Shown: piece by piece, positions 1 to 39,017 of the stretch | How positions within the stretch are numbered: position 1 is the stretch's first letter | Layout of the letters: the number at the start of each line of letters is the position of its first letter | DNA from: a phage | Strand: one strand, 5' to 3' | Length of the DNA stretch: 39,017 bases | Sequence record: PZ168289.1 | Notes under the pieces: generated by a model | What the model was told of the DNA's origin: nothing | The model's database searches: none | What the model saw: the letters and a program-made list of their open reading frames with translations, nothing else | Program-made: the position numbers and the translations under genes

Positions 1-2
1 AT

Positions 3-446
3 TTACCCACGGTTAATCTCCTTAGTTGTTACGATGTCTACCGCCCCAGAAACATGCTTGACACGAGAATACCAGTCAAGACCCCAACGCTTGCACTCTT
101 CGTCTATGATGTGCCTGACAGTCTCAAGAACCTTGCGGGAGGACTGCGAGTCACGACGAATAGCGACGATTGAAAGGTCAAGACCGGGAGTCGGTCGGTG
201 CCAAGATGCGGTAGCCAGCATGTAGAGATACGCTACTGGTTGACCTGAGACATCATAGATTGTGTACTCTTCACCCGCGAACTCGTCAGCCATACGGTAA
301 GTATGAGCCTTGAAGTCCTCGAATGACTTGAAGTTAGACTGCCCGTCTTCCCAGAGGCGACAAGCGCACATGTGGCGACCTTCGCGTGAGTTGAGATATG
401 GTAGCATTGTCTTACCCCATGTTGACGCCAGAGGCTCGCATAGCAC
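3..446 (-). CDS. hypothetical protein in gene-7 position (gp7-like virion/host-range protein); 3' end runs off the window start
   Basis: Track ORF open to the window edge; lies directly downstream of the gp6.7-like gene on the coding strand, as gene 7 does in T7; no motif recognised. Confidence 0.4.
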   Translation of the reverse strand: MLCEPLASTWGKTMLPYLNSREGRHMCACRLWEDGQSNFKSFEDFKAHTYRMADEFAGEEYTIYDVSGQPVAYLYMLATASWHRPTPGLDLSIVAIRRDSQSSRKVLETVRHIIDEECKRWGLDWYSRVKHVSGAVDIVTTKEINRG

Positions 447-636
447 GGCTAACTGACGATGTATCTTTAGGTGTAGACTCCTTCTTGACCTTCAGGTCTT
501 TTATACCTTTGGTCTCGTTGGTGTCCACATCCGATTCAGCCCCGATGTCAACTGACGCAACTTCCTCACTCAGAGGTGCTGGTTCAGGTGCTTGGACCGA
601 AGGCTTCGGAGTGCTAATCTTTGGACTGAAACACAT
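412..636 (-). CDS. gp6.7-like small virion protein
   Basis: N-terminus MCFSPKISTPK and acidic middle resemble T7 gp6.7 (recalled); position after gene 6.5. Confidence 0.65.
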   Translation of the reverse strand: MCFSPKISTPKPSVQAPEPAPLSEEVASVDIGAESDVDTNETKGIKDLKVKKESTPKDTSSVSRAMRASGVNMG

Positions 637-650
637 AGTCCCTCCTACAG

Positions 651-923
651 TTAATCAAACTGAACGGTATCTTTCAGCTCACGACGCATAGCAATCGCAG
701 AGTCGAGAGTGTCAGAGCAATACTGGAGACCCTTGATAAACCCGGCAATGAACGCATCGCTGTAGCCCTGCTGCTTGAGGAGACTGATAGCTCCCATCTT
801 CTCAGCGTAGCTTGCGTTGAACAATACGTGCATGAACTGGATGGCAGACTGGGAGATGTTAGGGACATCAAGTCTTTCTTCCTGTAACTGCTTAACAACG
901 TTTTCAATAGCATTAATCGCCAT
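651..923 (-). CDS. hypothetical protein (gene 6.5 position)
   Basis: 90-aa ORF directly downstream of a phage promoter at 985-1007; synteny only. Confidence 0.55.
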   Translation of the reverse strand: MAINAIENVVKQLQEERLDVPNISQSAIQFMHVLFNASYAEKMGAISLLKQQGYSDAFIAGFIKGLQYCSDTLDSAIAMRRELKDTVQFD

Positions 924-984
924 CTTGAATCTCCTCTTTAAGTTAAGACTAAAGTCTATCTTATAGTCATATCTTAGGTCCTAA

Positions 985-1007
985 AGTCCCTATAGTGATA
1001 GTTTAGT
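985..1007 (-). promoter_or_regulatory. phage RNAP promoter (gene 6.5 upstream)
   Basis: Plus strand CCTATAGTGATAGTTTAG at 989-1006 = minus 5'-CTAAACTATCACTATAGG-3', same -7..+2 core as T7 CACTATAGG. Confidence 0.75.
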
Positions 1008-1133
1008 GTTTCACCTATGGATGACTGTTGGATTTATAGGATATGACTATCGGTTAGACTCAGTGTTTAGGACGGTTGTTCGACCCGAACCACTTGTACA
1101 TGCAGTAAATGGCCAGAAGTCCGACCCAGTAAA

Positions 1134-2000
1134 TTACATGGATGGTGTCCACAGGATGACCTCCTTGGACTTAGGGTCGTAGTCGGAGGCTCGACAAATA
1201 CGAGCTACCTGAGCTTGGACCAGAAGTTCCTCCTCGGTCATCCCAGCTTTAGCAGCCAGAGTCACCATGCAGTCCCACAACGTCATGTCTTCACGCTTCG
1301 GATACTTCTTCCACTCAGTCTTAATCTGGCCTTTGTTCTTACCAGTCTTAAGCTCACGGCTCTCCTGCACGAAGTAGTATGGCTCGTCAAGGAACGCACG
1401 AGTAGTGTCCTCACCCATCCCCGGAATACCGCCGTAGCCATCTGTAGTGTCACCCTTGATGGTCTGCTCCATGTGCCAGTAGTCTGCCTCGGCAGTCGTA
1501 TGACTCAGGATTTCACCAGTGGTTAACCAGAAGAACTCACAGTTCGGGATTGTCTTGAAGTCCTTATCACAGGACACCAGAACCGCATGGTCACATCCGA
1601 CAATCTGAGGTCGGGTCCCGATGATACCCATACAGTCATCACCCTCAAGCGTAGGACGCAGGAAGCTATTGAACCGTTGGTCAGCCATCACTTCGGCTAC
1701 GAACTTCTTGTAACCTACAGGCTTGCGAGAACCTTTACGGTTGGCCTTATAGGTAGGAAGAACGTCCTTACGCCAGTTATTATCGTCAGTAAAGCACATC
1801 ACAATCTTAGCGTCTTTCCACGCCTTACGCTTCTTAACGATTTCAGCGATGGTGTTCTCAAGGATACGGCGAGCCTTCTCGTGGTCGCAGATAAGGGTCC
1901 AGATGTCATCACCCCAGTCTGTCTCGTCCTCAGCAGCAGCCATAGATGAAAACACTAAGTAGTCACCATCTAACACAAGAGCTATTTTCTTTTCGCTCAT
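1134..2000 (-). CDS. 5'-3' exonuclease (T7 gp6-like, FEN/XPG family)
   Basis: Strong similarity to T7 gp6 (LVLDGDYLVF, PVGYKKF, CDKDFKTIPNC, WDCMV..AKAGMTEEEL); start moved to ATG 2000 (MSEKK) with GGAGG 7 nt upstream; track start 2054 is GTG. Confidence 0.9.
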   Translation of the reverse strand: MSEKKIALVLDGDYLVFSSMAAAEDETDWGDDIWTLICDHEKARRILENTIAEIVKKRKAWKDAKIVMCFTDDNNWRKDVLPTYKANRKGSRKPVGYKKFVAEVMADQRFNSFLRPTLEGDDCMGIIGTRPQIVGCDHAVLVSCDKDFKTIPNCEFFWLTTGEILSHTTAEADYWHMEQTIKGDTTDGYGGIPGMGEDTTRAFLDEPYYFVQESRELKTGKNKGQIKTEWKKYPKREDMTLWDCMVTLAAKAGMTEEELLVQAQVARICRASDYDPKSKEVILWTPSM

Positions 2001-2206
2001 AGACAGCCTCCGTGTTGGTTCAGGAACTTGGTGCCAGCGGCGGTAATCTCCCACGCACCGTTGTTACGACCATCCATAGACAGGCAGCTTAGATGTCCAC
2101 GACTCGCAGCCTCAGCCACCAGTGCAGCGTTGTTGCGCACATAGTTTGACTGGAAGGTCTTCGGGCAGGACTTAAGGGCCGCTAGGACCCGTAAGTATTC
2201 GCTCAT
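1997..2206 (-). CDS. gp5.7-like small protein
   Basis: 69 aa, same size and position as T7 gp5.7; GAGG upstream; stop overlaps exonuclease start. Confidence 0.55.
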   Translation of the reverse strand: MSEYLRVLAALKSCPKTFQSNYVRNNAALVAEAASRGHLSCLSMDGRNNGAWEITAAGTKFLNQHGGCL

Positions 2207-2487
2207 TGCTTGACCTCGAATCGCAGGTTGGACACACCTAACTGGCCATCACCAAAGGCGTCTACCAGTTCTTCCTTGATGTGCTTCTTGGCGACAATTT
2301 CAATGGCAGACTCAGGGCCTGACTCGATTGCTGCTTTGACCAGAGCCAACTGAAGCCCATCCAACTTCTCACCATCAGCGTAGGCTTTAGTCATCTCAGC
2401 CAGTTGGCGACACACGGTCTCTTCTGCCTTTGAGTTAACAACCATCTTCAGGTCAAAACTCACACGAATACGTTTAGTAATAGCCAT
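2203..2487 (-). CDS. gp5.5-like protein (H-NS binding in T7)
   Basis: Resembles T7 gp5.5 (GEKLDG..KKHIKEELVD.FGDGQL); start at ATG overlapping DNAP stop (TAATG); track start 2505 is likely too long. Confidence 0.7.
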   Translation of the reverse strand: MAITKRIRVSFDLKMVVNSKAEETVCRQLAEMTKAYADGEKLDGLQLALVKAAIESGPESAIEIVAKKHIKEELVDAFGDGQLGVSNLRFEVKQ

Positions 2488-4655
2488 TAGTGACACTCCT
2501 TCCACGTTGGTCCAATCTTACCTTCGGTATCAAGGACACATTTAAAGTTATAGAACTCACCCACCTTACGCATAGCAAGCTGAGCAATCTTGACTACTTC
2601 TTCAGCAATCTCCTGAGTACGACACGCAATCTGCAATTCATCATGCACCCAAGCCATGTACGCAAAGTCACCTTCCCAGCCGTGAACATACCCGGCCTCT
2701 TCGAGCATACGTTCAGTCTCGACAATCCAGTGCTTACAGACTACCGCACCATCTCCTTGAAGTAAGGCGTTCAGTGCTGAGTGCGGCGACCGGATGTGGA
2801 TACGGCGACCATCAAGTCCACGCAACCAACGGCGTTTCCACTTAACGATATTCTCACCGTCCACCCACTTAGAGTCTGAGATTAACGTATTGCTCACAGC
2901 TTCCCTGAGGTCTTTGATGGCTGGTGTACCCTCAATGAATTTCTTCATGAGAGCTGAACCTTCCTTCTTCCCACCGCCTACTATCAGTCCAATCTTAGCG
3001 GCCCCTGCACCGTACAGGAACGCATAGATGAACGTCTTAGCGTTGTTACGGAAAGCATCATGGTCGTGGCTCGACTTATCGCGTGGGACGTTAGGTGCTA
3101 ACCCAGCGTTTACTGCGTTGGCCCAGTGGATGTCACCTTCGACCACAGTCTTCGCATATGCACCACCATCAAACGGAGCCGCTCTGTTCCCAAGACAACG
3201 AAGCTCAAGACCTGAAGCATCCACACCCACTTGAATCCAAGGGTCTGGCTTACCATCCGTCTTGTTCCAAGCTGCACCGAAAGCACCACGGCAAATCTCA
3301 CCATACGGAGCACCGTTAGCAGGGACCTGAGCCATGTTTGGTGAACTGTGAGTCGCACGTCCGGTTACTGCCCCGCATGGGTTGATTGAACCGTGCATAC
3401 GTCCGTCTGGACCTACAAGTTTCAACCATGCGTTCTTACCTTCAGCCGCCTGACCTATGCGCTTCTGGACTACCAGATACTCACGGACCAGCTCTACGCA
3501 AGCCTGAGCCTCTGCGTCTGGCAACTTAACGTGTTCTAACGTCTCGTCATCGACTACAGGTTTCCCTGTGTCAGTGAAGTCCACAGGCTCCCAGCCCCGC
3601 TCCATCAAGACTTTCGCTAAGTGGTCTCCGCTTCCCGGATTAAACTCAACGTAGGTGATAGGTGTGAACGGTGCTCCCTCCATCGTGTCTCGTGAGTCAA
3701 ACTCGCAAGGCTCCAGACCTAAGCGTTGAGCTTTGTTCTTCGGCTTCTTGAATACTGACCCGACCTTAGGGTACACGACTCGCGGATACTTCGGAAGGTC
3801 CTTGCCTGTCCGTGGGTGCTTGAAGAACTCCTTGCCTCCCTTTGGTGCGTACCAGCTACCGAAAGTCGAACGCAGCTTGTCCAGCAGTTCTGCACGTTTG
3901 ACGGTGAGTTCACGATATAAGCCTTCGACCATCTCGGTGTTCATCGGATAGCCGTTACGCTCCATCTTCGCACAGGTCCACGCAGCATCATGTTCCAGAC
4001 GCAACGCATAAATCTGGTCGAAAGCGAACTGTTCAGACTGGAAGTAATACTTGTCAGTCAGGAACTTCTTGAGCAACGCCAGCGTGACCACAACGTCTTG
4101 AACGTTATAGTCCAGCATCTCCTGAGACGGGAACAACCATTCGTCCCCAGCCTTATATTCGATACCTTCAGCCTTGCACTTGGCAACGTAATCGTGTTTG
4201 TATTCACCTTTCATCTCACCAAGACGATAGCCCCAAGCCTCAAGAGACTGACGTCCCATCATCTTAGGTGGCAGACGGCCAGATTTCACCGCTCCCATGT
4301 CTGAGAACTTAATGTTGGGATACATCAAGCGCCCCAGCACCAAGGTATCAATCATCTTGTGTTTCGGGAAGTTAAAGCGTTTCCCAAAGTACAGACGTTT
4401 CAGCTTGTCAATAGCCGGGACGTCATAATTGATACCGTTGTGGAATACCAGCATACCATCAGGTGATGCGGCAATCTCTTCCACTTTATGCACATACTCT
4501 TTGAAGCCACCGACGATACCGACCATCGGAGCTACCCCGTACTTGAGGGTCTCATTCGACTCGGCGTTAATCAGGACCCCACAGTGAAACTGGGAGACTG
4601 TATCAAGGAGACCGTTGGTCTCGATGTCAGACCCGTATACGTTACTTAAGTCCAT
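2487..4655 (-). CDS. DNA polymerase (T7 gp5-like family A polymerase with 3'-5' exonuclease)
   Basis: Near end-to-end similarity to T7 gp5 (SDIETNGLL, FHNG..YDVPA, DYNVQDVVVT, WVHDE, LDTEGK.GP.W); GGAGGA RBS before ATG 4655. Confidence 0.97.
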   Translation of the reverse strand: MDLSNVYGSDIETNGLLDTVSQFHCGVLINAESNETLKYGVAPMVGIVGGFKEYVHKVEEIAASPDGMLVFHNGINYDVPAIDKLKRLYFGKRFNFPKHKMIDTLVLGRLMYPNIKFSDMGAVKSGRLPPKMMGRQSLEAWGYRLGEMKGEYKHDYVAKCKAEGIEYKAGDEWLFPSQEMLDYNVQDVVVTLALLKKFLTDKYYFQSEQFAFDQIYALRLEHDAAWTCAKMERNGYPMNTEMVEGLYRELTVKRAELLDKLRSTFGSWYAPKGGKEFFKHPRTGKDLPKYPRVVYPKVGSVFKKPKNKAQRLGLEPCEFDSRDTMEGAPFTPITYVEFNPGSGDHLAKVLMERGWEPVDFTDTGKPVVDDETLEHVKLPDAEAQACVELVREYLVVQKRIGQAAEGKNAWLKLVGPDGRMHGSINPCGAVTGRATHSSPNMAQVPANGAPYGEICRGAFGAAWNKTDGKPDPWIQVGVDASGLELRCLGNRAAPFDGGAYAKTVVEGDIHWANAVNAGLAPNVPRDKSSHDHDAFRNNAKTFIYAFLYGAGAAKIGLIVGGGKKEGSALMKKFIEGTPAIKDLREAVSNTLISDSKWVDGENIVKWKRRWLRGLDGRRIHIRSPHSALNALLQGDGAVVCKHWIVETERMLEEAGYVHGWEGDFAYMAWVHDELQIACRTQEIAEEVVKIAQLAMRKVGEFYNFKCVLDTEGKIGPTWKECH

Positions 4656-4673
4656 GGTTAATCCTCCGCGTTT

Positions 4674-4722
4674 AGTCTAATCATAAAGGCCACTCTCGAT
4701 GTGAATGACCTTGAGTCTAGAC
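4674..4722 (-). other. conserved RNA hairpin element, copy i (putative RNase III site upstream of DNAP)
   Basis: Minus RNA UAGACUCAAGGUCAUUC..GAGUGGCCUUUAUGAUUAG; 10-11 bp stem with G-U pairs; shares flanks with copies ii and iii. Confidence 0.5.
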
Positions 4723-4905
4723 CTAGAAGTCTGTACGCAAGAAGTGATACATAAACTTCCGGTTAGCTTTCTTCCATGCCTTAGAGTCGAACCTCTGGTC
4801 TCCCAGAATGTTGGACAGGCAGGTTGCTTCATCACTCCACCATTTGTACATGAACCGATGGTAGCGAGCTTTAAGTTTTCGTAACATTAGAATGGAACCC
4901 TCCAT
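4723..4905 (-). CDS. hypothetical small basic protein (gene 4.x position)
   Basis: Sits between primase-helicase and DNAP; internal ATG at 4887 (MLRKLK...) has GGAGGG 10 nt upstream and may be the real start. Confidence 0.45.
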   Translation of the reverse strand: MEGSILMLRKLKARYHRFMYKWWSDEATCLSNILGDQRFDSKAWKKANRKFMYHFLRTDF

Positions 4906-4920
4906 TTATACTTCTCGTAA

Positions 4921-6624
<1,704 letters not shown>

Positions 6625-6652
6625 TCACTCCTTAATCACAAATGCGAACAAA

Positions 6653-6672
6653 GGGACAGGACTCATTGTCCC
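6653..6672 (-). other. hairpin GGGACA-(8 nt)-TGTCCC upstream of primase-helicase
   Basis: Perfect 6-bp inverted repeat next to the variant promoter-like motif. Confidence 0.35.
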
Positions 6673-6694
6673 ATCCCTAAGGTGATAGTTTAGG
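6672..6694 (-). promoter_or_regulatory. variant promoter-like motif upstream of primase-helicase
   Basis: CCTAAGGTGATAGTTTAG; minus -4/-3 are CT instead of TA; may be weak or non-functional. Confidence 0.35.
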
Positions 6695-6905
6695 CTTTGA
6701 AGAACTGAGCCAACTGGTCAGCTTTGGTGTCAGCTTGACGTGCCTTCATGCCAGCTTCCAGTGACGCTATTGTCAGCTTGTCAGCCAGAGCAGCAGCATC
6801 AGCCGCACTGTCAGCAGTCTTCTTTTCTACCTTTCGTTCCAGTACCGCAGCACGACGATAACCACGCACCACCAGACGACCAAGAAATTCAATAAGTTTA
6901 ATCAT
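6690..6905 (-). CDS. hypothetical protein (gene 3.8 position)
   Basis: 71-aa ORF with AAGGAG 9 nt upstream of ATG 6905; stop lies inside the variant promoter-like motif at 6672-6694. Confidence 0.6.
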   Translation of the reverse strand: MIKLIEFLGRLVVRGYRRAAVLERKVEKKTADSAADAAALADKLTIASLEAGMKARQADTKADQLAQFFKA

Positions 6906-6929
6906 TGAGTTATTCTCCTTTAGAGTTTA

Positions 6930-7388
6930 TTAACCACGGTCGGAAGTGACCAGTTCATTGGTAGACAGCCAGCGTTGCAAGTCGAAACTTGGACACGCCT
7001 TAGGTGCTACGTCATGGTGTGCTTTGATTTCTGCCTGAGGATACATGGACTTCAGGTCAGCCAGCTTGTTGCGCAGGGAGTTCATCTGGGCTGTAGTGAA
7101 GTTAGCTTCAAACTGACCCTTAGCGTTGATTCCACCTACAAGGCAGACGCCTACGGACTTGGAGTTCCAGTCCTTAACGTGTGACCCTACGACATTGACT
7201 GGGCGACCCTCTTCCACAGTGCCATCACGTTTGATGATAAAGTGGTAGCCTACGTCCAGCCAGCCTTGCTGCTTGTGCCACATACGGATGGTCTCTACCC
7301 CGATGTCCATCTCTGGCTTGGTAGCCGAACAGTGAACGAAGATAGCGTCAGTCCGGGACCGTGGGTTGAACTGTACCTTACTTACCAT
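6930..7388 (-). CDS. lysozyme / N-acetylmuramoyl-L-alanine amidase (T7 gp3.5-like)
   Basis: Near-identical blocks to T7 lysozyme (DAIFVHCSATKP, WLDVGYHFIIKRDGTVE, GVCLVGGI, APKACPSFDL, ELVTSDRG). Confidence 0.96.
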   Translation of the reverse strand: MVSKVQFNPRSRTDAIFVHCSATKPEMDIGVETIRMWHKQQGWLDVGYHFIIKRDGTVEEGRPVNVVGSHVKDWNSKSVGVCLVGGINAKGQFEANFTTAQMNSLRNKLADLKSMYPQAEIKAHHDVAPKACPSFDLQRWLSTNELVTSDRG

Positions 7389-7848
7389 TGTACACCACCA
7401 ATTCTACGACCACTAGATTCAGGTGCTGGGTGAAGCGCTGTGCGTCCGTGGTGTGCATCTGGAGACGCTTATGGTTGAAGACGTGTGAGTTGCTAATCTT
7501 CACGTAAACTTCTTCAGGCTTTCCGTGGACGATGAACGTCTGGCCTACACCAATCTTGTCGATGGTCAGGACTTCACGCTTCACAGTCACAGGCGGTACG
7601 CTCGAAGCTGGCAGGACTTGCGGTTTATCCTCTACGATTTCCTCAAGATGTTCTTTTAAAACCCACGCCCCCCACATACCGTCAGGCTGAGTGTCATAAC
7701 CTGCTGCTCCGTGTTTGTAGGCTCCACGCTCAGTGGATTCCACCAGAACATGTCCAGACGATGGTACAGGGTCTTTCGCACATTTCGTAACGATAGTACC
7801 TTTAGGCCACCCGTAGCCACTAACCTTAAGTCTATATTTCTGAGTCAT
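7378..7848 (-). CDS. orphan hypothetical protein inserted between endonuclease I and lysozyme
   Basis: 156-aa ORF; AGGAG 7 nt upstream of ATG 7848; start overlaps gp3 stop (TGATG); 3' end overlaps lysozyme start by 11 nt; no recognisable motif; T7 has no gene here. Confidence 0.6.
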   Translation of the reverse strand: MTQKYRLKVSGYGWPKGTIVTKCAKDPVPSSGHVLVESTERGAYKHGAAGYDTQPDGMWGAWVLKEHLEEIVEDKPQVLPASSVPPVTVKREVLTIDKIGVGQTFIVHGKPEEVYVKISNSHVFNHKRLQMHTTDAQRFTQHLNLVVVELVVYNGK

Positions 7849-8300
7849 CACTTAACTCCTTTCTTCTTGGGGATGAGGATACCTGAAGGCAGACGTACAG
7901 TCGCCTCTCGCAGCCACTCAACCGGGATGAACTTATCGGCATACTTATAGCCGTTCTTTTCGCACCATGCGCCATACGTGGTCGGAGACCCCTTGTATAA
8001 CTTGGAGCGGGAACTTGAGAACACGAACCGAATGTCTAACTCAGGGTGCTGTTCTTTAATCAATAGGTGCTTCTTACGGTCTTCCACTGCGAAGATTCCT
8101 TTGGTCTCCACAATTATTCCATTGGGCAATACAAAGTCTGGACAATAACTGTGTAGAGACTGAGGGATTGTGTATGCTATTTTATACATCTCGTATTCAG
8201 CCTTTACGCCATTCTTCTCCAGCCACTCTTGGTTCTTTGCCTCAAGACCAGACCTATATATTCCTACCGAATGTCCCCTGCTTATACTACGTGTAGCCAT
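7848..8300 (-). CDS. endonuclease I (T7 gp3-like Holliday junction resolvase)
   Basis: Strong similarity to T7 gp3 (YRSGLE, PDF.LPNGI.VETKG, DRKKHLLI.EQHPELDIR.VFSSS..KLYKGSPT.YG). Confidence 0.96.
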   Translation of the reverse strand: MATRSISRGHSVGIYRSGLEAKNQEWLEKNGVKAEYEMYKIAYTIPQSLHSYCPDFVLPNGIIVETKGIFAVEDRKKHLLIKEQHPELDIRFVFSSSRSKLYKGSPTTYGAWCEKNGYKYADKFIPVEWLREATVRLPSGILIPKKKGVK

Positions 8301-8731
8301 GTTTCTCTCCTTAGTATCTTACCTATTGTTGGCTGAGACACTCCGTAGATTGTGGCGAGCTGTCGCTGGGTAAGGCCAGAAGACCTAATTTCCTTGACTT
8401 TAGTATCAGTAAGTTTAGACATACCGCACTTCTCTCCCGGAACATGAGGAGGGTTTACACCGCGCCCCTTGTTACGCATGTCCTGAAGGTTATCCCTTTG
8501 GGTTCCTACAGTTAGATGCTCAGGGTTACAACATAGCGGAGTGTCACAAGTGTGTAGTAGAACACCATTTGGTTCTTCACCTGTAATCAGCTCGTAGGCT
8601 ACACGATGGGCAAGCATGGTTTTCCCATTATGCCTAATCTGACTGTAGCCATTGTTGTTAACGCAGCCAGTGAAAAGCCAGCAGCTACCCGAAACCCTGA
8701 GTCGCTGCTTGAGGCTTTCTATTGTAGCCAT
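8282..8731 (-). CDS. HNH homing endonuclease (copy 1 of 3)
   Basis: Cys-rich HNH motif (CW.FTGC, LAHRVAYEL, HTCD.PLCCNPEHL) plus C-terminal HTH-like tail; start overlaps SSB stop, end overlaps gp3 start. Confidence 0.85.
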   Translation of the reverse strand: MATIESLKQRLRVSGSCWLFTGCVNNNGYSQIRHNGKTMLAHRVAYELITGEEPNGVLLHTCDTPLCCNPEHLTVGTQRDNLQDMRNKGRGVNPPHVPGEKCGMSKLTDTKVKEIRSSGLTQRQLATIYGVSQPTIGKILRRETWLHVV

Positions 8732-9429
8732 TAGAAGTCGTAATCGCCACCAGAGCCAGAGTCGCCACCGCCTTCGGAACCATCATCACCGAAGTCATCG
8801 TCACCGAAGTCACCATCGGTTGACGCTTTGTAGCCAGTACCGAGGTCTTCATCATCACCCCAGCCACCATCGCCACCAGCACCATCACCTTTCCACTCCT
8901 TCAGTTCTACCAGAAGGCAGGACTCAAGCTGGAGCTTAACGCTTGCACCAGTCGCAGCGTTCCACTTGAACGGCAGGACTTTGAACTTGACCTTCAGCTT
9001 AGACCCAGCGCCAATATTCGGGACGTCACGGATGAGTTTAGCATCGGTGTCGTAGAACCGTAATACGATAGGCTCGGACTTGCCGTCTTTCAGGTAAGAC
9101 GCAAAGCATTTAAACTTCAGGGTAACAGTACCGTCACCATTCTCAATCCACGGCATGTCGCCTTCTCGTGGTTCAATAGGCTTCTTGCCACGCTGAACCT
9201 GAGGCGGGTTCTTCTCGTGGTCTGCGAGTGCTTTCGCATACGCATCGTCATGAATCTTCTGTAAGACATCAATCATCTTACGGACCTTCGGGTTGCTCAG
9301 GTCGAATGTCAGGTTAACCTTATGCTCACCACGCTCGTTAAACTTGGTGTCTGCTTTGTTCAGCCATGCGTAAGGCTCAACGATACCAGCTACCGGAGTG
9401 GTGAAAGTCTTCAGTTGCTCTTTAGCCAT
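8731..9429 (-). CDS. single-stranded DNA-binding protein (T7 gp2.5-like)
   Basis: 232 aa as in T7; conserved blocks (EPYAW, NPPQVQRGKKP, GDMPW..NGDGT.T.KFKC, WNAATGASVKLQLES.LLVEL) and acidic C-terminus ending DF. Confidence 0.96.
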   Translation of the reverse strand: MAKEQLKTFTTPVAGIVEPYAWLNKADTKFNERGEHKVNLTFDLSNPKVRKMIDVLQKIHDDAYAKALADHEKNPPQVQRGKKPIEPREGDMPWIENGDGTVTLKFKCFASYLKDGKSEPIVLRFYDTDAKLIRDVPNIGAGSKLKVKFKVLPFKWNAATGASVKLQLESCLLVELKEWKGDGAGGDGGWGDDEDLGTGYKASTDGDFGDDDFGDDGSEGGGDSGSGGDYDF

Positions 9430-9469
9430 CGGTGTAAATCTCCTAATTTAAAAGTTACGAACTGGACGT

Positions 9470-9492
9470 CTGTCCTACAGTGATAGTTTAGG
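9470..9492 (-). promoter_or_regulatory. phage RNAP promoter (SSB upstream)
   Basis: CCTACAGTGATAGTTTAG, one mismatch at -3; contains the gp2 stop codon. Confidence 0.6.
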
Positions 9493-9646
9493 CCTCAGGA
9501 CGAATCCGTCCGACCACAAACCCAGCGTCCTCATACTCTTGGGACTTCAAGGTAGCCTCTTCAAGAGACTTTGCGTACACCGGAACCTCGAAGGACTTAA
9601 CGCGACCCTCAAGCTCCACGATGTACTTCTTCTCTACGTCAGTCAT
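9488..9646 (-). CDS. gp2-like inhibitor of host RNA polymerase
   Basis: 52-aa ORF (below track threshold), hand-translated; FEVPVYA...AGF.VGRIRP resembles T7 gp2; TAA stop lies inside promoter 9470-9492. Confidence 0.55.
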
Positions 9647-9724
9647 AGACCACGCTCCTTCCATAAGTTGTAGAGCTGAAGGTAATCGACGTTACCTGTC
9701 TCCTCAAATTTTCTCTCAGCCCAC

Positions 9725-10060
9725 TCACTCGGCAGCATAGCACTTACCTTTATGTAGGTCGAACAGCTCCTGATAGAAGGCTGCTTTGTTCAGGTCCTTC
9801 TCCATAGTAGCCAGCTCTGACTTCTTACCAGCTCGGAGTCGATACTTCAGGACGTTACCCATGCAGAAACCACGGAACTCGCTGACAGTCATTGACCGCG
9901 CGATAATCTCAATGGATTCCACGCCGTCAAAGACCTGATAGTGTGACGGCTTGCGAACCCCGTCATCTTTACTACACGCGGCGATGATGCTGGTAACAGC
10001 ACCGCAGTCGCACGAACCGAAGCTAAGGACCGAGCGGCACCACTCCTTGTGCTTAGCCAT
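9725..10060 (-). CDS. gp1.7-like protein, C-terminal domain only (T7 gp1.7 is a nucleotide kinase)
   Basis: KPSHYQVFDGVESIEIIARSMTVSEFRGFCMGNVLKYRLRAGKKSELA matches the C-terminal half of T7 gp1.7; 111 aa vs 196 in T7; AAGGAGGTGG RBS. Confidence 0.8.
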   Translation of the reverse strand: MAKHKEWCRSVLSFGSCDCGAVTSIIAACSKDDGVRKPSHYQVFDGVESIEIIARSMTVSEFRGFCMGNVLKYRLRAGKKSELATMEKDLNKAAFYQELFDLHKGKCYAAE

Positions 10061-10313
10061 TTACCACCTCCTTCACGTACTCAATGAATAGACGAACGCG
10101 AGGCCACTTAGTGTAGACCACGGGTACATTGGTCTCACGCTTCTGGCGAGCCTCTTCAGCTTTGCCCGGAGTAATCAGAGCGAAGACTGTAGGTGACATC
10201 TTAACGGCCTTCCCGAAGTAGCCCAGCTTCTCGTTGCGCTTAATGCAAGCGAACGGGTTGTTTGACAGGTGGAAGGTACTGGAATAACGGTTGAACATTA
10301 AGTTCTTAAACAT
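10053..10313 (-). CDS. hypothetical protein (gene 1.5/1.6 position)
   Basis: 86-aa ORF with AAGGAGG RBS before ATG 10313, just downstream of promoter 10342-10364. Confidence 0.65.
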   Translation of the reverse strand: MFKNLMFNRYSSTFHLSNNPFACIKRNEKLGYFGKAVKMSPTVFALITPGKAEEARQKRETNVPVVYTKWPRVRLFIEYVKEVVNG

Positions 10314-10341
10314 GGTCGTCCTCCTTAGGTCGAAGTTATGG

Positions 10342-10364
10342 TTGTCCTATAGTGATAGCTTAGG
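10342..10364 (-). promoter_or_regulatory. phage RNAP promoter (gene 1.5/1.6 region)
   Basis: CCTATAGTGATAGCTTAG, one mismatch at -12; directly after the TE-like terminator. Confidence 0.65.
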
Positions 10365-10399
10365 GTCGGGCTGGTGGCCCAGACGATAGCTTGCTAGCA

Positions 10400-10437
10400 C
10401 AAAGCAAAGAAACCCAGCAGTCCGAAGACCACTGGGT
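10400..10437 (-). terminator. intrinsic terminator downstream of ligase (T7 TE-like)
   Basis: Minus RNA CCCAGUGGUC-UUCG-GACUGCUGGG followed by UUUCUUUGCUUU; position matches T7 TE after gene 1.3. Confidence 0.65.
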
Positions 10438-10555
10438 TGACGTTATAATGAATCTCTTAAGGCTACTGCCTCGGCTATGGTCTTGGCATATAGGACCACG
10501 CGCTCTCCGTTGACCACCTTCTTGATACAGTAAAGCTCTCGACCTTTCATCTACT

Positions 10556-11581
10556 TTAAATCTTGACTGTAGGATTATCCTCAGTTCCACGCCACTGGTC
10601 GAACGAGGGATGTCGCAATGAGCCATCTGGTGTCTCCTCCATGTAGGTAATCTGACAGGCCCACCCTTTGTAGTAATCTGGGTCCGACTTAACATTCTCC
10701 GTGAACTCGGACATAAGGGCGCGACTAATGTTAGTTGCGGAGACCTCCATCCCGTTCTCGAGCATAACGTCAAAGCCGATGACCATACCTTCGTTGGCTA
10801 GACCTTCTGTTCCCCACACCGGGAGAACAACGTGACCATCTGCCTCTTCACTTGGCTTCATCTTCCACATACCAGACTTCTTACCACGCTTGTATTTTCC
10901 CAGTGGGTCCTTGACTACCAGACCTTCATGTCCATCTGCTCGCTTCTCCTCGTACAAATCACGAAGAGACTCAAGGTTGAACACTGTATGACTCTCAGAG
11001 AGAACCCAGTCGATTTCCGGGAAGTATTTCTGAAGGAGAGGGACGATAGCTTCGGCCTTCAGGCGGGTTACGCTATGGATAGGACCTTCTGCTTTCGGGT
11101 CAGCAATGGTTGTCATGTCTACGACACCGTATACAACAACCTTAAGTCTTGACCGGGCTACCCAGAACGGGACCTTATTGCCTCGTCCCGGATAACATTC
11201 AGCGAACTCTTCGTTGCTAGTCTTCAGCCACTTCGTTCGGATGAGACCCGATGATGTGTTGAAGTCAACGCCTTTGACCATGACCTCTCCGTCAATCATC
11301 AGACCCACGCCTTCGTATCCAGCTTGACGTAGGAACCATCGCCAGTCAGCTTGGGTCCACGCATTCCCTAACTCAGAGTTCATCCACTCCAAGGCTGGAA
11401 GAGGTTTAGACTCACGGCTCAGCCAGTAGGTCTCACCTTCACGCAGTACCGGGAGGTTCAGACGCACACCGTCATACTTCACTTCAGCTTCCAGCGACCC
11501 TGCTGCTGCCAGTGCTTTCGTAACGCCTGACTCAGAGTAATCTACAGCTCGGTGTGGGTTAGTTTTGATAGTCGTTGTCAT
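10556..11581 (-). CDS. ATP-dependent DNA ligase (T7 gp1.3-like)
   Basis: Ligase motifs (EVKYDGVR, DGE.MVKGVDFNT.SGL.RTKW, EGHEGL.VKDP...YKRGKKSG.WKMKP, WACQI.YMEETPDGSLRHPSF); start set to ATG 11581 (MTTTIKTNP) overlapping gp1.2 stop. Confidence 0.95.
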   Translation of the reverse strand: MTTTIKTNPHRAVDYSESGVTKALAAAGSLEAEVKYDGVRLNLPVLREGETYWLSRESKPLPALEWMNSELGNAWTQADWRWFLRQAGYEGVGLMIDGEVMVKGVDFNTSSGLIRTKWLKTSNEEFAECYPGRGNKVPFWVARSRLKVVVYGVVDMTTIADPKAEGPIHSVTRLKAEAIVPLLQKYFPEIDWVLSESHTVFNLESLRDLYEEKRADGHEGLVVKDPLGKYKRGKKSGMWKMKPSEEADGHVVLPVWGTEGLANEGMVIGFDVMLENGMEVSATNISRALMSEFTENVKSDPDYYKGWACQITYMEETPDGSLRHPSFDQWRGTEDNPTVKI

Positions 11582-11844
11582 TATGATTTTCTCCATGTGT
11601 CGAGTTGGTCAGCGAGACCATTAAGGAAGTTGGTTGCAGTATTGTATAGTACGTCTTCATCGTAGTGTGCGAAGGACTCAAAAGCGAGTATGTTACCAGC
11701 TCGGTCCTCGACCCTGAGTCTCATACACTCTTGTCGTGACACATGGTCTTGAAACTCCTGAGATATGACAGCTAAGTCTAACTGATAAAGCCTGTTACAC
11801 GCTGCTTTGAAAGCGTTTAGGTTGCCACTATAAAGTCGGCCCAT
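11581..11844 (-). CDS. gp1.2-like protein (dGTPase inhibitor in T7)
   Basis: MGRLYSGNL.AFKAA.N.L.QLDLAVI closely matches the T7 gp1.2 N-terminus; same length. Confidence 0.9.
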   Translation of the reverse strand: MGRLYSGNLNAFKAACNRLYQLDLAVISQEFQDHVSRQECMRLRVEDRAGNILAFESFAHYDEDVLYNTATNFLNGLADQLDTWRKS

Positions 11845-11848
11845 AGCG

Positions 11849-12028
11849 TTATGCTCCTACGAAATACTTCTCTTGGTTTACCAGAGAGTCTTTGCCTTCA
11901 GCGTTACGGAAAGCACCCTTGACACCACCGCCACGCTTGGTCTTGTTCAGCTTGCGGCCCTTCGGAATGTAATCTTCAGTCTGCTGACGTTCACGGATGC
12001 GCTCGAAGTTGATAGTGTTCTGATACAT
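11849..12028 (-). CDS. gp1.1-like small basic protein
   Basis: 59-aa ORF hand-translated (MYQNTINFERIRERQQTEDYIPKGRKLNKTKRGGG...); KGRKLNKTKR matches T7 gp1.1; GGAG RBS; downstream of promoter 12100-12122. Confidence 0.7.
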   Translation of the reverse strand: MYQNTINFERIRERQQTEDYIPKGRKLNKTKRGGGVKGAFRNAEGKDSLVNQEKYFVGA

Positions 12029-12058
12029 GTTGTAGCTCCAGTTGTTTAGGTTATAGGG

Positions 12059-12103
12059 TTAATCATGAAGGCCACGACTTTAAGTCATGACCTTGAGTCT
12101 AAT
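12059..12103 (-). other. conserved RNA hairpin element, copy ii (putative RNase III site, R1.1-like position)
   Basis: Minus RNA AGGUCAUGAC-UUAAA-GUCGUGGCCU; compensatory changes relative to copies i and iii. Confidence 0.5.
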
Positions 12104-12122
12104 CCTATAGTGATAGTTTAGG
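12100..12122 (-). promoter_or_regulatory. phage RNAP promoter (gene 1.1 upstream)
   Basis: Perfect CCTATAGTGATAGTTTAG; transcript begins with the conserved hairpin element at 12059-12103. Confidence 0.75.
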
Positions 12123-12196
12123 TCAACCTCTTCTGCGTTGGATTAAAGTGAATACTGCTAGTGCTCCCAGCCACAAGGCCAGTAACTGTAGGTGTG

Positions 12197-12397
12197 TCAT
12201 TTGGTTGCCGCCTCTTTAAGGACTTGCTCGTGCGTCTGCTCCACCTGCTTAACCAGCCACTTGAACGGGACGTTAAGCTGCTTTGACATCTCGGTAGGGA
12301 TGACCGTGGTCTTCACCAGACCCTTGCCGTTGTGCTCTGTTACGGTCACGATTTGAGTCCCACCATTAACGCCAGTCTGCTTGTGTGCAAATTTCAT
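12197..12397 (-). CDS. hypothetical protein between RNAP and gene 1.1
   Basis: 66 aa from ATG 12397 (MKFAHK...) with AGGAGAG RBS; no T7 counterpart recalled at this position. Confidence 0.5.
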   Translation of the reverse strand: MKFAHKQTGVNGGTQIVTVTEHNGKGLVKTTVIPTEMSKQLNVPFKWLVKQVEQTHEQVLKEAATK

Positions 12398-12413
12398 AAC
12401 TCTCTCTCTCCTG

Positions 12414-15095
12414 TTAAGCGAATGCAAAGTCTGAAGACAAGATGTCTTCGATATTCAGTTTACCTTTCTTCGGAAGCTCAGGCAACTTATCGCGCTGGCT
12501 CTCATGAAGCTGGTATTCAAACTGCTCGTAGAAGTCCAGCAGCACATCGTTGTCTCGGTAGGTCTCGACCATCGTCTCACGGACACCACGGAACAGATAC
12601 TCAGCGTCAGCCGGGATGGTCCCGAAGCTATCGTGAATCACTGCGAATGACATCACGCCATACTTGCGGTGAGTGTGGACTACAGTCTTGCGTAGGTGGC
12701 TACCATCTTGTGAGTGGACGAAGTTCGGGCTAATTCCTGACTCCTGCTTGTGCTTATCCAGCTCCTTCTTCGTGCCTTTGTTGACGGTAGGCTGAAGGTT
12801 GAATGACCCTAAGAACATCAGGTTCAGACGAGTTGTATCCTTCTTGCGGTATTCCTGCCATACCGGGAACCCATCAGGTGTGACCCAGTGTACCGGAAGA
12901 CAAGGCTTCAGGATTTCTCCAGTCTTCTTGTCCTTCACCTCAGCAGCCAGCAGCTTGGCAGCACCTTGAAGCCACTTCATCGCGTCAACCGCAGCAACTA
13001 CTGTCACACTCACAGCTTCCCAAATCATCTTAGCCATGAAGCGAGACGCTTGGCTTGGTTCAGTGAACATAGCGCCAGACCCTGAGTCAATCGCTGGCAT
13101 CACGATGTCCTCGTATACTTGGTCTGCGAAGCCGTACTCTTTCGACCCGTAGGCCAGAGTCATGACCGAACGCTTAGTGACCTTGCGTGACATACCGTAG
13201 GTCAGCCACTGACGGGCCAGCTCTCGTGTCCCCAGCTTGAGACGCTCGGTAATCTCACCAGTTTTCTTGTCCTCGTGAGTTGCCATCTCGTTGTCCGTAC
13301 CGTTAACCAGCAGGACTTTGAGTTCCTCCTCAATGCGGTCAGACACAATGCGATAGATGTCTTGGACCTTACCGGATGGCGTTAGGTTTACTGCATGCCC
13401 ACCGATGTGGTCACGAAGCATCGCGCTGAAGTGCTGAATCCCAGAGCAGGACCCATCGAAAGCTATCGGCAGCGAGCAGGAGTAAGACAAACCGTGGTGC
13501 ATTACGCCAGCATACTCGAAGCAGAACGCTAGGAAGCAGAACGGAGAGTCTAACTTACCCCACCACTCAATGCTGTCCATCGGTGCTTTAGCGGTAGCCA
13601 TGATGTTGTCGTGGTTATCTTCCACCCACTTGATGCGCTCCTCGAAGGTTACTTTATCAATACCCGCACAGTTTGCACCGTGGACCTTCAGCCATTTGAA
13701 ACCATCAGCACCAATAGGCTTACCGACTGCCAGAGTCAGCAGACCCTTTTGCATGTCGTTACCCTGAGGGTTGAACATCGGCACAGCGTAGACGCGACCG
13801 CGCCAGTCCATGTTGTACGGAAACCAGATGGCCTTGAACTGAGAGAACTTGTTCGCTTGGTTAACGATAAAGCTCAGTGACAATCTACGTGACTGCCGGG
13901 CCTTCTCTCGGCGGTAGATACCAGCAGCAGCCTTCTTCCATGCCTTGAGTTCCTCCTCGGTCTCACCCGCATAGTCCTCAGGCTTCAGTGGCTCCATCTG
14001 AGGGATGTCATCAATAGGTGTGTTGTTCAACTTCTCGACCATGTTCACCACGTCCAGCACCTTCTTGTTCACTTTCCAAGGTGTGTTCTGAATGATGTTC
14101 ACAGCGTCGTAGACTTCAGGCATGTATACGTCTTCATAACGTGCCACCGCTGACTTAGACCCTAAGCGAATCAGGGGCAGCGGTCTGCGACCTTTGGCCC
14201 AGTACCCACCGCCTACGACACCAGTCCACGGCTTAGGTGGAACGACGCAAGGCTGGTAGACTGGAGCGATACCCGCAAGGCTGAATCCTCGTTGTGCCAT
14301 CTTCTTGACCCAGAAGTCTGACAGGTGGACCATCTCTACGTCAGCCGCTGCATTGCCAGCACCGTACCGCTTAAGCTCGACCAGTTGTGTTGACTGGATG
14401 ACAATCTCAAGCATCTTGATGCCAACGTGGACAGCCTCTGTAGGACTCCAAGTCCCCCACGCATCTTCCAGTTGGCCTTGCTCCAGCATGGATGCCTCGA
14501 CCGCTTGCATGTAGGCTTTCTTGTAGGACGCCCCGGCCCGCTTATTCAGGTTATCAGCTATCGCCTTCTTGAAGTGCTCTTTCTCCTTGTCACGGATGCG
14601 ACCGAAGCGGATTTCGTCCTCAAGTGTGCGACCTATCGCGGAGGCCATCGGTGTAATCGGTATCCCTTCAGGCTTGACCAGCTTGGAGAGTATGACCTTC
14701 AGTATGATGACCGCAGCAGACTCGCAAGAGATACGCAGAGAGCGGTCCTTGACGGCCTTCTCTTCAGTGCTCAACATGGTGAACGCTACGCTAGGACGAG
14801 AGGTTGACAGCTTCCCGTCTGGGCCTCCATGCCACTCCTTGATGGCTTGCGCAATCTTAGGGACCAGAGTCTGCATCAAAGGCTTGGCTACCTGATTGTC
14901 TGCGAGTTCTCCGCGCTCAGTCTGGCGCTCAAGGTTCTTGATGAAACGTCGCTCGCCTTCAGTGTATGCCTCGTGCTCAAGCTGAAGCTGCTTGACTGCA
15001 AGGTCCTGCCCGTAGTGGTCAGCCAGCAGGTTAAACGGCTCAATGGCGTTTGACACATCAGAGAAGTCGTGTTTTTCAATAGAGATGACGCTCAT
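12414..15095 (-). CDS. single-subunit DNA-directed RNA polymerase (T7 gp1-like)
   Basis: Collinear with T7 RNAP (HDFSD, PFN.LADHYG, motifs around DGSCSGIQHFSA and HDSFGT, C-terminal FAFA); start set to ATG 15095 (MSVISIEKHDF) with AAGGA RBS; track start 15146 is GTG. Confidence 0.97.
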   Translation of the reverse strand: MSVISIEKHDFSDVSNAIEPFNLLADHYGQDLAVKQLQLEHEAYTEGERRFIKNLERQTERGELADNQVAKPLMQTLVPKIAQAIKEWHGGPDGKLSTSRPSVAFTMLSTEEKAVKDRSLRISCESAAVIILKVILSKLVKPEGIPITPMASAIGRTLEDEIRFGRIRDKEKEHFKKAIADNLNKRAGASYKKAYMQAVEASMLEQGQLEDAWGTWSPTEAVHVGIKMLEIVIQSTQLVELKRYGAGNAAADVEMVHLSDFWVKKMAQRGFSLAGIAPVYQPCVVPPKPWTGVVGGGYWAKGRRPLPLIRLGSKSAVARYEDVYMPEVYDAVNIIQNTPWKVNKKVLDVVNMVEKLNNTPIDDIPQMEPLKPEDYAGETEEELKAWKKAAAGIYRREKARQSRRLSLSFIVNQANKFSQFKAIWFPYNMDWRGRVYAVPMFNPQGNDMQKGLLTLAVGKPIGADGFKWLKVHGANCAGIDKVTFEERIKWVEDNHDNIMATAKAPMDSIEWWGKLDSPFCFLAFCFEYAGVMHHGLSYSCSLPIAFDGSCSGIQHFSAMLRDHIGGHAVNLTPSGKVQDIYRIVSDRIEEELKVLLVNGTDNEMATHEDKKTGEITERLKLGTRELARQWLTYGMSRKVTKRSVMTLAYGSKEYGFADQVYEDIVMPAIDSGSGAMFTEPSQASRFMAKMIWEAVSVTVVAAVDAMKWLQGAAKLLAAEVKDKKTGEILKPCLPVHWVTPDGFPVWQEYRKKDTTRLNLMFLGSFNLQPTVNKGTKKELDKHKQESGISPNFVHSQDGSHLRKTVVHTHRKYGVMSFAVIHDSFGTIPADAEYLFRGVRETMVETYRDNDVLLDFYEQFEYQLHESQRDKLPELPKKGKLNIEDILSSDFAFA

Positions 15096-15163
15096 ACTTA
15101 AAGTCCTTGTTATTAGTCTTTCACTTAAGTCTCTTTGGTCTTTCACTTGGAGTCTTAGACCTT

Positions 15164-15186
15164 GAGTCCTATAGTGATAGTTAAGT
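15164..15186 (-). promoter_or_regulatory. phage RNAP promoter directly upstream of the RNAP gene
   Basis: CCTATAGTGATAGTTAAG at 15168-15185, about 70 nt upstream of RNAP ATG 15095. Confidence 0.65.
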
Positions 15187-15191
15187 CATAA

Positions 15192-15452
15192 TTACTTGCA
15201 TATCAGAGGGTTAGCGTGAAGATGACTGAAGTCACCGTGAGTCGTGTGCTTGATGGTTGACCGTTGGTCTATCGCCTTCCAGCCTGAGACCAGAAGTTTA
15301 CCATCGTCGGTGATTGGTCGTCCACCATACGCCAGACACATCAGCTCGGACTTATGGCCCTCGGCCCGGAGTCTTGCTTGCAGAACCCGGTCTCGCTCCT
15401 GCTGTTGACGTGCGGTGTGACTTGATGGTTTGTGTGTGTATACGGTTTTCAT
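15192..15452 (-). CDS. hypothetical early protein
   Basis: 86-aa ORF directly upstream of RNAP; start overlaps the stop of the preceding ORF. Confidence 0.5.
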   Translation of the reverse strand: MKTVYTHKPSSHTARQQQERDRVLQARLRAEGHKSELMCLAYGGRPITDDGKLLVSGWKAIDQRSTIKHTTHGDFSHLHANPLICK

Positions 15453-15649
15453 TACAGTTTGCTCCCAAGAGTTGCTATATCCCAGACGTTCGCTAAATTG
15501 CGCATGAATCGTCCGTTAGGTTGACGTACAGTCCAGCGGCCCAGACGTACATAGTTGAATTTGTAGACTTTACATGCCTTGTTGATGTCTCTCACCAGCA
15601 CGTAGGCGATAAGTCCATAGCCATAGGCTATCAATAGTGCAAGACTCAT
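15452..15649 (-). CDS. hypothetical early protein with hydrophobic N-terminal segment
   Basis: 65-aa ORF; N-terminal stretch LALLIAYGYGLIAYVLV looks like a transmembrane helix; ATGA overlap with upstream micro-ORF. Confidence 0.5.
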   Translation of the reverse strand: MSLALLIAYGYGLIAYVLVRDINKACKVYKFNYVRLGRWTVRQPNGRFMRNLANVWDIATLGSKL

Positions 15650-15735
15650 AGTGATTTCCGTTTAATACAGTCGTATAACCCATAGCCTATCATCCAGATA
15701 ACTGGCGCTAGGCAGACCCAATATCCCACACTCAT
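15646..15735 (-). CDS. putative 29-aa hydrophobic micro-protein
   Basis: Hand-translated MSVGYWVCLAPVIWMIGYGLYDCIKRKSL; AGGAG 7 nt upstream; stop overlaps next start (ATGA). Confidence 0.3.
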   Translation of the reverse strand: MSVGYWVCLAPVIWMIGYGLYDCIKRKSL

Positions 15736-15805
15736 AGTTAACTCCTATTAATGCAAGTGGTAATCTTTGAGGCCACCTATCAGTCGATGACCTCTCGTCT
15801 ATCAC

Positions 15806-15931
15806 TCAGTACCCGCCTGTCAGTGTTATGGTTAGGCTATGGTGATTAGCCACGTAGCAAGCCCCGCGCTTCATCATCTCGTAGCACCCATCGTAGAACG
15901 CCTGTTCACTGCTATAAGTTATCTGGTACAT
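15806..15931 (-). CDS. hypothetical early micro-protein (track ORF 15806..15994 shortened)
   Basis: Track start 15994 is GTG; internal ATG at 15931 follows a GGGAG motif and sits just after the stop of the upstream 49-aa ORF. Confidence 0.35.
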   Translation of the reverse strand: MYQITYSSEQAFYDGCYEMMKRGACYVANHHSLTITLTGGY

Positions 15932-15932
15932 G

Positions 15933-16082
15933 TTAGTCAATCTCCCAGATAGCCGTACCATTTGGTAGACGTTTACCAAACCCCTGCTGGTCACGGAAGC
16001 GTGCCCTTGCGTCTCTCTCGTTGTATCCGTAGCAAGTCATTGTGTAACACCATCCCGGAATGTGTATAGCGTATCGTTTCAT
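15933..16082 (-). CDS. hypothetical early micro-protein (49 aa)
   Basis: Hand-translated MKRYAIHIPGWCYTMTCYGYNERDARARFRDQQ...; GAGGA 9 nt upstream; ATGA overlap with upstream ORF. Confidence 0.4.
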   Translation of the reverse strand: MKRYAIHIPGWCYTMTCYGYNERDARARFRDQQGFGKRLPNGTAIWEID

Positions 16083-16240
16083 TGTGGTTTATCCTCAGCG
16101 TGTAGACTATCGTGAATACGTTTGCGGCCCTCATAGACCGCTTTCAGGTGACGCATGGTCGCATCGTGGTTTAACTGCCCGGTCTTGACCATAATCCGGG
16201 CGTTGGTGACGTGGTGCTGGCAGAGACCATAAGTTACCAT
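16079..16240 (-). CDS. hypothetical early micro-protein (53 aa)
   Basis: Hand-translated MVTYGLCQHHVTNARIMVKTGQLNHDATMRHLKAVYEGRKRIHDSLHAEDKPQ; ATG overlaps Ocr stop (TGATG); GAGGA upstream. Confidence 0.4.
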   Translation of the reverse strand: MVTYGLCQHHVTNARIMVKTGQLNHDATMRHLKAVYEGRKRIHDSLHAEDKPQ

Positions 16241-16767
16241 CAATCGCAATCCTCAGCAGCCGCAGGGTCGAACACTACGTTATCGTTGATGTCTTCGACC
16301 TGCATGTGAAAACCTTCCTCATAGAGTTCTTTTGCACATGCAGTAGCCTCGTAAAGTGATACAGCTCCCTCAATTATCTCGCCTGTTCTAGTGTCAACTA
16401 CCCAATATTCAGCCTTTTCGTCTTCCTCTTCAGCCTTTTCGTCTGCCTCTTCATCCTCAAACCAGACCACATCCGAGCTATTAGACACGTCGTTATAAAG
16501 CGCCTCATAGATGCGAGCTTGCAGTATACGCGTTACATCCTTGGTATCAGGCATCAGCCCAGAATCTTCGAACTCGTGGTCTATACCATCAGCAGCCATT
16601 ACCGTGAAAATCTCGTGGTAATAGTGCGGAACATTACCGTCTACGACCTCATGCAGCGCATCGCTGTAGTCGTCTCCTTCAGCTATTTCGTCGTACTGAA
16701 TACGCTCGTTAAATGCCTTAACGGTTGCAGCCAGCAGGTCATAGTATGCGTTAGCGTTACGTTCCAT
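16240..16767 (-). CDS. Ocr-like DNA-mimic anti-restriction protein (T7 gp0.3 homolog) with C-terminal extension
   Basis: Residues ~24-95 align with T7 Ocr (YD.I...DD..DA.H...D..VPHYY..IF.VMA..GID.EFEDSGLMPDTKDV.RILQARIYE); very acidic; 175 aa vs 117 in T7. Confidence 0.85.
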   Translation of the reverse strand: MERNANAYYDLLAATVKAFNERIQYDEIAEGDDYSDALHEVVDGNVPHYYHEIFTVMAADGIDHEFEDSGLMPDTKDVTRILQARIYEALYNDVSNSSDVVWFEDEEADEKAEEEDEKAEYWVVDTRTGEIIEGAVSLYEATACAKELYEEGFHMQVEDINDNVVFDPAAAEDCD

Positions 16768-16799
16768 AGTTATATCCTCTCAAAGTTAATTGTGTGTAT

Positions 16800-16850
16800 G
16801 TTAGTGACTATCAATCAGGCCGCTATGAGTCTAACGACCTGTAGTTAATC
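16800..16850 (-). other. early-region hairpin element A (putative RNase III site upstream of ocr)
   Basis: Minus RNA AGGUCG-UUAGACUCAUAG-CGGCCU (plus 16817-16840); related to element B. Confidence 0.35.
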
Positions 16851-17025
16851 ACTGGCAATTGAACGCATGGTCCAAGCACTTATTGAACGCGTCCTGCGCT
16901 TGCTCACGGCTATCCCACTCAGTCTTAGACAATCCGTAGATTATCACATGCTTAGTGCGATACTTATAGTCGTTAGCCGTATACCAGATTACGCCCAGTT
17001 CTTCGTTCATCGCTATGATTTTCAT
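16849..17025 (-). CDS. putative first early ORF (58 aa)
   Basis: Hand-translated MKIIAMNEELGVIWYTANDYKYRTKHVIIYGLSKTEWDSREQAQDAFNKCLDHAFNCQ; weak RBS; flanked by two related hairpin elements. Confidence 0.3.
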   Translation of the reverse strand: MKIIAMNEELGVIWYTANDYKYRTKHVIIYGLSKTEWDSREQAQDAFNKCLDHAFNCQ

Positions 17026-17039
17026 AATGTTACCCTATT

Positions 17040-17100
17040 TAAGTTAGTGACTATCAGTCAAGGCCTTCAGATGTAGACTCAAAGACCCTGTAGTTAGTCG
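17040..17100 (-). other. early-region hairpin element B (in leader of first early ORF)
   Basis: Minus RNA CAGGGUCUU-(14 nt loop)-AAGGCCUUG (plus 17059-17090); ~55 bp related to element A, including an internal direct repeat. Confidence 0.35.
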
Positions 17101-17205
17101 CTATCGGCGCACATTAAGAGTTTATCCAGATTGTTAAAGAGCATTCGCGTTGGCTGTCGTCGCCGTGCTATCCCGTTTCAGTGTTGGGACTCACTAATCT
17201 TGCTT

Positions 17206-17242
17206 GCCGTATAAGTTACTACAGTCAAACCAGCTTGTCAAT
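17206..17242 (-). promoter_or_regulatory. candidate host sigma70 early promoter 3
   Basis: Minus-strand TTGACA (plus 17236-17241), 17-nt spacer, TAACTT (plus 17213-17218); layout resembles T7 A2/A3. Confidence 0.35.
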
Positions 17243-17274
17243 CACTTTCTTAACTCGCTTGCTGTCCTGCTTGG

Positions 17275-17311
17275 TGAATCATACTACTTTAAGTCGGTAC
17301 ATCTTGTCAAC
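17275..17311 (-). promoter_or_regulatory. candidate host sigma70 early promoter 2
   Basis: Minus-strand TTGACA (plus 17305-17310), 18-nt spacer, TAGTAT (plus 17281-17286). Confidence 0.4.
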
Positions 17312-17414
17312 TACTTTCTGTCATCTGCCTGTTGTTCGTATGACTTATCAGGCTGTCTACTTAACCGGGATGACCCGGCGTCTTCACTATCGGTTGTTGC
17401 CGTGTCGTGTTGAC

Positions 17415-17451
17415 GGAATCTATTAAGCCATAGTCTGGACCTGTAGTCAAT
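17415..17451 (-). promoter_or_regulatory. candidate host sigma70 early promoter 1
   Basis: Minus-strand TTGACT (plus 17445-17450) with weak -10 candidates 17-18 nt downstream; weakest of the three. Confidence 0.25.
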
Positions 17452-17459
17452 AGGTAATC

Positions 17460-18093
17460 TTAAATAATATTGATTGAGCTATCGTCGGCCCCATAGTGTA
17501 AGAGGATATAGTCTTTGACTAACATGTCTTTGACCTTAAGTCTATAGCTGTGTGTCGATTAACTGTAGGCCTTTGACTGTAGGCGTTGGTGTCTTATGGT
17601 TGTGACTTATGGTTGTGACTTATGGTTGTGACTTATGGTTGTGACTTATGGTTGTGACTTATGGTTATACAGATAGAGACTCAGAGGCAGACCAATAGTC
17701 CCTACCTATCGTCTCCACCACCACCGATAGTCATGACCTATCGTTGACTTGAGGTATTTACAGCCGGTCCAACCTTATGATAGACTGGGGTAGGGCCTTT
17801 GGTCTGGACTTAAAGAGGGCCTATGGGGAGACTTGAGGTTCTTGAACTGTGAGATGTGGTCTCAAACTTTTGGTCCAAAACTCATCGTCCCTACTGTAGG
17901 ACACAGCCACTGTAGGTCAAGGACCGTAGGTCAGGCGACACTAGGATAGACCAATAAGTAGGATGACCCTAAGTGAGCTTCTATTAAGGTGTTACCTAAA
18001 GTCCTTGACTACAGTAGCTAAGGTCAGTAGAGTGAGTCTTTATCCACGTACTGACCTTAGGTCTTCCGCTCATGAATCGTTACCATGATTGCG
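17460..18093. repeat. ORF-free genome-terminus region with dispersed short repeats (likely holds the collapsed terminal repeat / concatemer junction)
   Basis: No ORF of any size with an RBS; recurrent short motifs (TAGGTCA/TGACCTA variants, TGTAGG); lies between the last late gene and the early promoters, where the T7 ends and terminal repeat map. Confidence 0.5.
17593..17670. repeat. tandem array of a 13-bp unit CTTATGGTTGTGA (5 perfect copies plus degenerate flanking copies)
   Basis: Perfect copies at 17593-17605, 17606-17618, 17619-17631, 17632-17644, 17645-17657; partial copy 17658-17670; in the ORF-free genome-end region. Confidence 0.9.
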
Positions 18094-18252
18094 TTAATTA
18101 CACTGAGACACCAGAGAACATACGAGAGTCTCGACCCACCCGACCCACTGACTTCCAGCAGTAACGCCAGCAGCAAGTAGAACAGCAGCAAGAAACCTGT
18201 ATGTAGCTCGATTGGTCGCCAGAGCTTTAAGTACAGCTTTGGTCTTTGCCAT
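18094..18252 (-). CDS. gp19.5-like small membrane protein
   Basis: 52-aa ORF hand-translated (MAKTKAVLKALATNRATYRFLAAVLLAAGVTAGSQWVGWVETLVCSLVSQCN); AGGAGG 10 nt upstream; last gene after terminase, downstream of promoter 18433-18455. Confidence 0.5.
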   Translation of the reverse strand: MAKTKAVLKALATNRATYRFLAAVLLAAGVTAGSQWVGWVETLVCSLVSQCN

Positions 18253-18432
18253 ATGCTACATACCTCCTGTATCTATGGTCGGTGACTATCTGTATTGGAG
18301 GGATTATGATTAATATCACCCTCCTTCCATCGGTGCAAGCCTTAGGTAAGAACTCGGAGTCTGCCTCCTAAGGTCTTGCATAAAGTCTGCATATGTATAT
18401 TCACTACAGTAATACTATAAGTAACCGGGGGT

Positions 18433-18455
18433 CTTCCCTATAGTGATAGTTAAGT
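18433..18455 (-). promoter_or_regulatory. phage RNAP promoter (phi-OR-like, after terminase, before gp19.5)
   Basis: CCTATAGTGATAGTTAAG at 18437-18454. Confidence 0.7.
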
Positions 18456-18549
18456 CCAAACTCCTTGTAAAACAGTAGGTTAGACTGGTAGTAACTATAG
18501 GTTACTAACCGCGTATTCATGCAGCTTTCACCCATAGTTATTCATTCAG

Positions 18550-20316
18550 CTAGTGGAACGTAACGTATGACCCTAGTCCTAGCTCGTCGTCCGTATCGTG
18601 AGTTACCCTGACCCCATTGTCCCAGAACTCGGTGTGGATGGACTCGAAGCCTTTCCGTGGGTTCTCCATCTGTTCCTCCAGCCACTCCTCAGTGACTTCG
18701 CGTTCGCCTTTGTTGGCATCCTTAGCCATAGACTCAACGAAGAACTGTACACCGATAGCCAGAGCATCAAGTCGGTCATCGTGTGCCAAGGCTCCACGCT
18801 CACGAGAGATACGGGTCATCTGGTAGAAGAGAGAGTAGATAGGGTTACGAACGCCATCCTTATCAGAGGCTGTCTGGTAGTCTTGGACGATAGCAGCAGC
18901 GTTAACGATAAGTCGGTGAGACCCCATGATAGGCTCCAGAACGTCACAGATGCGGAGTTCTTTCTGACCCTTACTCTTCACTTCAGTTACAGCCGCAGGA
19001 TGGATACGGGCCGCTACAGGCTTGAATAGCTCAAGGTACATACCATCACCGAAGTTACCCTCAATGACGTATTCGTTGACCTTCCACTTACGACCAATCT
19101 TAGCCAAGGCTTCCAACGTAGAGTCTTCATAACCGCCACGCATACCACCCACTTCCATAGCGAAGATGTAGCCGTTGAGCTGATACAGTACCGCATAACC
19201 AGTTTCATCCTTACCACGACCACTAGGGTCAATGACCAGAATCTTCTGGGTGTACGAACTGAAGGCAGAACCTACAGTCTGATACGTGTGGTACGAGTCA
19301 CCCATGAGTCCAACGTTAGGAACGTCCTCACGCTTGTTCTGAGGGTTCGGCAACCATTGGTAGACCATTGGACTGGACGCTGGGTCCAAGTCGGCTACGA
19401 TAAGGTCACGGAGCTTCAGAGGGTACTTCTCTGCATCACTCAGGTTAGGGTTAAGCATGAACTGTAGCGCGAAGCCAGCTTTACCGTAAGATAGCTCACG
19501 TTCCTTAAGGTCAGTATCATCGAAGCGTACTTCATCAGTCGGACGCCAGTAGAAGGACTCAGGGTCCTCTTCCAGCTCTGCCTGAAGCATAGGAGCCAGA
19601 CGGTCGCCGTAAGACTGCCAGTCCTTCCTGTCGCGTGGATACCGAGCTGGCCAGATAGTAGTGGTATACCCACGACCTTCCAACTCACGATACAGGGTCA
19701 TCTCGTTCTGAGGAGTGCCCAGATAGATGATTGCACCTCCCGGCTTCAGGATAGCGTCGAACTCTTTCACAAGCTCTGACAGTCGGTCTCGCGCAGCCTG
19801 AGTCGCAGAGTTGTTAGGAACCTCCACGTCATCGGCAATCAGGATGTCAGCACGACTACCAGTCAACTGACCAGTGATGCCAACGGACTTAACCGAAGGT
19901 GAGTGGTCTGGCTTGGCTGGCCCAACGTCGAAGCTGATAACTGCATCTCGCTGTCCCTGCTTAGGTTTGAGTTCCTGAAGCTGAGGCATGAGGTCGATGA
20001 TTCGCTTGATGAATATGGAGTTAGCATCGGCTCGTTCCTTTGAGGCCGACACAATCATGAACTTCAAGTCTGGGTTGTTCCATAGTTTCCAGACCACGAA
20101 ACCACAGGTCAGAAACGACTTGCCAATACCACGGAACGCCTGAAGGATGAAGCGGCGATTATCCCCAGCAGCAAGCTTCTTACACATATCTATCTGGCAG
20201 CGGGTTGGAACCGGAAGGCTAAGAGCTTTCCAGAGAACGAAGATGAAGAACACGAAGTCGTCCCTCATCCTTTGGGTCATTTCTGCCTGTCTTTCCACAG
20301 GTGTTTTCTTAGACAT
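18550..20316 (-). CDS. terminase large subunit (T7 gp19-like)
   Basis: Collinear with T7 gp19 ([81 protein letters not shown]); GGAGGG RBS. Confidence 0.97.
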
Positions 20317-20372
20317 AGAGTCCCTCCAGCATTAGGTCCCGGACAGAGATAGCCTGATCAACTTTGTAGTAA

Positions 20373-20810
20373 TCACTTAACACCTTGGAGCCTCCTTATT
20401 GTGTCCTGAAGCGCCTTCTCCTTAAGGTCTGCCTCCTGAGTTATTCGGATAAGACTTTTAGAAGTTTCTGGGTGTAGTTCGACTCTACCATTAGGGAAGC
20501 ATCGACTGACATCTGACTCGGTGAGACCTGAGGTGTTGACCTTGACGCGCAGCCGCTTATTGTCAGACTTAAGGTCAGCAATAATCCTATCAGTGCTGCC
20601 TTCCAACGAGGACATTTCGTCCTGAAACCGTTTGGACACTTTGTCGACTTCAGCTTGTACAGCAAGCCTTGTATCTTCCGATGCCTTAAGATTCGAGGTG
20701 TATTCTGCATTGACCTTAGCCTCCCACTTATTGTTAGCGGTGTGGTAGCCACCAGCAAACATCACTGCTGCAAGTAACCACGGAGCCGCTCTCTTTAAAA
20801 ATTCGAGCAT
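20373..20810 (-). CDS. Rz-like inner-membrane spanin (T7 gp18.5-like)
   Basis: MLEFLKR..PWLLA N-terminus and EGSTDRII.DL.SDNKRLRV block match T7 gp18.5; GGGAGGG RBS. Confidence 0.92.
   Translation of the reverse strand: MLEFLKRAAPWLLAAVMFAGGYHTANNKWEAKVNAEYTSNLKASEDTRLAVQAEVDKVSKRFQDEMSSLEGSTDRIIADLKSDNKRLRVKVNTSGLTESDVSRCFPNGRVELHPETSKSLIRITQEADLKEKALQDTIRRLQGVK
20441..20710 (-). CDS. Rz1-like outer-membrane lipoprotein spanin embedded in Rz in another frame (T7 gp18.7-like)
   Basis: PRWKAALIGLLLTLSLTISGCAS...MSVDASLMVE matches T7 gp18.7 including the lipobox Cys; start chosen at internal Met (track ORF 20441..20758). Confidence 0.75.
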   Translation of the reverse strand: MQNTPRILRHRKIQGLLYKLKSTKCPNGFRTKCPRWKAALIGLLLTLSLTISGCASRSTPQVSPSQMSVDASLMVESNYTQKLLKVLSE

Positions 20811-20865
20811 AGTTGCCCTCCCGGTTTATCAGATTTTCACGTGGAGTCGCCTCCACTAGTTAGTG

Positions 20866-20910
20866 TTAACCATAAAGGCCACTACATATAGTAATGACCT
20901 TGAGTCTAAC
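20866..20910 (-). other. conserved RNA hairpin element, copy iii (putative RNase III site, R18.5-like position)
   Basis: Minus RNA AAGGUCAUUAC-UAUAU-GUAGUGGCCUU between small terminase and Rz; a second small hairpin GTGGAG-TCGC-CTCCAC at 20841-20856. Confidence 0.5.
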
Positions 20911-20912
20911 AC

Positions 20913-21176
20913 TTATTGAACACCATACCCTGTGTCATTATCCTCAGTCGCTGAAAGCACCTTATCGTACTCTGCGTTCAGGGCCTCCATATCAGCCAGC
21001 GTCTTCTCGTCCACAGACACCTTGCTTAACACAAAGTTGTGACGAGCAAGCAGCTTCTCAATGGCGTTGTAGAGCTGAGGTGAACGCTTAGAGTCGTCAC
21101 GTAAGTCTTGCAGCATAAGTCGAGCACGTTCAGTATCCAGCATTAAGAGGAACTTCTCTAAGTCCATCTGCGTCAT
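20913..21176 (-). CDS. terminase small subunit (T7 gp18 position)
   Basis: 87-aa ORF between holin and Rz, size and position of T7 gp18; stop/start overlap with holin. Confidence 0.7.
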   Translation of the reverse strand: MTQMDLEKFLLMLDTERARLMLQDLRDDSKRSPQLYNAIEKLLARHNFVLSKVSVDEKTLADMEALNAEYDKVLSATEDNDTGYGVQ

Positions 21177-21367
21177 GTTTTACCACCTCCTTTAATCGTT
21201 TTGTAGACTAGCACACCAATCTGGACAACGGTGTACGCGATCGCTGCAACGTAGAACCATTCGTTCAGTGTAAGTCCGAAGAAGAACCGACTGGCACCAT
21301 CAGCCGCAGCGGTCCCGACGATAGGAGAGGCTTTAAGGACCTCATTCTTGAAGTCTAACTCAATCAT
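21173..21367 (-). CDS. class II holin (T7 gp17.5-like)
   Basis: LDF.NE..KA.PIVGT..AD...R.FFGL.LNEWFYVAAIAYTVVQIG almost identical to T7 gp17.5. Confidence 0.93.
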   Translation of the reverse strand: MIELDFKNEVLKASPIVGTAAADGASRFFFGLTLNEWFYVAAIAYTVVQIGVLVYKTIKGGGKT

Positions 21368-21409
21368 AAAACCTCCAGTTTAAAGCGGGTCGTCCGTGAC
21401 CCAAAGTTG

Positions 21410-23410
21410 TTACCAGTAGTACCAGTCTCCTTTTCTACTTCTGACTAAAATAGAGCAATCGGCAACTGGTACTGTAGATACCCCACCAATCTTTATCTCA
21501 TACAGTTTACTAGGCAATCTTCGCTTAGTCAGAGATGCTTTAAAATCTGTACCAGTTACAGTGATATATTCCGTTCCATCCTCACTAGTTATCTGTAGTG
21601 CCAGGCCACTAGGACTTGCTGGCAACTTAACATAAAGCTGCTGTTCTGCTGTACTACCAGCGAAATGACCAATAACGGTAGTTGTCCACTCACTCAAAGT
21701 CAGCCCTGAACGCACAAAATCTACATTAAGGGGTTCCTTAATAAGTGCAGCAGGTGCATTGTAATTATGCCCGTTAAGTACATAGTAGTTGCTGCTACCA
21801 ACCTCTACTGTGTCTGCTGTGCAATAAGAGTGGAAGGTTTTTGCGTTATCAAAGCGATATAGGCTTCTGATTAGCACACGCTCTTGATTGCTTCTGGTTA
21901 AAATGCCACAACCTGCGGAAAGGTGGAGTGTGGAGATGGTAAGCGTATGACTTTCACTGTTGGCCTTGGATGACAGCAATGACACCTTGGGTTCACCCTC
22001 TTGAGTAAAGTCTTTACTATTACCCTCACAGTACATGATCCCAATGTCCCACGCAGCAGGGTCCATTGTTACCACCCCAGCACCAGCCGTATTCTCAGAG
22101 CAAATCACACCAACACTAGTAGATAAACCACGACCTAAGATAATACCAGCACCTATCGTATATTTACTCGCATCATCTGTGATTGGGTCATAACCTAGTC
22201 CCGTAGACTTATCTGTACCCCATGCACTAATGTGAGGGAAGTGTGTAGCATTTACATAGGTATCCCCTTGCTCACCTTCCGTTGAATAACCTAATGCCAT
22301 GCCCCTTGCACAGTTGTTTGCATGGAGAGTACCCATTTGAAAATACCAGCAAGCAAACATTACAATGCCATATCTATTAGCATTATATGCATAGATGCTA
22401 CCCATCTCGGATTCTGCACACATTAGTCGTGCGTAAAAACCATACGATGCAATATCTGCACAGTCTATGTTCAGACTACCAATCAAACGTAGCCCTCGTA
22501 CCTGGTTCTCAGTATTAGCTACATCAACGGTTGGGGTTCCAATAGGAAATTTACTAACACGAACAACAGATTTTAATGCGGGCCATGTAGGACCAATTGC
22601 TTTAATTGTTGCCCCATTTAGATTCCCACGTAGGTAAGAGGGAATAACAACCTCATCTGTTACGTGGTAGGTAGACTTGCCATCAAGGTTTAATGTGCCT
22701 GTAGCTATGGCCAATTTTATAGCAGGTAGACAGTCAAAGCTGGGGTCGTTCGGGATTGCCCCAAAGTTCTCAGGTGAGTGTTCATCAAGCCCATTCAGCT
22801 TACCTACGTTAGTCCAATTGGAATCAGGGGTTGAACCTGTAGGCACTGTTTTTGGGAGAGCACCATCCCAGCGGTAATAATAACCATCCTCTTCCCATAG
22901 CAGGACCTCGTTCCATAGTGTAACGTTGAAGCCTTTCTCGAAGGAGCTACGGGTAATATAGCCAATTAGACCAGCTTCCCTGATATTCGAAACTATTCGT
23001 CGTGCTTCGTCCTCGCTATCCTTAGCGTTGCCAGCAGAGATACCAGCAGCATCGGCATATTCCTTCGCTAAGTCAACAGTTTGGTCTCGCCCTTCTTCTG
23101 CAATATGGATAGCCTGAAGCTCTGAATTGGTCAGGTCACTAGCTGTCAACACTGAGCCATTCCTGAAGTCTACCACTAAGTCAGTTCCAGTCTGACGGTG
23201 AATACGAACGATATCGAAACCTGATTGGTCAACCAACATCTCAATCATCGTTGGATTAAGGAATCGGTAATCTCGACCAACTTCCAGTACACGGTTCAGG
23301 GCAGGGTTAGAGCTATTCACCAGCGTAACAACAACAAACGTTCTGGCTAGGTAGTCGAACTCAATCCTGTACCGAGTGTTTCCTGAAGGGAATTGTGTAA
23401 TCGTGGACAT
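21410..23410 (-). CDS. tail fiber / tailspike: T7 gp17-like N-terminal adaptor with divergent C-terminal receptor-binding domain
   Basis: N-terminal ~150 aa align with T7 gp17 ([37 protein letters not shown]); C-terminus differs and carries a GAIPNDP..D...I..AI motif typical of beta-helix depolymerase tailspikes. Confidence 0.88.
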
Positions 23411-23455
23411 TATGCCTCCTTTGTGATTTAAATGGAGACCTATGGTAGCGCCTCC

Positions 23456-23478
23456 GTTTCCTATAGTGATAGTTTAGT
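23456..23478 (-). promoter_or_regulatory. phage RNAP promoter (tail fiber upstream)
   Basis: Perfect core at 23460-23477; contains the gp16 TAA stop. Confidence 0.75.
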
Positions 23479-26400
23479 TCTTGATGTGGATGCCTTGCTC
23501 CTCAAACGTTCCAAGCAACAGCTTCTGGGTAATTGGGTCGTTCGGAACCAGCTCACGGAACGTATTATACATCCCGGTCATGTAGTCACGCTCGTTGACG
23601 CGAGTATCAGCCTTGAGGTAGCCAGCCAAGTTGTAAGCCGAAGCGCCAACGTTAGCAGCATATCCGAAAGCTGGAACCTGCTCCAAGAAGTTACCAACAA
23701 CATTCATAACAGGGTCACTTGTAGCCGCACCATACGCGATGGCACGTTCAGGCTGCTCTGTAGGCGAACGAGGTAGGATAGACGAACGGAGCATCTTAGT
23801 GTCCTCATACCCAGCGATGCCACCCAGAATGTTAGCTACCCCAAGTGGGCCACCCAGATGTGAACTACGGGACAGAGCCGCATATCCAATCATCGTCGGG
23901 TCCAGAGCTTGCTTGAGGTACTCACGGTCTCTGCCATCCTGCATAGCGTAAGCCTTGACGTGAGCCTGAGCCATGTAGTAGATACCAGCCAGACCCATAG
24001 ACATCACGGTAGATAGAGCAGCATCCATCGCTCGGTTGTTCTTCGTGGCGTTATAGAAGGTTCGCATGGTTCGCCCGTTGATGGACTTGATGACGAAGTT
24101 CTTAAACTGAAGGACAGTCTTAGCTAGAGGGCCATAAGCCTTGGCATCCATGTTTGACAGCTTGTGGGGCCGGAGTAACGTTTCGTCAGCGATGGTGTCA
24201 CCCATACGCCACAGGTCCATAGCCCTTGGGTCCTGACTGAACGCCTTCTTATCCTTGATGGTATACTTCCCGTCTGGACCACGAGTCACTGACTCACGGA
24301 TTAATGACTTAATGCCCTTCCACTGCTCGTCAGATATACCAGCGGTCTTCAGCCAGCGGTCATCGAACTTACGCTTACTACCAGTCAGGCTATGCTCCAC
24401 GATGTCAGACAGGAAGCCTTGACGTCCAGCATCTAACAGGTAGTTGGTCGTACCGTTGAGAACTTTAGTGAACGGAGAGCGTACTGCGAGTTCACCAGTG
24501 TAATACTTGGCAGTCCCCAGAGCTGTAGCTGTACCACGACCGAGGTCACTGTAAGACCGCAGACGGTCAATGACATCCTGTTTAGATGGGCGTATTGAGT
24601 CATCAAGTTCCTTACCAAAGATAACATTGTGCAGGTCCTTAATCTCTGAGGCCCCAACCTTCTTGTTACGGAAGGCTAGGTCACGGAAAATTGGGACTCC
24701 ATGCAGCATTGCACGAACGTTACCACGGGCCAGCATACCACCAATCTCCGTTAAGTTCTGAACACCCATATAGGCATTCTTAGCGAAGAACGATAGGTCT
24801 GTCATTGTGCGCATCACGGTAGCGAAGGCTGCATCGTCAGCACCATCACGTCGAGCACGACCAGTTAGAATCTTCAGGGTGTCACGCAAGGTAGATACTT
24901 CACCTTTCAACTTTCCGTCATCACCAGCCTTGTTCATCATGGTCTCAACCAAGTCCTTCATTTCTTTCGTTGTCTTGCCTGCACCAGCCATAATGGCAAT
25001 GTCACCATTAACTCGACGGTTGTATGCCGGGACAATCTTGTCCATGTCCCACTCCCGCAGGTTGTTGACACTGAAGGTTTGACCATTAGGAAGAACTATT
25101 GACATATCGCTGTCGAACAGGTTACGAGCCTCAAGGAAGCTGTTGTTCTCCAGACCAACCAGACCATTGATGTTCTCTTCCATTACGGATGAACGCTCGA
25201 ACTGCTCGGTGTGAGAGATACCATAAGCCTTATCGTTGGCGTACTTATCGACCGCAGCCGCAAGTCCTTCTGGAGTCAACGTAGGGTCAGCCTCTAAGAG
25301 TGCCTCGTCCACACGTTTCTTGACCTCAGGTCGAGACGCATAGCTGGTCAACCATGACTTCTTGATGGCCTCCTGCAACGCCTCTGGACTCCCAAGCTCC
25401 TTGATGTACAGCTCCTTCATCTGTTTGCTATACACATGAGGGACGTAGGTTCCCTTGAAGCGGCTACCCGGAAAGATAGACTGAGCGTCTGGCCGACCAA
25501 ACATAGCTGGGTTCTCCATCATCTCACGCTTGGCGTCAAACTGGTTCTTCAGTAGGTCATAGACTTTCAGTTCTCCCGGAGTCAGTTCAGCCTTCAGGTT
25601 TCCGCTACCATCTTCGATAGCCATAGACACACGCTGGTAGATGTCCTGACGGAATGCACCAGAGTCTCGCCAGAATGCTGTCTGGAAGTACGGGTCCTTT
25701 AGTGCCTCAGTAACCGCATCGTCGATGTCGTTGTATAACCGATGGTCCACAGCACGAAGTCTCTCGAATACGTCTGACGCAGTGGTCCCGATTTTACCTG
25801 AGGACCCTGATTGCATACCAGTCGGTGAACGTACTAAGTCAGCAGCTACTCCACGAATCTCAGGGTTCTCAGACCGAAGCAGCTTCAGACCAATCTCGGT
25901 AAGTCCACCAAGGTTCACACCAGCAGCGGCACGTTCAGGCTCAATCACTTCGTCAAAGACTTGACGTGTCTTAGGGTTCAGAGGGTTCTCACCAATCAGG
26001 ATTGAACCATCCTCCAGTCGTACACTACCCGGCTCATTCGGAACGTCAGCGAATTTAACGCCTTGATGACTAAAGGTCTGCTCACCTTCCTGAATAGGGA
26101 GACGAGACAGGTCCTGACCATCAACGTTACGAGCTGTCTCACGAGCTTCCAGACGTGTAGCTGGGCCAGCGAACTCATTAGTGTTGCGACCTAAGGCTCT
26201 GCCTAATCCATCAGCGATAGCAGTCATGCCCCCACCAAAGAGAGCACCGCCAAGGATAGCTTCAGCCACATGAGCATCACCACCAGCCACTGAGGTACGA
26301 GCCATCTCGGACACACCAGCCAGTGCTCCAGATTGAGCAGCCACGGTGAACATCTTGTTGACCAGCTTACCACCTTTACCAACCTGTCCAGCGATAGGAA

Positions 26401-27361
26401 CGTATGTCAGAGGGTCTACACCAGCACCAATCACACCAGCAGCTAACTGAGCACCAGTCCCAGCCTTGGCCTTCTCTTGGTCCAACTTCTGGTTCTCAAG
26501 CGCCAAGTTGATAAGCTCGGTCAGGTTCTGAGGTGAGCCACCAGTAATGACTCCGTAATACTGGGGCAGAACCCCAGCGTTACGAATCTGGTCCAGCTCC
26601 TCACGAGCCCACTTATGGTTGTTCCAGCGGGTCGGGTTGAACACATCGCCAATGACATCAAGTGAGTCCTCAGTCTGACCAGCGCGGATAGCCACGCCGA
26701 CCATAGAGTTCTTCACTTCGGCTTCTGTAGCCGCACCAAAACCGAACCACGTAGAGCGACCCTCTCGTTCCTGCATGGTCTCGCCAGTAGACTTATAGAA
26801 CATCTCACCGAACGATTCGTTGGGAGCTTCAGGTGCTTGACCCTCAATGTTAAGACCAGCAGCGGTCGGAAGGTTCTCACCCAGAGCTACTTTAGGTTTA
26901 GCCTTGAGTCCTTCCGTGAGTGCGTCAAATACGTTAGCGCTTACTGGTGGAGTCTTTGGGCTAATGCCATTGAGTGCTCGTGCGACTCCCTTCTGATAGA
27001 CTTCAGGGTCGTACCGGGAGCCTGTCTCATGGAAGCTGATAGCTTGAGCCAGAGAAGACAGGGTGTCAGGGTCCGATAGGTCGAGGCTCTGGGTAGCTGG
27101 AATACCAGTTGCAGCCACCACTGAGTCAATATAAGACTTAGTATCGTTCTCGTTAGGAGGTGCCCATCGGTTGATAATCTTCTCGATGGAGTCATAACCT
27201 TGGCGACCGTAGGACAGCAGGTTTTTACCTAAAGCTCGGACGCCAGACTCTGGGCTATCAAATATTACAAACTCCCCATCATCACCAATAGCTCCTTCCC
27301 ATTGGTCCTTAGACTTACGTATATTTCCAGGGTTCGAATTTCTTATGCCACGTGTTGCCAT
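23474..27361 (-). CDS. internal virion protein D with N-terminal lytic transglycosylase domain (T7 gp16-like)
   Basis: 1295 aa; long collinear similarity to T7 gp16 (PTRWN.H.W, GAGVDPL.YVP, MRLEARETARN, VRSPTGMQSG, GTYVPHVY, AYGISH..QF, NNSFLEARNLFDSD); AAGGAG RBS. Confidence 0.96.
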   Translation of the reverse strand: MATRGIRNSNPGNIRKSKDQWEGAIGDDGEFVIFDSPESGVRALGKNLLSYGRQGYDSIEKIINRWAPPNENDTKSYIDSVVAATGIPATQSLDLSDPDTLSSLAQAISFHETGSRYDPEVYQKGVARALNGISPKTPPVSANVFDALTEGLKAKPKVALGENLPTAAGLNIEGQAPEAPNESFGEMFYKSTGETMQEREGRSTWFGFGAATEAEVKNSMVGVAIRAGQTEDSLDVIGDVFNPTRWNNHKWAREELDQIRNAGVLPQYYGVITGGSPQNLTELINLALENQKLDQEKAKAGTGAQLAAGVIGAGVDPLTYVPIAGQVGKGGKLVNKMFTVAAQSGALAGVSEMARTSVAGGDAHVAEAILGGALFGGGMTAIADGLGRALGRNTNEFAGPATRLEARETARNVDGQDLSRLPIQEGEQTFSHQGVKFADVPNEPGSVRLEDGSILIGENPLNPKTRQVFDEVIEPERAAAGVNLGGLTEIGLKLLRSENPEIRGVAADLVRSPTGMQSGSSGKIGTTASDVFERLRAVDHRLYNDIDDAVTEALKDPYFQTAFWRDSGAFRQDIYQRVSMAIEDGSGNLKAELTPGELKVYDLLKNQFDAKREMMENPAMFGRPDAQSIFPGSRFKGTYVPHVYSKQMKELYIKELGSPEALQEAIKKSWLTSYASRPEVKKRVDEALLEADPTLTPEGLAAAVDKYANDKAYGISHTEQFERSSVMEENINGLVGLENNSFLEARNLFDSDMSIVLPNGQTFSVNNLREWDMDKIVPAYNRRVNGDIAIMAGAGKTTKEMKDLVETMMNKAGDDGKLKGEVSTLRDTLKILTGRARRDGADDAAFATVMRTMTDLSFFAKNAYMGVQNLTEIGGMLARGNVRAMLHGVPIFRDLAFRNKKVGASEIKDLHNVIFGKELDDSIRPSKQDVIDRLRSYSDLGRGTATALGTAKYYTGELAVRSPFTKVLNGTTNYLLDAGRQGFLSDIVEHSLTGSKRKFDDRWLKTAGISDEQWKGIKSLIRESVTRGPDGKYTIKDKKAFSQDPRAMDLWRMGDTIADETLLRPHKLSNMDAKAYGPLAKTVLQFKNFVIKSINGRTMRTFYNATKNNRAMDAALSTVMSMGLAGIYYMAQAHVKAYAMQDGRDREYLKQALDPTMIGYAALSRSSHLGGPLGVANILGGIAGYEDTKMLRSSILPRSPTEQPERAIAYGAATSDPVMNVVGNFLEQVPAFGYAANVGASAYNLAGYLKADTRVNERDYMTGMYNTFRELVPNDPITQKLLLGTFEEQGIHIKN

Positions 27362-27792
27362 GTCTTTCTCCTTAAGATATTTCTAATAGAAACCGTACTC
27401 ACTCCATAGGAGCTAGCTAGGAATGAAACCTTTAGGTCGCTAGACCGTATGTTCTTCACATCAGTCTCTGTCAATTTGGACACTCCTATTGAGCTTCCAG
27501 ACGCTTGACGACCTCTTTCCACCTTGTCTCTAATGTTGTCAGCCTGAGTTCCGGCCTCAAGATGGTCAGGGTTTATGCAGGACGGATTGTCGCACTTATG
27601 GCGTACAACATACCCTTCAGGTATAGGACCACTGGCAAGCTCATAAGCTAGTCGATGTGCTCTATACTTAACTCTGTTAATCATTATCTGACCGTAACCG
27701 TCAGAATCTACGGTCCCAGTGAATCGGATACAGCCAGAGCTTTCAGCTACTGACAATTCTGCCAGTCTCTCACTGGCTGTCCCGTTCTTCAT
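27343..27792 (-). CDS. HNH homing endonuclease (copy 2 of 3)
   Basis: HNH motif (C..FTG, AHRLAYEL, HKCDNPSCINPDHL) plus HTH-like tail; start set to ATG 27792 with AAGGAG RBS (track 27810); 3' end overlaps the first codons of gp16. Confidence 0.85.
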   Translation of the reverse strand: MKNGTASERLAELSVAESSGCIRFTGTVDSDGYGQIMINRVKYRAHRLAYELASGPIPEGYVVRHKCDNPSCINPDHLEAGTQADNIRDKVERGRQASGSSIGVSKLTETDVKNIRSSDLKVSFLASSYGVSTVSIRNILRRKTWQHVA

Positions 27793-27796
27793 TATG

Positions 27797-30079
27797 TTAC
27801 TCCTTACCAATTAGTACGTTTGCGATACCCTCCAGTGAGACGTCATTATACATCCCACCGCGCTTCTCGATGTCGGCCTCTCGGTCAGCTCGACGTTTAT
27901 CACCAGCAGCTTTAGTCCCGACGATACGCGCTCGCTTGTTAGCGTCACGTTCTGCCTGAGCGTATGCGGCATCCTGTGCCTTCTGCTGTTGTTCGCGGTA
28001 GAGTTTACCTACAAGTTCTTTATCGTAGCGAATACGAATAGTCCCTGTAGCGTCTTGGAGGAAGATAGAGCCGTTCTGTTCAACAACGGACAACTGAGAG
28101 TTCACTACCCAAGGGTTGGCCTTAATGAGCTGCTTACGGGCGGTGTCGATAATGTCTCGACCTACCTGCCACGACTCAGGGTTATCCCCGACCATGAGCT
28201 GGTGCTTGGACACCATGCCGATGGACTTACCGTCAGAGCCTTCAGACTGGAACGTTACGGTATTTTCATTCAGCCATCGTTGAGTCTGCTGAGTTGCAGC
28301 GTCAGCGTTACCTGTACGATAGTACCATGAGTCCCAGACCTTACGAGCACTTGAGTCCAGAGACGTAGGAAGACGCGAAAGGTCCTTATTCCGAGAGTCG
28401 TTCTTCAACTCCTGCCACGCCTTGTCTGACTCCATGCGCATCTCACGGCTTTGACTTGCAGCTTGCTTATCAGCTTCAATCATCGTCTGAGGGTCCAGAC
28501 CCATCTTGTCCATCTGGTCGAACGTAGAGAACAACTGAGCTTGGTCAGGATACAGAGCAGCGAAACTTGAAGGGTCCTGAGTGTAGGCACGACGCAGTGA
28601 CTCGAAGCGTTTCATCTTGTCTGGGTCGTACTGTCCACGGATGACCGCAGCTTGCCACTCACCAGCAGCGTCCTGAGTCAGCGTCTGGAAGGCATTACGG
28701 AACGGACCGTTGTTAGTGTCAGCTCTTAACAATGCCACCTTCTGAGCGTCTTTAGCGGCCTCAGGGATGTCCATCTGGTCAATCTGCTGTAGCTTGGCAG
28801 ACGCATAGTTGTTCATGTCAGAACGCTTGAACTCGCCTGTAGCATCTGAGACCGGAAGGTCCTCATAGTTGGTGGACACGTTGTCACCAGCCAGCCGCCG
28901 CTGATATACTTGGTCTATGACCAGTTGCTTGTTCTGGGTCTGGATTAACTTAGTGTTCTCCTTAGCCTGTTCAGCGGACTTACGCTTGACCGCTTCCAGT
29001 AAGCTGGCTTCGGCATTAATAAGCATCTGACGCTGAGGCGTTAGTTCTTCACCGGGTTGAAGCAGGTTGTTCTGCTCCTTGAGTTTCTGAATCTGGGCAA
29101 GACCAATGGTTGGGTCGTCCTGAAGAATCGCAGACTGAACGCCTAACGCCAAGTCTTCCTGATACTTAGCAACCAGTTTATACTCAGTACCTTGGGCCTC
29201 AACCATAGCAGCATTGAAGACGTCAGGTCCTACAATCTCTTCGACGGTAGCGTCAACACCGTTAAGTGTGATACGCTCGCCACGGACTTGCTGTAGGAAG
29301 TTTGAGCCTCCTGACTTCTGGATTGCGTCACGGACCGTCTGGGTGATGACCTCTCGTGCTCTCTGGTCCGAAGGTATAGCAGCAGTCGTCAGTCCATCAC
29401 GAAGGTAGGCCATGAAGGTCTTTCCAGACTCAGGCGAACGCATCAGGTCCCCATCGTTAAGGAACGAGTTCATCTCAATACGAGTGTTCAACATTGCTGT
29501 CTCTTCAGACTGCTTGCTGAAATACTTATTGAATGACCCGTATATAGCGATGTTTCTGTCCGTGATGTTATCGTTGAATCCACGCTGGAAGAACTCGTCG
29601 GTAGGGTTAATACCCGCCTCTTCAGCATAGGACTTAGCGGCATCCTGAAGTCGCTGGTGGCGATACTCTTCCATGTCCTGACGTGTTCGGAACTCACCGT
29701 TCTGAATCTTAACGTTAATCTCGTCATCCACCGCAAAGGCAGCGTTACGACCAGTCTTGACTCGAAGTGCTTCCATAGCGTAAGGGTCATCCTGATACAG
29801 CAATGTGCCGTTCTGGATAGCCTCACGTCTCTGCTGAGGTGTCAACTTACGGATAATCTCGTTAGACCGCTCGTCAGCTCTGGTCTTCTCCTCGTCCTTG
29901 AACTGCTTGTACAATCCAGTCCCAGACTCAACGAAGTTGGTTAACGCACGAGCCAGACCGGAGTCACCAGTCGGAGCCTGAACGTTTGCTGCTTGATAGT
30001 TGACGGCGATAGTTTTACCCGGCGCTCTGCCACGACCCATAGTCCGATTAGCAAGAGCTGATTCAATATTACTAGCCAT
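27797..30079 (-). CDS. internal virion protein C (T7 gp15-like)
   Basis: Collinear with T7 gp15 (DERSNEIIRKLTPQQRREA.QNGTLLYQDDPYAMEALRVKTGRNAA, EEYRH.RLQ, IRYDKEL). Confidence 0.93.
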   Translation of the reverse strand: MASNIESALANRTMGRGRAPGKTIAVNYQAANVQAPTGDSGLARALTNFVESGTGLYKQFKDEEKTRADERSNEIIRKLTPQQRREAIQNGTLLYQDDPYAMEALRVKTGRNAAFAVDDEINVKIQNGEFRTRQDMEEYRHQRLQDAAKSYAEEAGINPTDEFFQRGFNDNITDRNIAIYGSFNKYFSKQSEETAMLNTRIEMNSFLNDGDLMRSPESGKTFMAYLRDGLTTAAIPSDQRAREVITQTVRDAIQKSGGSNFLQQVRGERITLNGVDATVEEIVGPDVFNAAMVEAQGTEYKLVAKYQEDLALGVQSAILQDDPTIGLAQIQKLKEQNNLLQPGEELTPQRQMLINAEASLLEAVKRKSAEQAKENTKLIQTQNKQLVIDQVYQRRLAGDNVSTNYEDLPVSDATGEFKRSDMNNYASAKLQQIDQMDIPEAAKDAQKVALLRADTNNGPFRNAFQTLTQDAAGEWQAAVIRGQYDPDKMKRFESLRRAYTQDPSSFAALYPDQAQLFSTFDQMDKMGLDPQTMIEADKQAASQSREMRMESDKAWQELKNDSRNKDLSRLPTSLDSSARKVWDSWYYRTGNADAATQQTQRWLNENTVTFQSEGSDGKSIGMVSKHQLMVGDNPESWQVGRDIIDTARKQLIKANPWVVNSQLSVVEQNGSIFLQDATGTIRIRYDKELVGKLYREQQQKAQDAAYAQAERDANKRARIVGTKAAGDKRRADREADIEKRGGMYNDVSLEGIANVLIGKE

Positions 30080-30090
30080 TAGTCCTCCTC

Positions 30091-30678
30091 TTAGCTATGA
30101 CCTGTAGGTGTACCTTTAGCAGCACTAATTGGTGCAGCACCACCAGAGCTGGACGCTCCAGAGATTGACTTACCAGCAGCGTAGCCTTGCATCCCGGCGG
30201 TAGCAACATTAAGTGCATGAGCCAGTGGGCTGGTCTTGATTATTTTACCTTGACCACGGATAGCAGACTTTGTGTTCTCAATGTTGGCGATACGGTTCCC
30301 GAATATAGCCGCATAGTCTCGGTTGTAACTTTCGGTAATCCCTGCTCGCTCCTTGACTGTATCTCCTTCGACCTGACGTTCAATCCTGTCCATAGAGTTA
30401 CCTTCCAGACCGGACTCAGCCACCGCAGCTCGGACCATTCCCTGATTGCGGATACCGTTGAGCGTGGTCTCTGTCAGTTCAGCCATCTGCTGCTCCTTCA
30501 GGTCTCGCTCCTGCATCTTCAGGTTGGCGTCAGAGTAGTTCATCTGCTTAACCATTTCCTGAGCCTGTCGGTTCTGAGCGTCAATTGCTGCACCTTCGGC
30601 CTTGGCCTGCTGGGATGCGGACATAGTGGCCCCGGCTACAGCCATGATACCCATGCCGATACTTACGGGTTCACACAT
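30091..30678 (-). CDS. internal virion protein B (T7 gp14-like)
   Basis: 195 aa vs 196 in T7; MC N-terminus, LEG.SMDRI block, position between gp13 and gp15. Confidence 0.85.
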   Translation of the reverse strand: MCEPVSIGMGIMAVAGATMSASQQAKAEGAAIDAQNRQAQEMVKQMNYSDANLKMQERDLKEQQMAELTETTLNGIRNQGMVRAAVAESGLEGNSMDRIERQVEGDTVKERAGITESYNRDYAAIFGNRIANIENTKSAIRGQGKIIKTSPLAHALNVATAGMQGYAAGKSISGASSSGGAAPISAAKGTPTGHS

Positions 30679-31133
30679 ACGTCCTCCTTAGAGATAGTGA
30701 ATAATTGAAAACGCTCACCAGTTACCGGGCTGATAGTCCAATCATCATGGAACTTAGCCCCAAGCAACTTCAAGAATTTAATGTGAGACTTATTGCCTGA
30801 CCACACGTAGTTCCAGATGGTCCCGTATTGGTCTAACATTAAGTCCCTGTACTCAGAGATACGCTTTATGAACTCTCGCTTCTCTTTAGGTCTCAGCTTG
30901 TTGACCAGACCTGAAGTCAAGAACCATACGTTATCCCCTTGGTTTCCACCATAGGCAAACACTTCGCCTACACCGTTCGTTAAAACCACAGATGACGGAG
31001 ATAGGTGCTTAAGCAATCTTTCAGAGAGACCAACGGTTGACCCATAGTTTGCTTTGCACTCATTAACATCATCTGCTGAAAGATGCCACAGAAAGTAGTG
31101 GACATCTGGTTCCGTAGCCTTGCGAATATACAT
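30663..31133 (-). CDS. internal virion protein A / assembly protein (T7 gp13 position)
   Basis: 156-aa ORF directly downstream of promoter 31163-31185; synteny. Confidence 0.65.
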   Translation of the reverse strand: MYIRKATEPDVHYFLWHLSADDVNECKANYGSTVGLSERLLKHLSPSSVVLTNGVGEVFAYGGNQGDNVWFLTSGLVNKLRPKEKREFIKRISEYRDLMLDQYGTIWNYVWSGNKSHIKFLKLLGAKFHDDWTISPVTGERFQLFTISKEDVCVNP

Positions 31134-31162
31134 AAAGTCTCCTTATAACCTTAAGGGCCTAT

Positions 31163-31185
31163 AGTCCCTATAGTGATAGTTAAGG
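31163..31185 (-). promoter_or_regulatory. phage RNAP promoter (gp13 upstream) inside an inverted repeat
   Basis: CCTATAGTGATAGTTAAG at 31167-31184, flanked by GGGCCTATAG (31155-31164) and CTATAGGCCC (31191-31200). Confidence 0.7.
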
Positions 31186-31209
31186 TAAATCTATAGGCCC
31201 TTCAATAAG

Positions 31210-33567
31210 TTAGACGGAACGAGCTTTCTTAGCGTATGACGCCTCCCAGCCACACCCAACGATTGACACTGGGGTAGGATAGTCGGACTCTAAGGTTAGA
31301 CTCGTGGTTAATGCGTTACCATTCATAGCGAAGCGATACTGCCCGTCACCAATGTTTGTAGTCCCGATGGTTTGCTGACCAAGGGTGTACCCGTTGAAGG
31401 TATTCACGAACTCCCGCTCACCATTTCTGACAATGAGTCTCAGAGCGCCAGTGTCTTTGTAGTTGACCCAAGCCCGACGAAGCTGTAGACGACCAGTGTC
31501 TTCCGACTGAGTGCCCCTATCATCTTCAATCTTAATCAGGAACCGTGAGAACTTGTAGGACATCAGATAGGGCCGTCCGATGAACACTGTGCGTCCTGAC
31601 CAATCGCCGTTGAGGGTAACCACAGTAGAGATACTAGTCAAGTCCCCAAGGTCCACATAAGCACCCTGACTGTCAATCAGATAGTACCGACCGGGAGACG
31701 GAGCGCTGCCACCATAAGCAGCACCAATGTCAACCGTAGTCTTATGTGTGTCAACGTTGTATGAGCCAATTGGTATTACCATAGACACCTTGGAGTCAAC
31801 GTGGAGTCTATACGGCTCTAATGGAAAGTCAGTTGCCTCCTTGATGAACTTAAGGTGCTCAAGGTCCACGCCGCCTTGGTGCTGACGAACAATGAACATG
31901 GTAGAGCCAATCGACGCAGACGCCAGAATCTTATCAGCTTTAGGGAACTCCCAGTGCGACCAAGAGGCTTGAAGCTGTACGCCGTCCTTAAACAAGAACT
32001 TGTAGATGTAGATTCGGTTGTATGCACCTGTAGAGTTGACGCAGATGTAGTTCTCAGTACCTGTACCTTGAATATCAAACACCCCGTTAGGGATATAGGA
32101 CAGTACGTGACCAGTGGTATCATCGGCATCCTTCACGTCAGACACATCTGCTACAGCGAAGTATCGCTTAATGCTGGTGAATGACCCACGAGGTGCTGAG
32201 AAGAAGACTGAGCGTCCTACAGCGAACGGTCGGGCATTATCTCCTAAGGCAAACTCTGAGCCTACATCAAGCTGGATAGACTTCGAGGTAAGGACCCCTG
32301 AGCTTGTCATCACGAACTGCACCTCATCTGACCAAAGTAGTAGCTGCTCGCTAAACGGAACGGCATACTTAAGGATTGAGATTCTAGGGTGACTTACAGC
32401 TACGTCAATAGGATCATCATCACCTAATGTCGCCACACTCTTAGGGAAGAACGCAAAGTAGCTGGCTGAACGGCTCATGATTACGTTCTCGCCTGACAAG
32501 AACCCCAGCCTATTCCTGTAGAAGAACACATCGTTAATTGTAGCATCCACGAAGCTAGGCATAGGGTTTGTGTCATCATTACCAGCACCACGATTAGACC
32601 AGTCCAGAGTCTTGAACTCAAAGGAGCCATCAGGCTGTCTGACCAGAGCATGTGGCATTGTGGTGGCATCGAAACCAGTGACAACTCCCGGCTCCACTGT
32701 CTCCTTCCACGTCTTAGTGCTGGAGTCATACATCACGTAGTATTCATCGGCGCTACTGTTTGTCTCACCTTGAATCTTAATGATATACCCATTAGGAGCT
32801 GCAAGAGGTAGTTTAGAGATTGTCTGCACAGTGTCTAGGACTGGGCTTATTAGCTGGTTAGCGTAGCCATCCTCCGTCTCCACTGAGTTAATGTCAGTCC
32901 CTGAAGGAGCTGTGATTAGCAGGAATCCAGACCCAAGGTCGAACGTGAAGGTAGGGTAAGCAGCAACAAGAAGGTCTCTCAGAGCCGCACCGATAGCCTG
33001 AGCATCAACCTTAGGAGGGTCATTCTCGGCATCATTACCTGCTGGCAACTTATGCTCTACCTTAACGCCTCCATTTATTCCTACCTTAAGGGTGCGACCA
33101 TACTGTCCACCACGCAGGTTAATTAAAGCACGAGCTTTACGATTATAACCAGAGTGTGCCTTCTCGCTCCCACCTTTGACGACAACCTTACGGTTAACGA
33201 CGAACGTATAGTCTGCCACGGTAACGACACGGATGTCATCTCGTGGGTTGGAGGACTTAACGTAATCTACCGCACCGGACACTGAGTATTGATTGCCACT
33301 CAAGTCAACTACCTGAATGTTGGACCCATTGAACACGATGTAATACTGCTCATGCTCGTCACGGTTAATCAGGTGGAACTTAGGGTTACTCCCAACGTCG
33401 ATGTTAAGACGTCGCTTGAAGACTGTAGGTGGACGCTTCTGGAGGCCATCACTCTCTGATGACCAGCAGTTAACCTGTGCCTCGCCTTGGTCTGAGAACC
33501 TCAGTATATCAGGCTGCTGGCTAATGCCACCTTTAAGATTTTTTATGCTTTGTGTGATAAGCGGCAT
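31210..33567 (-). CDS. tail tubular protein B (T7 gp12-like)
   Basis: Collinear with T7 gp12 (SQSIKNLKGGISQQPD, GLQKRPP, INRDEHEQYY, VTVADYTF.VNR, GRLQLRRAWVNY, IGCGWE). Confidence 0.96.
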   Translation of the reverse strand: MPLITQSIKNLKGGISQQPDILRFSDQGEAQVNCWSSESDGLQKRPPTVFKRRLNIDVGSNPKFHLINRDEHEQYYIVFNGSNIQVVDLSGNQYSVSGAVDYVKSSNPRDDIRVVTVADYTFVVNRKVVVKGGSEKAHSGYNRKARALINLRGGQYGRTLKVGINGGVKVEHKLPAGNDAENDPPKVDAQAIGAALRDLLVAAYPTFTFDLGSGFLLITAPSGTDINSVETEDGYANQLISPVLDTVQTISKLPLAAPNGYIIKIQGETNSSADEYYVMYDSSTKTWKETVEPGVVTGFDATTMPHALVRQPDGSFEFKTLDWSNRGAGNDDTNPMPSFVDATINDVFFYRNRLGFLSGENVIMSRSASYFAFFPKSVATLGDDDPIDVAVSHPRISILKYAVPFSEQLLLWSDEVQFVMTSSGVLTSKSIQLDVGSEFALGDNARPFAVGRSVFFSAPRGSFTSIKRYFAVADVSDVKDADDTTGHVLSYIPNGVFDIQGTGTENYICVNSTGAYNRIYIYKFLFKDGVQLQASWSHWEFPKADKILASASIGSTMFIVRQHQGGVDLEHLKFIKEATDFPLEPYRLHVDSKVSMVIPIGSYNVDTHKTTVDIGAAYGGSAPSPGRYYLIDSQGAYVDLGDLTSISTVVTLNGDWSGRTVFIGRPYLMSYKFSRFLIKIEDDRGTQSEDTGRLQLRRAWVNYKDTGALRLIVRNGEREFVNTFNGYTLGQQTIGTTNIGDGQYRFAMNGNALTTSLTLESDYPTPVSIVGCGWEASYAKKARSV

Positions 33568-33576
33568 GTGCCCTCC

Positions 33577-33804
33577 TTAAATCATACTCATTAGGACGTA
33601 TCCTTCAGCGATGTCACCAACGTCAGCAATGTGGACAACCTTACGCGCTACCTGTTGTCCAGTATACCCGTTGTCCCATTCATTCAGGATAAGCCAATCG
33701 CCAACCTTAAAGTCCCGGTCGTTAAGTCTCAGCTCTGCTGTCTTTAGACCTAGTTGTACCGGACCAAAGTGCTGGCGGTGAATCTTCAGGTTGTGACTAG
33801 CCAT
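33577..33804 (-). CDS. ASCH/PUA-like small protein (DUF3850-type) inserted between tail tubular A and B genes
   Basis: 75 aa; pattern H.LKI....F..V..G.KT.E.R.NDRDFKVGDWL.L.E.D.G.YTG recalls ASCH-like DUF3850 proteins; GGGAGGG RBS; ATG overlaps gp11 stop (TAATG). Confidence 0.65.
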   Translation of the reverse strand: MASHNLKIHRQHFGPVQLGLKTAELRLNDRDFKVGDWLILNEWDNGYTGQQVARKVVHIADVGDIAEGYVLMSMI

Positions 33805-34370
33805 TAGTCCCTCCCGATGTCGGACATCATGTTGTAGCGACCAGTATCCATCTCGTACTCCATAACCTGCTGATAGAGTTCTGCTTCCTGCTCACGGAGG
33901 TATAGCTCTGACTCTGGGCTACCGAAGAACTTAGCGTTGAACTCACGGCTGGCCTTGGTAACGATGTAGTCCCTGAAGACCACAGGCATCTCGGAGAATG
34001 GCTTCATCTCCACAAGCTCTACCGTGATAGGGTCGGTGAAAGTGGTTGACTGAGTGGATAGGTCGTACAGGTATCCACCCATGTTGCTGTAGTAGCTGGT
34101 GGCCCCAGCGGTCATTACACGAAGGTATGACGGCAGGAATCGAATCCTATTGTCTTGGACATCAGGTGTCAGGACAGCAGCTTCGTTGATGTTAAAGTTC
34201 CAGCCTTTAGCTTGGACCTGACGATTGACACGATGCAGGATACGTTGTGCATTCGAGACATCAGCGTTCCCCTCGTCAAGCTGTAGGACTGCTGGTTCAC
34301 CGATAGCAGCTAACATATCGTTGATGGCGTCTAAGTCATCGTTAGCATTCAGTGGAATGTATTGAGCCAT
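33804..34370 (-). CDS. tail tubular protein A (T7 gp11-like)
   Basis: Matches T7 gp11 (AIGEP); start moved to ATG 34370 (MAQYIPLNAND) with GGAGG 5 nt upstream (track start 34400). Confidence 0.9.
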   Translation of the reverse strand: MAQYIPLNANDDLDAINDMLAAIGEPAVLQLDEGNADVSNAQRILHRVNRQVQAKGWNFNINEAAVLTPDVQDNRIRFLPSYLRVMTAGATSYYSNMGGYLYDLSTQSTTFTDPITVELVEMKPFSEMPVVFRDYIVTKASREFNAKFFGSPESELYLREQEAELYQQVMEYEMDTGRYNMMSDIGRD

Positions 34371-34485
34371 ACTCCCTCCTATCTGTCGTAAGGACTGCAT
34401 GGTCCGGTTAATAATATAGTCGCCCAGAAACTAACAAATAGTCCCAAGGCTGTAAGTAAGTAAAACATAATCATCCTCACTCTAA

Positions 34486-34527
34486 GCAAAAACCCCTCAA
34501 GCACCCGAAGGCACCCAAGGGGTTTCA
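34486..34527 (-). terminator. T-phi-like terminator after capsid gene 10B
   Basis: Minus RNA AACCCCUUGGGUGCC-UUCG-GGUGCUUGAGGGG-UUUUUG: 13-bp stem rich in G-U pairs, UUCG loop, U tract; immediately after the predicted 10B stop, as T-phi is in T7. Confidence 0.8.
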
Positions 34528-34528
34528 A

Positions 34529-35703
34529 TTAGTTGTTGGACTCAGCCAGTTTAGCGGCCCTGTTCGCAGCACGAGTACGCGCAGCTTTCTGTTGAGGAGT
34601 TAGAGTCTCCTCTTCAGGTACAGCCGCTACTGTAGCGACGTTAGGTTGGCTAAAGGCGCTTACATCGCTGGGCTGAAAACCAGTGCGCCCGCCGCTTCAG
34701 GACGCAGACCACCGTGACCCATAGCGTACTTACCAACAATCAGGTCACCCTGAGCATCGACATCACGGTCACGTTCCAGCGCCAAGTCACGCAGTTTCAC
34801 AGTACCCACAGCAGAACGGTGAGAGAACAGGCCCACAACGTTGTCAATAGCAACTTTAACGTCGCCAGAAGTAGTCGCTGGGAATGCGTGTTTCTGACCG
34901 GAAGCGATAGTGATACCATCGGCACCACGGGTCTCACCAGCACCACCCTGTACCAGATGCGGAACTTCAACAACAACGAAGCCCATCACGTTACGGATGT
35001 TACCAGTCTCTGGGTCAATCAGCGCAGCATAGTTAGCAGCGTTAGGCATCAGAGCCGCGAGGATTGCAGAGTAGTTGTCCGGCGTGGTGTAGAAGTAACG
35101 GTCGCCAGCAGGAACGTAGTTGGAGGTCAGCTTCGCACGAGCAATGGTCAGTTGACCGATGATTGCTTCGCCCAGTTTAGCCGGGGTGTCGAGGTCAGCT
35201 TTCTTACCAACTTGCAGTACGGAAGCAGTTCCAAGACCAGCGATGTTCTCGTTGGATGCAGCTGGGAGGTTACACAGGGTAGCCATTTCAGCCAGAACCG
35301 CACCATCAGCAGCTATAGCCAAAGCTTCACCCAACTGGTTGGAATACTCGCCAGCCACGTCATAGTGGTTCATCGCGTCTTCAATGTCGAAAATCATCAC
35401 ATCGGCAGTCAGCAGACCATCAATGGTAATCACTTTCTCGGTATGTTTGATACCTTTACGCTTATCGGACAGTCGCTCACCCGGAGCCAGATACACACCA
35501 GAGGTGCGACCCATGACCGGGAACTGAGCAGACTTACCGTTCTGAATGGTTCGGACAATATGCTTGTCAGCCGTTACAGAGCGGCGAGTGAATGCGGTCA
35601 GGACTTCGCCAGCAAATACCTTCAGGAACAACGCTAGAGCGTCGGAACTGGATTTGCCTTTACCTTGGTCTGTACCAATTTTCTGACCCGGAACGTTTGC
35701 CAT
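34529..35703 (-). CDS. minor capsid protein 10B, predicted product of -1 ribosomal frameshift at G GTT TTC
   Basis: Slippery heptamer GGTTTTC (plus 34675-34681) 6 codons before the 10A stop; the -1 frame stays open for 48 codons (QPSDVSAFSQPNVATVAAVPEEETLTPQQKAARTRAANRAAKLAESNN) and stops at 34529 just before the terminator hairpin. Confidence 0.65.
34660..35703 (-). CDS. major capsid protein 10A (T7 gp10A-like)
   Basis: 347 aa vs 345 in T7; downstream of a consensus phage promoter with ~100-nt leader; followed by frameshift site and T-phi-like terminator. Confidence 0.96.
   Translation of the reverse strand: MANVPGQKIGTDQGKGKSSSDALALFLKVFAGEVLTAFTRRSVTADKHIVRTIQNGKSAQFPVMGRTSGVYLAPGERLSDKRKGIKHTEKVITIDGLLTADVMIFDIEDAMNHYDVAGEYSNQLGEALAIAADGAVLAEMATLCNLPAASNENIAGLGTASVLQVGKKADLDTPAKLGEAIIGQLTIARAKLTSNYVPAGDRYFYTTPDNYSAILAALMPNAANYAALIDPETGNIRNVMGFVVVEVPHLVQGGAGETRGADGITIASGQKHAFPATTSGDVKVAIDNVVGLFSHRSAVGTVKLRDLALERDRDVDAQGDLIVGKYAMGHGGLRPEAAGALVFSPAM
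34675..34681 (-). other. -1 programmed ribosomal frameshift slippery site (G GTT TTC) in capsid gene
   Basis: Minus-strand GGTTTTC near the end of 10A, the same heptamer context as the T7 gene 10 frameshift; -1 frame open to 34529. Confidence 0.6.
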
Positions 35704-35805
35704 ATGATAATTCTCCTATTCAATTGAAAGATAAAGTTTATTACTTACTGTACGCCCAATCCGTATGGACTGAAGTAATAGGGAAACCCTGAGTCTATCT
35801 CTTGG

Positions 35806-35828
35806 TCTCCCTATAGTGATAGTTTAGT
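35806..35828 (-). promoter_or_regulatory. phage RNAP promoter (major capsid upstream)
   Basis: Perfect core at 35810-35827; ~105-nt leader to capsid ATG 35703. Confidence 0.8.
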
Positions 35829-35829
35829 C

Positions 35830-36714
35830 CTACAGGCTTGAGGCAGCTACCTTAGCGCGAACTTCCATCGTGTACTTAGCGTCACGCAGGTATCGCGGGT
35901 CACTCATAGCCTTAATCATGTCAGCCTTGGAGCTGAATGCTTCGGTCTGAGGAGCCTTAGGTGCGACCACAGGTTTAGCCTGAGTGGTGATGGTACGCTG
36001 AGGTTTAACACCCACAGCTTTACCCAGAGTCTTGCCAGCCAGATTCAGCAGAGCTTTGGTAGTCGCAATGTCCTTACGAACGATAGCAGCTTCCAGTGCC
36101 TCACGAGTTGACGGGTCGTTTGACTCAAGGTGTGACAGGATGCGATTAAACTGTTCAGCACCACCAGCGTAGCGAACCACACCAGCAGCATACTGTTCAG
36201 CCAGAGCTTCCTGACCACGGACAAACGAATCTACGAAACGCTTGGTGTAACCTGCTTCCTGCAACTTAGCGTAGGATGCGTCAGACAGCTTACCGTCCTT
36301 GGCGTATTCAGCCTTGATAGCGGTAATTTCATCAGCAGTGACCTTGCCAGCTTCTACAGCAGAAGACACCATGTCGTCAAATGCAGCTTCGTTTTCATCC
36401 AGAGCGGTGACACTTTCGGTCAACTCTTTCGGTGCATCACCCAGTTCGATGAACTCAGGCTGCTCACCATCGGTCTCAGACTCTTCGTCATCTGACTCGT
36501 GGTCTTCTTCACCTTCAGTCTCCTCGACGTTATCGTCTTCTTCGGTCGCCTCTTCGTTTTCGGCTTCCAGTTGCTTGAAGGTAATAGCGTCATCGCCATC
36601 ACGAACAGCTACGTCCTGTTCAAGCATAGACTTTTGGTGTTCGTTCAGGTCCTCAACGGAACCAGTGATTGCATTAGAGCTAACGCCGAACTCGGCATAA
36701 ACTGATTGAGACAT
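35830..36714 (-). CDS. capsid assembly/scaffolding protein (T7 gp9-like)
   Basis: 294 aa, highly acidic, between portal and capsid genes, downstream of promoter 36793-36815. Confidence 0.88.
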   Translation of the reverse strand: MSQSVYAEFGVSSNAITGSVEDLNEHQKSMLEQDVAVRDGDDAITFKQLEAENEEATEEDDNVEETEGEEDHESDDEESETDGEQPEFIELGDAPKELTESVTALDENEAAFDDMVSSAVEAGKVTADEITAIKAEYAKDGKLSDASYAKLQEAGYTKRFVDSFVRGQEALAEQYAAGVVRYAGGAEQFNRILSHLESNDPSTREALEAAIVRKDIATTKALLNLAGKTLGKAVGVKPQRTITTQAKPVVAPKAPQTEAFSSKADMIKAMSDPRYLRDAKYTMEVRAKVAASSL

Positions 36715-36792
36715 TAAGTCATTCTCCTTTAAGTTGATTATAGGAACCGACCGGGAGTCTCACCCGGCCTAATGCTTTGCGAATCTTGTCTA

Positions 36793-36815
36793 AGTTCCTA
36801 TAGTGATAGTTTAGG
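36793..36815 (-). promoter_or_regulatory. phage RNAP promoter (scaffold upstream)
   Basis: Perfect core at 36797-36814; contains the portal TAA stop; leader has hairpin CCGGG-AGTCTCA-CCCGG (36751-36767). Confidence 0.75.
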
Positions 36816-38379
36816 CTTGAGCCATGTCCTCACCAGCTCCCTGACCTACAGCAGCGCCCATGTTAGCACCAGCAGCAGACGCACCGTTGACCACAGCTCC
36901 TTGAGTGGATTGTTCAGCCATACGTTGCAGCTTCTCGTCCTGAGTCAGCAGTAGACCAGCGGTGTCAATGCCTAAGGCATTCAGCAGTCGCAGCTTCAGG
37001 GTCGGCAAGTTAATGTCTGGGTCCTGTTGCAGAGGCTGTAGCCCGGTCATCATGTTGACTGCCTGAGTCAACTTCTCTAAGTCTTGACCACGACCTAACG
37101 CTTCCAGACCAGTGGAGACCGTAGGCTCTACCGCTTCTTTCGGAAGGTCAGGAATCATGCCAGCAGACTGAAGTTGGTTCATCAGCACACGGACGATAGG
37201 TAACTGAAGCTCTTGTGACTGTACTGAGTACACGCCACCTAAGGTCGCCTCCAGTTCGCCAGCAACATAACGAATCTCTTCAGCAGTGACTCGCTCGGCA
37301 TTACGCTGAACAGCACTATTAAGAAGGAAGGCCCAGCCTAAACGTTGCTCGATAGCATCAGCCACCGACTTGGCAATCGTAAAGTCCTGACCTTTCGTCA
37401 GTTGAAGGAAGTTGATGTCCTCAACGCGACCAGCCACGAACTCACCTGTAGCCGCCTTGTTCAGACGACGAGGTTGCGTGATACCGTTCGGGTTAACGAG
37501 GCCCACCACCTTGGAGGCTACCTTAGCCATTTTGGTGATAGCTTCTGTAATCGTCTCCAGCGAGTTCAGGTCTCCCAGATACTCCTCGCAGTAAGAACGA
37601 CCATAGTCTTCACCATCCAGTCGAACCATTCGCACCGGGATGTACGGACAGGCAGTCAGTGGGTAAGAACCCTCGGTCCCTGCTACCTCAATTCCTTCCA
37701 CTTCCTCGTATCGCAGATACTCGTCGTCCTGACGGTAGATGTGCGTATATACTTCCAGCTCGGTGTCAGGCTCATAGTCGTCTGCGTTGAGTTGTGACTT
37801 CACGTCTTCCGGTAGAGCACTAAACGCTACCTTGTCGAGAGTCACAATCTGCAAGATATTACCGAAAGCATCACGTTGAACAACGTAGGACACTAAGCGG
37901 TACATTCGCATAGGACTGTAAGTACCCTGTTCAGGCTCTGGAATGTATAGCAGACAGTTACCGGAGACGATAAGCTGCTTCAGAGCTTCGAACAATGGCA
38001 CGCGGAAACTGTTAGTCTCCATGTAGGCCATCAACACACGCTCGACCATAGCAAGCCCTTCGTCAACACGAGCAGCAGCCTCTGAGTCCTGACTCAAGGT
38101 CTTGGCCTCATATTCGGAGACTGTCAGTCGCATCCACGGTGACTGAGGGAATAACGCCAACATCAGCTTTGCAGCCAAGTTGTTCAAACAGCGAGCACCT
38201 ACAGCTTGCCACGGCGTCACGTATTCCGTAGAGGAGTTGTCTGACTCCTTGGGAAATAGCGAGGGGATGGTCACGGCAGCGCAGTTCTGTGCGCGGGTCT
38301 CGTAAGGCTGTCGTCCGTTCTTCAATCTATCATAAACTGACTTCGCGCCTTCAGCAGCAAATCCTTCACGTTCAGCCAT
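36811..38379 (-). CDS. portal (head-to-tail connector) protein (T7 gp8-like)
   Basis: Collinear with T7 gp8 (GAKSVY.RLKN.R.PYETRAQNCA, IPSLFPK.SDN.ST.Y.TPWQAVGAR.LNNLA.KLMLALFP, RLDGE.YGRSY.EEYLGDL, RVTAEEIRYVA.ELE.TLGGVYS). Confidence 0.97.
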   Translation of the reverse strand: MAEREGFAAEGAKSVYDRLKNGRQPYETRAQNCAAVTIPSLFPKESDNSSTEYVTPWQAVGARCLNNLAAKLMLALFPQSPWMRLTVSEYEAKTLSQDSEAAARVDEGLAMVERVLMAYMETNSFRVPLFEALKQLIVSGNCLLYIPEPEQGTYSPMRMYRLVSYVVQRDAFGNILQIVTLDKVAFSALPEDVKSQLNADDYEPDTELEVYTHIYRQDDEYLRYEEVEGIEVAGTEGSYPLTACPYIPVRMVRLDGEDYGRSYCEEYLGDLNSLETITEAITKMAKVASKVVGLVNPNGITQPRRLNKAATGEFVAGRVEDINFLQLTKGQDFTIAKSVADAIEQRLGWAFLLNSAVQRNAERVTAEEIRYVAGELEATLGGVYSVQSQELQLPIVRVLMNQLQSAGMIPDLPKEAVEPTVSTGLEALGRGQDLEKLTQAVNMMTGLQPLQQDPDINLPTLKLRLLNALGIDTAGLLLTQDEKLQRMAEQSTQGAVVNGASAAGANMGAAVGQGAGEDMAQA

Positions 38380-38782
38380 CTACGTGCCTCCATGTTTTAC
38401 CTGTTAATACGTCAGACAGCGTTCTCCTAGCTACTCCCGGATATGCAGAGGTAAGCTCTGTCGCTGTTAGCCCTGACTTTCGTATGGACTTAACATCTTC
38501 GGCTGTTAGCTTTGAGTTGTAATGGCTGTCACTATGTGGAGCGTTCTTTCTACCTTTGGAAACACAGTCTACCATGTTATCGCTATAAGTACCAACGCTC
38601 AGGTGTTCGGGATTGACGCATAGTCTATTGTCGCAGGCATGCATCACCACTAGACCTTCTGGTATGGGACCTTTGTGTTTTAGGTAGGACACTACATGCG
38701 CTCCACGCAGCTTGCCTGCATACCACTTCAGGCCATATCCAACATTATTTACGCAGCCCTTATGCAGTATGCAGTCTGTCAT
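38372..38782 (-). CDS. HNH homing endonuclease (copy 3 of 3)
   Basis: HNH motif (GCVNN.GYG, HACDNRLCVNPEHL) plus HTH-like tail; start overlaps gp7.3 stop, 3' end overlaps portal start by 8 nt. Confidence 0.85.
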   Translation of the reverse strand: MTDCILHKGCVNNVGYGLKWYAGKLRGAHVVSYLKHKGPIPEGLVVMHACDNRLCVNPEHLSVGTYSDNMVDCVSKGRKNAPHSDSHYNSKLTAEDVKSIRKSGLTATELTSAYPGVARRTLSDVLTGKTWRHVDG

Positions 38783-39017
38783 ATAGAAATACCGCCACCA
38801 GAGGTACGAGAGACCTGAAGGCTACGCTTACCGGAACGCTTCACTTTCTTATCGTCAGATGCGGTCGCTTCGGTATCCACATCTTCCACTTTGTCGTTCG
38901 GTACTTCCACTGGTGCTGCTGGGGTCTGAGCCTCAACAACCTTAGGTGCCTCGTCCTTACCGAGACCAACTGTCCCCAGCGCATTATTCACCACCTTCTT
39001 GAAGGCTTTACTGATTG
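38779..39017 (-). CDS. gp7.3-like tail protein, 5'-truncated at window end
   Basis: C-terminus KRSGKRSLQVSRTSGGGISI matches the T7 gp7.3 C-terminus (...KKSLSVARSSGGGINI); reading frame is open to position 39017, track M is a GTG. Confidence 0.8.
   Translation of the reverse strand, partial: ISKAFKKVVNNALGTVGLGKDEAPKVVEAQTPAAPVEVPNDKVEDVDTEATASDDKKVKRSGKRSLQVSRTSGGGISI

What the first reader, a model, noticed from the sequence alone, without database searches (positions are those of the whole stretch)
15192..17025. Early region lacks a gp0.7-type kinase and carries a chain of coupled micro-ORFs
Between the putative host promoters and the RNAP gene there is no ORF large enough to be the T7 gp0.7 kinase/transcription shut-off protein. 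Instead there are at least eight small ORFs (29-86 aa) linked by ATGA/TGATG overlaps, most with a Shine-Dalgarno; two have hydrophobic segments. Early micro-proteins of T7-like phages are a known reservoir of host-takeover and anti-defence factors, and these have no obvious T7 counterparts.
Basis: partly seen in the sequence, partly recalled or inferred. Interest (0 to 1): 0.55.

Follow-up and report, generated by a model that had tools for sequence, protein, structure and literature searches.

The report
Ordinary K1F-type phage early region
This is the normal early-gene region of a K1F-like (Kayfunavirus) relative of phage T7: its tiny genes are real and conserved, and the T7 kinase is missing as in most of the genus, so the finding is largely ordinary, although one tiny gene is a hidden relative of T7's cell-division inhibitor.

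Summary
The window is a complete Kayfunavirus (K1F/EcoDS1-like) genome read on the minus strand. Positions 17025-15192 are its host-transcribed early region.

What holds up:
- No gp0.7-type kinase exists anywhere in the window.
- The region is tiled by translationally coupled small genes: 92% coverage against 38% in shuffles.
- Two of these genes encode membrane peptides.

What needs correcting:
- There are eight real genes of 58, 175, 53, 49, 41, 29, 65 and 86 aa.
- The 47-aa GTG ORF is not a gene. It is an RNase III-type hairpin.
- Three genes do have T7/T3 counterparts: Ocr matches T7 gp0.3, the 53-aa protein is a remote homologue of T7 gp0.4 (the FtsZ inhibitor), and the 65-aa protein belongs to the T3 gp0.6 family.
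- All eight genes recur in relatives under purifying selection. All except the 29-aa peptide, which matched no PHROG, fall in existing PHROG families.

Kinase absence is typical of the genus (K1F, EcoDS1). About 48 GenBank members carry a short kinase, sitting exactly between the 41-aa and 29-aa genes and flanked by two RNase III hairpins. The window has a single hairpin at that position.

The one useful lead is the 53-aa protein (K1F gp0.35). It is a candidate for the unidentified FtsZ-blocking factor of K1F.

The parts
17210..17455 (-). Three sigma-70-like host (class I) promoters. Boundaries are approximate and function is inferred.
   Evidence: TTGACT at 17450-17445, TTGACA at 17310-17305 and TTGACA at 17241-17236 are read directly. 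The scan lists 17310-17281 (10 of 12 matches). EcoDS1 annotates three host promoters at the equivalent place.
17043..17103 (-). RNase III-type hairpin h1, equivalent to R0.3, upstream of the first gene
   Evidence: Covariance model hit of 48.6 bits, E 2e-11. Folds to -20.2 kcal/mol with a lower stem, an asymmetric internal loop and an upper stem, the same architecture as annotated T3 sites.
16849..17025 (-). 58-aa early gene (phrog_20418, function unknown). It forms a single-gene cassette between two hairpins.
   Evidence: PHROG E 1.8e-36. Intact in 3 of 33 relatives with dN/dS 0.40. Present in 48 phage records, mostly Klebsiella T7-like phages, near the left end.
16800..16854 (-). RNase III-type hairpin h2
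   Evidence: Covariance model hit of 64.2 bits, E 5e-16. Folds to -23 kcal/mol with z -4.5.
16240..16767 (-). Ocr-like DNA-mimic anti-restriction gene, 175 aa, with a C-terminal extension of about 56 aa (K1F gp0.3 type)
   Evidence: Pfam PF08684 at 109 bits against a cutoff of 25. phrog_2568 E 3e-56. 90% identical to K1F gp0.3 and 51% to T7 gp0.3.
16079..16240 (-). 53-aa gene equivalent to K1F/EcoDS1 gp0.35, a remote homologue of T7 gp0.4 (FtsZ inhibitor). Its start overlaps the ocr stop codon (TGATG).
   Evidence: BLASTP against T7 gp0.4 gives 39% identity over 41 aa. Reciprocal PHROG cross-hits at 2.9e-5 and 9e-5. hhalign probability 88.5%, E 2.7e-6. Reciprocal genome-wide best HMM hits, and Smith-Waterman score reached by 0 of 20000 shuffles. 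An intermediate sequence in phage Sarma103 hits both HMMs. dN/dS 0.27 over 25 sequences.
15933..16082 (-). 49-aa gene (phrog_13225, function unknown), coupled by ATGA. A widely travelled accessory gene.
   Evidence: PHROG E 5e-33. dN/dS 0.04. Present in only 2 of 33 close relatives but in 89 phage records, including large myoviruses and siphoviruses.
15806..15931 (-). 41-aa gene (phrog_33188, function unknown)
   Evidence: Always 41 aa in 22 of 33 relatives, dN/dS 0.13. Found in 109 phage records. Also present outside the genus, next to a gp0.4-like gene in Rahnella phage Sarma103.
15753..15807 (-). RNase III-type hairpin h3. This is the slot where a short gp0.7-like kinase cassette sits in some Kayfunaviruses. 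EcoDS1 mis-annotates it as a 47-aa ORF.
   Evidence: Covariance model hit of 71.4 bits, E 3.5e-18. Across 21 hairpins, 97.9% of cells are paired against 26-45% in slid controls, and 6 pairs show compensatory changes. The 47-aa frame is broken in most relatives. In kinase-bearing relatives the kinase lies between two such hairpins at this position.
15646..15735 (-). 29-aa single-pass membrane peptide with a strong Shine-Dalgarno sequence (AGGAG, 6 nt upstream)
   Evidence: A homologue was found in 24 of 33 relatives; the orthologous ORF was extracted for 23 and is exactly 29 aa in 21 of those (L008 and L035 differ). dN/dS 0.16, with hydrophobicity preserved. Kyte-Doolittle 1.60. No PHROG or Pfam match.
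15452..15649 (-). 65-aa membrane-anchored protein, equivalent to K1F gp0.37 / EcoDS1 'gp0.6', a member of the T3 gp0.6 family. Coupled by ATGA.
   Evidence: phrog_2385 E 3e-31, the same family as T3 gp0.6. BLASTP against T3 gp0.6 E 8e-10. Present in 33 of 33 relatives, dN/dS 0.19-0.32. AF2 pLDDT 79: a TM helix, a three-stranded sheet and a helix. Fold matches phiYeO3-12 0.6B and other T7-like phage proteins; nothing in the PDB.
15192..15452 (-). 86-aa protein equivalent to K1F gp0.38 (phrog_7066, function unknown). Coupled by TAATG and always the last gene before gene 1.
   Evidence: phrog_7066 E 7.5e-46. Present in 33 of 33 relatives, with the C-terminal 70 aa conserved (dN/dS 0.25) and the N-terminus variable, 81-139 aa. 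141 clusters, all from contigs of about 40 kb. Only 14 representatives at 50% identity. No Pfam match. AF2 pLDDT 54.
15165..15187 (-). Phage-RNAP promoter directly upstream of gene 1
   Evidence: Exact match to the genome's own promoter core TAACTATCACTATAGG at 15183-15168, one of 11 such sites against 0.31 expected. EcoDS1 annotates a 'phi' promoter at the same place.
12414..15095 (-). Gene 1, the T7-type RNA polymerase, which forms the right boundary of the region
   Evidence: tblastn with T7 gp1 gives 62% identity over 898 aa.

Best explanation
Positions 17025-15192 on the minus strand are the class I (early) region of a Kayfunavirus, a K1F/EcoDS1-like member of the T7 group.

How it most likely works:
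- Host RNA polymerase transcribes the region from three sigma-70-type promoters (inferred).
- RNase III-type hairpins divide the transcript into three units. Their structure is shown; cleavage is inferred. Unit A is the 58-aa gene. Unit B is Ocr(175 aa)-53-49-41. Unit C is 29-65-86.
- Within units B and C the genes are translationally coupled through overlapping or abutting stop and start codons. The overlaps are shown; coupling is inferred.

What the products are:
- Ocr, a DNA mimic that blocks type I restriction.
- A remote homologue of T7 gp0.4, which probably blocks FtsZ and cell division.
- A T3-gp0.6-type membrane-anchored protein, plus a 29-aa membrane peptide.
- Four conserved small proteins of unknown role (58, 49, 41 and 86 aa).

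Why the kinase is absent:
- This lineage, like K1F, EcoDS1 and most of the genus, lacks the kinase cassette.
- In a minority of Kayfunaviruses a 243-244-aa kinase-domain-only gene, bounded by two RNase III hairpins, sits between the 41-aa and 29-aa genes. The window has one hairpin there.
- Host-transcription shut-off is presumably left to the gp2 and gp5.7 homologues, which are present.
For: IDENTITY
- 421 phage records match the region, the best being a Kayfunavirus at 94% identity.
- The first 25 kb of the window is about 93% identical to K1F and relatives.
- Gene order is the same as annotated in K1F, EcoDS1, SH3, Peacock, EPr2, vB_Eco_1RS and others.

THE GENES ARE REAL
- Intact orthologues exist across 33 loci, with dN/dS of 0.04-0.40.
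- Tiling and coupling exceed all 1000 shuffles.
- Seven of the eight genes fall in PHROG families; the 29-aa peptide matched none.

COUNTERPARTS IN T7 AND T3
- Ocr: PF08684 at 109 bits.
- gp0.4.
- T3 gp0.6.

HAIRPINS
- Folds are and covariation.
- They share the architecture of T3's annotated RNase III sites.
- A covariance model built only from Kayfunavirus hairpins recovers all four annotated T3 sites in the locus (R0.3, R0.5, R1, R1.1). In T7 it hits seven positions, including one just upstream of gene 0.3, one between genes 0.4 and 0.5, and one between 0.7 and gene 1.

KINASE
- Absent from the window.
- Present as a hairpin-flanked cassette at the 41/29 junction in 8 of 33 loci and in Salmonella phage ST29, whose taxonomy is Kayfunavirus.
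- About 48 GenBank records carry this short kinase type.
- gp2 and gp5.7 homologues are present.
Against: - No expression, cleavage or functional data exist for this phage. Promoter use, RNase III cutting and translational coupling are inferred by analogy with T7 and T3.
- The gp0.4 link is remote: 39% identity over 41 aa and hhalign probability 88.5%. The Pfam gp0.4 model (PF26807) is not in the local library, so curated membership could not be scored.
- Dhanoa et al. 2022 (PMC9372555) reported no BLAST similarity between K1F and gene 0.4.
- The functions of five of the eight proteins (58, 49, 41, 29 and 86 aa) remain unknown. So does the molecular role of the gp0.6-type protein.
- Whether the kinase-less state is ancestral or derived could not be resolved. 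The kinase distribution is patchy on a short-segment tree.
Confidence: 0.9

Rival explanations
1. The micro-ORFs are chance open frames in a non-coding leader or regulatory region upstream of the RNA polymerase gene.
For: The ORFs are very short. One mechanical ORF, the 47-aa GTG frame at 15805-15662, really is non-coding. The 29-aa ORF has no PHROG or Pfam hit.
Against: Coverage and coupling exceed all 1000 shuffles. Every retained ORF is intact, with conserved length, in relatives, and dN/dS is 0.04-0.40. Seven of the eight fall in PHROG families. Most have Shine-Dalgarno sequences.
Confidence: 0.02
2. The missing kinase is a peculiarity of this genome, either a recent deletion or an assembly artefact, rather than a lineage trait.
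For: Some Kayfunaviruses carry a kinase exactly at the 41-aa/29-aa junction, flanked by two similar hairpins of about 53 nt. Recombination between these could excise the kinase cleanly.
Against: 25 of 33 related loci lack the kinase and have a single hairpin at the slot. These include K1F, EcoDS1, SH3 and Peacock, sequenced independently. Only about 48 of the 421 matching GenBank records have the short kinase. No kinase remnant is present in the window.
Confidence: 0.03
3. One of the conserved small proteins functionally replaces gp0.7. The best candidate is the invariant 86-aa protein immediately upstream of gene 1, with or without the membrane pair 29/65. It might, for example, act as the host-transcription shut-off or a broad anti-defence factor.
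For: - The 86-aa gene occupies the position of gene 0.7, as the last gene before gene 1, in all 33 relatives.
- The Kayfunavirus kinases that do exist lack the C-terminal shut-off domain (244 aa against 359 aa).
- The 86-aa protein has a basic helical segment.
Against: - There is no detectable homology to gp0.7. hhalign probability is 0.5%, and a profile search of 1.8 billion representatives found only 14 small phage proteins and no kinase or shut-off-domain protein.
- The 86-aa gene co-occurs with the kinase in kinase-bearing relatives, so it is not an alternative to it.
- gp2 and gp5.7 homologues are present and could account for shut-off.
- The structure model is unreliable (pLDDT 54).
Confidence: 0.08

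Closest known systems
Early region of coliphage K1F (genes 0.3, 0.35, 0.36, 0.37, 0.38) and EcoDS1 (0.3, 0.35, 0.6, 0.38), genus Kayfunavirus
   Same: - Same order: ocr, gp0.35, then gp0.37/'0.6', gp0.38, a phage promoter and gene 1.
- 78-100% amino-acid identity for the shared genes.
- No gene 0.7.
- RNase III-type hairpins at the same places.
   Different: - The window additionally carries the 58-aa, 49-aa and 41-aa genes. These are absent from K1F and EcoDS1 but present in other members such as vB_Eco_1RS, PDP351P4 and Peacock.
- It has the 29-aa membrane peptide, which EcoDS1 also encodes (97% identical) but does not annotate, whereas K1F has the 55-aa gp0.36 membrane protein there.
- Its Ocr has the long (K1F-type) C-terminus rather than the short EcoDS1 form.
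- This particular combination of modules is a new mosaic.
Class I (early) region of T7 and T3
   Same: - Host promoters, RNase III-processed polycistronic early mRNA and overlapping small genes ahead of gene 1.
- Homologues of T7 gp0.3 and gp0.4 and of T3 gp0.6.
- gene 0.4 overlaps the stop codon of gene 0.3 exactly as in T7.
   Different: - No gp0.7 kinase/shut-off protein.
- No homologues of T7 gp0.5, T7 gp0.6A or T3 gp0.65.
- A phage promoter precedes gene 1, where T7 and T3 have the C promoter and the R1 site.
T7 gp0.4, inhibitor of FtsZ ring assembly (Kiro et al. 2013, as cited in PMC9372555)
   Same: - Similar length (53 aa against 51 aa).
- Same position immediately after ocr.
- Shared Y-G-L, V..G and LK..Y motifs.
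- Reciprocal profile hits.
- K1F infection causes the same FtsZ mislocalisation and filamentation as T7 (PMC9372555).
   Different: - Only about 39% identity over 41 residues, and a different PHROG family (5058 against 7202).
- FtsZ binding has not been tested.
- The literature states that K1F lacks gene 0.4.
Short gp0.7-like kinases of some Kayfunaviruses (e.g. Salmonella Typhi phage ST29, Klebsiella phage SAKp10309)
   Same: They occupy the exact slot that holds hairpin h3 in the window. Their flanking genes (41 aa upstream; 29, 65 and 86 aa downstream) are orthologous to the window's genes.
   Different: The window has no such gene. These kinases are kinase-domain only (243-244 aa) and lack the T7 shut-off domain.

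Membership tests
Kayfunavirus (K1F-type) early region | High nucleotide identity and shared gene order: ocr, gp0.35, gp0.37, gp0.38, gene 1 | tested here: met
   (93-94% identity). (order, and 78-100% amino-acid identity).
Kayfunavirus (K1F-type) early region | Phage-RNAP promoter immediately upstream of gene 1 | tested here: met
   Exact promoter core at 15183-15168. EcoDS1 annotates one at the same place.
T7 gp0.7 protein kinase / shut-off protein (phrog_2828) | Sequence similarity to the kinase domain or to the C-terminal shut-off domain, anywhere in the genome | tested here: not met
   tblastn best E 0.65. Kinase HMM best E 1.5, with its positive control at 5e-49. hhalign of the 86-aa family against gp0.7 gives probability 0.5%.
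Ocr DNA mimic (Pfam PF08684) | Score above the Pfam gathering threshold, and a strongly acidic protein | tested here: met
   109.3 bits against a cutoff of 25. 48 Asp+Glu against 10 Lys+Arg.
T7 gp0.4 FtsZ inhibitor family (phrog_7202 / Pfam PF26807) | Significant profile similarity and conserved position after gene 0.3 | tested here: met
   phrog_7202 E 2.9e-5, and the reverse direction 9e-5. hhalign probability 88.5%, E 2.7e-6. Reciprocal genome-wide best hits. Stop/start overlap with ocr as in T7.
T7 gp0.4 FtsZ inhibitor family (phrog_7202 / Pfam PF26807) | Score above the curated Pfam PF26807 threshold | not testable with these tools
   The local Pfam copy lacks PF26807; T7 gp0.4 itself returns no family.
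T7 gp0.4 FtsZ inhibitor family (phrog_7202 / Pfam PF26807) | Binds FtsZ and blocks Z-ring assembly | not testable with these tools
   This needs an experiment. The only indirect support is that K1F infection mislocalises FtsZ (PMC9372555).
T3 gp0.6 family (phrog_2385) | Membership of the same profile family, with an N-terminal TM helix followed by a basic C-terminal domain | tested here: met
   phrog_2385 E 3.4e-31 for the window protein and 9e-30 for T3 gp0.6. BLASTP E 8e-10. TM helix at residues 2-28 in the model. Fold match to phiYeO3-12 0.6B.
T7-group RNase III processing sites | Two-stem hairpin with an asymmetric internal loop, conserved by covariation and matching annotated sites | tested here: met
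   97.9% of cells paired and 6 compensatory pairs. Same architecture as T3 R0.3, R0.5, R1 and R1.1. The covariance model recovers all four annotated T3 sites and seven T7 positions.
T7-group RNase III processing sites | Cleavage by host RNase III in vivo | not testable with these tools
   Requires 5'/3'-end mapping in wild-type and rnc mutant hosts.

The most novel reading that the evidence does not exclude
The invariant three-gene unit immediately upstream of gene 1 could be a previously unrecognised membrane-anchored host-takeover or anti-defence module. It consists of the 29-aa membrane peptide, the T3-gp0.6-type membrane-anchored protein and the 86-aa gp0.38-type protein. It is present in every relative examined, with or without a kinase. 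Under this reading it would supply what the kinase/shut-off protein supplies in T7.

A more modest and more likely sub-case is that the 53-aa protein (K1F gp0.35) is the unidentified FtsZ-blocking factor of K1F-like phages.
Probability: 0.1. Interest if true: 0.55.

Novelty: new member of a known kind. Interest (0 to 1): 0.2.

Why it matters
As stated, the finding matters little. A kinase-less early region full of small coupled genes is the normal state of a long-sequenced genus; K1F and EcoDS1 carry the same annotation.

Three by-products are of modest use:

1. The 53-aa protein, equivalent to K1F gp0.35, is a remote gp0.4 homologue. A 2022 study concluded that K1F 'lacks the 0.4 gene' yet still blocks FtsZ through an unknown peptide (PMC9372555). 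This gives a single named candidate that a one-gene expression or deletion experiment can test.

2. Kinase presence or absence is polymorphic within one genus, at a precisely defined slot bounded by hairpins. This provides natural near-isogenic comparisons for the recently proposed broad anti-defence role of the T7 kinase (PMC13645617).

3. An ORF annotated in EcoDS1 and carried into PHROGs (phrog_36394) is really an RNase III-type hairpin.

Tried and rejected
1. Testing whether the 86-aa protein is a detached gp0.7 shut-off domain. hhalign probability was 0.5%. A profile search of 1.84 billion representatives found only 14 small phage proteins. AF2 gave pLDDT 54, too poor for a fold search. 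Its cysteines are not conserved, so a zinc-site idea was also dropped.

2. Fold search for the 65-aa protein. Only uncharacterised T7-like phage proteins matched, and nothing in the PDB reached E below 0.7. The function stays unknown.

3. Pfam scans of all small proteins returned nothing except Ocr. The Pfam gp0.4 model is absent from the local copy.

4. Looking for these proteins among the 200 accessory genes screened by Silas et al. (bioRxiv 10.1101/2023.04.06.535777). No peptide strings or K1F/EcoDS1 names occur in the held supplements.

5. The K1F genome paper (Scholl & Merril 2005) could not be read because it is not held. The genus-level claim therefore rests on GenBank annotations and my own searches, not on that text.

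6. Deciding between kinase loss and gain. A neighbour-joining tree on 285 nt of gene 1 shows a patchy distribution, but the segment is too short and the region too recombinogenic to polarise the event.

7. The 62-aa GTG and 56-aa TTG 'longest ORF' versions of the 41-aa and 53-aa genes were rejected. The ATG starts carry Shine-Dalgarno sequences and match the orthologue lengths.


Full report
WHAT THE WINDOW IS

The 39,017-base window is a complete T7-group phage genome, circularly permuted and read on the minus strand. A tblastn of all T7 proteins maps gene 1 (RNA polymerase) to 15095-12417. Genes 1.2 to 19.5 follow in T7 order around the window.

The early region matches 421 phage records. 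The best is Kayfunavirus PDP351P4 at 94% identity. The first 25 kb is about 93% identical to K1F and its relatives. The phage is therefore a new member of the genus Kayfunavirus.

CHECKING THE OBSERVATION

On the minus strand between 17025 and 15192 there are eight credible genes:
- 58 aa (17025-16849)
- 175 aa (16767-16240)
- 53 aa (16240-16079)
- 49 aa (16082-15933)
- 41 aa (15931-15806)
- 29 aa (15735-15646)
- 65 aa (15649-15452)
- 86 aa (15452-15192)

Their junctions are:
- TGATG between the 175-aa and 53-aa genes
- ATGA between the 53-aa and 49-aa genes
- TAAcATG between the 49-aa and 41-aa genes
- ATGA between the 29-aa and 65-aa genes
- TAATG between the 65-aa and 86-aa genes

Most genes have a GGAG/GAGG-type Shine-Dalgarno sequence.

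ATG-ORFs cover 92% of the strand, with four coupled starts. In 1000 dinucleotide-preserving shuffles the mean coverage was 38% (maximum 75%) and the mean number of coupled starts 0.23 (maximum 3). No shuffle reached the observed values.

The 29-aa and 65-aa products each have one strongly hydrophobic segment.

The core observation therefore holds, with two corrections. Second, the mechanical ORF list also contains a 47-aa GTG ORF (15805-15662) and longer GTG/TTG versions of two genes, and none of these is real (see below).

NO KINASE

T7 and T3 gp0.7 find nothing in the window by tblastn; the best E is 0.65. An HMM built from eleven kinase domains was searched against all 1094 stop-to-stop frames. 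Its best hit had E 1.5, while it scored 5e-49 on a phage that was not used to build it. All large ORFs are accounted for by other T7 genes. Homologues of the host-RNAP inhibitors gp2 and gp5.7 are present.

ARE THE SMALL ORFS GENES?

I collected 33 related early regions from GenBank records and IMG/VR contigs. I then checked orthologue intactness and substitution patterns.

| Gene | Loci (of 33) with a homologue | dN/dS | Note |
|---|---|---|---|
| 65 aa | 33 | 0.19-0.32 | loci were selected on this gene |
| 86 aa | 33 | 0.25-0.40 | N-terminus variable, C-terminal 70 aa conserved |
| 53 aa | 25 | 0.27 | |
| 29 aa | 24 | 0.16 | ORF extracted for 23; exactly 29 aa in 21 of them |
| 41 aa | 22 | 0.13 | always 41 aa |
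| 58 aa | 3 | 0.40 | |
| 49 aa | 2 | 0.04 | |

The 58-aa and 49-aa genes are rare among close relatives but occur in 48 and 89 phage records respectively. The 49-aa gene is also found in large myoviruses and siphoviruses. All genes except the 29-aa peptide fall in existing PHROG families.

The 47-aa GTG frame behaves differently. It is truncated to 5-29 aa or fused to other frames in more than half of the relatives, and its dN/dS is 0.73.

WHAT THE 47-AA 'ORF' REALLY IS

Its DNA folds into a two-stem hairpin with an asymmetric internal loop. Two further elements, upstream of the 58-aa gene and upstream of ocr, fold the same way.

I aligned 21 such hairpins from the window and its relatives. 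Of all cells, 97.9% form standard pairs, against 26-45% when the partners are slid by one to three columns. Six pairs carry compensatory changes.

The architecture and the AGGTC...GGCCT upper stem match the RNase III sites annotated in T3.

A covariance model built only from the Kayfunavirus hairpins recovers all four annotated T3 sites in the fetched locus (R0.3, R0.5, R1, R1.1). In T7 it hits seven positions. From my memory of the T7 map these correspond to R0.3, R0.5, R1, R1.1, R4.7, R6.5 and R18.5.

In the window the model finds six sites, all on the minus strand:
- 17103-17043
- 16854-16800
- 15807-15753
- 12107-12052
- 4725-4671
- 20914-20859

The early transcript is thus most likely cut into three units: [58], [Ocr-53-49-41] and [29-65-86]. 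There is no site between the 86-aa gene and gene 1. That position instead holds a perfect copy of the phage's own promoter core (15183-15168), as annotated in EcoDS1.

COUNTERPARTS IN T7 AND T3

The 175-aa protein is Ocr. It scores 109 bits against Pfam PF08684 and is 51% identical to T7 gp0.3. It carries the same C-terminal extension of about 56 aa as K1F gp0.3.

The 65-aa protein belongs to the T3 gp0.6 family:
- Both fall in phrog_2385, and BLASTP gives E 8e-10.
- A moderately confident model (pLDDT 79) shows a transmembrane helix, a small sheet and a helix.
- The model matches the phiYeO3-12 0.6B protein and other proteins of T7-like phages.
- It matches no solved structure.

The 53-aa protein (K1F/EcoDS1 gp0.35) is a remote homologue of T7 gp0.4. 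The evidence is:
- 39% identity over 41 aa.
- Reciprocal cross-hits between the two PHROG families, at 2.9e-5 and 9e-5.
- hhalign probability 88.5%, E 2.7e-6.
- Reciprocal best hits when each family's HMM is searched against every frame of the other genome. E values were 1.5e-3 and 2.4e-4, and the next best hit was above 1 in both cases.
- A Smith-Waterman score reached by none of 20,000 shuffles.
- An intermediate sequence, Rahnella phage Sarma103 'putative host cell division inhibitor', which hits both HMMs.
- The same stop/start overlap with gene 0.3 as in T7.

Dhanoa et al. 2022 reported that K1F mislocalises FtsZ like T7 but 'lacks the 0.4 genes', and that its inhibitory peptide is unknown (PMC9372555). 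gp0.35 is the obvious candidate.

WHERE THE KINASE WOULD BE

Eight of the 33 related loci carry a gp0.7-like kinase. So does Salmonella phage ST29, whose taxonomy is Kayfunavirus. This kinase is 243-244 aa, has the kinase domain only, and is 31-42% identical to T7 and T3 gp0.7. It sits between the 41-aa and 29-aa orthologues.

About 48 GenBank records carry this kinase type.

In those genomes the kinase lies between two RNase III-type hairpins. The window and the other kinase-less genomes have one hairpin there.

The distribution is patchy on a short gene 1 tree, and the kinase usually travels with a T3-type SAM hydrolase in place of Ocr. This suggests that the left part of the early region is exchanged as blocks, with hairpins as joints. 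I could not polarise loss against gain.

WHAT REMAINS UNKNOWN

The 86-aa protein (K1F gp0.38) is restricted to this phage group: 141 clusters, all from contigs of about 40 kb, and only 14 representatives at 50% identity. It has no Pfam domain. It shows no relationship to the gp0.7 shut-off domain, and its structure model is unreliable.

The 58-, 49-, 41- and 29-aa proteins have no functional annotation anywhere I could search.

VERDICT

The arrangement is nevertheless the ordinary, already annotated early region of K1F-like phages, and three of its genes do have T7 or T3 counterparts.

Interest is low. The useful residue is the gp0.4-like identity of gp0.35, the defined kinase slot, and the re-interpretation of one annotated ORF as an RNase III hairpin.

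Noticed in passing
window 16240-16410 (-), C-terminal part of the Ocr-like gene: Ocr carries a C-terminal extension of about 56 aa (EYWVVDTRTGEII...VVFDPAAAEDCD) that T7 Ocr and EcoDS1 gp0.3 lack. tblastn finds it in 71 phage records. Wherever the matching record is annotated, the hit lies inside the Ocr gene. Its function is unknown.
   Followed up: partly
window 15165-15187 (-): A perfect phage-RNAP promoter lies directly upstream of the RNAP gene, and there is no R1-type RNase III hairpin there. This implies positive autoregulation of gene 1. T7 and T3 have a host promoter and the R1 site at that position instead.
   Followed up: partly
L001 (EcoDS1) 1493-1636; PHROG phrog_36394: The EcoDS1 CDS annotated 'unknown product' (47 aa, GTG start), and the PHROG built on it, correspond to an RNase III-type hairpin and not to a conserved reading frame.
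   Followed up: yes
L003 (Escherichia phage CY1) 1861-2370: The CDS annotated 'protein kinase' in phage CY1 is the 169-aa Ocr-like protein. This is a misannotation, not a kinase.
   Followed up: yes
L005 (K1F NC_007456) about 2208-2470, against L038 (K1F AM084414) 2208-2468: In the RefSeq K1F record the gp0.38 frame stops after 12 codons and no gene is annotated there. The independent K1F record AM084414 annotates an intact 86-aa gp0.38. A frameshift or sequencing difference between the two records is likely.
   Followed up: partly
window 17589-17666: A 13-nt unit (GTGACTTATGGTT on the plus strand) is repeated six times in tandem between the genome end region and the host promoters. This is probably the kind of left-end repeat array seen in T7-like phages.
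   Followed up: no
window 27343-27810 (-) and 7378-7851 (-): A gp7.7-like HNH endonuclease ORF sits between the gene 15 and gene 16 homologues. A 157-aa ORF of unknown function (phrog_16385) sits between the gene 3 and gene 3.5 homologues.
   Followed up: no
whole window: No homologues of T7 gp5.5 (H-NS inhibitor), gp5.9 (RecBCD inhibitor), gp1.1, gp4.3, gp4.5, gp4.7, gp5.3, gp6.3 or gp7 were found by tblastn at E of 1e-3 or below. One ORF at 3-446 does match a gp7-type PHROG.
   Followed up: no
protein P0287; L026 3044 onward: P0287 is a natural chimera with a K1F-type gp0.6 N-terminus and a T3-type C-terminus. The L026 version of the 86-aa protein has an internal duplication of the 'SEDGKLLLAGLKAGIQK' segment. 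The family profile also weakly hits repeats in two large proteins, P0132 and P0133.
   Followed up: no

What the first reader, a model, noticed from the sequence alone, without database searches (positions are those of the whole stretch)
16240..16767. Ocr-like DNA mimic with an extra ~60-aa C-terminal domain
The N-terminal ~110 aa align well with T7 Ocr (gp0.3), the DNA mimic that blocks type I restriction and BREX. The ORF then continues for ~60 more residues (…EYWVVDTRTGEIIEGAVSLYEATACAKELYEEGFHMQVEDINDNVVFDP…) that T7 Ocr lacks and that look like a folded module rather than an acidic tail. This could be a second anti-defence function fused to Ocr.
Basis: partly seen in the sequence, partly recalled or inferred. 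Interest (0 to 1): 0.65.

Follow-up and report, generated by a model that had tools for sequence, protein, structure and literature searches.

The report
K1F-type Ocr with extra C-terminal domain
This is the K1F-type version of the phage anti-restriction DNA mimic Ocr, with a small, confidently folded domain of unknown function on a flexible acidic tether; the architecture is real and common in K1F-like phages, so it is an experimental lead rather than a new discovery.

Summary
Window 16240-16767 (minus strand) is an intact 175-aa gene. Residues 1-103 are a clear Ocr domain (Pfam PF08684 E=1.5e-31; 64% identity to T7 Ocr). An acidic linker (104-120) follows, then a 48-residue module (121-168) that AlphaFold2 predicts confidently (pLDDT 91.6) as beta-beta-alpha-beta-beta.

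It is not a false fusion. The best 120 database homologs are all 162-179 aa, and 71 phage genomes, including K1F (2005), encode the module inside gp0.3. A divergent version occurs in Ebrios, Aeromonas and Stenotrophomonas phages. The module is under purifying selection (dN/dS 0.34, against 0.19 for the Ocr core).

It is often lost or broken in viable phages, through a precise in-frame deletion, frameshifts and deletion chimeras. It was never found outside an Ocr gene, on plasmids or in E. coli genomes.

Best reading: a bona fide Ocr with a tethered, conditionally useful accessory binding module. A second anti-defence function is plausible but unsupported. The window's gene is one more member of this deposited but uncharacterised Ocr variant. 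Interest is moderate.

The parts
16240..16767 (-). Complete gp0.3 / long-form Ocr gene (175 aa plus TGA stop)
   Evidence: ORF listing; PHROG 2568 'ocr-like anti-restriction' E=3.4e-56 over residues 1-154
16775..16779 (-). Shine-Dalgarno GAGGA, 7 nt upstream of the ATG
   Evidence: Read directly from the sequence: minus strand GAGGATATAACTATG
16459..16767 (-). Ocr DNA-mimic core, residues 1-103, including the dimer-interface residue F54
   Evidence: Pfam PF08684 E=1.5e-31; PDB 1s7z E=3.8e-27; 64% identity to T7 Ocr; F54 invariant in 49 homologs; net charge -16; dN/dS 0.19
16408..16458 (-). Poly-acidic flexible linker, residues 104-120 (EDEEADEKAEEEDEKAE). It contains a 21-bp tandem duplication that makes it 7 aa longer than in K1F.
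   Evidence: AF2 pLDDT below 50 at 108-117; TRF repeat at 16408-16457, period 21, 2.4 copies; DNA alignment with K1F; linker length ranges from 2 aa (CLB_P1) to about 30 aa (P0062) in homologs
16264..16407 (-). C-terminal accessory module, residues 121-168: beta1 YWVVD, beta2 EIIEGA, helix SLYEATACAKELYEE, and the beta3-turn-beta4 hairpin HMQVEDINDNVVFDP
   Evidence: AF2 module-only model pLDDT 91.6, pTM 0.76; W122, A141, G152, H154, V157, V164, V165 and P168 invariant, and the VEDINDNVVFDP hairpin nearly invariant; dN/dS 0.34; 71 phage records
16243..16263 (-). Short acidic C-terminal tail AAAEDCD, usually ..EEDCE in homologs
   Evidence: Alignments. The tail is retained in the module-less variants SEA1f and PRF-SP7.
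16079..16240 (-). Downstream gp0.4-like gene (MVTYGLCQHH...). Its ATG overlaps the Ocr stop (TGATG), which suggests translational coupling. It is a separate gene, not the source of the extension.
   Evidence: ORF listing; resemblance to T7 gp0.4 and the K1F downstream ORF seen by eye in the translations, no alignment run; PHROG 5058 E=1.2e-28; the ortholog in L004 carries precomputed Pfam PF26807 Phage_T7_GP04; hhalign of module against this protein E=0.31

Best explanation
The gene is the K1F-type (Kayfunavirus) gp0.3. Shown here: the N-terminal 103 residues are a genuine Ocr domain, and the C-terminal 48 residues are an independently folded, acidic alpha/beta mini-domain joined by a disordered poly-acidic tether. 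From established knowledge of T7 Ocr: the core should dimerise through the conserved F54 interface into a negatively charged rod. That rod plugs the DNA-binding grooves of type I R-M enzymes and BREX PglX. Inferred: the module acts as a tethered second 'head' at each distal tip of the Ocr dimer and binds a host protein through its invariant beta3-beta4 hairpin (VEDINDNVVFDP). The partner could be a second site on an Ocr-targeted defence complex, which would add avidity or range. It could instead be a component of a system that senses Ocr (PARIS-, EcoR22I- or Ronin-type), or an unrelated defence effector. The module would then be a conditionally beneficial accessory to the core anti-restriction function. 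That fits its conservation under purifying selection alongside its repeated loss in phages propagated on permissive hosts.
For: Ocr identity; F54 is invariant. Independent fold: pLDDT 91.6 when modelled alone, linker pLDDT below 50 and pTM only 0.44 for the full length. Linker length varies from 2 to about 30 aa, including a 21-bp duplication in this window, so rigid geometry relative to the core is not required; this favours a tethered binding head over a rigid extension of the mimic surface. Purifying selection: dN/dS 0.34 against 0.19 for the core. Polar, probably exposed hairpin residues (E158, D159, N161, D162, D167) are nearly invariant, while the helix and beta2 positions vary. The architecture is old and spans genera: a divergent co-linear version occurs in Teseptimavirus-like Ebrios, Aeromonas and Stenotrophomonas phages. 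The module is always inside an Ocr gene and never elsewhere. Natural losses in viable phages show dispensability typical of anti-defence accessories. Literature shows several bacterial systems that sense Ocr, giving a selective rationale (PMC9122126; bioRxiv 10.1101/2023.04.06.535777).
Confidence: 0.4

Rival explanations
1. Passive role. The module and linker extend the negative charge or length of the DNA mimic, or act as a solubility/stability 'bristle' or protease shield for Ocr, with no partner of their own.
For: The module and linker are strongly acidic (linker 71% D/E; module net -9). Acidity is kept in the divergent clade (sequences). There is no recognisable binding or catalytic family. 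Frequent loss has no obvious penalty.
Against: A passive acidic extension does not need a precisely conserved fold with invariant W, G, H and P and an invariant hairpin. T7, K1-5 and Klebsiella-phage Ocr proteins manage with a short unstructured acidic tail. The variable linker length argues against a geometrically defined extension of the mimic.
Confidence: 0.25
2. Fusion passenger. The module is a formerly independent small early host-takeover protein, of the kind that litters T7-like early regions. It became fused to Ocr by deletion and keeps an unrelated function that has nothing to do with Ocr or defence.
For: Deletion chimeras between adjacent early genes do arise in this region: P0113 is the module N-half fused to the gp0.4-like C-half, and IMEP24 is the module N-half fused to the C-terminus of an SH3-gp4-like gene. 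BFVD structural neighbours are mostly 45-90-aa uncharacterised phage proteins (TM 0.6-0.79).
Against: No standalone copy was found. The only 'standalone' ORFs are frameshift products. The exhaustive phmmer search found no free homolog. The fused architecture is conserved across two divergent clades, which suggests selection for linkage.
Confidence: 0.2
3. Decaying remnant. The module is a domain with little or no present function that is being lost from the lineage.
For: There are many independent losses and disruptions: SEA1f, PRF-SP7, IMEP24, P0113, L003-5 and L027. Only 71 of 573 Ocr-bearing phage records have it.
Against: dN/dS of 0.34 with dS of 0.45 shows sustained purifying selection. 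All 120 best homologs are intact. The predicted fold is highly confident.
Confidence: 0.1
4. Artefact. A sequencing or assembly error fused Ocr to a downstream ORF.
For: Rare related contigs do carry frameshifts at or inside the module.
Against: The continuous reading frame is found in 71 phage genomes and in more than 100 database proteins. Where both matches were listed, the N-domain and module coordinates are in frame in 8 of 8 records. T7 gp0.4's ortholog is a separate downstream gene.
Confidence: 0.01

Closest known systems
Escherichia phage K1F gp0.3 (YP_338090, 169 aa) and other Kayfunavirus 'ocr-like anti-restriction' proteins (PHROG 2568)
   Same: Same two-domain architecture. The module is 93% identical. 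The gene has the same position, and the gp0.4-like gene directly downstream overlaps its stop.
   Different: The window's protein is 6 aa longer overall. A 21-bp tandem duplication adds 7 aa to the linker, and the C-terminal tail is one residue shorter. There are also a few substitutions. None of these proteins has been functionally characterised in the literature searched.
T7 Ocr (gp0.3; PDB 1S7Z; Pfam PF08684)
   Same: Homologous core: 64% identity over residues 19-94. F54, the PHYY motif and the EFEDSGLMPDTKDV loop are conserved, pI is about 4, and both are early genes upstream of the RNA polymerase gene.
   Different: T7 Ocr is 117 aa, with a longer last helix and a short unstructured acidic tail. 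It lacks the 48-aa folded module.
Salmonella phage SP6 Gp5 (Ocr homolog shown to inhibit Salmonella BREX; PMC11341690)
   Same: An Ocr-family protein from another Autographiviridae lineage, showing that Ocr homologs keep anti-BREX activity. SP6 matches the window's N-domain at 52% identity.
   Different: No module match was reported for SP6. SP6 gp5 itself was not read here. The K1-5 protein, from the same subfamily (Molineuxvirinae), is short.
T4 Dmd antitoxin (PDB 5HY3_B) and anti-CRISPR AcrIF9
   Different: Sequence identity is 8-17% and Foldseek E-values are 0.9-4. This is resemblance of a generic small fold, not evidence of homology or shared target.
ClpS / ribosomal bL12 C-terminal domain fold
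   Different: Only about half of ClpS is covered. The module has one main helix plus a short C-terminal one, where ClpS is recalled to have three. Foldseek does not recover ClpS at all, and no sequence signal exists.

Membership tests
Ocr DNA mimic (Pfam PF08684, T7 gp0.3) | Significant sequence match to the family model and to the solved T7 Ocr | tested here: met
   109.3 bits against a cutoff of 25; 1s7z E=3.8e-27; 64% identity
Ocr DNA mimic (Pfam PF08684, T7 gp0.3) | All-helical core | tested here: met
   AF2 helices at 7-26, 35-59 and 75-96. Confidence is only moderate (pLDDT 50-83), as expected for a monomer model of an obligate dimer.
Ocr DNA mimic (Pfam PF08684, T7 gp0.3) | Dimer-interface residue F54. 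F54A abolishes dimerisation and F54V escapes PARIS (PMC9122126). | tested here: met
   F54 is invariant in 49 homologs and aligned to T7 F54. Dimerisation itself was not tested.
Ocr DNA mimic (Pfam PF08684, T7 gp0.3) | Extreme negative charge mimicking the DNA backbone | tested here: met
   Core net -16; whole protein net -38, calculated pI 4.05
Ocr DNA mimic (Pfam PF08684, T7 gp0.3) | Early-region gene upstream of the phage RNA polymerase | tested here: met
   Ocr is at 16240-16767 and the RNAP gene at 12414-15146, on the same strand. The synteny matches T7 and K1F.
Ocr DNA mimic (Pfam PF08684, T7 gp0.3) | Inhibition of type I R-M / BREX | not testable with these tools
   Requires EOP or transformation assays
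Ocr DNA mimic (Pfam PF08684, T7 gp0.3) | Single-domain protein of about 117 aa | tested here: not met
   175 aa with an additional folded module. It is therefore an architectural variant of the family, not the canonical form.
T7 gp0.4 (FtsZ inhibitor; Pfam PF26807), tested as the possible source of the extension | Sequence or profile similarity of the module to gp0.4 | tested here: not met
   hhalign E=0.31, matching only the 4-residue RHLK. A separate gp0.4-like gene lies downstream.
ClpS / bL12-CTD fold | Strong, full-domain structural superposition | tested here: inconclusive
T4 Dmd-type antitoxin | Structural homology to Dmd and binding of an RnlA/LsoA toxin | tested here: inconclusive
Cadherin-type DxNDN Ca2+-binding motif | Conserved DxNDN in a Ca2+-binding context | tested here: not met
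   The only exhaustive-search hits are cadherins matching VEDINDNVVF. The NDN is replaced by SSE in the Ebrios clade, and the fold is unrelated.

The most novel reading that the evidence does not exclude
The C-terminal module is a self-contained anti-defence effector. For example, it could inhibit or shield against a system that senses Ocr (PARIS AriA/AriB, type III EcoR22I, Ronin), or act as a Dmd-like direct toxin inhibitor. K1F-type Ocr would then be a bifunctional 'restriction inhibitor plus anti-sensor', and T7's textbook Ocr a secondarily shortened form.
Probability: 0.2. Interest if true: 0.7.

Novelty: new variant of a known kind. Interest (0 to 1): 0.4.

Why it matters
Ocr is the model DNA mimic. 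It sits at the centre of current work on type I R-M, BREX, host RNA polymerase inhibition and 'anti-anti-restriction' sensors (PARIS, EcoR22I, Ronin). All of that work uses the 117-aa T7 protein. A widespread natural two-domain form exists in therapeutic-candidate K1F-like coliphages. Its extra domain is conserved, confidently folded and unassigned. That makes a cheap, well-defined experiment possible: full-length versus module-deleted versus module alone. The result could reveal how phages tune or protect a DNA mimic in the arms race. If the module proves passive, the result is still useful for annotation, because the long form should not be read as a second function by default.

Tried and rejected
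1. Extension as a fused T7 gp0.4. Rejected: gp0.4 has its own ortholog directly downstream in the window and in K1F, and hhalign gives E=0.31.
2. Sequencing or false-fusion artefact. Rejected.
3. A 'standalone' 59-aa module gene (P0001). It is a +1 frameshift product, caused by an extra G in a GGG run, in three assemblies from consecutively numbered sequencing runs. P0002 and the split gene in L027 also look like fragment or frameshift products.
4. Cadherin-like Ca2+ site. This is motif-level similarity only and is not conserved across clades.
5. Pfam, PHROG, PADLOC and PDB-sequence profile searches of the module gave nothing consistent. A single member hit PepSY at E=0.0018 through the 'VDAKTG' motif.
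6. The word-indexed protein search with the short module query or its profile returned only 2 fragments and missed the long Ocr proteins. This is a tool limitation, not a biological result.
7. The exhaustive representative search also missed the long-Ocr cluster. A likely reason is that its 50% cluster representative lacks an intact module. 'No homolog elsewhere' is therefore a soft negative.
8. The afdb50 fold library was unavailable.
9. The K1F genome paper (PMC1317022) is not held.
10. Plasmid and E. coli genome searches for the module gave no match.
11. Link between the module and absence of the gp0.7 kinase. Rejected: Ebrios and IME15 have both, while no kinase gene is annotated in the roughly 700 bp shown downstream of SEA1f's short Ocr.

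Full report
OBSERVATION. The window is a K1F-like (Kayfunavirus) T7-family genome. It is about 93% identical over about 85% of 25 kb to K1F-like coliphages, and its genes lie on the minus strand. The T7-type RNA polymerase gene is at 12414-15146. The reported ORF is exactly 16240-16767 on the minus strand: ATG start, 175 aa, TGA stop. A GAGGA ribosome-binding site lies 7 nt upstream.

Residues 7-96 match Pfam 'ocr' PF08684 at 109 bits against a cutoff of 25. The protein matches solved T7 Ocr (1s7z) at E=3.8e-27 and is 64% identical to it over residues 19-94. T7 Ocr is 117 aa, so about 58 residues are additional.

ANATOMY. AlphaFold2 on a 49-sequence alignment gives three long helices and one short one (7-26, 35-59, 62-65, 75-96) for the core. 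It gives a disordered stretch at 108-117 (pLDDT below 50) and a compact unit at 121-168 with pLDDT 82-86. Modelled alone with 23 diverse sequences, that unit reaches pLDDT 91.6 and pTM 0.76, with topology beta-beta-alpha-beta-beta plus a short terminal helix.
- The core (1-103) has net charge -16.
- The linker (104-120, EDEEADEKAEEEDEKAE) is 71% acidic.
- The module (121-168) has net charge -9.

In the window the linker carries a 21-bp tandem duplication (16408-16457). That makes it 7 aa longer than K1F's.

NOT AN ARTEFACT, AND NOT RARE. A search of 5.8 billion proteins gave 512 homologs. The best 120 are all 162-179 aa with the module intact. tblastn of the module finds it in 71 phage genome records. 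These include K1F (93% identity), Citrobacter SH3, Hafnia yong1, Providencia EPr2 and Salmonella KE14/18. Where the record is annotated, the match usually lies under a gene called gp0.3/Ocr. Wherever both matches were listed, the N-domain and the module are contiguous and in frame, in 8 of 8 records.

The PHROG 'ocr-like anti-restriction' profile is 161 positions long and aligns to residues 1-154, so the extension is built into that family model. By contrast, 573 phage records carry an Ocr N-domain, so most Ocr genes lack the module. Examples of short forms are T7, K1-5 (110 aa), Klebsiella TVB03 (113 aa) and SEA1f (111 aa).

The module was not found on plasmids or in 5,426 complete E. coli genomes. 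A degenerate-pattern scan of 241 million metagenome records for its invariant hairpin gave two contigs, both inside Ocr genes. IMG/VR gave three loci, all T7-like contigs.

A SECOND, DIVERGENT CLADE. Ebrios (Teseptimavirus, 174 aa) and eight further Aeromonas and Stenotrophomonas phage records encode an Ocr with a different-looking C-terminal part. It aligns co-linearly with the module at 30% identity, hhalign E=8e-4. Shared positions are W, D, G, the SL-EA helix start, Y, G, 'VED' and V-[VL]-[FY]-x-P. The Ocr-plus-module architecture is therefore old and spans genera. Salmonella PRF-SP7 has a T7-like core that ends with only the module's last strand and tail (SVVFDHAAAEDCE). This suggests that short forms can derive from long ones. 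Whether T7's own Ocr is such a derivative is speculation.

SELECTION AND LOSS. Across 11 distinct genes, Nei-Gojobori dN/dS is 0.19 for the core and 0.34 for the module (dS 0.45). The module is constrained but evolves faster.
- Variation sits in beta2 and in the helix residues that do not follow the i+3/i+4 spacing of the conserved, presumably buried, ones (inferred, no coordinates). There are two sub-types. The window and K1F have ...SLYEATACAKELYEEGFHMQ, and most others have ...SLEVATACAKDHYAIGRHLK.
- beta1 (YWVVD) and the hairpin VEDINDNVVFDP are almost invariant.
- Linker length ranges from 2 residues (CLB_P1) to about 30 (P0062).

The module is also repeatedly destroyed in otherwise viable phages:
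- SEA1f has a clean in-frame deletion between GGTTCGA microhomologies (VVWFE...VVFD).
- L003-L005 carry a +1 frameshift, an extra G, that truncates Ocr at 117 aa.
- L027 is frameshifted inside the module.
- P0113 fuses the module's N-half to the C-half of the gp0.4-like gene at a shared RHLK.
- IMEP24 fuses the module's N-half to the C-terminus of a downstream SH3-gp4-like gene.

In-frame survivors keep the ...EDCE tail. The simplest explanation is that the Ocr stop overlaps the start of the next gene (TGATG), so keeping the frame preserves translational coupling. This is inference.

WHAT THE MODULE IS NOT. It is not a fused gp0.4. T7 gp0.4 has a separate look-alike immediately downstream in K1F and in the window (16079-16240), and profile comparison is negative. 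It matches no Pfam, PHROG or PADLOC family and no PDB sequence.

An exhaustive phmmer search of 1.84 billion cluster representatives returned only two cadherins, which hit the VEDINDNVVF stretch through their DxNDN repeats. That motif is not conserved in the Ebrios clade.

Structure searches are weak.
- Foldseek against PDB has no hit better than E 0.89.
- Foldseek against BFVD lists many 45-90-aa uncharacterised phage proteins at TM 0.6-0.79, but with E of 0.038 or worse.

I treat these as resemblance to a generic small alpha/beta fold, not as membership of any family.

LITERATURE. Five full-text searches and nine papers read turned up nothing on the long form's extra domain. Genome papers simply call the gene Ocr or antirestriction. 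Functional work uses T7 Ocr, or SP6 Gp5 for BREX (PMC11341690). The context that matters is that several bacterial systems sense Ocr itself. These are PARIS, which the F54V mutant escapes (PMC9122126), and the type III EcoR22I and the decoy Ronin (bioRxiv 10.1101/2023.04.06.535777). Selection on Ocr therefore goes beyond simple restriction blocking.

MECHANISM. Shown: an Ocr core with a conserved dimer-interface residue and DNA-like charge; a flexible acidic tether; and an independently folding, selectively maintained, dispensable acidic mini-domain that is only ever found attached to Ocr. [quoted passage not shown] From my recollection of 1S7Z, each C-terminus emerges at a distal tip of the dimer.

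Inferred, at about 0.4 confidence: the module is a tethered secondary binding head that uses its invariant hairpin to contact a host protein. It would either reinforce or broaden inhibition of Ocr targets, or counter a system that senses Ocr. The tolerance to linker length argues against a rigid extension of the mimic surface.

Rivals:
- a passive electrostatic or stability appendage (0.25);
- a passenger from an ancient gene fusion with an unrelated host-takeover role (0.2);
- a decaying remnant (0.1);
- an artefact (about 0.01).

NOVELTY AND VERDICT. The gene in this window is one more member of the K1F gp0.3 group; a 99% identical protein is already in databases (P0003). The class it belongs to is an architectural variant of Ocr that has sat in GenBank since 2005. 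As far as I could find, its extra domain has never been described, named or tested. I rate it 'new variant of a known kind', with interest 0.4. It is a solid, cheap experimental lead in an active field, but not a surprise to anyone who has aligned Ocr homologs, and it has no positive evidence yet for a second function.

Noticed in passing
window 16408-16457: A 21-bp tandem duplication (2.4 copies, 93% match) lies inside the acidic linker of Ocr. It adds 7 aa relative to K1F. Linker length is highly plastic among homologs, from 2 to about 30 aa.
   Followed up: yes
window 16079-16240 (-): A small gene resembling T7 gp0.4 by eye (PHROG 5058). Its ATG overlaps the Ocr stop codon (TGATG), which suggests translational coupling. 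The ortholog in L004 carries precomputed Pfam PF26807 (Phage_T7_GP04), but the local Pfam copy gave no hit for the window's version.
   Followed up: partly
window 15147-16078 and 16768-17100 (-): No gp0.7 kinase gene lies between Ocr and the RNA polymerase gene, as in K1F. There are only small ORFs of unknown function (PHROGs 13225, 33188, 2385, 7066). A conserved 58-aa ORF (PHROG 20418) precedes Ocr at 16849-17025, so Ocr is not the first early gene.
   Followed up: partly
L006 (IMEP24), P0113, L007 (SEA1f), L011 (PRF-SP7), L003-L005, L027: The early region downstream of Ocr is a hotspot of deletions and frameshifts that create chimeric ORFs. Examples are the module N-half fused to the gp0.4-like C-half (P0113) and the module N-half fused to an SH3-gp4-like C-terminus (IMEP24), plus a clean in-frame module deletion at a 7-bp microhomology (SEA1f).
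   Followed up: yes
GenBank records listed (e.g. LT594300, OM355495, MZ398247, OR594182, PV611674): The long-form Ocr gene is mis-annotated in several deposited genomes as 'protein kinase', 'Phage protein kinase', 'similar to N4-like RNA polymerase' or 'NinH protein'.
   Followed up: no
window 16264-16300 (residues 157-168): The invariant hairpin VEDINDNVVFDP resembles the cadherin inter-domain DxNDNxPxF Ca2+-binding motif closely enough to pull out two cadherins as the only hits in a 1.84-billion-protein search. It is probably convergent, and the NDN is not kept in the Ebrios clade.
   Followed up: yes
window 17026-18550: This stretch of about 1.5 kb has no ORF of 100 aa or more. It contains sigma-70-like promoter matches on the minus strand (e.g. 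TTGACA-18-TAGTAT at 17310-17281). It probably holds the early promoter region and genome ends of a permuted assembly.
   Followed up: no
L010 (Ebrios), L023, L024, L025: A divergent clade of the module (about 30% identity) occurs in Teseptimavirus-like phages of E. coli C, Aeromonas and Stenotrophomonas. At least two of these (Ebrios, IME15) also encode the gp0.7 kinase, so module presence is not a substitute for the kinase.
   Followed up: partly

What the first reader, a model, noticed from the sequence alone, without database searches (positions are those of the whole stretch)
17593..17670. Perfect 13-bp tandem array (CTTATGGTTGTGA x5) at the genome end
A perfect five-copy tandem array sits in the ORF-free region between the last late gene and the early promoters, where T7 carries its terminal repeat and short repeat arrays involved in concatemer processing. 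The unit is unrelated to the T7 ACCTAAAG-type repeats. It could be a packaging/terminase recognition or protein-binding array; copy number may vary between isolates.
Basis: seen in the sequence. Interest (0 to 1): 0.5.

Follow-up and report, generated by a model that had tools for sequence, protein, structure and literature searches.

The report
T7-type left-end short-repeat block, homogenised
The perfect 13-bp array is real, but it is this K1F-like phage's version of the short-repeat block that T7-family phages carry just inside the left terminal repeat, with one unit recently amplified, so it is an ordinary, fast-evolving feature whose exact function is still unproven.

Summary
There are five perfect head-to-tail copies of CTTATGGTTGTGA at 17593-17657, plus a degenerate sixth unit at 17658-17670. 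This is far beyond chance.

The window is a complete Kayfunavirus (K1F-like) genome on the minus strand, circularly permuted, with its terminal repeat collapsed to one copy. By homology to K1F and EPr2, the physical left end is at 17854(-) and the 180-bp terminal repeat ends at 17675. It is followed at once by ATCTGTA, the counterpart of the T7/T3 concatemer-junction RNA-polymerase pause motif ATCTGTT. The array comes next.

This is the position where T7 and T3 carry their CCTAAAG short repeats, which in T7 also have a 13-bp period. In 29 relatives the same slot holds 4-15 units of about 13-16 bp, each ending in CCATAAG, CCATAGG or CCTACAG. The window's unit is a common single-copy member of that set. 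Five different units have each been amplified 4-5 times in different phages.

The claim "unrelated to T7 repeats" is wrong.

The function is inferred, not shown. The most likely role is a set of iterated recognition motifs flanking the concatemer cut and pause site, with copy number drifting by slippage. Interest is low.

The parts
17593..17657 (-). Five perfect tandem copies of TCACAACCATAAG on the gene strand (CTTATGGTTGTGA on the plus strand). This is the amplified unit of the left short-repeat block.
17658..17670 (-). Degenerate first unit GTATAACCATAAG. Its first 3 nt overlap the junction motif. It is orthologous to the first unit ATCTGTATAACCATAAG of L027, CHX131 and LM33P1.
17668..17674 (-). 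ATCTGTA, the counterpart of the T7/T3 class II RNA-polymerase pause motif at the concatemer junction (ATCTGTT). It directly abuts the end of the terminal repeat.
   Evidence: PE3-1 annotates 'concatemeric junction' here. Literature.
17675..17854 (-). Direct terminal repeat, 180 bp, present once in the window because the assembly collapsed it. The left physical end is TCTCACAGTTCAAGAACC at 17854.
   Evidence: The first 90 nt are identical to the start of K1F. K1F prefix = suffix is 178 bp. EPr2 has an annotated DTR of 179 bp with the same boundaries.
17563..17592 (-). Two further non-amplified units, ACACCAACGCCTACAG and TCAAAGGCCTACAG. These are the conserved promoter-proximal end of the short-repeat block.
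17532..17547 (-). Conserved anchor CTATAGACTTAAGGTC that closes the variable block in most relatives examined, exactly or with 1-2 changes.
17894..17930 (-). Right-side short repeats just before the terminal repeat (CCTACGG, then CCTACAG twice, same strand). They correspond to the T7 right-side short repeats.
18435..18446 (-). Core of a phage-RNA-polymerase promoter (TCACTATAGGGA) upstream of gp19.5, in the position of T7 phiOR. Transcription from here would cross the junction in concatemers.
   Evidence: T7 phiOR annotation.
18094..18252 (-). gp19.5-like small ORF (52 aa), the last gene before the right end.
   Evidence: Reading. PE3-1 and BUCT788 annotate gp19.5 at the homologous place.
17281..17310 (-). 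Best sigma-70-like early promoter match (TTGACA, 18 nt, TAGTAT; 10 of 12), downstream of the block.

Best explanation
The array is the left short-repeat block of a K1F-like (Kayfunavirus) T7-family phage. This is the run of direct, same-strand units of roughly 13-16 bp that begins right after the terminal repeat and the ATCTGT(T/A) concatemer-junction pause motif. From memory, Dunn and Studier (1983) called it SRL in T7.

In this genome one ordinary member of the unit set, TCACAACCATAAG, has been amplified to five identical copies, and the units normally lying between have been lost. The likely causes are replication slippage or unequal recombination between near-identical units.

What is shown: the position, the homology of the architecture, the conserved heptamer cores, and the turnover and copy-number variation.

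What is inferred: the heptamer cores (CCATAAG / CCTACAG, against CCTAAAG in T7) act as iterated, individually weak recognition motifs. They would serve the maturation machinery that assembles at the junction, namely paused phage RNA polymerase with lysozyme and terminase gp18/gp19. Function would then depend on having several cores on the correct strand beside the cut or pause site, not on unit identity, number or helical phasing. That would explain why the block can be remodelled freely.

I put about 0.9 on the identification and about 0.35 on the mechanism.
For: Position: the K1F record starts with the window's minus-strand sequence at 17854. Both the K1F and EPr2 repeats end at ...GAGTCTC(T) followed by ATCTGTA.

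Same architecture in T7 and T3: the terminal repeat ends ...GTGTCCCT, then ATCTGTT, then CCTAAAG-type units. T7 nt 161-345 has its dominant autocorrelation at lag 13.

Relatives: in 24 distinct arrays plus 5 more, the slot is 107-271 bp (measured on the 24) and holds 4-15 units ending in CCATAAG, CCATAGG or CCTACAG. CCTACAG and ATCTGTA are present in 24 of 24. TCACAACCATAAG is a single-copy unit in PE3-1, vB_EcoP_F, TH16, BUCT788, BDX03P1, CHX131 and L027.

Constraint on cores: in orthologous proximal units the core columns are more conserved than the spacer columns. Cores on the gene strand number 17 in 1.55 kb around the junction against 3.3 expected (P about 9e-8, or 2e-4 after removing the 5 extra copies), with 7 on the other strand.

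Turnover: five different units have been amplified 4-5 times in five phages. Examples are LNA3 with 5 copies against T147P5 with 2, and L010 with 5 against 101118UKE1 with 2, with flanks 91-99% identical. A relative 96-97% identical to the window has at least 6 copies.

Against: No experiment shows that any protein binds these repeats or that they are needed for packaging. This holds here and in everything I could retrieve (searches found nothing on their function). [quoted passage not shown]

Unit length varies from 13 to 16 bp and core number from 4 to 15, so there is no fixed phasing. That is unusual for cooperative protein arrays and is equally what a neutral repeat would show.

Core conservation among units could partly reflect common descent by duplication rather than selection.

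The terminal-repeat boundaries in the window are inferred by homology, not measured.
Confidence: 0.55

Rival explanations
1. The array is a neutral, slippage-prone minisatellite. The block is tolerated junk next to the terminal repeat, and the array has no function of its own. The cores look conserved only because all units descend from one another by duplication.
For: The five copies are perfectly identical, so the expansion is very recent. Block length (107-271 bp), unit length and core number vary widely. Different units are amplified in different phages and differ between genomes with 91-99% identical flanks. There is no structure, no ORF and no RNA family.
Against: The same kind of block sits in the same slot, on the same strand, in T7, T3 and all 29 Kayfunavirus genomes examined, although surrounding non-coding sequence has diverged. 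Individual units are nearly identical between T7 and Kayfunavirus (CCAACACCTAAAG against CCAACACCTACAG). Cores vary less than spacers in orthologous units. Similar cores also flank the other side of the terminal repeat. No genome examined lacks the block.
Confidence: 0.25
2. The copy number is an assembly artefact. The array exists, but five copies is a collapsed or expanded estimate from short reads.
For: The closest independent assembly (IMG/VR 3300045988_000061) begins and ends inside this array, so the assembler could not resolve it. Across five independent amplifications the maximum is always 4-5 copies (74-93 bp of periodicity), which could be a read-length or k-mer ceiling. The window's terminal repeat is already collapsed.
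Against: A 78-bp array is spanned by ordinary 100-150 nt reads. In the window it has unique sequence on both sides. The relative shows at least 6 copies, so arrays of this size do occur.
Confidence: 0.1
3. The array is part of a leftward host-polymerase promoter, the counterpart of T7 A0. The array unit supplies -10-like hexamers (TATGGT) for transcription towards the genome end.
For: There is a sigma-70-like match on the plus strand: TTGACT at 17573-17578, a 16-nt spacer, then TATGGT at 17595-17600 (9 of 12). T7 has a leftward E. coli promoter A0 annotated at nt 224, inside its short-repeat block. A preprint reports that the T7 junction terminator acts as an E. coli promoter in some contexts.
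Against: The match is weak, with 6 such sites found against 2.6 expected by chance in the region. Only the first copy has a -35 at a workable distance, so five copies are not explained. In T3 the A0 promoter is annotated inside the terminal repeat, not in the short repeats. The relatives' amplified units (CCTACAG type) give no TATGGT.
Confidence: 0.05
4. The array acts at the RNA level. The C/A-rich, G-poor, unstructured transcript made when the phage polymerase crosses the junction would be a loading platform, for example Rho-like or for a phage factor, that acts on the paused polymerase.
For: The gene-strand unit has 4 C and 1 G in 13 nt. The transcript has no structure (z = +0.5). It begins at the predicted pause site, 6-8 nt after the motif.
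Against: This is purely compositional. There is no precedent that I could find, and Rho is not known to be involved in T7 maturation. The same composition is expected from the DNA-level core motifs.
Confidence: 0.05

Closest known systems
T7 left short-repeat region (SRL, about nt 175-340; name and coordinates recalled from Dunn and Studier 1983, not retrievable here) and its T3 counterpart
   Same: It starts directly after the direct terminal repeat and the ATCTGT(T/A) junction motif. It consists of direct repeats on the gene strand that are A/C-rich and non-coding. T7 has the same 13-bp period, and T7 itself has a perfect tandem pair ACCAGACCTAAAG x2. The 7-8 nt core is closely related (ACCATAAG or ACCTACAG against ACCTAAAG). 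It is followed by the early promoters.
   Different: Here one unit is homogenised to five identical copies, where T7 has a dozen diverged units. The core is CCATAAG rather than CCTAAAG. The junction motif is ATCTGTA rather than ATCTGTT. No clear phiOL-type promoter follows.
Short-repeat blocks of other Kayfunavirus genomes (K1F, PE3-1, LM33P1, ST31, vB_EcoP_F and others)
   Same: The flanks are orthologous: terminal repeat plus ATCTGTA upstream, and ACACCAAC..CCTACAG..TTAATAGACACA..CTATAGACTTAAGGTC downstream. The unit vocabulary is the same. TCACAACCATAAG is present as a single unit in many of them. Other genomes show analogous 4-5-copy amplifications (PE3-1 16-mer, L010 15-mer, LNA3 16-mer, L009 16-mer).
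   Different: Which unit is amplified differs. The window has lost all the CCTACAG-type middle units that most relatives keep.
Terminase recognition arrays next to cut sites in other phages (lambda cosB R sites, SPP1 pacL/pacR boxes; recalled, not tested)
   Same: They are iterated short motifs flanking the site where concatemers are cut. This is the kind of mechanism proposed here.
   Different: Binding of the small terminase is demonstrated in those systems and not here. Those sites have fixed number and spacing, whereas this block is highly variable.

Membership tests
T7-family left short-repeat block (SRL type) | Lies immediately inside the left direct terminal repeat | tested here: met
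   Window(-) 17854 onward matches the start of K1F. The K1F and EPr2 repeats (178/179 bp) end at ...GAGTCTC(T), and the block starts 1-4 nt later. The ends are inferred by homology, not measured for this genome.
T7-family left short-repeat block (SRL type) | Preceded by the concatemer-junction class II pause motif at the repeat boundary | tested here: met
   ATCTGTA lies at 17674-17668. T7 and T3 have ATCTGTT in the same place. There is one base difference at position 7, shared by all 29 Kayfunavirus junctions. Pausing itself was not tested.
T7-family left short-repeat block (SRL type) | Direct, same-strand repeats of about 12-16 bp sharing a CCTAAAG-like core | tested here: met
   The block has six CCATAAG and two CCTACAG cores, all on the gene strand. 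The period is 13, as in T7 nt 161-345. CCATAAG differs from CCTAAAG at 2 positions and CCTACAG at 1.
T7-family left short-repeat block (SRL type) | Non-coding, upstream of the early promoters and the first early gene | tested here: met
   No ORF of 20 aa or more spans the array. A sigma-70-like promoter lies at 17310-17281(-) and the first early ATG is near 17025(-).
T7-family left short-repeat block (SRL type) | A counterpart block on the other side of the terminal repeat (right short repeats) | tested here: met
   CCTACGG, CCTACAG and CCTACAG lie at 17930-17894(-), just before the repeat. The T7 right end shows CCTAAGG/CCTAAAG units in the same place. The window has only three units there.
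Terminase (small subunit) binding array | Sequence-specific binding by the small terminase and a requirement for packaging | not testable with these tools
   This needs EMSA or footprinting and deletion genetics. No literature evidence was found.
Variable-number tandem repeat generated by slippage | Perfect head-to-tail copies, with copy number differing between close relatives | tested here: met
   The window has 5 copies and a 96-97% identical relative has at least 6. CHX131 and L027 have 1 copy in the same place. Analogous differences of 5 against 2 copies occur for other units.
Replication-origin iterons | Repeats bound by a dedicated initiator, next to an AT-rich unwinding element | tested here: inconclusive
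   From established knowledge of T7, T7-family origins are phage promoter plus AT-rich region with no iteron-binding initiator. No strong phiOL-type promoter follows the block. An AT-rich patch exists about 110 nt downstream. This was not pursued further.
Structured RNA or known RNA family | Significant fold or a covariance-model match | tested here: not met
   The only Rfam match is a chance snoRNA hit outside the array (E = 0.69). Fold z-scores are +0.5 for both strands.

The most novel reading that the evidence does not exclude
The short-repeat block could be a rapidly evolving specificity element. The identity and number of cores next to the pause or cut site would tune, or make lineage-specific, how efficiently the phage's own polymerase-lysozyme-terminase complex matures concatemers. 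Unit amplifications such as this 5x array would then be adaptive changes, for example favouring self-packaging over packaging of a co-infecting relative's DNA, rather than drift.
Probability: 0.08. Interest if true: 0.55.

Novelty: new member of a known kind. Interest (0 to 1): 0.2.

Why it matters
It matters mostly as annotation and quality control. The result fixes the physical ends, the collapsed terminal repeat and the junction motif of this genome. It also flags an array that breaks or confuses short-read assemblies of these phages.

Comparatively, it shows that the T7-type short-repeat blocks turn over by amplification and loss of whole units while keeping a heptamer core on one strand. 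That is indirect evidence that the cores are functional. It also provides a natural allelic series (1, 2, 5 and at least 6 copies, with different units) that could be used to test a question left open since the T7 sequence was published: what the short repeats beside the terminal repeat do.

Tried and rejected
- **Coding.** No ORF of 20 aa or more spans the array. A 13-bp unit shifts frame at every copy, and both strands carry stops (TAA and TGA) in the unit.
- **Known RNA family.** Nothing matched.
- **Hairpin or structured single strand, RNA or DNA.** Neither strand folds better than shuffles.
- **T7-type primase sites.** The GTC at unit junctions would template ACUU or ACUG primers, not the favoured ACCC, ACCA or ACAC (established T7 knowledge). 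GTC after the core is also not conserved in T7. Rejected.
- **CRISPR-like array.** There are no spacers.
- **Literature on the function of the T7 short repeats.** Five full-text searches and one sequence-string search found nothing specific. The K1F genome paper could not be opened under the PMC id I guessed from memory, which may be wrong. The primary T7 papers (Dunn and Studier 1983; Chung and Hinkle 1990; Zhang and Studier 2004) are not in the library, so statements about them rest on memory or on secondary citations.
- **Metagenome scan.** The scan with the 16-mer anchor returned mostly chance hits. Only two of its loci parsed as further Kayfunavirus arrays (L027, L094).
- **Exact match in the phage collection.** No record identical to the window was found; the best full-length match over the junction region is 94%.

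Full report
**1. Observation**

The plus strand at 17593-17657 reads CTTATGGTTGTGA five times without a mismatch. A sixth unit, CTTATGGTTATAC, follows at 17658-17670. Tandem Repeats Finder reports 17589-17666, period 13, 6.0 copies, 98% matches, score 149. That is the highest-scoring array in the window. The longest run of bases equal to the base 13 positions on is 61. In 200 shuffles the maximum was 11, and no other lag from 5 to 30 exceeds 16 apart from the harmonic at 26. The array is real and not a chance event.

**2. Context**

All long ORFs are on the minus strand. They include a 588-aa ORF at 18550-20316 that relatives annotate as large terminase, and a 910-aa ORF at 12414-15146 of the size and position expected for the phage RNA polymerase (not checked by homology). 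The junction region is 90-94% identical to many Kayfunavirus (K1F-like, Studiervirinae) genomes. So the window is a complete T7-family genome, reverse-complemented and circularly permuted.

Read on the gene strand, the order is:
- end of gp19
- a phage-promoter core TCACTATAGGGA at 18446-18435, in the place of T7 phiOR
- a gp19.5-like ORF at 18252-18094
- about 240 nt of non-coding sequence
- TCTCACAGTTCAAGAACC... starting at 17854

The K1F record starts with exactly this sequence. The first 90 nt are identical. K1F's start and end share 178 bp (a paper cites 179 bp for K1F). The EPr2 record annotates a 179-bp "DTR (short)" with the same boundaries.

By homology, the window's terminal repeat is 17854-17675(-), 180 bp. 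It is present only once, so the assembly collapsed the two copies.

**3. The junction motif**

In K1F, EPr2, PE3-1 and the window the repeat ends ...CTGAGTCTCT and is followed at once by ATCTGTA. In T7 and T3 the repeat ends ...GTGTCCCT and is followed by ATCTGTT.

ATCTGTT is the class II pause/termination signal of T7 RNA polymerase. [quoted passage not shown] A paper citing Zhang and Studier (2004) states that the polymerase-lysozyme complex pauses there and interacts with gp18/gp19 to start maturation and packaging. PE3-1 annotates "concatemeric junction" on this motif.

In the window the motif is at 17674-17668. The degenerate first repeat unit (17670-17658) overlaps it by 3 nt. The perfect copies occupy genome positions 198-262 counted from the inferred left end.

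**4. What sits in this slot in relatives**

I extracted the sequence between ATCTGT and the conserved downstream anchor CTATAGACTTAAGGTC (17547-17532 in the window). This gave 24 distinct Kayfunavirus arrays, plus 5 more with slightly different anchors.

Across the 24 anchored arrays the slot is 107-271 bp long. It is made of 4-15 direct units of about 13-16 bp. Each unit ends in CCATAAG, CCATAGG or CCTACAG and usually starts with TC. CCTACAG and ATCTGTA occur in 24 of 24, and CCATAAG in 21 of 24.

The window's unit TCACAACCATAAG is a common single-copy member of this set:
- It is the last unit before ACACCAAC... in PE3-1, vB_EcoP_F, TH16, BUCT788 and BDX03P1.
- It is the second unit after ATCTGTATAACCATAAG in L027 and CHX131.

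A simple path to the window's state has two steps. First, recombination between two such copies deletes the middle units. Second, slippage expands the remaining copy to five. This path is an inference.

**5. Relation to T7**

T7 nt 161-345 reads ATCTGTTACAG TCTCCTAAAG TATCCTCCTAAAG TCACCTCCTAACG TCCATCCTAAAG CCAACACCTAAAG CCTACACCTAAAG ... ACCAGACCTAAAG ACCAGACCTAAAG ACACTACATAAAG ACCAGACCTAAAG. Its strongest autocorrelation is at lag 13 (0.60).

The T7 block is therefore also a 13-bp-period, same-strand, A/C-rich array, and it even contains a perfect tandem pair. Individual units are nearly the same in the two genera: T7 CCAACACCTAAAG and CCTACACCTAAAG against Kayfunavirus CCAACACCTACAG and CCTACACCTACAG. 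T3 shows the same arrangement.

The array is the local form of the same element. From memory, Dunn and Studier (1983) called it SRL, with a counterpart SRR on the right side. I could not retrieve that paper.

The right-side counterpart is visible in T7. The window has three cores there, at 17930-17894.

**6. Signs of constraint and of turnover**

*Constraint*
- The element is in the same slot and on the same strand in three genera.
- In an alignment of the orthologous promoter-proximal units, core columns are more conserved than spacer columns.
- Gene-strand cores number 17 in the 1.55 kb around the junction against 3.3 expected from the rest of the genome (P about 9e-8, or 2e-4 without the five extra copies). 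There are 7 on the other strand.

*Turnover*
- Five different units (13, 15, 16, 16 and 16 nt) have been amplified to 4-5 perfect copies in five different phages.
- LNA3 has 5 copies against 2 in T147P5, and L010 has 5 against 2 in 101118UKE1, with flanks 91-99% identical.
- The closest relative of the window is an IMG/VR contig 96-97% identical over 14 kb. It has the same unit in at least 6 copies, but the contig begins and ends inside the array, so its number is unresolved.

**7. What it is not**

- No ORF of 20 aa or more spans it.
- No Rfam family matches.
- Neither strand folds better than shuffles.
- The GTC at unit junctions does not make favoured T7 primase sites, and it is not conserved in T7.
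- A weak leftward sigma-70-like match uses the unit's TATGGT as a -10. T7 has a leftward promoter A0 annotated inside its block. However, the match is at chance level and cannot explain five copies.

**8. Mechanism**

*Shown:* position, architecture, core conservation and unit turnover.

*Inferred:* the cores are iterated, individually weak recognition motifs beside the site where the polymerase pauses and the concatemer is cut. What matters would be several cores in the right orientation, not their exact number, spacing or spacer sequence.

I rate the identification at about 0.9 and this mechanism at about 0.35. The main rival is a functionless slippage-prone repeat, at about 0.25. No retrievable paper reports a test of the function. 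[quoted passage not shown]

**9. Verdict**

The array is a real, correctly located, ordinary feature. It is a new, homogenised member of a kind of element known since the T7 sequence. Interest is low. Its main values are for annotation (ends, collapsed repeat, junction motif), as an assembly hazard, and as part of a natural series for testing what these repeats do.

Noticed in passing
window 17668-17674 (-); loci L001-L003, L096-L111: All 29 Kayfunavirus junctions read ATCTGTA, while T7 and T3 read ATCTGTT. The T7 class II signal is described as intolerant of any base change, so K1F-type RNA polymerases may have a shifted pause specificity, or position 7 may matter less than stated.
   Followed up: partly
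L005 13921-13975 and L006 1-92 (IMG/VR UViG_3300045988_000061): A metagenome contig 96-97% identical to the window begins and ends inside the same 13-mer array. It has at least 6 copies, and the two ends overlap rather than abut. The array evidently breaks short-read assembly graphs.
   Followed up: yes
L002, L009, L010, L110, window: Five independent amplifications of five different units reach 4-5 perfect copies and never more (74-93 bp of periodicity). This could be a biological ceiling or a read-length/k-mer ceiling of assemblers.
   Followed up: no
L001 (OM256482 EPr2) 1-679: The record carries the 179-bp terminal repeat at 1-179 and again at 501-679, with 321 bp of right-end sequence (the 3' part of gp19.5 and the right short repeats) between them. 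This is an odd record layout, probably a permutation artefact.
   Followed up: no
L003 / L112 (K1F NC_007456): The exact prefix = suffix of the K1F record is 178 bp, while a paper cites 179 bp for the K1F terminal repeat.
   Followed up: partly
window 18018-18029 and 18049-18060: A perfect 12-nt inverted repeat (CTAAGGTCAGTA / TACTGACCTTAG, 19-nt loop) lies about 35 nt downstream of the gp19.5 stop codon (18094-18096), between the last gene and the right short repeats. It may be a terminator, or relate to the hairpin intermediate proposed for T7 concatemer processing.
   Followed up: no
window 17573-17600 (+): A leftward sigma-70-like match (TTGACT, 16 nt, TATGGT) uses the first array unit as its -10. 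T7 has a leftward promoter A0 annotated inside its own short-repeat block.
   Followed up: partly
window 17675-17854: Only one copy of the terminal repeat is present, so the linear packaged genome should be about 39,197 bp rather than 39,017.
   Followed up: yes
window 16408-16457: A 21-bp tandem repeat (2.4 copies, 93% matches) lies inside the early-region ORF 16240-16767 (-). It is in-frame, being a multiple of 3.
   Followed up: no

Follow-up and report, generated by a model that had tools for sequence, protein, structure and literature searches.

Within the 39,017-nucleotide stretch of phage DNA analysed here (PZ168289.1, hereafter the window), positions 21410 to 23410 carry one ATG-initiated open reading frame of 666 codons on the minus strand, in agreement with the original prediction of a tailspike gene at this place. 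The frame lies between gp16 and the holin and packaging genes of a T7-group genome. Because the order of genes around it, 16-17-17.5-18-18.5-19, is that of the T7 group and Escherichia phage TM1 is annotated likewise, it was concluded that the frame is gene 17 (Table 1). Over its first 25 kb the window shares 92-94% identity, in reverse orientation, with K1F and other Kayfunavirus genomes. A search elsewhere in the window for a second spike-like frame of at least 150 aa found none, and on that ground a second spike gene, or a split adaptor as in K1-5, SP6 and CLB_P1, was rejected.

Table 1. Features of gene 17 and its surroundings (window coordinates)
Feature	Position	Strand	Basis or remark
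Gene 17, tailspike/receptor-binding protein, 666 aa + stop	21410..23410	-	ORF list, flanking genes, TM1 homology
T7 gp17-type N-terminal tail-attachment domain, aa 1-115	23066..23410	-	PF03906 and PDB matches
Helical linker, aa 116-149	22964..23065	-	AF2 helices
PF18668 'Tail_spike_N' small beta domain, aa 150-198	22817..22963	-	last conserved part of the adaptor
50-nt conserved island, end of PF18668 coding region	22827..22876	-	blastn against ~72-kb contig
N-terminal cap helices and right-handed parallel beta-helix, aa 199-540	21791..22816	-	putative polysaccharide-binding/cleaving body
C-terminal all-beta domain, aa 562-666	21413..21727	-	AF2
Shine-Dalgarno GGAGG	23415..23419	-	4 nt upstream of gene 17 ATG; read from sequence
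Putative phage-RNA-polymerase promoter copy upstream of gene 17	23456..23478	-	core 18-mer 23460-23477
Internal virion protein gp16, transglycosylase domain	23474-27361		PHROG assignment
Holin gene 17.5	21173-21367		PHROG assignment
Small terminase	20913-21176		PHROG assignment
Rz spanin	20373-20810		PHROG assignment
Large terminase	18550-20316		PHROG assignment
CCTATAGTGATAGTTWAG copies 1-6	989-1006, 6676-6693, 9474-9491, 10346-10363, 12104-12121, 15168-15185		
CCTATAGTGATAGTTWAG copies 7-11	18437-18454, 23460-23477, 31167-31184, 35810-35827, 36797-36814		

The 18-mer CCTATAGTGATAGTTWAG, whose gene-strand form is the reverse complement CTWAACTATCACTATAGG, occurs 11 times in the window when up to two mismatches are allowed, always in a single orientation, versus 0 copies expected by chance. 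One copy lies about 50 nt upstream of the gene 17 ATG, its core overlapping the gp16 stop codon. The T7 promoter consensus, which we take to contain CACTATAGG, is the basis for calling the 18-mer a promoter; by analogy, the CTWAACTATCACTATAGG copies would be T7-like phage-RNA-polymerase promoters, and that of gene 17 the equivalent of T7 phi17. Together the 11 copies would constitute a promoter map of the genome. On the 3' side of gene 17, an intrinsic terminator, possibly 'motif three' of PMC10408124, was considered in the form of a GGGTC...GACCC hairpin at 21378-21394 and was discarded because shuffled sequences reach comparable stability (z -0.57); a terminator pattern scan was without a match there.

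The N-terminal 198 residues constitute an adaptor. A PF03906 profile match covers residues 10-114 (E 1.3e-15, 57.8 bits vs a gathering cutoff of 25.2), and the solved N-termini of T7 gp17 (7boz, 8dsp, 8e4g) align to residues 6-115 at E values from 9e-16 to 4e-17, the former being that of 7boz, aligned through its residues 12-121. The first ~150 residues had been described as T7-like; similarity to gp17 is indeed confined to the N terminus, but the T7-like part ends at about residue 115. Beyond it, AlphaFold2 (AF2) places helices at 95-107, 109-121 and 129-146, though for the monomer their pLDDT is low, at 34-39, and residues 116-149 are probably a trimeric coiled-coil neck. PF18668, the Tail_spike_N domain known from CBA120 TSP1 and G7C gp66, then matches residues 154-197 (E 1.2e-10, 41.8 bits vs a cutoff of 25), directly upstream of the receptor-binding module, and residues 150-198, modelled at pLDDT 84-90, also match the N-terminal domains of CBA120 TSP1/3/4 in the PDB. 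Thus, of the non-T7 remainder that the original prediction began at about residue 150, the greater part is a predicted beta-helix as proposed, but residues 150-198 are the conserved PF18668 domain and the variable module starts only at 199.

Gene 17 has DNA matches in 162 phage records, of which 159 match only through residues 1 to ~196. Conservation with these Kayfunavirus-type records ends at ~22821-22824, that is, at residues 196-197. The records include phages of Salmonella Typhi and Enterobacter as well as K1-specific ones; one of them carries a lyase annotation and another an endosialidase annotation. The same division is seen in 9vvr_A, an 843-aa Kayfunavirus-type tail spike with ~93% identity across residues 1-198 and no relation beyond. 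The adaptor-only matches of 159 of the 162 records, together with the domain matches, show the adaptor to be a socket shared across the genus, consisting of two domains with a helical neck between them. Docking of trimers on the tail by the N-terminal domain is established for T7 gp17, and by homology the corresponding domain here would hold six trimers at the gp11/gp12 junction of the tail.

The module itself is sharply delimited. In a blastn comparison with a ~72-kb phage contig, homology runs from 22816, the first base of codon W199, to 21410, the last base of the stop, at 85.4% nucleotide identity over 1407 nt, and the sole homology to that contig outside the receptor-binding module is the 50-nt island, at 76%. 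In position the island matches the 44-nt 'motif one' that has been proposed as a cross-genus hotspot of recombination exchanging receptor-binding domains (PMC10408124), and it is likely a recombination joint. The GC minimum of the genome at the 1.4-kb scale also falls on the module (0.440 vs 0.499), only 0.3% of equal-sized genome segments being as low, and its GC3 is 0.357 vs 0.52-0.58 in the adjacent genes. The abrupt W199-to-stop homology, the island, the low GC and the mosaic distribution described below mark residues 199-666, at the level of sequence, as a horizontally acquired cassette.

Searches of Pfam, PHROGs and PDB sequences match only the N-terminal 198 residues and leave the helix body without a match; nor did a PDB search with the family profile find a solved relative of it. 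The fold was therefore approached through structure prediction. A full-length AF2 monomer model, built on a 29-sequence alignment, has pLDDT of ~90 at residues 150-540 and 570-655, while the neck and the N-terminal domain are poorly modelled. A module-only model (mean pLDDT 88.9, pTM 0.76) shows short cap helices, then evenly spaced beta-strands over residues ~239-540, then a low-confidence linker at ~540-560. The C-terminal domain (residues ~562-658) has eight predicted strands at pLDDT ~73-92, mostly 86-92 and lower in the last residues, and probably serves in trimer stabilisation and/or carbohydrate binding.

Comparison of the model with known folds returned dozens of polygalacturonases, lyases and tailspikes, over 270-360 aligned residues at 7-16% identity. 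The top Foldseek matches are K2-2 TSP, CBA120 TSP2/3/4, KP32gp38, Depo32 and similar proteins (E ~1e-7, probability 1.0), with global TM-scores of just 0.3-0.42. Taking these high-ranking matches together with the low TM-scores and the lack of a profile match, the predicted beta-helix fold class is secure, without a close structural homologue. No fibre fold was predicted, and the pectate-lyase-like beta-helix features of the original prediction are borne out by the confident model and its fold matches, as fold only. A strict pectate lyase of the PL families received neither a Pfam pectate-lyase match nor a PDB sequence match to the helix body; PF12708 (Pectate_lyase_3) does not match the tailspike at E<=1, and matches 2 of 29 relatives at E 3.9e-4.

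We are fairly confident that gene 17 encodes a mosaic Kayfunavirus tailspike, in which the adaptor carries an acquired beta-helix module that in all likelihood binds and cleaves a surface polysaccharide. The groove of the beta-helix would bind a repeating polysaccharide of the host surface (O-antigen or capsule), the conserved carboxylates, of which D316, E333, E380, E462 and D521 are candidates, would cleave it, and with the polymer cut the virion could advance to the outer membrane. In the sequence alignment of the family, which extends down to 29% identity, four of these positions (D316, E333, E380, D521) never vary, and E462 is present in 13 of 14 sequences. Characterised P22-like and Ackermannviridae spikes are depolymerases (PMC8432352). 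Catalysis by the module is most likely, given the conservation of the carboxylates, the preponderance of enzymes among the top structural neighbours and the occurrence of the same cassette in depolymerase-bearing phage types. The interpretation as a polysaccharide-degrading spike is supported in this way. The analysis directly shows the frame and where it lies, the domains that compose it, the limits of the module and its mosaic distribution; the beta-helix fold is a prediction, and assembly into trimers, cleavage, the type of reaction and the substrate are inferred.

The same observations bear on the most durable alternative, that the module is a binding-only spike for a surface glycan or protein, like the beta-helix adhesins. 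This is improbable, although it deserves a hearing: five carboxylates that stay invariant or nearly so down to 29% identity are typical of active sites, the highest-ranked fold matches are mostly enzymes, and the P22-like and Ackermannviridae spikes use the same module and have depolymerases as their characterised members. A polysaccharide-modifying activity, such as deacetylation or epimerisation in place of depolymerisation, is a slim prospect. An AlgE-type epimerase was considered from a conserved GYDP stretch and rejected; the His of the AlgE-type motif is absent, being I, Y, F or S in the family alignment, the AF2 model puts the stretch in an inserted loop and not in a turn of the helix, and sequence searches gave no hit to an epimerase family. 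As to deacetylation, the tailspike deacetylases known to us use SGNH folds, not beta-helices. Finally, an elongated T7-type fibre whose small tip domain at the distal end would bind rough LPS or a protein of the outer membrane, suggested by the gp17-like N-terminal domain and the label 'tail fiber(s) protein' on GenBank relatives, is effectively refuted by an AF2 model that is a compact beta-helix without pyramid or tip domains and by fold matches that are tailspikes, there being no match to T7 gp17 past residue ~115.

For the preferred reading, of a depolymerising spike, the nature of the substrate bears on the host. The original prediction had the phage infecting an encapsulated enterobacterium. 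Receptor-binding proteins specific for O-antigen are documented in Kayfunavirus (PMC10408124), and in view of these and of the P22-like prophage relatives O-antigen is at least as likely a substrate as capsule, so that an encapsulated host is not established.

The distribution of the module is patchy. In the GenBank phage set it is shared only with TM1, EFA-1 and EFA-2, at 93.6-97% amino acid identity. The TM1 'tail fibers protein' (USL94541.1, OM908436) and gp17 of EFA-1 and EFA-2 are the same gene, of 666 aa and in the same genomic position, differing from gene 17 here by a few percent of sequence: nucleotide identity is 95.5% over the gene, as in the CDS of TM1, and amino acid identity 96-97% over the receptor-binding module. 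No paper on these genes was found, and they are uncharacterised in function or structure. The entries MT350292 and MT350293 ('Enterococcus phage EFA-1/EFA-2', flagged UNVERIFIED_ORG) are ~93-95% identical to the window, as is PV615262 ('Acinetobacter phage vB_Aba_01KA'), also a Kayfunavirus genome; the Enterococcus and Acinetobacter labels look unreliable and unfit for inferring the host range of the tailspike.

In a collection of 5.8 billion proteins, ~35 near-identical copies of the module lie on ~39-kb contigs, and IMG/VR added just two more contigs of Kayfunavirus size; the exact gene 17 protein is not on record in the databases. The module also occurs, at 93% identity, in longer gp17 variants of 768 and 866 aa, the former on ~39-kb contigs and with both PF03906 and PF18668, which implies that some T7-group relatives have an adaptor or neck extended by 100-200 aa. 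At 89-91% identity it is found in a 692-aa protein on ~72-kb contigs beside a 942-aa PF18668 protein, a two-spike layout resembling the one described for G7C-type (Gamaleyavirus) phages. Copies at 52-55% identity are in Proteus and Providencia genomes, and those at 39-42% follow a P22 head-binding domain (PF09008) or an Ackermannviridae TSP N-terminus (vB_EcoM_UP17), or belong to 815-aa E. coli/Salmonella proteins. In the P22-like prophage spikes (PF09008 plus beta-helix, 650 aa, E. coli/Salmonella) the module is 39-41% identical over 99% of its length, the difference being that these have another adaptor domain and belong to temperate phages.

A HMMER scan run exhaustively over 1.84 billion representatives clustered at 50% gave 35 matches to the module at E<=1e-3, and the family is therefore small. 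Module DNA had no match in 5,426 complete E. coli genomes, searched for prophage copies that could indicate the host serogroup, and a GTDB scan of one genome per species with the family alignment yielded 40 pattern matches, 0 of them confirmed. No characterised homologue was found, and the literature on TM1, UP17, EFA-1, TSP7_1 and PDB 9VVR/9LNA held nothing relevant. We tentatively suggest that the module represents a small uncharacterised tailspike family, with an undescribed glycan specificity and possibly active-site arrangement, recently imported from a low-GC, Proteus/Providencia-like pool. Import from such a pool is proposed because of the GC3 of 0.357 and because the next-closest relatives, at 52-55%, are Proteus and Providencia prophage proteins.

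A conserved anchor with an exchangeable beta-helix depolymerase is the textbook layout of K1F-like and many other podophages (PMC10408124, PMC6872550). Escherichia phage K1F, type member of Kayfunavirus, belongs to the same genus as the present phage (~94% nucleotide identity of the genomes), and K1-specific phage F and its relatives share the ~196-aa adaptor at ~95% nucleotide identity, DNA similarity to the K1-specific phages stopping at residue ~196. K1F gp17 follows the same logic of conserved anchor and exchangeable polysaccharide-degrading module, but its module is a beta-propeller sialidase with a self-cleaving C-terminal chaperone, whereas a beta-helix is predicted here. A K1F-type endosialidase (GH58 plus Peptidase_S74) was rejected, since the tailspike has no Pfam match to a sialidase domain or to the Peptidase_S74 chaperone. 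T7 gp17 shares the PF03906 tail-attachment domain and the gene order 16-17-17.5; it continues as a coiled-coil shaft, pyramid and tip domain with no enzyme, in contrast to the predicted beta-helix spike that forms the distal part here. CBA120 (Kuttervirus) TSP1-4 and G7C-type gp66 belong to branched complexes of several spikes, unlike the one spike gene with T7-type attachment in the window, and the solved TSPs are just ~10% identical to the beta-helix here in sequence.

The mosaic tailspike is thus an ordinary find: its architecture is well documented and near-identical genes are already deposited, so that one more mosaic tailspike in Kayfunavirus and related phages brings no conceptual gain. 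Its only less explored side is the small module family, whose members are uncharacterised in substrate, activity and structure. The module sets which strains the phage infects, and phage typing, therapy design and swaps of receptor-binding domains would profit from knowing its substrate; for such swaps the exact limits of the module (W199 to stop) and the conserved 50-nt joint provide a ready-made cassette.

Two further elements of the window lie outside gene 17. The first is a family of 49-nt repeats on the minus strand (4672-4720, 12054-12102 and 20861-20909). Read on the gene strand, the copies form stable stem-loops interrupted by a bubble, at dG -19 to -23 kcal/mol and z -3.2 to -5.1, the upper-stem sequence varying among copies while pairing is kept. 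One repeat falls in the gap separating gene 18 from gene 18.5 (Rz), the place at which we take T7 to have its RNase III site R18.5; on the strength of this shared position the repeats probably serve for processing by RNase III. A search of the whole window for Rfam families was without a match. The second element is an HNH endonuclease frame of 155 aa with a TTG start (27343-27810, minus strand; PHROG 59, E 4e-35), wedged between gp15 and gp16 with an overlap of a few codons with each. The same frame is present in TM1, annotated there as a homing endonuclease, and it is a probable mobile homing element within the operon of internal virion proteins.

What the first reader, a model, noticed from the sequence alone, without database searches (positions are those of the whole stretch)
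27343..27792. HNH homing endonuclease copy 2, between internal virion proteins gp15 and gp16
Same HNH family as copies 1 and 3. Its 3' end overlaps the first codons of the gp16 gene, and it has its own strong RBS in the 5-bp gap after gp15. Insertion inside the late structural operon is notable.
Basis: partly seen in the sequence, partly recalled or inferred. Interest (0 to 1): 0.45.

Follow-up and report, generated by a model that had tools for sequence, protein, structure and literature searches.

The report
Free-standing HNH homing endonuclease gene
This is an ordinary selfish mobile gene, an HNH homing endonuclease wedged between two virion-protein genes of a T7-like coliphage; about nine in ten close relatives lack it, and public phage records already annotate it at this site.

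Summary
On the minus strand, 27343..27792 is an intact 149-aa ORF (Pfam HNH_3, E=1.5e-16). It lies between gp15 (27797..30079) and gp16 (23474..27361) of a Kayfunavirus (K1F-like, T7 relatives) and overlaps gp16 by 19 nt.

Two details need correcting. The gap after gp15 is 4 nt, not 5. The AAGGAG ribosome-binding site lies in gp15's last two sense codons, not in the gap.

The ORF is a 431-bp insertion. Of 213 related phage records, 17 carry this allele group, and gp15 and gp16 are directly adjacent in most others. The insert takes over the site and ATG that start gp16 in empty genomes. Its own 3' end (AAGGAGAAAGACATG) gives gp16 a new site and start codon.

The model (pLDDT 92) best matches I-HmuI, and T7 gp7.7 is 50% identical. 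The gene is under purifying selection (dN/dS 0.16) but far more diverged than its flanks.

Polymorphisms linked to the insert occur only in gp16 nt 1-150. One insert-free phage, phiYIO1-1, carries that haplotype. I infer a T4 MobE-like element whose target lies in the 5' end of gp16.

CR44b already annotates this gene as "7.7C, predicted homing endonuclease". It is already known and of low interest.

The parts
27343..27792 (-). HNH endonuclease ORF, 149 aa. It has an N-terminal His-Me/HNH nuclease domain (residues ~20-92) and a C-terminal three-helix helix-turn-helix domain (residues ~109-140).
   Evidence: ORF list and translation. Pfam HNH_3 at E=1.5e-16. AlphaFold model with pLDDT 91.9. Best Foldseek match is I-HmuI, 1u3e. 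All 14 orthologues examined are intact at 149 aa, and dN/dS is 0.16.
27362..27792 (-). The 431-bp insertion relative to relatives with an empty site. The end points are ambiguous by the shared ATG.
   Evidence: Alignment with PR_Kaz2018, which is empty, and with ZH4 and CR44b, which are occupied. The junction table covers 14 occupied and 20 empty genomes. G+C falls to 0.45 here against ~0.52 in the flanks.
27800..27805 (-). Ribosome-binding site AAGGAG. It forms the last two sense codons of gp15, 7 nt before the HNH ATG. In empty genomes it serves gp16, and here the insert has captured it.
   Evidence: Read directly from the sequence. The same GGTAAGGAGTAA(N2-5)ATG is present at every empty and occupied junction.
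27359..27373 (-). Replacement translation start for gp16, supplied by the insert: AAGGAG-AAAGAC-ATG. It is encoded within HNH codons (L)RRKTW.
   Evidence: Three-frame translation of the junction. It is conserved in all 14 occupied genomes, with 92% mean pairwise identity over HNH nt 421-450.
27343..27361 (-). The 19-nt overlap between the HNH 3' end (…W Q H V A stop) and gp16 codons 1-7. Frame sharing explains the four fully diagnostic substitutions at gp16 nt 9, 18, 19 and 21.
   Evidence: Nt 9=A is needed for the conserved His codon, nt 17-19 form the HNH stop codon, and nt 21 follows from the CGC to AGR arginine codon switch.
27212..27361 (-). gp16 nt 1-150, the tract whose polymorphisms are linked to the presence of the HNH gene. 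In this genome the divergent patch ends at about nt 108 (27254). This is the inferred location of the endonuclease target or cleavage site.
   Evidence: Association between polymorphisms and the insert is 0.31 falling to 0.15-0.24 over nt 1-150, then 0.04-0.11. It is 0.03-0.08 across the last 420 nt of gp15. The window differs from the empty genome L085 at 33 positions in nt 1-108 and at none in nt 109-150, and is 97.2% identical over nt 151-1000. All haplotypes are listed.
27760..27792 (-). The first 33 nt of the HNH ORF. They are essentially invariant in all 14 alleles, although the rest of the gene is saturated at synonymous sites. The stretch contains the inverted repeat GCCAGT-N5-ACTGGC (27761-27777). 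Its function is unexplained.
   Evidence: Mean pairwise identity is 0.995 over nt 1-30 and 0.62-0.80 in the gene body. The RNA fold is not significant, z = -1.09.
27797..30079 (-). gp15 (internal virion protein C), the upstream flank.
   Evidence: Annotation of relatives. A precomputed Pfam Phage_T7_Gp15 hit on the homologue.
23474..27361 (-). gp16 (internal virion protein D, with a peptidoglycan hydrolase domain), the downstream flank and probable target gene.
   Evidence: Annotation of relatives.
8282..8731 (-). Paralogue 'copy 1', at the position of T7 gene 2.8, between gp2.5 (single-stranded DNA-binding protein) and gp3 (endonuclease I). It has the same 431-bp cassette design and the same 19-nt overlap.
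   Evidence: 49.6% identity. Pfam hits for this ORF and its neighbours. Junction sequences. Present in 4 of 221 relatives.
38372..38782 (-). Paralogue 'copy 3', at the position of T7 gene 7.7, immediately upstream of gp8 (portal protein), with an 8-nt overlap.
   Evidence: 44% identity. Pfam hits. CR44b annotates the gene at this position as 7.7. Present in 8 of 209 relatives.

Best explanation
This is a free-standing, promoterless homing endonuclease gene of the HNH (His-Me finger) class, inserted precisely at the gp15/gp16 junction of a Kayfunavirus.

Shown directly:
- It is a 431-bp insertion that most close relatives lack.
- It uses the ribosome-binding site and ATG that start gp16 in empty genomes.
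- Its own conserved C-terminal codons (RRKTW = AGG AGA AAG ACA TGG) supply a new ribosome-binding site and ATG for gp16. The essential downstream gene is therefore still translated from the same late transcript.
- The protein is intact, under purifying selection, and built like I-HmuI: an N-terminal HNH nuclease joined to a C-terminal helix-turn-helix DNA-binding domain.

Inferred:
- During mixed infection the enzyme nicks or cuts gp16 DNA of phages that lack the insert, somewhere in the first ~150 nt of gp16.
- Recombinational repair from the insert-bearing genome then copies the gene, together with the adjacent stretch of gp16, into the cut genome.
- The carrier genome is immune because that stretch of gp16 is recoded, mostly at synonymous positions.
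- This is how T4 MobE works on nrdB.

My confidence that it is an HNH homing-endonuclease gene is about 0.9. My confidence that its target lies in gp16 nt 1-150 is about 0.6.
For: - **Family and fold.** Pfam HNH_3 at E=1.5e-16. PHROG HNH families match at E down to 4e-35. Columns H65, C67, D68, C72, H77 and N86 are invariant and H46 is nearly invariant across 44 homologues. The AlphaFold model has pLDDT 91.9, and its best solved match is I-HmuI (1u3e, probability 1.0, 141 aligned columns), followed by I-PpoI. T7 gp7.7 is 50% identical over residues 21-148. A 2025 preprint treats T7 genes 2.8, 3.8 and 7.7 as homing endonucleases (10.1101/2025.09.07.674715).
- **Presence/absence at a fixed site.** 17 of 213 records hold the full region. 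In an even sample of 60 records, about 45 have a 765-771 bp empty junction. All 14 occupied junctions examined have the same boundaries and the same 19-nt overlap.
- **Start-site swap.** It is read directly from the sequence.
- **No separate transcription signals.** No sigma-70-like promoter lies on the coding strand, and the one match on the other strand is at chance level. There is no terminator. CR44b places the phage promoter upstream of gene 13.
- **Functional protein.** Median dN/dS is 0.16, similar to the gp15 and gp16 flanks (0.10 and 0.14).
- **Separate history from the flanks.** HNH alleles are 57-80% identical at nucleotide level to all but ZH4 (98%), with dS of 0.7-2.5. In the same genome pairs, the flanks of 10 of 13 are 92-98% identical. 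G+C dips over the insert.
- **One-sided linkage.** Polymorphisms are linked to the insert only in gp16 nt 1-150 and not in gp15.
- **A natural recombinant.** phiYIO1-1 has no insert but carries this window's gp16 haplotype from nt 15 to ~119, with the crossover between nt 9 and 15. A repair tract that began inside gp16 and stopped short of the insert would give this product.
- **Decaying copies.** Frameshifted alleles at the same site occur in metagenome assemblies: one with a 1-nt deletion found on at least 24 contigs, another with a 2-nt deletion. This fits the known cycle of invasion, decay and loss.
- **Precedent.** T4 MobE is a promoterless free-standing HNH gene between nrdA and nrdB that nicks nt 122-126 of the downstream gene (PMC2790892).
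Against: - No cleavage, nicking or biased inheritance has been measured for this protein or for any orthologue at this site. The papers I found only annotate genes of this kind.
- The four perfectly diagnostic substitutions (gp16 nt 9, 18, 19, 21) are fully explained by the overlapping HNH reading frame. They cannot count as evidence of target immunity. Only the linked differences at nt 22-150 bear on that claim.
- Those linked differences could reflect plain linkage to an insert that arrived from a diverged donor, without any cleavage.
- The Foldseek match to I-HmuI has a modest TM-score (0.45) and an rmsd of 10 Å, as expected for two domains joined by a flexible linker. A sequence search of solved structures found nothing.
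Confidence: 0.85

Rival explanations
1. The gene is retained because it benefits the phage, and it may no longer home. It could damage co-infecting competitor phages, or blunt a bacterial defence that senses DNA breaks, through its DNA-binding activity. This reading does not exclude homing.
For: Purifying selection (dN/dS 0.16) acts on alleles that are very old relative to their flanks. A 2025 preprint reports that an HNH endonuclease of phage BASEL_24 and T7 gp3.8 attenuate the GAPS4 defence system even when catalytically dead. It also reports that a T7 mutant lacking 2.8, 3.8 and 7.7 grows less well on cells carrying GAPS4. That preprint cites a study showing that a homing endonuclease mediates competition between co-infecting phages.
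Against: About nine in ten close relatives do without the gene. Frameshifted copies circulate, so any benefit is conditional at best. The one-sided linkage tract and the phiYIO1-1 recombinant point to DNA-level action on gp16 of related phages. No experiment has been done on this protein.
Confidence: 0.2
2. It is a passive accessory gene. It was acquired once by illegitimate recombination and later lost by deletion in most lineages, with no endonuclease-driven mobility.
For: Presence/absence alone cannot separate gain from loss. The overlap of the HNH C-terminal codons with the native gp16 start (ATGGC.AC.CGTGG) offers microhomology for an accidental insertion.
Against: Repeated loss would have to restore the exact GGTAAGGAGTAA-N(3-5)-ATGGCGACT junction in each lineage. 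Carriers and non-carriers are intermixed for gp15 markers lying only 12-20 nt from the insert. HNH alleles are far more diverged than the backbones that carry them. The insert-linked haplotype ends at the same point (~nt 150) in every allele group.
Confidence: 0.08
3. It is an inactive relic. The ORF is intact, but the enzyme no longer recognises any site present in current phage populations.
For: Frameshifted alleles at the site show that decay does occur. Nothing here shows activity.
Against: This allele and 13 others are full length with all conserved catalytic and zinc-ligand positions. dN/dS is 0.16. The presumed susceptible sequence is invariant over gp16 nt 1-23 in 19 of 20 empty genomes, so targets are plentiful.
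Confidence: 0.12
4. It is an HNH protein that assists the terminase in DNA packaging, as in some cos-type siphoviruses.
For: Only the shared HNH motif. One Kayfunavirus paper raised this idea for a different HNH gene that lies next to the terminase gene (PMC8861465).
Against: The gene lies between gp15 and gp16, about 7 kb from the terminase large-subunit gene (18550..20316; ORF list). Most close relatives lack it and still exist as complete phage genome records. It belongs to the HNH_3 / I-HmuI-like group and carries a sequence-reading helix-turn-helix domain.
Confidence: 0.02

Closest known systems
CR44b gene 7.7C ('predicted homing endonuclease') and its orthologues in Kayfunavirus records (ZH4, EFA-1, EPr2, PH1061, HC12, U8 and others)
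   Same: It is the same gene at the same site, with the same 149-aa length and the same 19-nt overlap with gp16. ZH4 is 98% identical at protein level and CR44b about 82%.
   Different: Nothing of substance; this is another allele. Several records call it only 'hypothetical protein' or leave it unannotated (ZH4, HC12, U8, SD6). None has been tested experimentally.
T7 gp7.7 and gp2.8 (HNH_3-type endonuclease genes of T7)
   Same: It belongs to the same protein family: 50% identity to gp7.7 over residues 21-148. This window also has paralogues at the T7 2.8 and 7.7 positions.
   Different: This copy sits at a third site, between gp15 and gp16, which is not occupied in T7. I state that from my own knowledge of the T7 map; the T7 hits fall only at the 7.7 and other early or middle positions.
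T4 MobE (free-standing HNH homing endonuclease between nrdA and nrdB)
   Same: MobE is free-standing, promoterless and expressed from upstream transcription. It is inserted just upstream of the gene it attacks, nicks nt 122-126 of the downstream gene, and co-converts flanking sequence (PMC2790892). Here the insert-linked tract covers nt 1-150 of the downstream gene.
   Different: It is not a close sequence relative. MobE's activity was mapped in vivo, whereas here the target is only inferred. MobE carries an internal terminator, and none was found here.
I-HmuI (HNH homing endonuclease of Bacillus phage SPO1, PDB 1u3e)
   Same: It is the best structural match. It has the same domain order, an N-terminal HNH nuclease followed by a C-terminal helix-turn-helix domain. 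I-HmuI is a nicking enzyme that mainly reads sequence downstream of its insertion site (my own knowledge), which fits the one-sided linkage seen here.
   Different: I-HmuI is encoded inside a group I intron, whereas this gene is free-standing. Sequence identity is only 18% and the TM-score is 0.45.

Membership tests
HNH / His-Me finger nucleases (Pfam HNH_3, PF13392) | A sequence match above the curated threshold, with the conserved His, Asn and zinc-ligand positions retained | tested here: met
   60.2 bits against a cut-off of 24.8. H65, C67, D68, C72, H77 and N86 are invariant, and H46, N69 and N74 nearly invariant, in 44 homologues.
HNH / His-Me finger nucleases (Pfam HNH_3, PF13392) | The beta-beta-alpha metal-finger fold | tested here: met
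   The model has pLDDT 91.9 and contains strands 34-38 and 41-44 followed by helix 45-54. The top Foldseek matches are I-HmuI, I-PpoI and SMAD MH1 domains. I-HmuI and I-PpoI are homing endonucleases; that all three share the His-Me finger fold is my own knowledge.
Free-standing phage homing endonuclease genes | The gene lies between host genes, not inside an intron or intein | tested here: met
   The insert lies between the gp15 stop and the gp16 start. Both flanking ORFs are complete, and gp16 keeps its full N-terminus.
Free-standing phage homing endonuclease genes | Presence/absence polymorphism at one fixed site among closely related genomes | tested here: met
   17 of 213 records are occupied by this allele group. 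A few more appear to hold a diverged allele at the same site. In an even sample of 60 records, about 45 are empty. 14 occupied and 20 empty junctions were aligned.
Free-standing phage homing endonuclease genes | Flanking polymorphisms inherited with the gene (co-conversion tract or target-site variants that confer immunity) | tested here: met
   The association is confined to gp16 nt 1-150. The window shows 33 differences in nt 1-108 against a background of ~3%. Differences at nt 1-21 are explained by the frame overlap, so only nt 22-150 count. phiYIO1-1 is a recombinant carrying the haplotype without the gene.
Free-standing phage homing endonuclease genes | Site-specific nicking or cutting of the allele that lacks the gene | not testable with these tools
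   This needs purified protein or DNA from infected cells. No published assay was found for this gene.
Free-standing phage homing endonuclease genes | Inheritance above the neutral expectation in mixed infections, dependent on the catalytic residues | not testable with these tools
   This needs phage crosses.
I-HmuI-like two-domain endonucleases | An N-terminal HNH domain joined to a C-terminal helix-turn-helix DNA-binding domain | tested here: met
   The model has helices at 109-117, 122-129 and 133-140. 141 columns align to 1u3e. The CR44b record predicts a helix-turn-helix at residues 106-127. The paralogue at 8282..8731 matches Pfam HTH_3 and HTH_psq.
I-HmuI-like two-domain endonucleases | Encoded within a self-splicing group I intron | tested here: not met
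   The insert lies between genes and interrupts no coding sequence. It therefore resembles I-HmuI in architecture but is not an intron-encoded endonuclease.
Terminase-associated HNH packaging factors | The gene is adjacent to the terminase genes and is required in all members of the phage group | tested here: not met
   The gene lies between gp15 and gp16, and most close relatives lack it.

The most novel reading that the evidence does not exclude
These T7-group HNH genes may be self-contained 'start-swapping' cassettes. Each captures the ribosome-binding site and ATG of the gene it lands in front of. Each then supplies a replacement site and ATG from its own conserved C-terminal codons (RRxTW), and so rewrites the first codons of the downstream essential gene. 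For gp16 the changes are mostly synonymous. For gp3, copy 1 changes the N-terminus from MAQWSAK to MATRSIS. The invariant first 33 nt and the conserved last 30 nt would be functional cis elements, between which very old, diverged nuclease cores are exchanged. The several insert-linked gp16 haplotypes would record an arms race between nuclease specificity and target sequence in a virion protein gene.
Probability: 0.25. Interest if true: 0.4.

Novelty: already known. Interest (0 to 1): 0.22.

Why it matters
The gene is a routine selfish element, so it matters little on its own. The analysis does give a concrete, cheap experiment. It predicts that the nuclease acts on the first ~150 nt of gp16 in K1F-type phages. 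It also identifies natural sequences that should be susceptible (K1F, PR_Kaz2018), immune with the gene (this phage, ZH4), and immune without the gene (phiYIO1-1). Kayfunaviruses are common candidates for phage therapy and are often mixed in cocktails. Elements of this kind can bias recombination and the outcome of competition between co-infecting relatives. The case also illustrates how an insertion into a tightly packed late operon avoids harming the downstream essential gene.

Tried and rejected
- **Solved-structure sequence search.** A phmmer search of solved structures with the protein found nothing at E<=1. The relation to I-HmuI came only from fold comparison.
- **Conserved C-terminal T-W codons as a family-wide start codon.** I tested whether these codons serve as a portable start for the downstream gene across the family, using 80 IMG/VR relatives. 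Only 27 of 80 have T-W. The Thr codon is ACA in 15 of those. A long ORF starts at the embedded ATG in only 8. The arrangement is specific to some lineages, so I rejected it as a family-wide feature.
- **Fixed differences at gp16 nt 9, 18, 19 and 21 as protective target mutations.** I first read them that way. I rejected this as evidence once three-frame translation showed that the overlapping HNH frame forces all four.
- **Invariant first 33 nt as a regulatory RNA hairpin.** The fold is not better than shuffled sequence (z = -1.09, 29 of 200 shuffles fold as well) and there is no variation to test for covariation. It remains unexplained.
- **Own promoter or terminator.** The scans found none above the shuffle expectation.
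- **The longer ORF from TTG at 27810.** I rejected it. The ATG at 27792 is conserved in all alleles, although the gap before it varies from 2 to 5 nt.
- **The 48-aa ORF on the opposite strand (27505..27651).** I treated it as spurious.
- **Packaging-associated HNH.** Rejected on position and dispensability.
Full report
**1. What is there.**

The window is a complete, circularly permuted genome of a Kayfunavirus (K1F-like, subfamily Studiervirinae). It is presented so that all genes read on the minus strand. The best database match covers 92% of a 24-kb query at 94.7% identity, so it is not identical to any record searched.

On the minus strand, 27343..27792 is an ATG-initiated ORF of 149 aa.
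- It matches Pfam HNH_3 at E=1.5e-16 (60 bits against a curated cut-off of 24.8), and weakly matches the zinc-binding loop family of homing endonucleases.
- It matches ten PHROG families of HNH endonucleases or endonucleases, at E down to 4e-35.
- Upstream lies gp15 (27797..30079, 760 aa) and downstream gp16 (23474..27361, 1295 aa), as annotated in ZH4, PR_Kaz2018 and CR44b.
- The ORF overlaps gp16 by 19 nt (27343-27361).
8282..8731 is 49.6% identical and 38372..38782 is 44% identical, and both match HNH_3.

**2. Corrections to the observation.**

- The gap between the gp15 stop and the ATG is 4 nt (CATA), not 5.
- The ribosome-binding site AAGGAG (27800-27805) is not in the gap. It forms the last two sense codons of gp15, and the coding-strand sequence reads GGT AAG GAG TAA CATA ATG.
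- It is not the insert's own site. In relatives without the insert, the same AAGGAG and the same ATG start gp16.

**3. It is an insertion that most relatives lack.**

I searched 50,697 phage records with a 1,201-bp query across the junction. It matched 213 records, nearly all Kayfunavirus.
- Only 17 records cover the whole query.
- The next-best records match in two pieces spanning 770 bp, so gp15 and gp16 are directly adjacent and 431 bp are missing.
- In an even sample of 60 of the 213 records, 5 carry this allele group and about 45 have the 765-771 bp empty junction. A few (GA2A, Pipis, KM02) match only gp15 and the first part of the insert, and appear to hold a diverged allele at the same site.
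- Among 23 IMG/VR junctions, 20 are empty and 3 are occupied.
- G+C falls from ~0.52 to 0.45 over the insert.

**4. Anatomy of the insertion.**

The empty site reads …GGTAAGGAGTAA-CATA-ATGGCGACTCGTGGTATTCGC…, where the ATG starts gp16. The occupied site reads …GGTAAGGAGTAA-CATA-ATGAAGAAC…[HNH]…TTAAGGAGAAAGACATGGCAACACGTGGCATAAGA….
- The insert takes over the original gp16 start site.
- Its own last codons encode L-R-R-K-T-W-Q-H-V-A-stop. R-R is AGG AGA, a new ribosome-binding site, and T-W is ACA TGG, which contains the new gp16 ATG.
- All 14 occupied genomes examined share this design, the 149-aa length and the 19-nt overlap.
- No promoter above chance and no terminator lie in or next to the insert. 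CR44b places the phage promoter upstream of gene 13. The gene must therefore be expressed from the late structural transcript.

**5. Protein.**

Across 44 homologues, H65, C67, D68, C72, H77 and N86 are invariant, and H46, N69 and N74 are nearly so.
- An AlphaFold model built on that alignment is confident: pLDDT 91.9, with 113 of 149 residues at or above 90.
- Its best match among solved structures is the HNH homing endonuclease I-HmuI (1u3e; probability 1.0, 141 aligned columns, TM-score 0.45). I-PpoI and SMAD MH1 domains follow.
- The C-terminal three-helix domain resembles helix-turn-helix DNA binders.
- The closest named protein is T7 gp7.7, at 50% identity over residues 21-148.
- The family is large: 1,820 phage records and 627 clusters at E<=1e-10 in the large protein database.

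**6. Evidence for mobility.**

(a) *Selection and age.* The gene is under purifying selection, with a median dN/dS of 0.16 against 0.10 and 0.14 for the adjacent parts of gp15 and gp16. It is far more diverged than its surroundings. Window versus CHRF_10022 gives 70.5% nucleotide identity in the HNH gene (dS 1.7), but 97.3% in the gp15 3' end and 93.3% in gp16. Window versus L096 gives 57% in the HNH gene against 96% and 88% in the flanks. Old, diverged alleles therefore sit in young, nearly identical backbones.

(b) *One-sided linkage.* Association between flanking polymorphisms and the presence of the insert is at background (0.03-0.08) over the last 420 nt of gp15. Variants only 12-20 nt upstream of the insert occur in both carriers and non-carriers. 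Downstream, the association is 0.31 in gp16 nt 1-30, stays at 0.15-0.25 to nt 150, and is then at background. In this window the patch is sharp. There are 33 differences from the empty genome L085 in gp16 nt 1-108 and none in nt 109-150, and nt 151-1000 are 97.2% identical.

(c) *A natural recombinant.* I built a query joining the window's gp15 end directly to its gp16 start. It found one record, phiYIO1-1, that matches contiguously at 97.2%. That phage has no insert. Its gp16 begins with the empty-type ATGGCGACT and is then identical to the window's insert-linked haplotype from nt 15 to about nt 119. It is a recombinant whose crossover lies within the five shared bases CGTGG. A repair tract that started inside gp16 and stopped just short of the insert would produce exactly this.

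(d) *Decaying copies.* Frameshifted copies exist at the same site in metagenome assemblies: a 1-nt deletion allele on at least 24 contigs, and a 2-nt deletion allele. Both keep the 3' end that gp16 needs for translation.

**7. A caution on the recoding.**

Four positions (gp16 nt 9, 18, 19, 21) separate carriers from non-carriers perfectly. I first took them for protective target mutations. Three-frame translation shows that the overlapping HNH frame forces all four.
- Nt 9 must be A to keep the conserved His codon of the W-x-H-V motif.
- Nt 17-19 are the HNH stop codon.
- Nt 21 follows from the resulting CGC to AGR arginine codon change.

They may also destroy a recognition site, but they do not show that. 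Only the linked differences at nt 22-150, which lie outside the overlap, bear on co-conversion or immunity.

**8. Most likely mechanism.**

The element behaves like T4 MobE. MobE is a promoterless, free-standing HNH gene between nrdA and nrdB. It nicks nt 122-126 of the downstream gene in phages that lack it, and is copied in together with flanking sequence (PMC2790892).

By analogy, I infer three steps:
- The enzyme recognises and nicks or cuts K1F-type gp16 DNA within nt 1-150.
- Repair from the carrier genome converts that stretch and, usually, the insert.
- The carrier's recoded gp16 5' end is immune.

I-HmuI is a nicking enzyme that mainly reads sequence downstream of its insertion site (my own knowledge). 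That fits the one-sided linkage. None of this has been tested experimentally for this gene.

**9. Comparison with what is known, and novelty.**

CR44b (2014 record) annotates the same gene at the same site as "7.7C, predicted homing endonuclease", with a predicted helix-turn-helix. EFA-1, EPr2, PH1061 and CHRF_10022 annotate it as an HNH endonuclease or HNH nuclease.
- A related paper describes another Kayfunavirus HNH gene, upstream of the terminase gene. That gene also overlaps the start of its downstream gene and is polymorphic within a single phage stock (PMC8861465).
- I found no paper on the gp15/gp16 copy itself.
- The feature is therefore already known as an annotated object, and it is an ordinary member of a well-understood class.
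- New here are the start-site swap, the placement of the probable target, and the natural susceptible and immune alleles.

**10. Verdict.**

Novelty: already known. Interest is low, at 0.22.

Noticed in passing
window 8282..8731 (-) and 7848..8300 (-); L126 (K1F): Copy 1 sits between gp2.5 (single-stranded DNA-binding protein) and gp3 (endonuclease I), the position of T7 gene 2.8. It has the same design as copy 2: a 431-bp indel, a 19-nt overlap, and a 3' end CTAAGGAGAGAAACATGGCTACACGTAGTATAAG. Here the cassette changes the downstream protein. gp3 begins MAQWSAKRGHSVG in K1F but MATRSISRGHSVG in this phage. Only 4 of 221 relatives carry it, and PE3-1 is annotated with only a 65-aa HNH fragment at this site.
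   Followed up: partly
window 38372..38782 (-): Copy 3 lies immediately upstream of gp8 (portal protein), the position of T7 gene 7.7, with an 8-nt overlap. It is also a presence/absence polymorphism, with 8 of 209 relatives covering the region.
   Followed up: partly
window 27760..27792 (-); inverted repeat 27761-27766 / 27772-27777: The first 33 nt of the HNH ORF are essentially invariant, including synonymous positions, in 14 alleles that are otherwise only 57-98% identical. The stretch contains GCCAGT-N5-ACTGGC. The RNA fold is not significant (z = -1.09). No explanation so far accounts for this.
   Followed up: partly
L132 (phiYIO1-1, PP079210.1) 986-1110: This phage has no insert but carries the window's insert-linked gp16 haplotype from nt 15 to ~119, behind an empty-type ATGGCGACT start. 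It was the only such match above 90% identity without the insert among 224 records matched by the synthetic junction query.
   Followed up: yes
L129, L130, L131 (metagenome contigs of ~39 kb): These contigs carry frameshifted HNH alleles at the gp15/gp16 site. One has a 1-nt deletion after codon 89 and was found on at least 24 contigs. Another has a 2-nt deletion near codon 119. Both keep the 3' ribosome-binding site and ATG for gp16. Sequencing error cannot be excluded for the single-contig allele.
   Followed up: partly
L096 (GA2A-like) and L097 (Ro45lw-like), HNH at the same junction: A second allele group, only 56-57% identical in protein, occupies the same site. It has the same first ~36 nt, the same length and the same 19-nt overlap. 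Its gp16 5' haplotype is again different from those of the empty genomes.
   Followed up: partly
L004-L083 (IMG/VR relatives): The C-terminal W-x-H-[VI] motif is common across the wider family (present in most of the 80 C-terminal sequences listed). Its use as the start codon of the next gene is not: a long ORF starts at the embedded ATG in only 8 of 80 loci.
   Followed up: yes
window, whole: The window appears to be a whole genome, reverse-complemented and circularly permuted. It starts among the genes downstream of gene 6, and its last gene is the 7.7-like HNH gene. The physical genome ends probably lie near 17-18.5 kb. An ocr-like DNA-mimic gene is at 16240..16767.
   Followed up: no
database records MT350292.1, OR786095.1, PV615262.1: Some records that are Kayfunavirus by taxonomy or by close match to this junction are labelled as Enterococcus, Staphylococcus or Acinetobacter phages. 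MT350292.1 is flagged UNVERIFIED_ORG. These labels probably reflect contamination or mislabelling, not real hosts.
   Followed up: no

What the first reader, a model, noticed from the sequence alone, without database searches (positions are those of the whole stretch)
31155..31200. Promoter embedded in a perfect 10-bp inverted repeat between tail tubular B and gp13
GGGCCTATAG and CTATAGGCCC flank the gp13 promoter core. In read-through RNA from upstream this forms a hairpin with the promoter sequence in its loop. T7 has RNase III site R13 at the same junction, so this may couple processing of upstream transcripts with initiation at the promoter.
Basis: partly seen in the sequence, partly recalled or inferred. 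Interest (0 to 1): 0.4.

Follow-up and report, generated by a model that had tools for sequence, protein, structure and literature searches.

The report
Late promoter inside an RNA-processing hairpin
In this K1F-like relative of phage T7, the promoter in front of gene 13 sits in the loop of a conserved 12-bp RNA hairpin, which is most likely this phage group's version of the RNase III processing site "R13" already annotated around the same promoter in phage T3, so it is a real but ordinary feature.

Summary
The inverted repeat is a perfect 12 bp (window 31191-31202 / 31153-31164), not 10 bp. The genes lie on the minus strand. The repeat brackets the phage-RNA-polymerase promoter between gene 12 (tail tubular B) and gene 13.

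The window is a Kayfunavirus (K1F-like), and the K1F intergenic region is identical. Read-through RNA folds into a 12-bp stem with a 26-nt loop that holds the promoter (z = -3.8). A transcript started at the promoter contains only the 3' arm.

Of 69 distinct gene 12-13 spacers from T7-like phages, 65 place this promoter in a hairpin. The arms differ between genera but still pair, often through G·U. The T3 GenBank record annotates such stem-loops as "RNase III recognition site R13" overlapping promoter phi13, and "R6.5" enclosing phi6.5.

The geometry here, with the promoter wholly in the loop, matches T7/T3 R6.5 rather than their R13.

Best explanation: a host RNase III site that cuts read-through transcripts and spares promoter-initiated ones. 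Cleavage was not shown for this phage.

It is a new member of a known kind, and interest is low.

The parts
31208..31212 (-). 5' strand of a weak lower stem (UAACU). It overlaps the gene 12 stop codon TAA (31212..31210).
   Evidence: The MFE fold pairs UAACU with GGUUA below a 5-nt/2-nt internal loop. Pairing is kept in 97.8% of cells across 18 Kayfunavirus spacers, with U-A in 13 and U-G in 5 at one pair.
31191..31202 (-). 5' arm of the upper stem, AAGGGCCUAUAG, at -34..-23 relative to the inferred start site. It lies upstream of the promoter, so it is present only in read-through RNA.
   Evidence: The core GGCCUAUAG is invariant in 18 distinct Kayfunavirus spacers except for one A-to-G change that gives G·U.
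31163..31185 (-). Phage RNA polymerase promoter phi13, -17..+6: CCTTAACTATCACTATA|GGGACT. The inferred +1 is G at 31168. Positions -17..+4 lie in the 26-nt loop; +5 and +6 (31164, 31163) are the first two bases of the 3' arm.
   Evidence: It matches the promoter repeated at least ten times on the minus strand. The same site is annotated as a K1F-consensus promoter in phage ASO2B. The start site is inferred from the T7-type consensus and was not mapped.
31153..31164 (-). 3' arm of the upper stem, CUAUAGGCCCUU, at +5..+16. It is present in both read-through and promoter-initiated RNA.
   Evidence: It is invariant across the Kayfunavirus spacers. ACTATAGG occurs twice in tandem (promoter -6..+2 and +4..+11), which suggests the arm arose by duplication of the promoter core (sequence).
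31146..31152 (-). 3' side of the internal loop (AA, 31152..31151) plus the 3' strand of the lower stem (GGUUA, 31150..31146). This is the predicted zone of RNase III cleavage.
   Evidence: Structure. The cleavage position is an inference by analogy with T7 sites, which are cut on the 3' side at the base of the upper stem (from memory of Dunn & Studier 1983). It was not tested.
31131..31144 (-). Shine-Dalgarno AAGGAG (31144..31139) and the gene 13 start codon ATG (31133..31131).

Best explanation
This is the Kayfunavirus counterpart of the T7-group RNase III processing site R13, built around the late promoter phi13.

Genes 11 and 12 have no promoter of their own in this phage. RNA that reaches the gene 12/13 junction therefore comes from phi9 or phi10 by read-through of the terminator after gene 10. 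That RNA contains both arms and folds into a 12-bp upper stem with the promoter sequence in a 26-nt loop. Below it are a small internal loop and a short lower stem.

Host RNase III is proposed to cut at the base of the upper stem on the 3' side, around 31146-31152. This would leave the gene 11-12 message ending in a protective 3' hairpin. It would also release a gene 13-16 message whose 5' end lies a few nucleotides from that of the promoter-initiated transcript.

RNA started at phi13 (+1 = 31168) begins inside the loop. It carries only the 3' arm and cannot form the stem, so it escapes cutting.

Shown here: the repeat, the promoter, the predicted fold and its stability, its conservation, and the annotated equivalents in T3.
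Inferred: cleavage by RNase III, the cut position, and the effects on RNA stability.
For: Anatomy and stability of the hairpin:
- 12-bp perfect inverted repeat with a 26-nt loop.
- Hairpin z = -3.76, with 0 of 200 shuffles as stable. The 101-nt context gives z = -2.25.
- The promoter-initiated 5' end has no significant structure, z = +0.23.

Transcription context:
- Promoter identity.
- No phage promoter lies between phi10 (35818) and phi13 (31175), and a terminator-like hairpin plus U-run lies after gene 10 at 34511-34494. Read-through RNA must therefore cross the site.

Public annotation and relatives:
- The T3 record annotates 'RNase III recognition site R13' overlapping 'T3 promoter phi13', and 'R6.5' enclosing 'T3 promoter phi6.5'.
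- T7 phi13 folds with an upstream arm paired to the promoter core, z = -4.1.
- T7 and T3 R6.5 have the same geometry as here. The promoter sits in a loop of about 26 nt, and the upper stem starts AAGG...CCUU above an internal loop and a lower stem.

Conservation across T7-like phages:
- Of 69 distinct gene 12-13 spacers (80 IMG/VR loci), 46 pair an upstream arm with the promoter core and 19 hold the promoter in the loop. Only 2 show neither pattern; 1 is mixed and in 1 no promoter motif was located.
- 49 of 53 distinct promoter regions have z < -2.
- Arms differ between genera yet still pair, with several pair types at most positions. 13% of pairs are G·U, which pair only in sense-strand RNA.

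Conservation within Kayfunavirus:
- The arms stay constant while the promoter specificity region in the loop is replaced in three lineages, L054, L056 and L059.
- The one arm substitution seen gives G·U.

Parallel in the same window: phi6.5 is also enclosed by an 11-bp plus 7-bp helix.
Against: - No experimental RNA ends are available for any Kayfunavirus.
- Within the genus the stem shows no compensatory double change. Nine of 12 pairs never vary, and two basal pairs are simply lost in most relatives. Within-genus support is therefore conservation only.
- The 3' arm lies in the initially transcribed region. It could be conserved for transcription or 5'-UTR reasons.
- The helix is short for RNase III. 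It has 12 bp plus a 5-bp lower stem containing a G·U, where classical substrates have about 20 bp. The lower stem is weak.
- Half of each arm is the palindromic promoter hexamer CTATAG, so part of the complementarity comes free with promoter-like sequence.
- No Rfam family exists to test against.
- The exact T7 cleavage coordinates used for the analogy are recalled from memory. They could not be verified in the records shown.
Confidence: 0.7

Rival explanations
1. The hairpin is functional in RNA but is not an RNase III site. It acts only as a stable structure in read-through transcripts. It could block 3' exonucleases after cleavage elsewhere, or modulate gene 13 translation on read-through RNA.
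For: The hairpin is stable and conserved. The helix is shorter than classical RNase III substrates. In this window a 4-bp UUCC/GGAG pairing with the Shine-Dalgarno is predicted in read-through RNA.
Against: The positional equivalents in T3 are annotated as RNase III sites. The UUCC segment is not conserved among Kayfunavirus spacers. A pure barrier would not need the promoter inside it, yet that placement recurs across genera.
Confidence: 0.12
2. The repeat is an evolutionary by-product with no function of its own. The arms are remnants or duplications of the palindromic promoter core CTATAG(G).
For: CTATAG is self-complementary and occurs three times within 44 nt. ACTATAGG is tandemly duplicated at -6..+2 and +4..+11. 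There are no compensatory changes within the genus.
Against: The 5' arm lies outside the promoter. It is nevertheless invariant while neighbouring bases, and even the promoter specificity region, change. The flanking GGCC/GGCC extension is not promoter sequence. Equivalent hairpins with unrelated arm sequences exist in 46 other spacers.
Confidence: 0.08
3. The repeat acts at the DNA level. It could be a cruciform or a binding site for a dimeric protein that regulates phi13.
For: In this phage both arms are perfect Watson-Crick complements, so a DNA palindrome is possible.
Against: A 26-bp spacer strongly disfavours cruciform extrusion (general knowledge). One relative has A-to-G in the 5' arm, which keeps pairing only as G·U in sense RNA. 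In other genera 13% of pairs are G·U. No candidate protein is known.
Confidence: 0.05
4. The hairpin is a pause or termination signal for the phage RNA polymerase at the end of gene 12.
For: A stable hairpin directly follows the gene 12 stop codon.
Against: No U-run follows the stem, which is followed by AAGGUUAUAAGG. The terminator scan finds nothing here, although it does find the site after gene 10.
Confidence: 0.03

Closest known systems
RNase III recognition site R13 overlapping promoter phi13 of phages T3 and T7
   Same: It has the same position, in the gene 12-13 spacer, and the same promoter (phi13). A sense-strand hairpin has its 5' arm upstream of the promoter, so only read-through RNA has both arms. 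It is annotated in T3 record AJ318471. The T7 fold is, and R13 is listed as a T7 cleavage site in PMC6938266.
   Different: In T3 and T7 the 3' arm is the promoter core itself (about -8..+7), and the 5' arm uses G·U pairs. Here the whole promoter is unpaired in the loop. The 3' arm is a separate copy of CTATAGG plus CCCTT at +5..+16, and all pairs are Watson-Crick.
RNase III recognition site R6.5 enclosing promoter phi6.5 of T3 and T7
   Same: It has the same geometry. The upper stem is 10-12 bp and begins AAGG...CCUU. The promoter lies in a loop of about 26 nt, and the 3' arm starts at about +5..+7. An internal loop and a lower stem follow.
   Different: It lies at a different junction (gene 6.3/6.5). 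The lower stem is much longer there, at 9 bp against 5 bp here. This window has its own phi6.5 helix at 952-1061.
T7 early-region RNase III sites (for example R1.1), the classical substrates
   Same: They have the same general form: an upper stem, an internal loop and a lower stem in a polycistronic phage mRNA (general knowledge, not tested here).
   Different: Those sites are not built around a phage promoter, and they have about two helical turns of duplex.

Membership tests
T7-group RNase III processing site of the R13/R6.5 type (stem-loop around a late promoter) | Lies in the gene 12-13 spacer and overlaps promoter phi13 | tested here: met
   ORFs, the promoter and the T3 annotation of the same arrangement.
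T7-group RNase III processing site of the R13/R6.5 type (stem-loop around a late promoter) | Stable double-stranded stem in the sense RNA, at least about one helical turn, with an internal loop and a lower stem | tested here: met
   The upper stem is 12 bp, z = -3.76. The internal loop is 5/2 nt and the lower stem is 5 bp. The lower stem is weak and contains a G·U.
T7-group RNase III processing site of the R13/R6.5 type (stem-loop around a late promoter) | Pairing maintained in relatives despite sequence change | tested here: inconclusive
   Within Kayfunavirus there are 0 compensatory changes, 9 of 12 pairs are invariant, and there is one G·U. Across genera the arms differ and still pair, but those pairs come from each sequence's own predicted fold.
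T7-group RNase III processing site of the R13/R6.5 type (stem-loop around a late promoter) | The promoter-initiated transcript lacks the 5' arm | tested here: met
   The inferred +1 is at 31168 and the 5' arm is at -34..-23. The promoter-initiated RNA has no significant fold. The start site is inferred from the consensus.
T7-group RNase III processing site of the R13/R6.5 type (stem-loop around a late promoter) | Cut by host RNase III in vivo or in vitro | not testable with these tools
   No transcript-end data for Kayfunavirus were found in four literature searches on RNase III sites in T7-like phages.
T7-like phage RNA polymerase promoter (K1F type) | 23-bp match to the genome's own repeated promoter consensus, correctly oriented upstream of a late gene | tested here: met
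   TCACTATAGGGA has 6 hits against 0.1 expected. Ten full promoter copies lie on the minus strand. The site is annotated in relative ASO2B with reference to the K1F consensus.
Intrinsic or T7-polymerase class I terminator | G+C-rich hairpin followed directly by a U-run | tested here: not met
   The stem is followed by AAGGUUAUAAGG, and the scan reports no terminator here.
Any curated Rfam RNA family | Covariance-model match at the gathering score | tested here: not met
   There were 0 matches in the whole window. Rfam appears to hold no model for T7 RNase III sites, so this says little.

The most novel reading that the evidence does not exclude
Moving the 3' arm off the promoter core onto a downstream duplicate (ACTATAGG-G-ACTATAGG) may be an adaptive redesign rather than drift. 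It would free the promoter from having to serve both as a polymerase-binding site and as half of an RNase III helix. That would explain how Kayfunavirus lineages could swap promoter specificity (three different -8..-14 regions in the loop) while keeping the processing site unchanged. If so, the site would be a natural example of modular separation of a promoter from an overlapping RNA element.
Probability: 0.15. Interest if true: 0.35.

Novelty: new member of a known kind. Interest (0 to 1): 0.15.

Why it matters
For annotation, K1F-like phages carry an unannotated equivalent of R13, and also of R6.5. The K1F record lists only coding genes.

For phage engineering, edits in the gene 12-13 spacer of K1F, which is a therapy and engineering chassis, should keep both arms. 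Otherwise processing of late read-through transcripts may change.

For biology it adds little. A promoter inside an RNase III stem-loop has been part of the T7/T3 picture for decades. The only new points are the R6.5-like geometry at the R13 position and the constancy of the arms across promoter-specificity swaps.

Tried and rejected
- Rfam scan of the whole window: no hit.
- T7 records NC_001604, V01146, LR745708 and AY264774 were inspected for an R13 feature. As shown by the tool they list only the promoter and coding genes. The recalled cleavage coordinates (R13 27281, R6.5 18563) therefore remain unverified memory.
- Literature searches for papers describing the phi13/R13 overlap or RNase III sites in K1F gave only a T7 paper listing R13.
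- The K1F genome paper, the T7 refactoring paper and the Chen & Schneider promoter paper are not held.
- The Kvp1, Citrobacter-phage and T7-like RNAP papers do not discuss the hairpin.
- A duplex-energy test of promoter flanks against random genome positions was not discriminating. phi13 falls at the 6th percentile.
- Within-genus covariation: none.
- Terminator reading: rejected because there is no U-run.
- An endonuclease VII gene inserted near this region in Hafnia phage yong1 lies between genes 13 and 14, not in this spacer.
- A first attempt to extract promoter-anchored sequences picked false motifs and was redone.

Full report
**What is in the sequence**

The window is a circularly permuted genome of a K1F-like T7 relative (genus Kayfunavirus), with the genes on the minus strand. 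A 1.1-kb query around the finding matches 219 phage records, the best at 98% identity.

Read on the minus strand, the order of features is as follows:
- gene 12 (tail tubular B, 33567..31210)
- its stop codon TAA (31212..31210)
- CUUAUUG
- the 5' arm AAGGGCCUAUAG (31202..31191)
- a 26-nt loop
- the 3' arm CUAUAGGCCCUU (31164..31153)
- AAGGUUAU
- the Shine-Dalgarno AAGGAG (31144..31139)
- the gene 13 ATG (31133)

The perfect repeat is 12 bp rather than 10 bp.

The loop contains CCTTAACTATCACTATA|GGGA. Together with the first two bases of the 3' arm this makes the 23-bp promoter, which is one of at least ten copies of the phage polymerase promoter in the window. In the close relative ASO2B the same site is annotated as a K1F-consensus promoter. 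With +1 at 31168, inferred from the T7-type consensus, the 5' arm spans -34..-23 and the 3' arm spans +5..+16.

**Is it more than chance?**

- Only two perfect 12-bp inverted repeats with a loop of 40 nt or less exist in the 39-kb window. Dinucleotide shuffles give a mean of 0.12.
- A bare 10-bp repeat would be unremarkable, since shuffles give a mean of 1.5.
- The 50-nt hairpin has z = -3.76, with 0 of 200 shuffles as stable.
- Half of each arm is CTATAG, the palindromic promoter core. Part of the complementarity is therefore promoter-like sequence. ACTATAGG is tandemly duplicated at -6..+2 and +4..+11.
- A looser duplex-energy test against random positions was weak, at the 6th percentile.

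**Conservation within the genus**

The K1F prototype has an identical spacer.

In 18 distinct Kayfunavirus spacers the core arms GGCCUAUAG/CUAUAGGCC never vary, apart from one A-to-G change that gives G·U. The flanks do vary. Three lineages also have a different promoter specificity region in the loop.

There are no compensatory double changes. The within-genus evidence is therefore conservation, not covariation. The two basal pairs are lost in most relatives. In the variants with CCCTTT, a different 5-bp extension (UUGAA/UUUAA) replaces them.

**Conservation across the subfamily**

A gp13 profile retrieved 80 loci from IMG/VR, giving 69 distinct spacers. They classify as follows:

| Arrangement | Distinct spacers |
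|---|---|
| Upstream arm pairs with the promoter core itself (T7 type) | 46 |
| Promoter held unpaired in the loop (all but one Kayfunavirus-like) | 19 |
| Mixed | 1 |
| No such hairpin | 2 |
| No promoter motif located (gene 13 start mislocated) | 1 |

Of 53 distinct promoter regions, 49 fold with z < -2.

The arms differ widely between genera and still pair, for example in T7, T3, Berlin, Jarilo, K11/KP32-like and gh-1-like phages. Most positions show several pair types. 80 of 616 pairs are G·U, which pair only in sense RNA. These pair counts come from each sequence's own predicted fold.

**What is known about such sites**

The T3 GenBank record annotates two relevant stem-loops:
- 'RNase III recognition site R13' (25443-25480), overlapping 'T3 promoter phi13' (25457-25479)
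- 'RNase III recognition site R6.5' (17135-17206), enclosing 'T3 promoter phi6.5' (17160-17182)

R13 is also listed as a T7 RNase cleavage site in PMC6938266. T7 phi13 folds in the same way, with z = -4.1.

T7 and T3 R6.5 have exactly the geometry found here. The upper stem starts AAGG...CCUU, the promoter lies in a loop of about 26 nt, and the 3' arm starts at +5..+7. An internal loop and a lower stem follow.

This window's own phi6.5 promoter is also enclosed, by an 11-bp plus 7-bp helix at 1040-1061 / 952-973. The other eight promoters are not enclosed in this way.

**Mechanism**

No phage promoter lies between phi10 and phi13. A terminator-like site follows gene 10 at 34511-34494, and none follows gene 12. 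Genes 11-12 are therefore made by read-through, and that RNA must cross the hairpin.

I conclude, at about 0.7 confidence, that host RNase III cuts read-through RNA at the base of the upper stem. The gene 11-12 message would then end in a 3' hairpin. RNA initiated at phi13 starts inside the loop, lacks the 5' arm and has no significant fold (z = +0.23), so it would escape cutting.

The cleavage itself, its position and its effects on stability are inferred by analogy.

**Rivals**

The rival readings are a structural hairpin without RNase III, a by-product of promoter-core duplication, a DNA-level palindrome, and a polymerase terminator. Each is less likely, for the reasons given under the rival explanations. 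There is no U-run after the stem, and no Rfam family matches anywhere in the window.

**Verdict**

The one refinement is that the geometry is R6.5-like, not R13-like.

This is a new, apparently unannotated member of a long-known kind. The K1F record carries only coding genes. Interest is low.

Noticed in passing
window 952-1061 (minus strand): The phi6.5-equivalent promoter (CACTATAGG at 997, +1 about 990, between gene 6 and gene 6.5) also lies inside a long helix. AUAGUCAUAUC (1050..1040) pairs with GAUAUGACUAU (973..963), and the helix is extended by GAGUCUA (1061..1055) pairing with UAGACUU (958..952). K1F has the same arrangement. This is probably the R6.5 equivalent.
   Followed up: partly
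window 18018-18029 / 18049-18060: This is the only other perfect 12-bp inverted repeat with a short loop in the window (CTAAGGTCAGTA / TACTGACCTTAG on the minus strand). It lies downstream of the last promoter (18445) and a small ORF, near where the linear genome's right end should be. Its function was not examined.
   Followed up: no
window about 18000-18500 and the window ends: The assembly is circularly permuted relative to T7 gene order. Late genes run 38782 down to 18550, and early genes run from about 16800 down to 1. The true genome ends and terminal repeat are therefore internal, at about 17900-18450.
   Followed up: no
window 35780-35814 (minus strand): The phi10-equivalent transcript begins with a strong 5' hairpin (UAUAGGGAGACC...GGUUUCCCUAU). 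It resembles the 5' stem-loop of T7 gene 10 mRNA.
   Followed up: no
window 34494-34511 (minus strand): A terminator-like hairpin followed by GTTTTTGCTT lies between gene 10 and gene 11. This is the likely Tphi equivalent. Genes 11-12 have no promoter of their own.
   Followed up: partly
loci L054, L056, L059 (= L018, L021, L024), gene 12-13 spacer: These Kayfunavirus-like phages keep the same hairpin arms and the same +1 region. Their promoter specificity regions differ (ATTACACCCTCACTATAGGGA and ATTTAACACTCACTATAGGGA, against CCTTAACTATCACTATAGGGA). This implies a change of polymerase-promoter specificity within an otherwise conserved spacer.
   Followed up: partly
loci L061, L063 and L064 (Dickeya-phage-like), gene 12-13 spacer: These are exceptions to the promoter-in-hairpin rule. 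A separate GGCCCUUCGGGGCC hairpin lies upstream of the promoter and another lies in the 5' UTR. No arm spans the promoter.
   Followed up: no
locus L121 (Hafnia phage yong1) 1073-1474: An endonuclease VII gene is inserted between genes 13 and 14 in an otherwise 97% identical region. It is probably a mobile nuclease gene.
   Followed up: partly

What the first reader, a model, noticed from the sequence alone, without database searches (positions are those of the whole stretch)
33577..33804. ASCH/DUF3850-like small protein inside the tail structural module
A 75-aa ORF with a strong RBS sits between tail tubular protein A and B genes, which are adjacent in T7. Its sequence pattern recalls the ASCH-like DUF3850 family (PUA-like fold, often nucleic-acid binding). 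A putative RNA/DNA-binding module in the middle of the late structural operon is unexpected; it could be a regulator, an anti-defence factor or a moron.
Basis: partly seen in the sequence, partly recalled or inferred. Interest (0 to 1): 0.6.

Follow-up and report, generated by a model that had tools for sequence, protein, structure and literature searches.

The report
Small ASCH/DUF3850 gene between tail genes
A real, conserved but dispensable 75-residue gene for a miniature nucleotide-pocket protein (DUF3850, ASCH superfamily) sits between the two tail-tube genes of this K1F-like phage; public records already annotate it and its function is untested.

Summary

The window is a complete K1F-like (Kayfunavirus) genome. 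About 155-164 GenBank phage records carry the gene at this site. It is annotated there as 'DUF3850 domain-containing' or 'RNA-binding protein', and as gene 11.05 in phage CR44b (2014). It is under purifying selection (dN/dS about 0.12).

It is also dispensable. K1F and about 26 other records have a clean start-to-start deletion, and about 26 more have a T7-like empty junction. In other phages the family sits in replication/recombination regions.

My best reading is a cytoplasmic, non-virion accessory protein with the ASCH Lys-Glu-Arg pocket. It may hydrolyse N4-acetylcytidine-type marks or read modified nucleotides. None of that is tested. Already known; modest interest.

The parts
33577..33804 (-). 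75-aa CDS for a DUF3850/ASCH-superfamily protein (8.5 kDa, pI 6.4); orthologue of CR44b gene 11.05
33809..33815 (-). Shine-Dalgarno GGGAGGG for the DUF3850 gene, embedded in the last codons (Gly-Arg) of gene 11; 4-nt spacer to the ATG
   Evidence: Read from the sequence. The same GGGAGGGACTAATG is kept in the K1F-type empty sites, where it drives gene 12.
33804..34400 (-). Gene 11 (tail tubular protein A / adaptor). The longest ORF is 198 aa; the annotated start in relatives is Met11 (33804..34370, 188 aa). Its TAA stop overlaps the DUF3850 ATG by one base (TAATG).
33571..33576 (-). Shine-Dalgarno GGAGGG of gene 12, starting directly after the DUF3850 stop codon
   Evidence: Read from the sequence.
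31210..33567 (-). Gene 12 (tail tubular protein B / nozzle), 785 aa; its allele travels with the DUF3850 allele
34494..34511 (-). T-phi-like hairpin plus T-run between gene 10 and gene 11. Transcripts for genes 11, DUF3850 and 12 must read through it.
   Evidence: consensus scan only. The position corresponds to T7 T-phi, which I place from general knowledge of T7.
35810..35824 (-). Phage-RNA-polymerase promoter core (reverse complement AACTATCACTATAGG) upstream of gene 10; the nearest promoter upstream of the DUF3850 gene
   Evidence: 11 copies in the window against 0.06 expected, all reading on the minus strand, none between 31181 and 35810.
31167..31181 (-). Next phage promoter core downstream (upstream of gene 13); it marks the end of the gene 11-DUF3850-gene 12 unit

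Best explanation
Shown. The ORF is a genuine protein-coding gene for a single-domain DUF3850 protein, a minimal 75-residue version of the ASCH/PUA-like beta-barrel. It retains every residue that is nearly invariant in the family: H4, K7, G19, K21, E24, R26, N28-D29-R30, D36, E42 and G49. This set includes the ASCH octapeptide G-x-K-x-x-E-x-R. The gene has no promoter of its own and sits in the late gene 11-gene 12 transcription unit. It is chained to both neighbours by a TAATG overlap upstream and a stop codon abutting the gene 12 ribosome-binding site downstream. It is conserved under purifying selection. Closely related viable phages lack it without changing gp11 or gp12.

Inferred. It is made late in infection, in amounts comparable to the tail proteins. 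It acts in the cytoplasm rather than in the virion, as an accessory factor that matters only in some hosts or conditions. The Lys21/Glu24/Arg26 cleft probably accommodates a single nucleotide or base. The most likely chemistry is the one shown in 2026 for all 19 ASCH proteins tested: hydrolysis of the N4-acetyl group of cytidine, either free or at position 34 of E. coli elongator tRNA-Met, using the Lys/Glu dyad. The alternative is plain binding (reading) of a modified or unmodified nucleotide in RNA or DNA.

I put about 0.5 on 'cytoplasmic nucleotide/nucleic-acid pocket protein, non-structural accessory', and about 0.2-0.25 on the specific ac4C-type amidohydrolase activity.
For: Family and fold:
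- Pfam, PHROG and PDB hits.
- AF2 pLDDT 97.6.

Conserved polar residues:
- K21 and E42 are invariant. H4, K7, E24, R26, N28, D29, R30 and D36 are at least 90% conserved across 148 diverse homologues.
- The family has 5324 clusters at 50% identity.
- A fixed set of charged residues in an acidic protein (pI 6.4) fits a specific pocket or active site better than generic electrostatic RNA binding.

Biochemistry of relatives:
- All 19 tested ASCH proteins, both the GKER and GKTR octapeptide types, removed ac4C34 from E. coli tRNA in vitro.
- The Lys and Glu of the octapeptide were essential (bioRxiv 10.64898/2026.02.27.708502).

Expression context: phage promoters only at 35810 and 36797 upstream and 31167 downstream; coupling signals read from the sequence.

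Selection: dN/dS 0.12, against 0.025 for gp11 and about 0.06 for gp12.

Dispensable and non-structural:
- K1F and Zappy have gp11 100% and gp12 97% identical to this phage but no DUF3850 gene.
- 27 records have the K1F-type empty junction and 26 have the T7-like one.
- The CR44b record marks gp11 and gp12, but not 11.05, as found by virion mass spectrometry.
- In other phages the family neighbours replication/recombination genes.
Against: - No DUF3850 protein has been assayed, and none was among the 19 ASCH proteins tested.
- DUF3850 lacks the C-terminal part of longer ASCH domains. That part carries YqfB Glu74 and TthASCH Tyr81, which help position the nucleoside.
- The DUF3850-specific N-D-R motif has no counterpart in characterised ASCH enzymes, so the substrate may be different.
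- I cannot name a benefit to a lytic phage from erasing ac4C on tRNA-Met.
- The CR44b orthologue has lost the N-D-R motif and K7 and has E24D, yet stays intact. Either the pocket is not the whole story or that copy is decaying.
- Late expression is inferred from promoter positions only.
- Absence from the CR44b virion mass spectrometry is weak evidence for an 8.5-kDa protein.
Confidence: 0.5

Rival explanations
1. Anti-defence decoy. The phage protein uses its PUA/ASCH-type pocket to sequester or destroy a modified mononucleotide alarm signal. An example is the m6dAMP released when T7-like phages degrade the host chromosome. This would blunt Metis / PUA-Cal-HAD-type abortive-infection systems, whose sensor is itself a PUA/ASCH-clan domain.
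For: - Metis protects against T7 and is triggered by m6dAMP (10.1101/2025.11.05.686725).
- The gene is accessory with patchy presence, as expected for host-specific counter-defence.
- High late-operon expression would suit a stoichiometric binder.
Against: - Purely analogical: there is no binding data and no phage inhibitor of these systems is reported in either paper.
- Late (class III) timing is later than ideal.
- There is no significant PADLOC hit and no known anti-defence family match.
Confidence: 0.07
2. Tail-related role: a minor virion component, or an assembly or translation-coupling helper specific to the gp12 nozzle.
For: - It lies between gene 11 and gene 12 and is translationally chained to both.
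- The DUF3850 allele co-segregates with the gp12 allele. In L008/L009 gp11 is 100% identical to this phage, but DUF3850 is 68% and gp12 74% identical.
Against: - K1F and Zappy build tails with 97-100% identical gp11/gp12 and no such gene.
- T7 and 26 T7-like-junction relatives lack it.
- It is not flagged in the CR44b virion mass spectrometry, although gp11 and gp12 are.
- Homologues elsewhere sit in non-structural modules.
Confidence: 0.06
3. General RNA-binding or post-transcriptional regulator. It would bind phage or host RNA without catalysis, for example late mRNA, as the database label 'RNA-binding protein' implies.
For: - PHROG 986 is labelled RNA-binding protein.
- The PUA-like superfamily is typically associated with RNA recognition (PNAS 2025).
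- ZmASCH and TRIP4-ASCH bind nucleic acids.
Against: - The label is an inference by homology and was never tested.
- The protein is slightly acidic (pI 6.4, net charge -1) and only 75 residues long.
- YqfB-type ASCH proteins showed no RNA binding.
- An invariant Lys/Glu pair is more typical of catalysis.
Confidence: 0.2
4. Functionless passenger: a moron dropped into a recombination hotspot, for instance with a homing endonuclease, and kept only because it is wedged between two essential, translationally coupled genes.
For: - Presence/absence polymorphism.
- KM02 carries a 146-aa endonuclease gene inserted at the same junction.
- HNH genes are among the neighbours of homologues.
- The CR44b copy has lost family motifs.
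Against: - dN/dS 0.12 over 101 sequence pairs. Synonymous sites are saturated while the family motifs stay intact in orthologues only 68% identical.
- Clean deletions are viable (K1F), so the position does not trap the gene.
Confidence: 0.1

Closest known systems
PDB 3IUW, 'activating signal cointegrator' NP_814290 of Enterococcus faecalis V583 (structural-genomics DUF3850 structure, function unknown)
   Different: It is a bacterial or prophage-borne protein of 83 residues. It is not in a T7-like late operon and is equally uncharacterised.
Gene 11.05 of Citrobacter phage CR44b and the 'DUF3850 domain-containing / RNA-binding protein' genes of other Kayfunavirus records (FFK3, vB_EcoP_F, ST31, Pkp-1, Salmonella Typhi phages)
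   Same: Orthologues at the identical site between genes 11 and 12 with the same TAATG overlap. Identity is 96-100% in about 144 records.
   Different: CR44b 11.05 is only 44% identical. It has E24D and has lost K7 and the N-D-R motif.
ASCH-domain ac4C amidohydrolases / tRNA ac4C erasers (E. coli YqfB; TthASCH, EOLA1 and TRIP4-ASCH of the GKER octapeptide group)
   Different: It is 25-45 residues shorter and lacks the C-terminal segment carrying YqfB Glu74 and TthASCH Tyr81. It has Glu rather than the Thr nucleophile of YqfB. It has an extra conserved N-D-R motif. Its activity is untested.
ZmASCH (Zymomonas mobilis ASCH single-strand-specific ribonuclease, 5GUQ) and BapA (ASCH-like 5hmC DNA glycosylase)
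   Different: 9% sequence identity. Those proteins are roughly two to four times larger with added helices or domains. Nothing here shows nuclease or glycosylase residues.
ParB-CTPase-DUF3850 fusion proteins of prophages
   Same: Same Pfam domain. They are phage-enriched and suggested to act in anti-defence or phage-host interaction (PNAS 2025).
   Different: Those are multidomain, CTP-binding and usually next to parA. The protein here is the bare domain.

Membership tests
Pfam PF12961 DUF3850 | Score above the curated gathering threshold over the full model | tested here: met
   70.1 bits against a cut-off of 22.9. Residues 4-73 align to model positions 2-76 of 77.
Pfam PF12961 DUF3850 | Family-conserved residues (H4, L6, K7, G19, K21, E24, R26, N28, D29, R30, G35, D36, L40, E42, G49) | tested here: met
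   All are present in the window protein. Conservation comes from alignments of 74 and 148 diverse homologues.
Pfam PF12961 DUF3850 | Same fold as the solved family member 3IUW | tested here: met
ASCH superfamily (PUA-like clan) | Conserved octapeptide G-x-K-x-x-E/T-x-R | tested here: met
   G19-L-K21-T-A-E24-L-R26, read from the translation.
ASCH superfamily (PUA-like clan) | Pfam ASCH (PF04266) hit and PUA-like beta-barrel fold | tested here: met
YqfB-type N4-acetylcytidine amidohydrolase | Catalytic Lys21-Thr24-(Arg26)-Glu74 | tested here: not met
   Position 24 is Glu, not Thr. The protein ends at residue 75 and the ASCH model is matched only to position 61, so there is no counterpart of the Glu74 segment.
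GKER-type ASCH tRNA ac4C eraser (TthASCH / EOLA1 / TRIP4-ASCH) | Essential Lys/Glu dyad of the octapeptide | tested here: met
   K21 and E24 are present. K21 is invariant and E24 at least 90% conserved in the family.
GKER-type ASCH tRNA ac4C eraser (TthASCH / EOLA1 / TRIP4-ASCH) | Deacetylase activity on ac4C nucleoside or tRNA | not testable with these tools
   Needs a biochemical assay. No DUF3850 or phage protein was in the tested set.
Virion structural protein of T7-like tails | Present in purified particles and required for tail assembly | tested here: not met
   The evidence is indirect. CR44b annotation notes virion mass-spectrometry matches for gp11 and gp12 but not 11.05. K1F and Zappy lack the gene with 97-100% identical gp11/gp12.
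Known anti-phage-defence or anti-defence protein families | Significant match to a curated model | tested here: not met
   The best PADLOC hit has E=0.0073 and 14 bits, which is not significant. No NCBIfam model matches. No anti-defence library was available.

The most novel reading that the evidence does not exclude
The bare DUF3850 domain is a phage counter-defence factor. It would capture or hydrolyse a modified mononucleotide alarm, such as the m6dAMP produced when the phage shreds the Dam-methylated host chromosome. It would do so by mimicking the PUA/ASCH sensor pocket of Metis / PUA-Cal-HAD-type abortive-infection systems. That would explain why a T7-like phage expresses it at high level and why it comes and goes between closely related phages.
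Probability: 0.05. Interest if true: 0.8.

Novelty: already known. Interest (0 to 1): 0.22.

Why it matters
DUF3850 is a very large family that is enriched in phages: 5324 clusters at 50% identity, and 561 GenBank phage records with homologues. No member has been characterised.

The Kayfunavirus copy is a convenient entry point for three reasons:
- It is the bare domain.
- It sits in a small, genetically tractable T7-like phage.
- Nature has already made the clean knockout. K1F and Zappy differ at this locus by an exact ATG-to-ATG deletion.

Recent work showing that ASCH proteins erase ac4C from tRNA, and that PUA/ASCH pockets sense methylated mononucleotides in immunity, supplies concrete and cheap assays. 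As a genome feature, though, it is ordinary and already annotated.

Tried and rejected
- YqfB-type amidohydrolase membership: rejected. The protein has Glu instead of the Thr nucleophile and lacks the C-terminal Glu74 segment.
- Domain fusions as a functional clue: 74 multidomain homologues gave only DUF551 (9), one dATP/dGTP pyrophosphohydrolase and one DUF7415. This was not informative.
- Neighbour analysis in 68 non-Kayfunavirus viral loci: it shows early/replication-recombination context but no single recurrent partner. The most frequent families occur only 2-3 times in 130 neighbours.
- PADLOC and NCBIfam: nothing significant.
- Profile search of the PDB by sequence: only 3IUW, so residue-level mapping onto TthASCH or YqfB could not be done by sequence.
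- Literature: six papers mention DUF3850 and none is functional. No paper pairs 'Kayfunavirus' with 'RNA-binding protein', and the three Kayfunavirus papers that mention mass spectrometry were not read.
- A promoter of its own: none. Sigma-70-like matches in the region are at background level (7 found against 5.2±2.6 expected) and no phage promoter lies between 31181 and 35810.
- The antisense ORF 33611..33781 (+, 56 aa) lies wholly inside the gene. I treated it as a by-product of the coding strand and found no evidence for it.
- The placement of KM02 (L010) in the gp12 tree is an artefact of its truncated sequence and was ignored.

Full report
**What is there.** The window is a complete genome of a K1F-like phage (genus Kayfunavirus, Studiervirinae), circularly permuted and reverse-complemented. 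Its best DNA matches are Kayfunavirus records at 93-97% identity. The reported ORF is exactly at 33577..33804 on the minus strand, with an ATG start and 75 codons. The upstream sequence reads GGGAGGGACTAATGG. This is a 7-nt Shine-Dalgarno (33809-33815) 4 nt before the ATG, and the A of that ATG is also the last base of the TAA stop of gene 11. The downstream sequence reads ATT-TAA-GGAGGG-CAC-ATG, so the ORF's stop codon abuts the Shine-Dalgarno of gene 12. The flanking genes are tail tubular protein A (gp11) and B (gp12, the nozzle). This rests on the annotation of near-identical records and on Pfam Tube and Phage_nozzle hits on orthologues. In T7 the two genes are adjacent with 23 nt between them and no ORF.

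**Conservation within the family.** An exhaustive profile-free search finds 5324 clusters at 50% identity with E≤1e-3. Across 148 diverse members, K21 and E42 are invariant. H4, L6, K7, G19, E24, R26, N28, D29, R30, G35, D36, L40 and G49 are at least 90% conserved, and the window protein has all of them. G19-L-K21-T-A-E24-L-R26 is the ASCH octapeptide GxKxxExR. The protein is small (8.5 kDa) and slightly acidic (pI 6.4). A fixed constellation of charged residues on an acidic scaffold points to a defined pocket or active site rather than electrostatic nucleic-acid coating.

**Distribution at this locus.** tBLASTn finds 561 phage records with homologues. Of these, 144 are at least 95% identical and 155 at least 80% identical, and all the sampled ones lie between gp11 and gp12. 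A DNA search across the junction finds 164 records covering the whole filled site. The gene is annotated in them as 'DUF3850 domain-containing protein', 'RNA-binding protein' or 'hypothetical protein'. In Citrobacter phage CR44b (2014) it is named gene 11.05.

Orthologues only 68-69% identical occupy the same site, with the same TAATG overlap, on 38-41-kb metagenomic contigs. Nei-Gojobori analysis of 15 distinct sequences gives a median dN/dS of 0.12. The values for gp11 and gp12 are 0.025 and about 0.06. So the gene is maintained by selection, though less tightly than the tail genes.

**It is dispensable.**
- The type phage K1F (both independent sequences) and phage Zappy have gp11 100% and gp12 97% identical to this phage but lack the gene.
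- Their junction is GGGAGGGACTA-ATG-CCG. This is exactly the filled sequence with everything from the DUF3850 ATG to the gene 12 ATG removed, so the DUF3850 Shine-Dalgarno now serves gene 12.
- Twenty-seven GenBank records have this junction.
- Another 26 records have a T7-like junction TAA-TAGGAGGTGAT-ATG. In these the gp11 Gly-Arg codons are GGTCGA, not GGGAGG. They include Citrobacter SH3-5, Cronobacter Dev2/GW1, Shigella SFPH2 and Enterobacter phages.
- In a gp12 neighbour-joining tree the K1F-type empty sites nest inside the filled clade, so they are secondary deletions. The T7-like empty sites interleave with filled ones in the other clade.
- In phage KM02 a 146-aa endonuclease gene has been inserted between DUF3850 and gene 12, so this junction tolerates insertions.
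- There is also a mosaic breakpoint. In contigs L008/L009 gp11 is 100% identical in protein to this phage (95% in DNA), yet DUF3850 is 68% and gp12 74% identical. DUF3850 therefore travels with gene 12.

**Expression context.** The phage-polymerase promoter core CCTATAGTGATAGTT (reverse complement AACTATCACTATAGG) occurs 11 times, against 0.06 expected, always reading on the minus strand. None lies between 31181 (before gene 13) and 35810 (before gene 10). A hairpin plus T-run at 34494-34511 sits where T7 has T-phi. By analogy with T7, genes 11, DUF3850 and 12 are transcribed late from the gene 9/10 promoters by read-through. They would then be translated as a coupled chain. This is inference from sequence; no expression data exist.

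**Is it part of the tail?** Probably not.
- Phages with near-identical gp11/gp12 do without it.
- The CR44b record marks gp7.3, 8, 9, 10A, 11, 12, 14, 15, 16, 17 and 17.01 as 'matches in mass spectrometry analysis', but not 11.05. This is weak evidence for so small a protein.
- In 68 other viral loci its homologues neighbour NinG, primase, Dam methylase, HNH, RusA, Gam and an exoribonuclease, which are early replication/recombination genes.

**How it most likely works.** No DUF3850 protein has been assayed. The characterised relatives show the following:
- YqfB hydrolyses N4-acetylcytidine with Lys21/Thr24/Arg26/Glu74.
- ZmASCH cleaves single-stranded RNA, and BapA is an ASCH-like 5hmC glycosylase.
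- A 2026 preprint shows that all 19 ASCH proteins tested removed ac4C34 from E. coli tRNA in vitro. This includes the Glu-type (GKER) octapeptide group to which this protein belongs. The octapeptide Lys and Glu were essential.

The window protein is not YqfB-type, because it has Glu24 and no Glu74 segment. It does keep the Lys/Glu/Arg triad. My best explanation is therefore a cytoplasmic, late-expressed accessory protein whose K21/E24/R26 cleft takes a single nucleotide. It would most plausibly hydrolyse an N4-acyl-cytidine-type mark, or else simply read a base in RNA or DNA.

The caveats are real. The C-terminal part of ASCH is missing. The DUF3850-specific N-D-R motif has no known role. I see no obvious benefit to the phage. 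The CR44b orthologue (44% identical) has lost K7 and N-D-R and carries E24D.

**Most novel reading not excluded.** Two recent preprints show that E. coli Metis / PUA-Cal-HAD systems abort infection when a PUA/ASCH-clan sensor binds m6dAMP released by phage-driven chromosome degradation. T7 is among the phages affected. A highly expressed phage PUA-like pocket protein could act as a decoy for such signals. This is analogy only. The family's abundance in temperate phages argues against it as the general function. I give it about 5%.

**Verdict.** The finding is real and the interpretation correct. The feature is already annotated in well over a hundred public genomes and was named in 2014. What remains open is the function of the whole DUF3850 family. 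This locus, with its natural clean deletion in K1F, is a good experimental handle for that question. Interest is modest (0.22).

Noticed in passing
window 17576-17679: Tandem array of a 13-nt unit (GTGACTTATGGTT, about 6-8 copies). It lies in the non-coding gap between the gene-19.5-like ORF (18094..18252, minus strand) and the early region. This is probably next to the physical genome ends and terminal repeat, which would mean the window is a circularly permuted assembly (family D1).
   Followed up: partly
window 989, 6676, 9474, 10346, 12104, 15168, 18437, 23460, 31167, 35810, 36797 (start positions): Eleven copies of the phage-RNA-polymerase promoter core CCTATAGTGATAGTT (reverse complement AACTATCACTATAGG), all directing minus-strand transcription, against 0.06 expected by chance.
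   Followed up: yes
window 33804 (gene 11 / DUF3850 boundary), compared with L008/L009 4001: Sharp mosaic breakpoint. gp11 is 100% identical in protein (95% in DNA) between this phage and two metagenomic contigs, while DUF3850 drops to 68% and gp12 to 74% immediately downstream.
   Followed up: partly
L010 (Escherichia phage KM02) 1740-2180: A 146-aa 'endonuclease' gene is inserted between the DUF3850 gene and gene 12 and overlaps the gene 12 start. The same junction therefore also receives a probable homing endonuclease.
   Followed up: no
L092 (Citrobacter phage CR44b) 22053-22277: The orthologue 'gene 11.05' is only 44% identical. It keeps the N-terminus and the GDW...EWDNG.TG core but has lost K7 and the family N-D-R motif and has E24D. 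This suggests relaxed or altered constraint in that lineage.
   Followed up: partly
window 34371-34400: The longest ORF for gene 11 starts 10 codons upstream of the start annotated in relatives (Met11, MAQYIPLN...). The 188-aa form is conserved, and the extra 10 codons are probably not translated.
   Followed up: partly
GenBank records MT350292 (Enterococcus phage EFA-1) and PV615262 (Acinetobacter phage vB_Aba_01KA): EFA-1 carries a 100% identical DUF3850 protein. vB_Aba_01KA matches 86% of window 1-25000 at 93% identity. Both look like enterobacterial K1F-like genomes, so their host labels (a Gram-positive host, and Acinetobacter) are doubtful.
   Followed up: no
window 33611-33781 (+): A 56-aa antisense ORF lies entirely inside the DUF3850 gene. 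No evidence supports it, and it is most likely a by-product of the coding strand.
   Followed up: no
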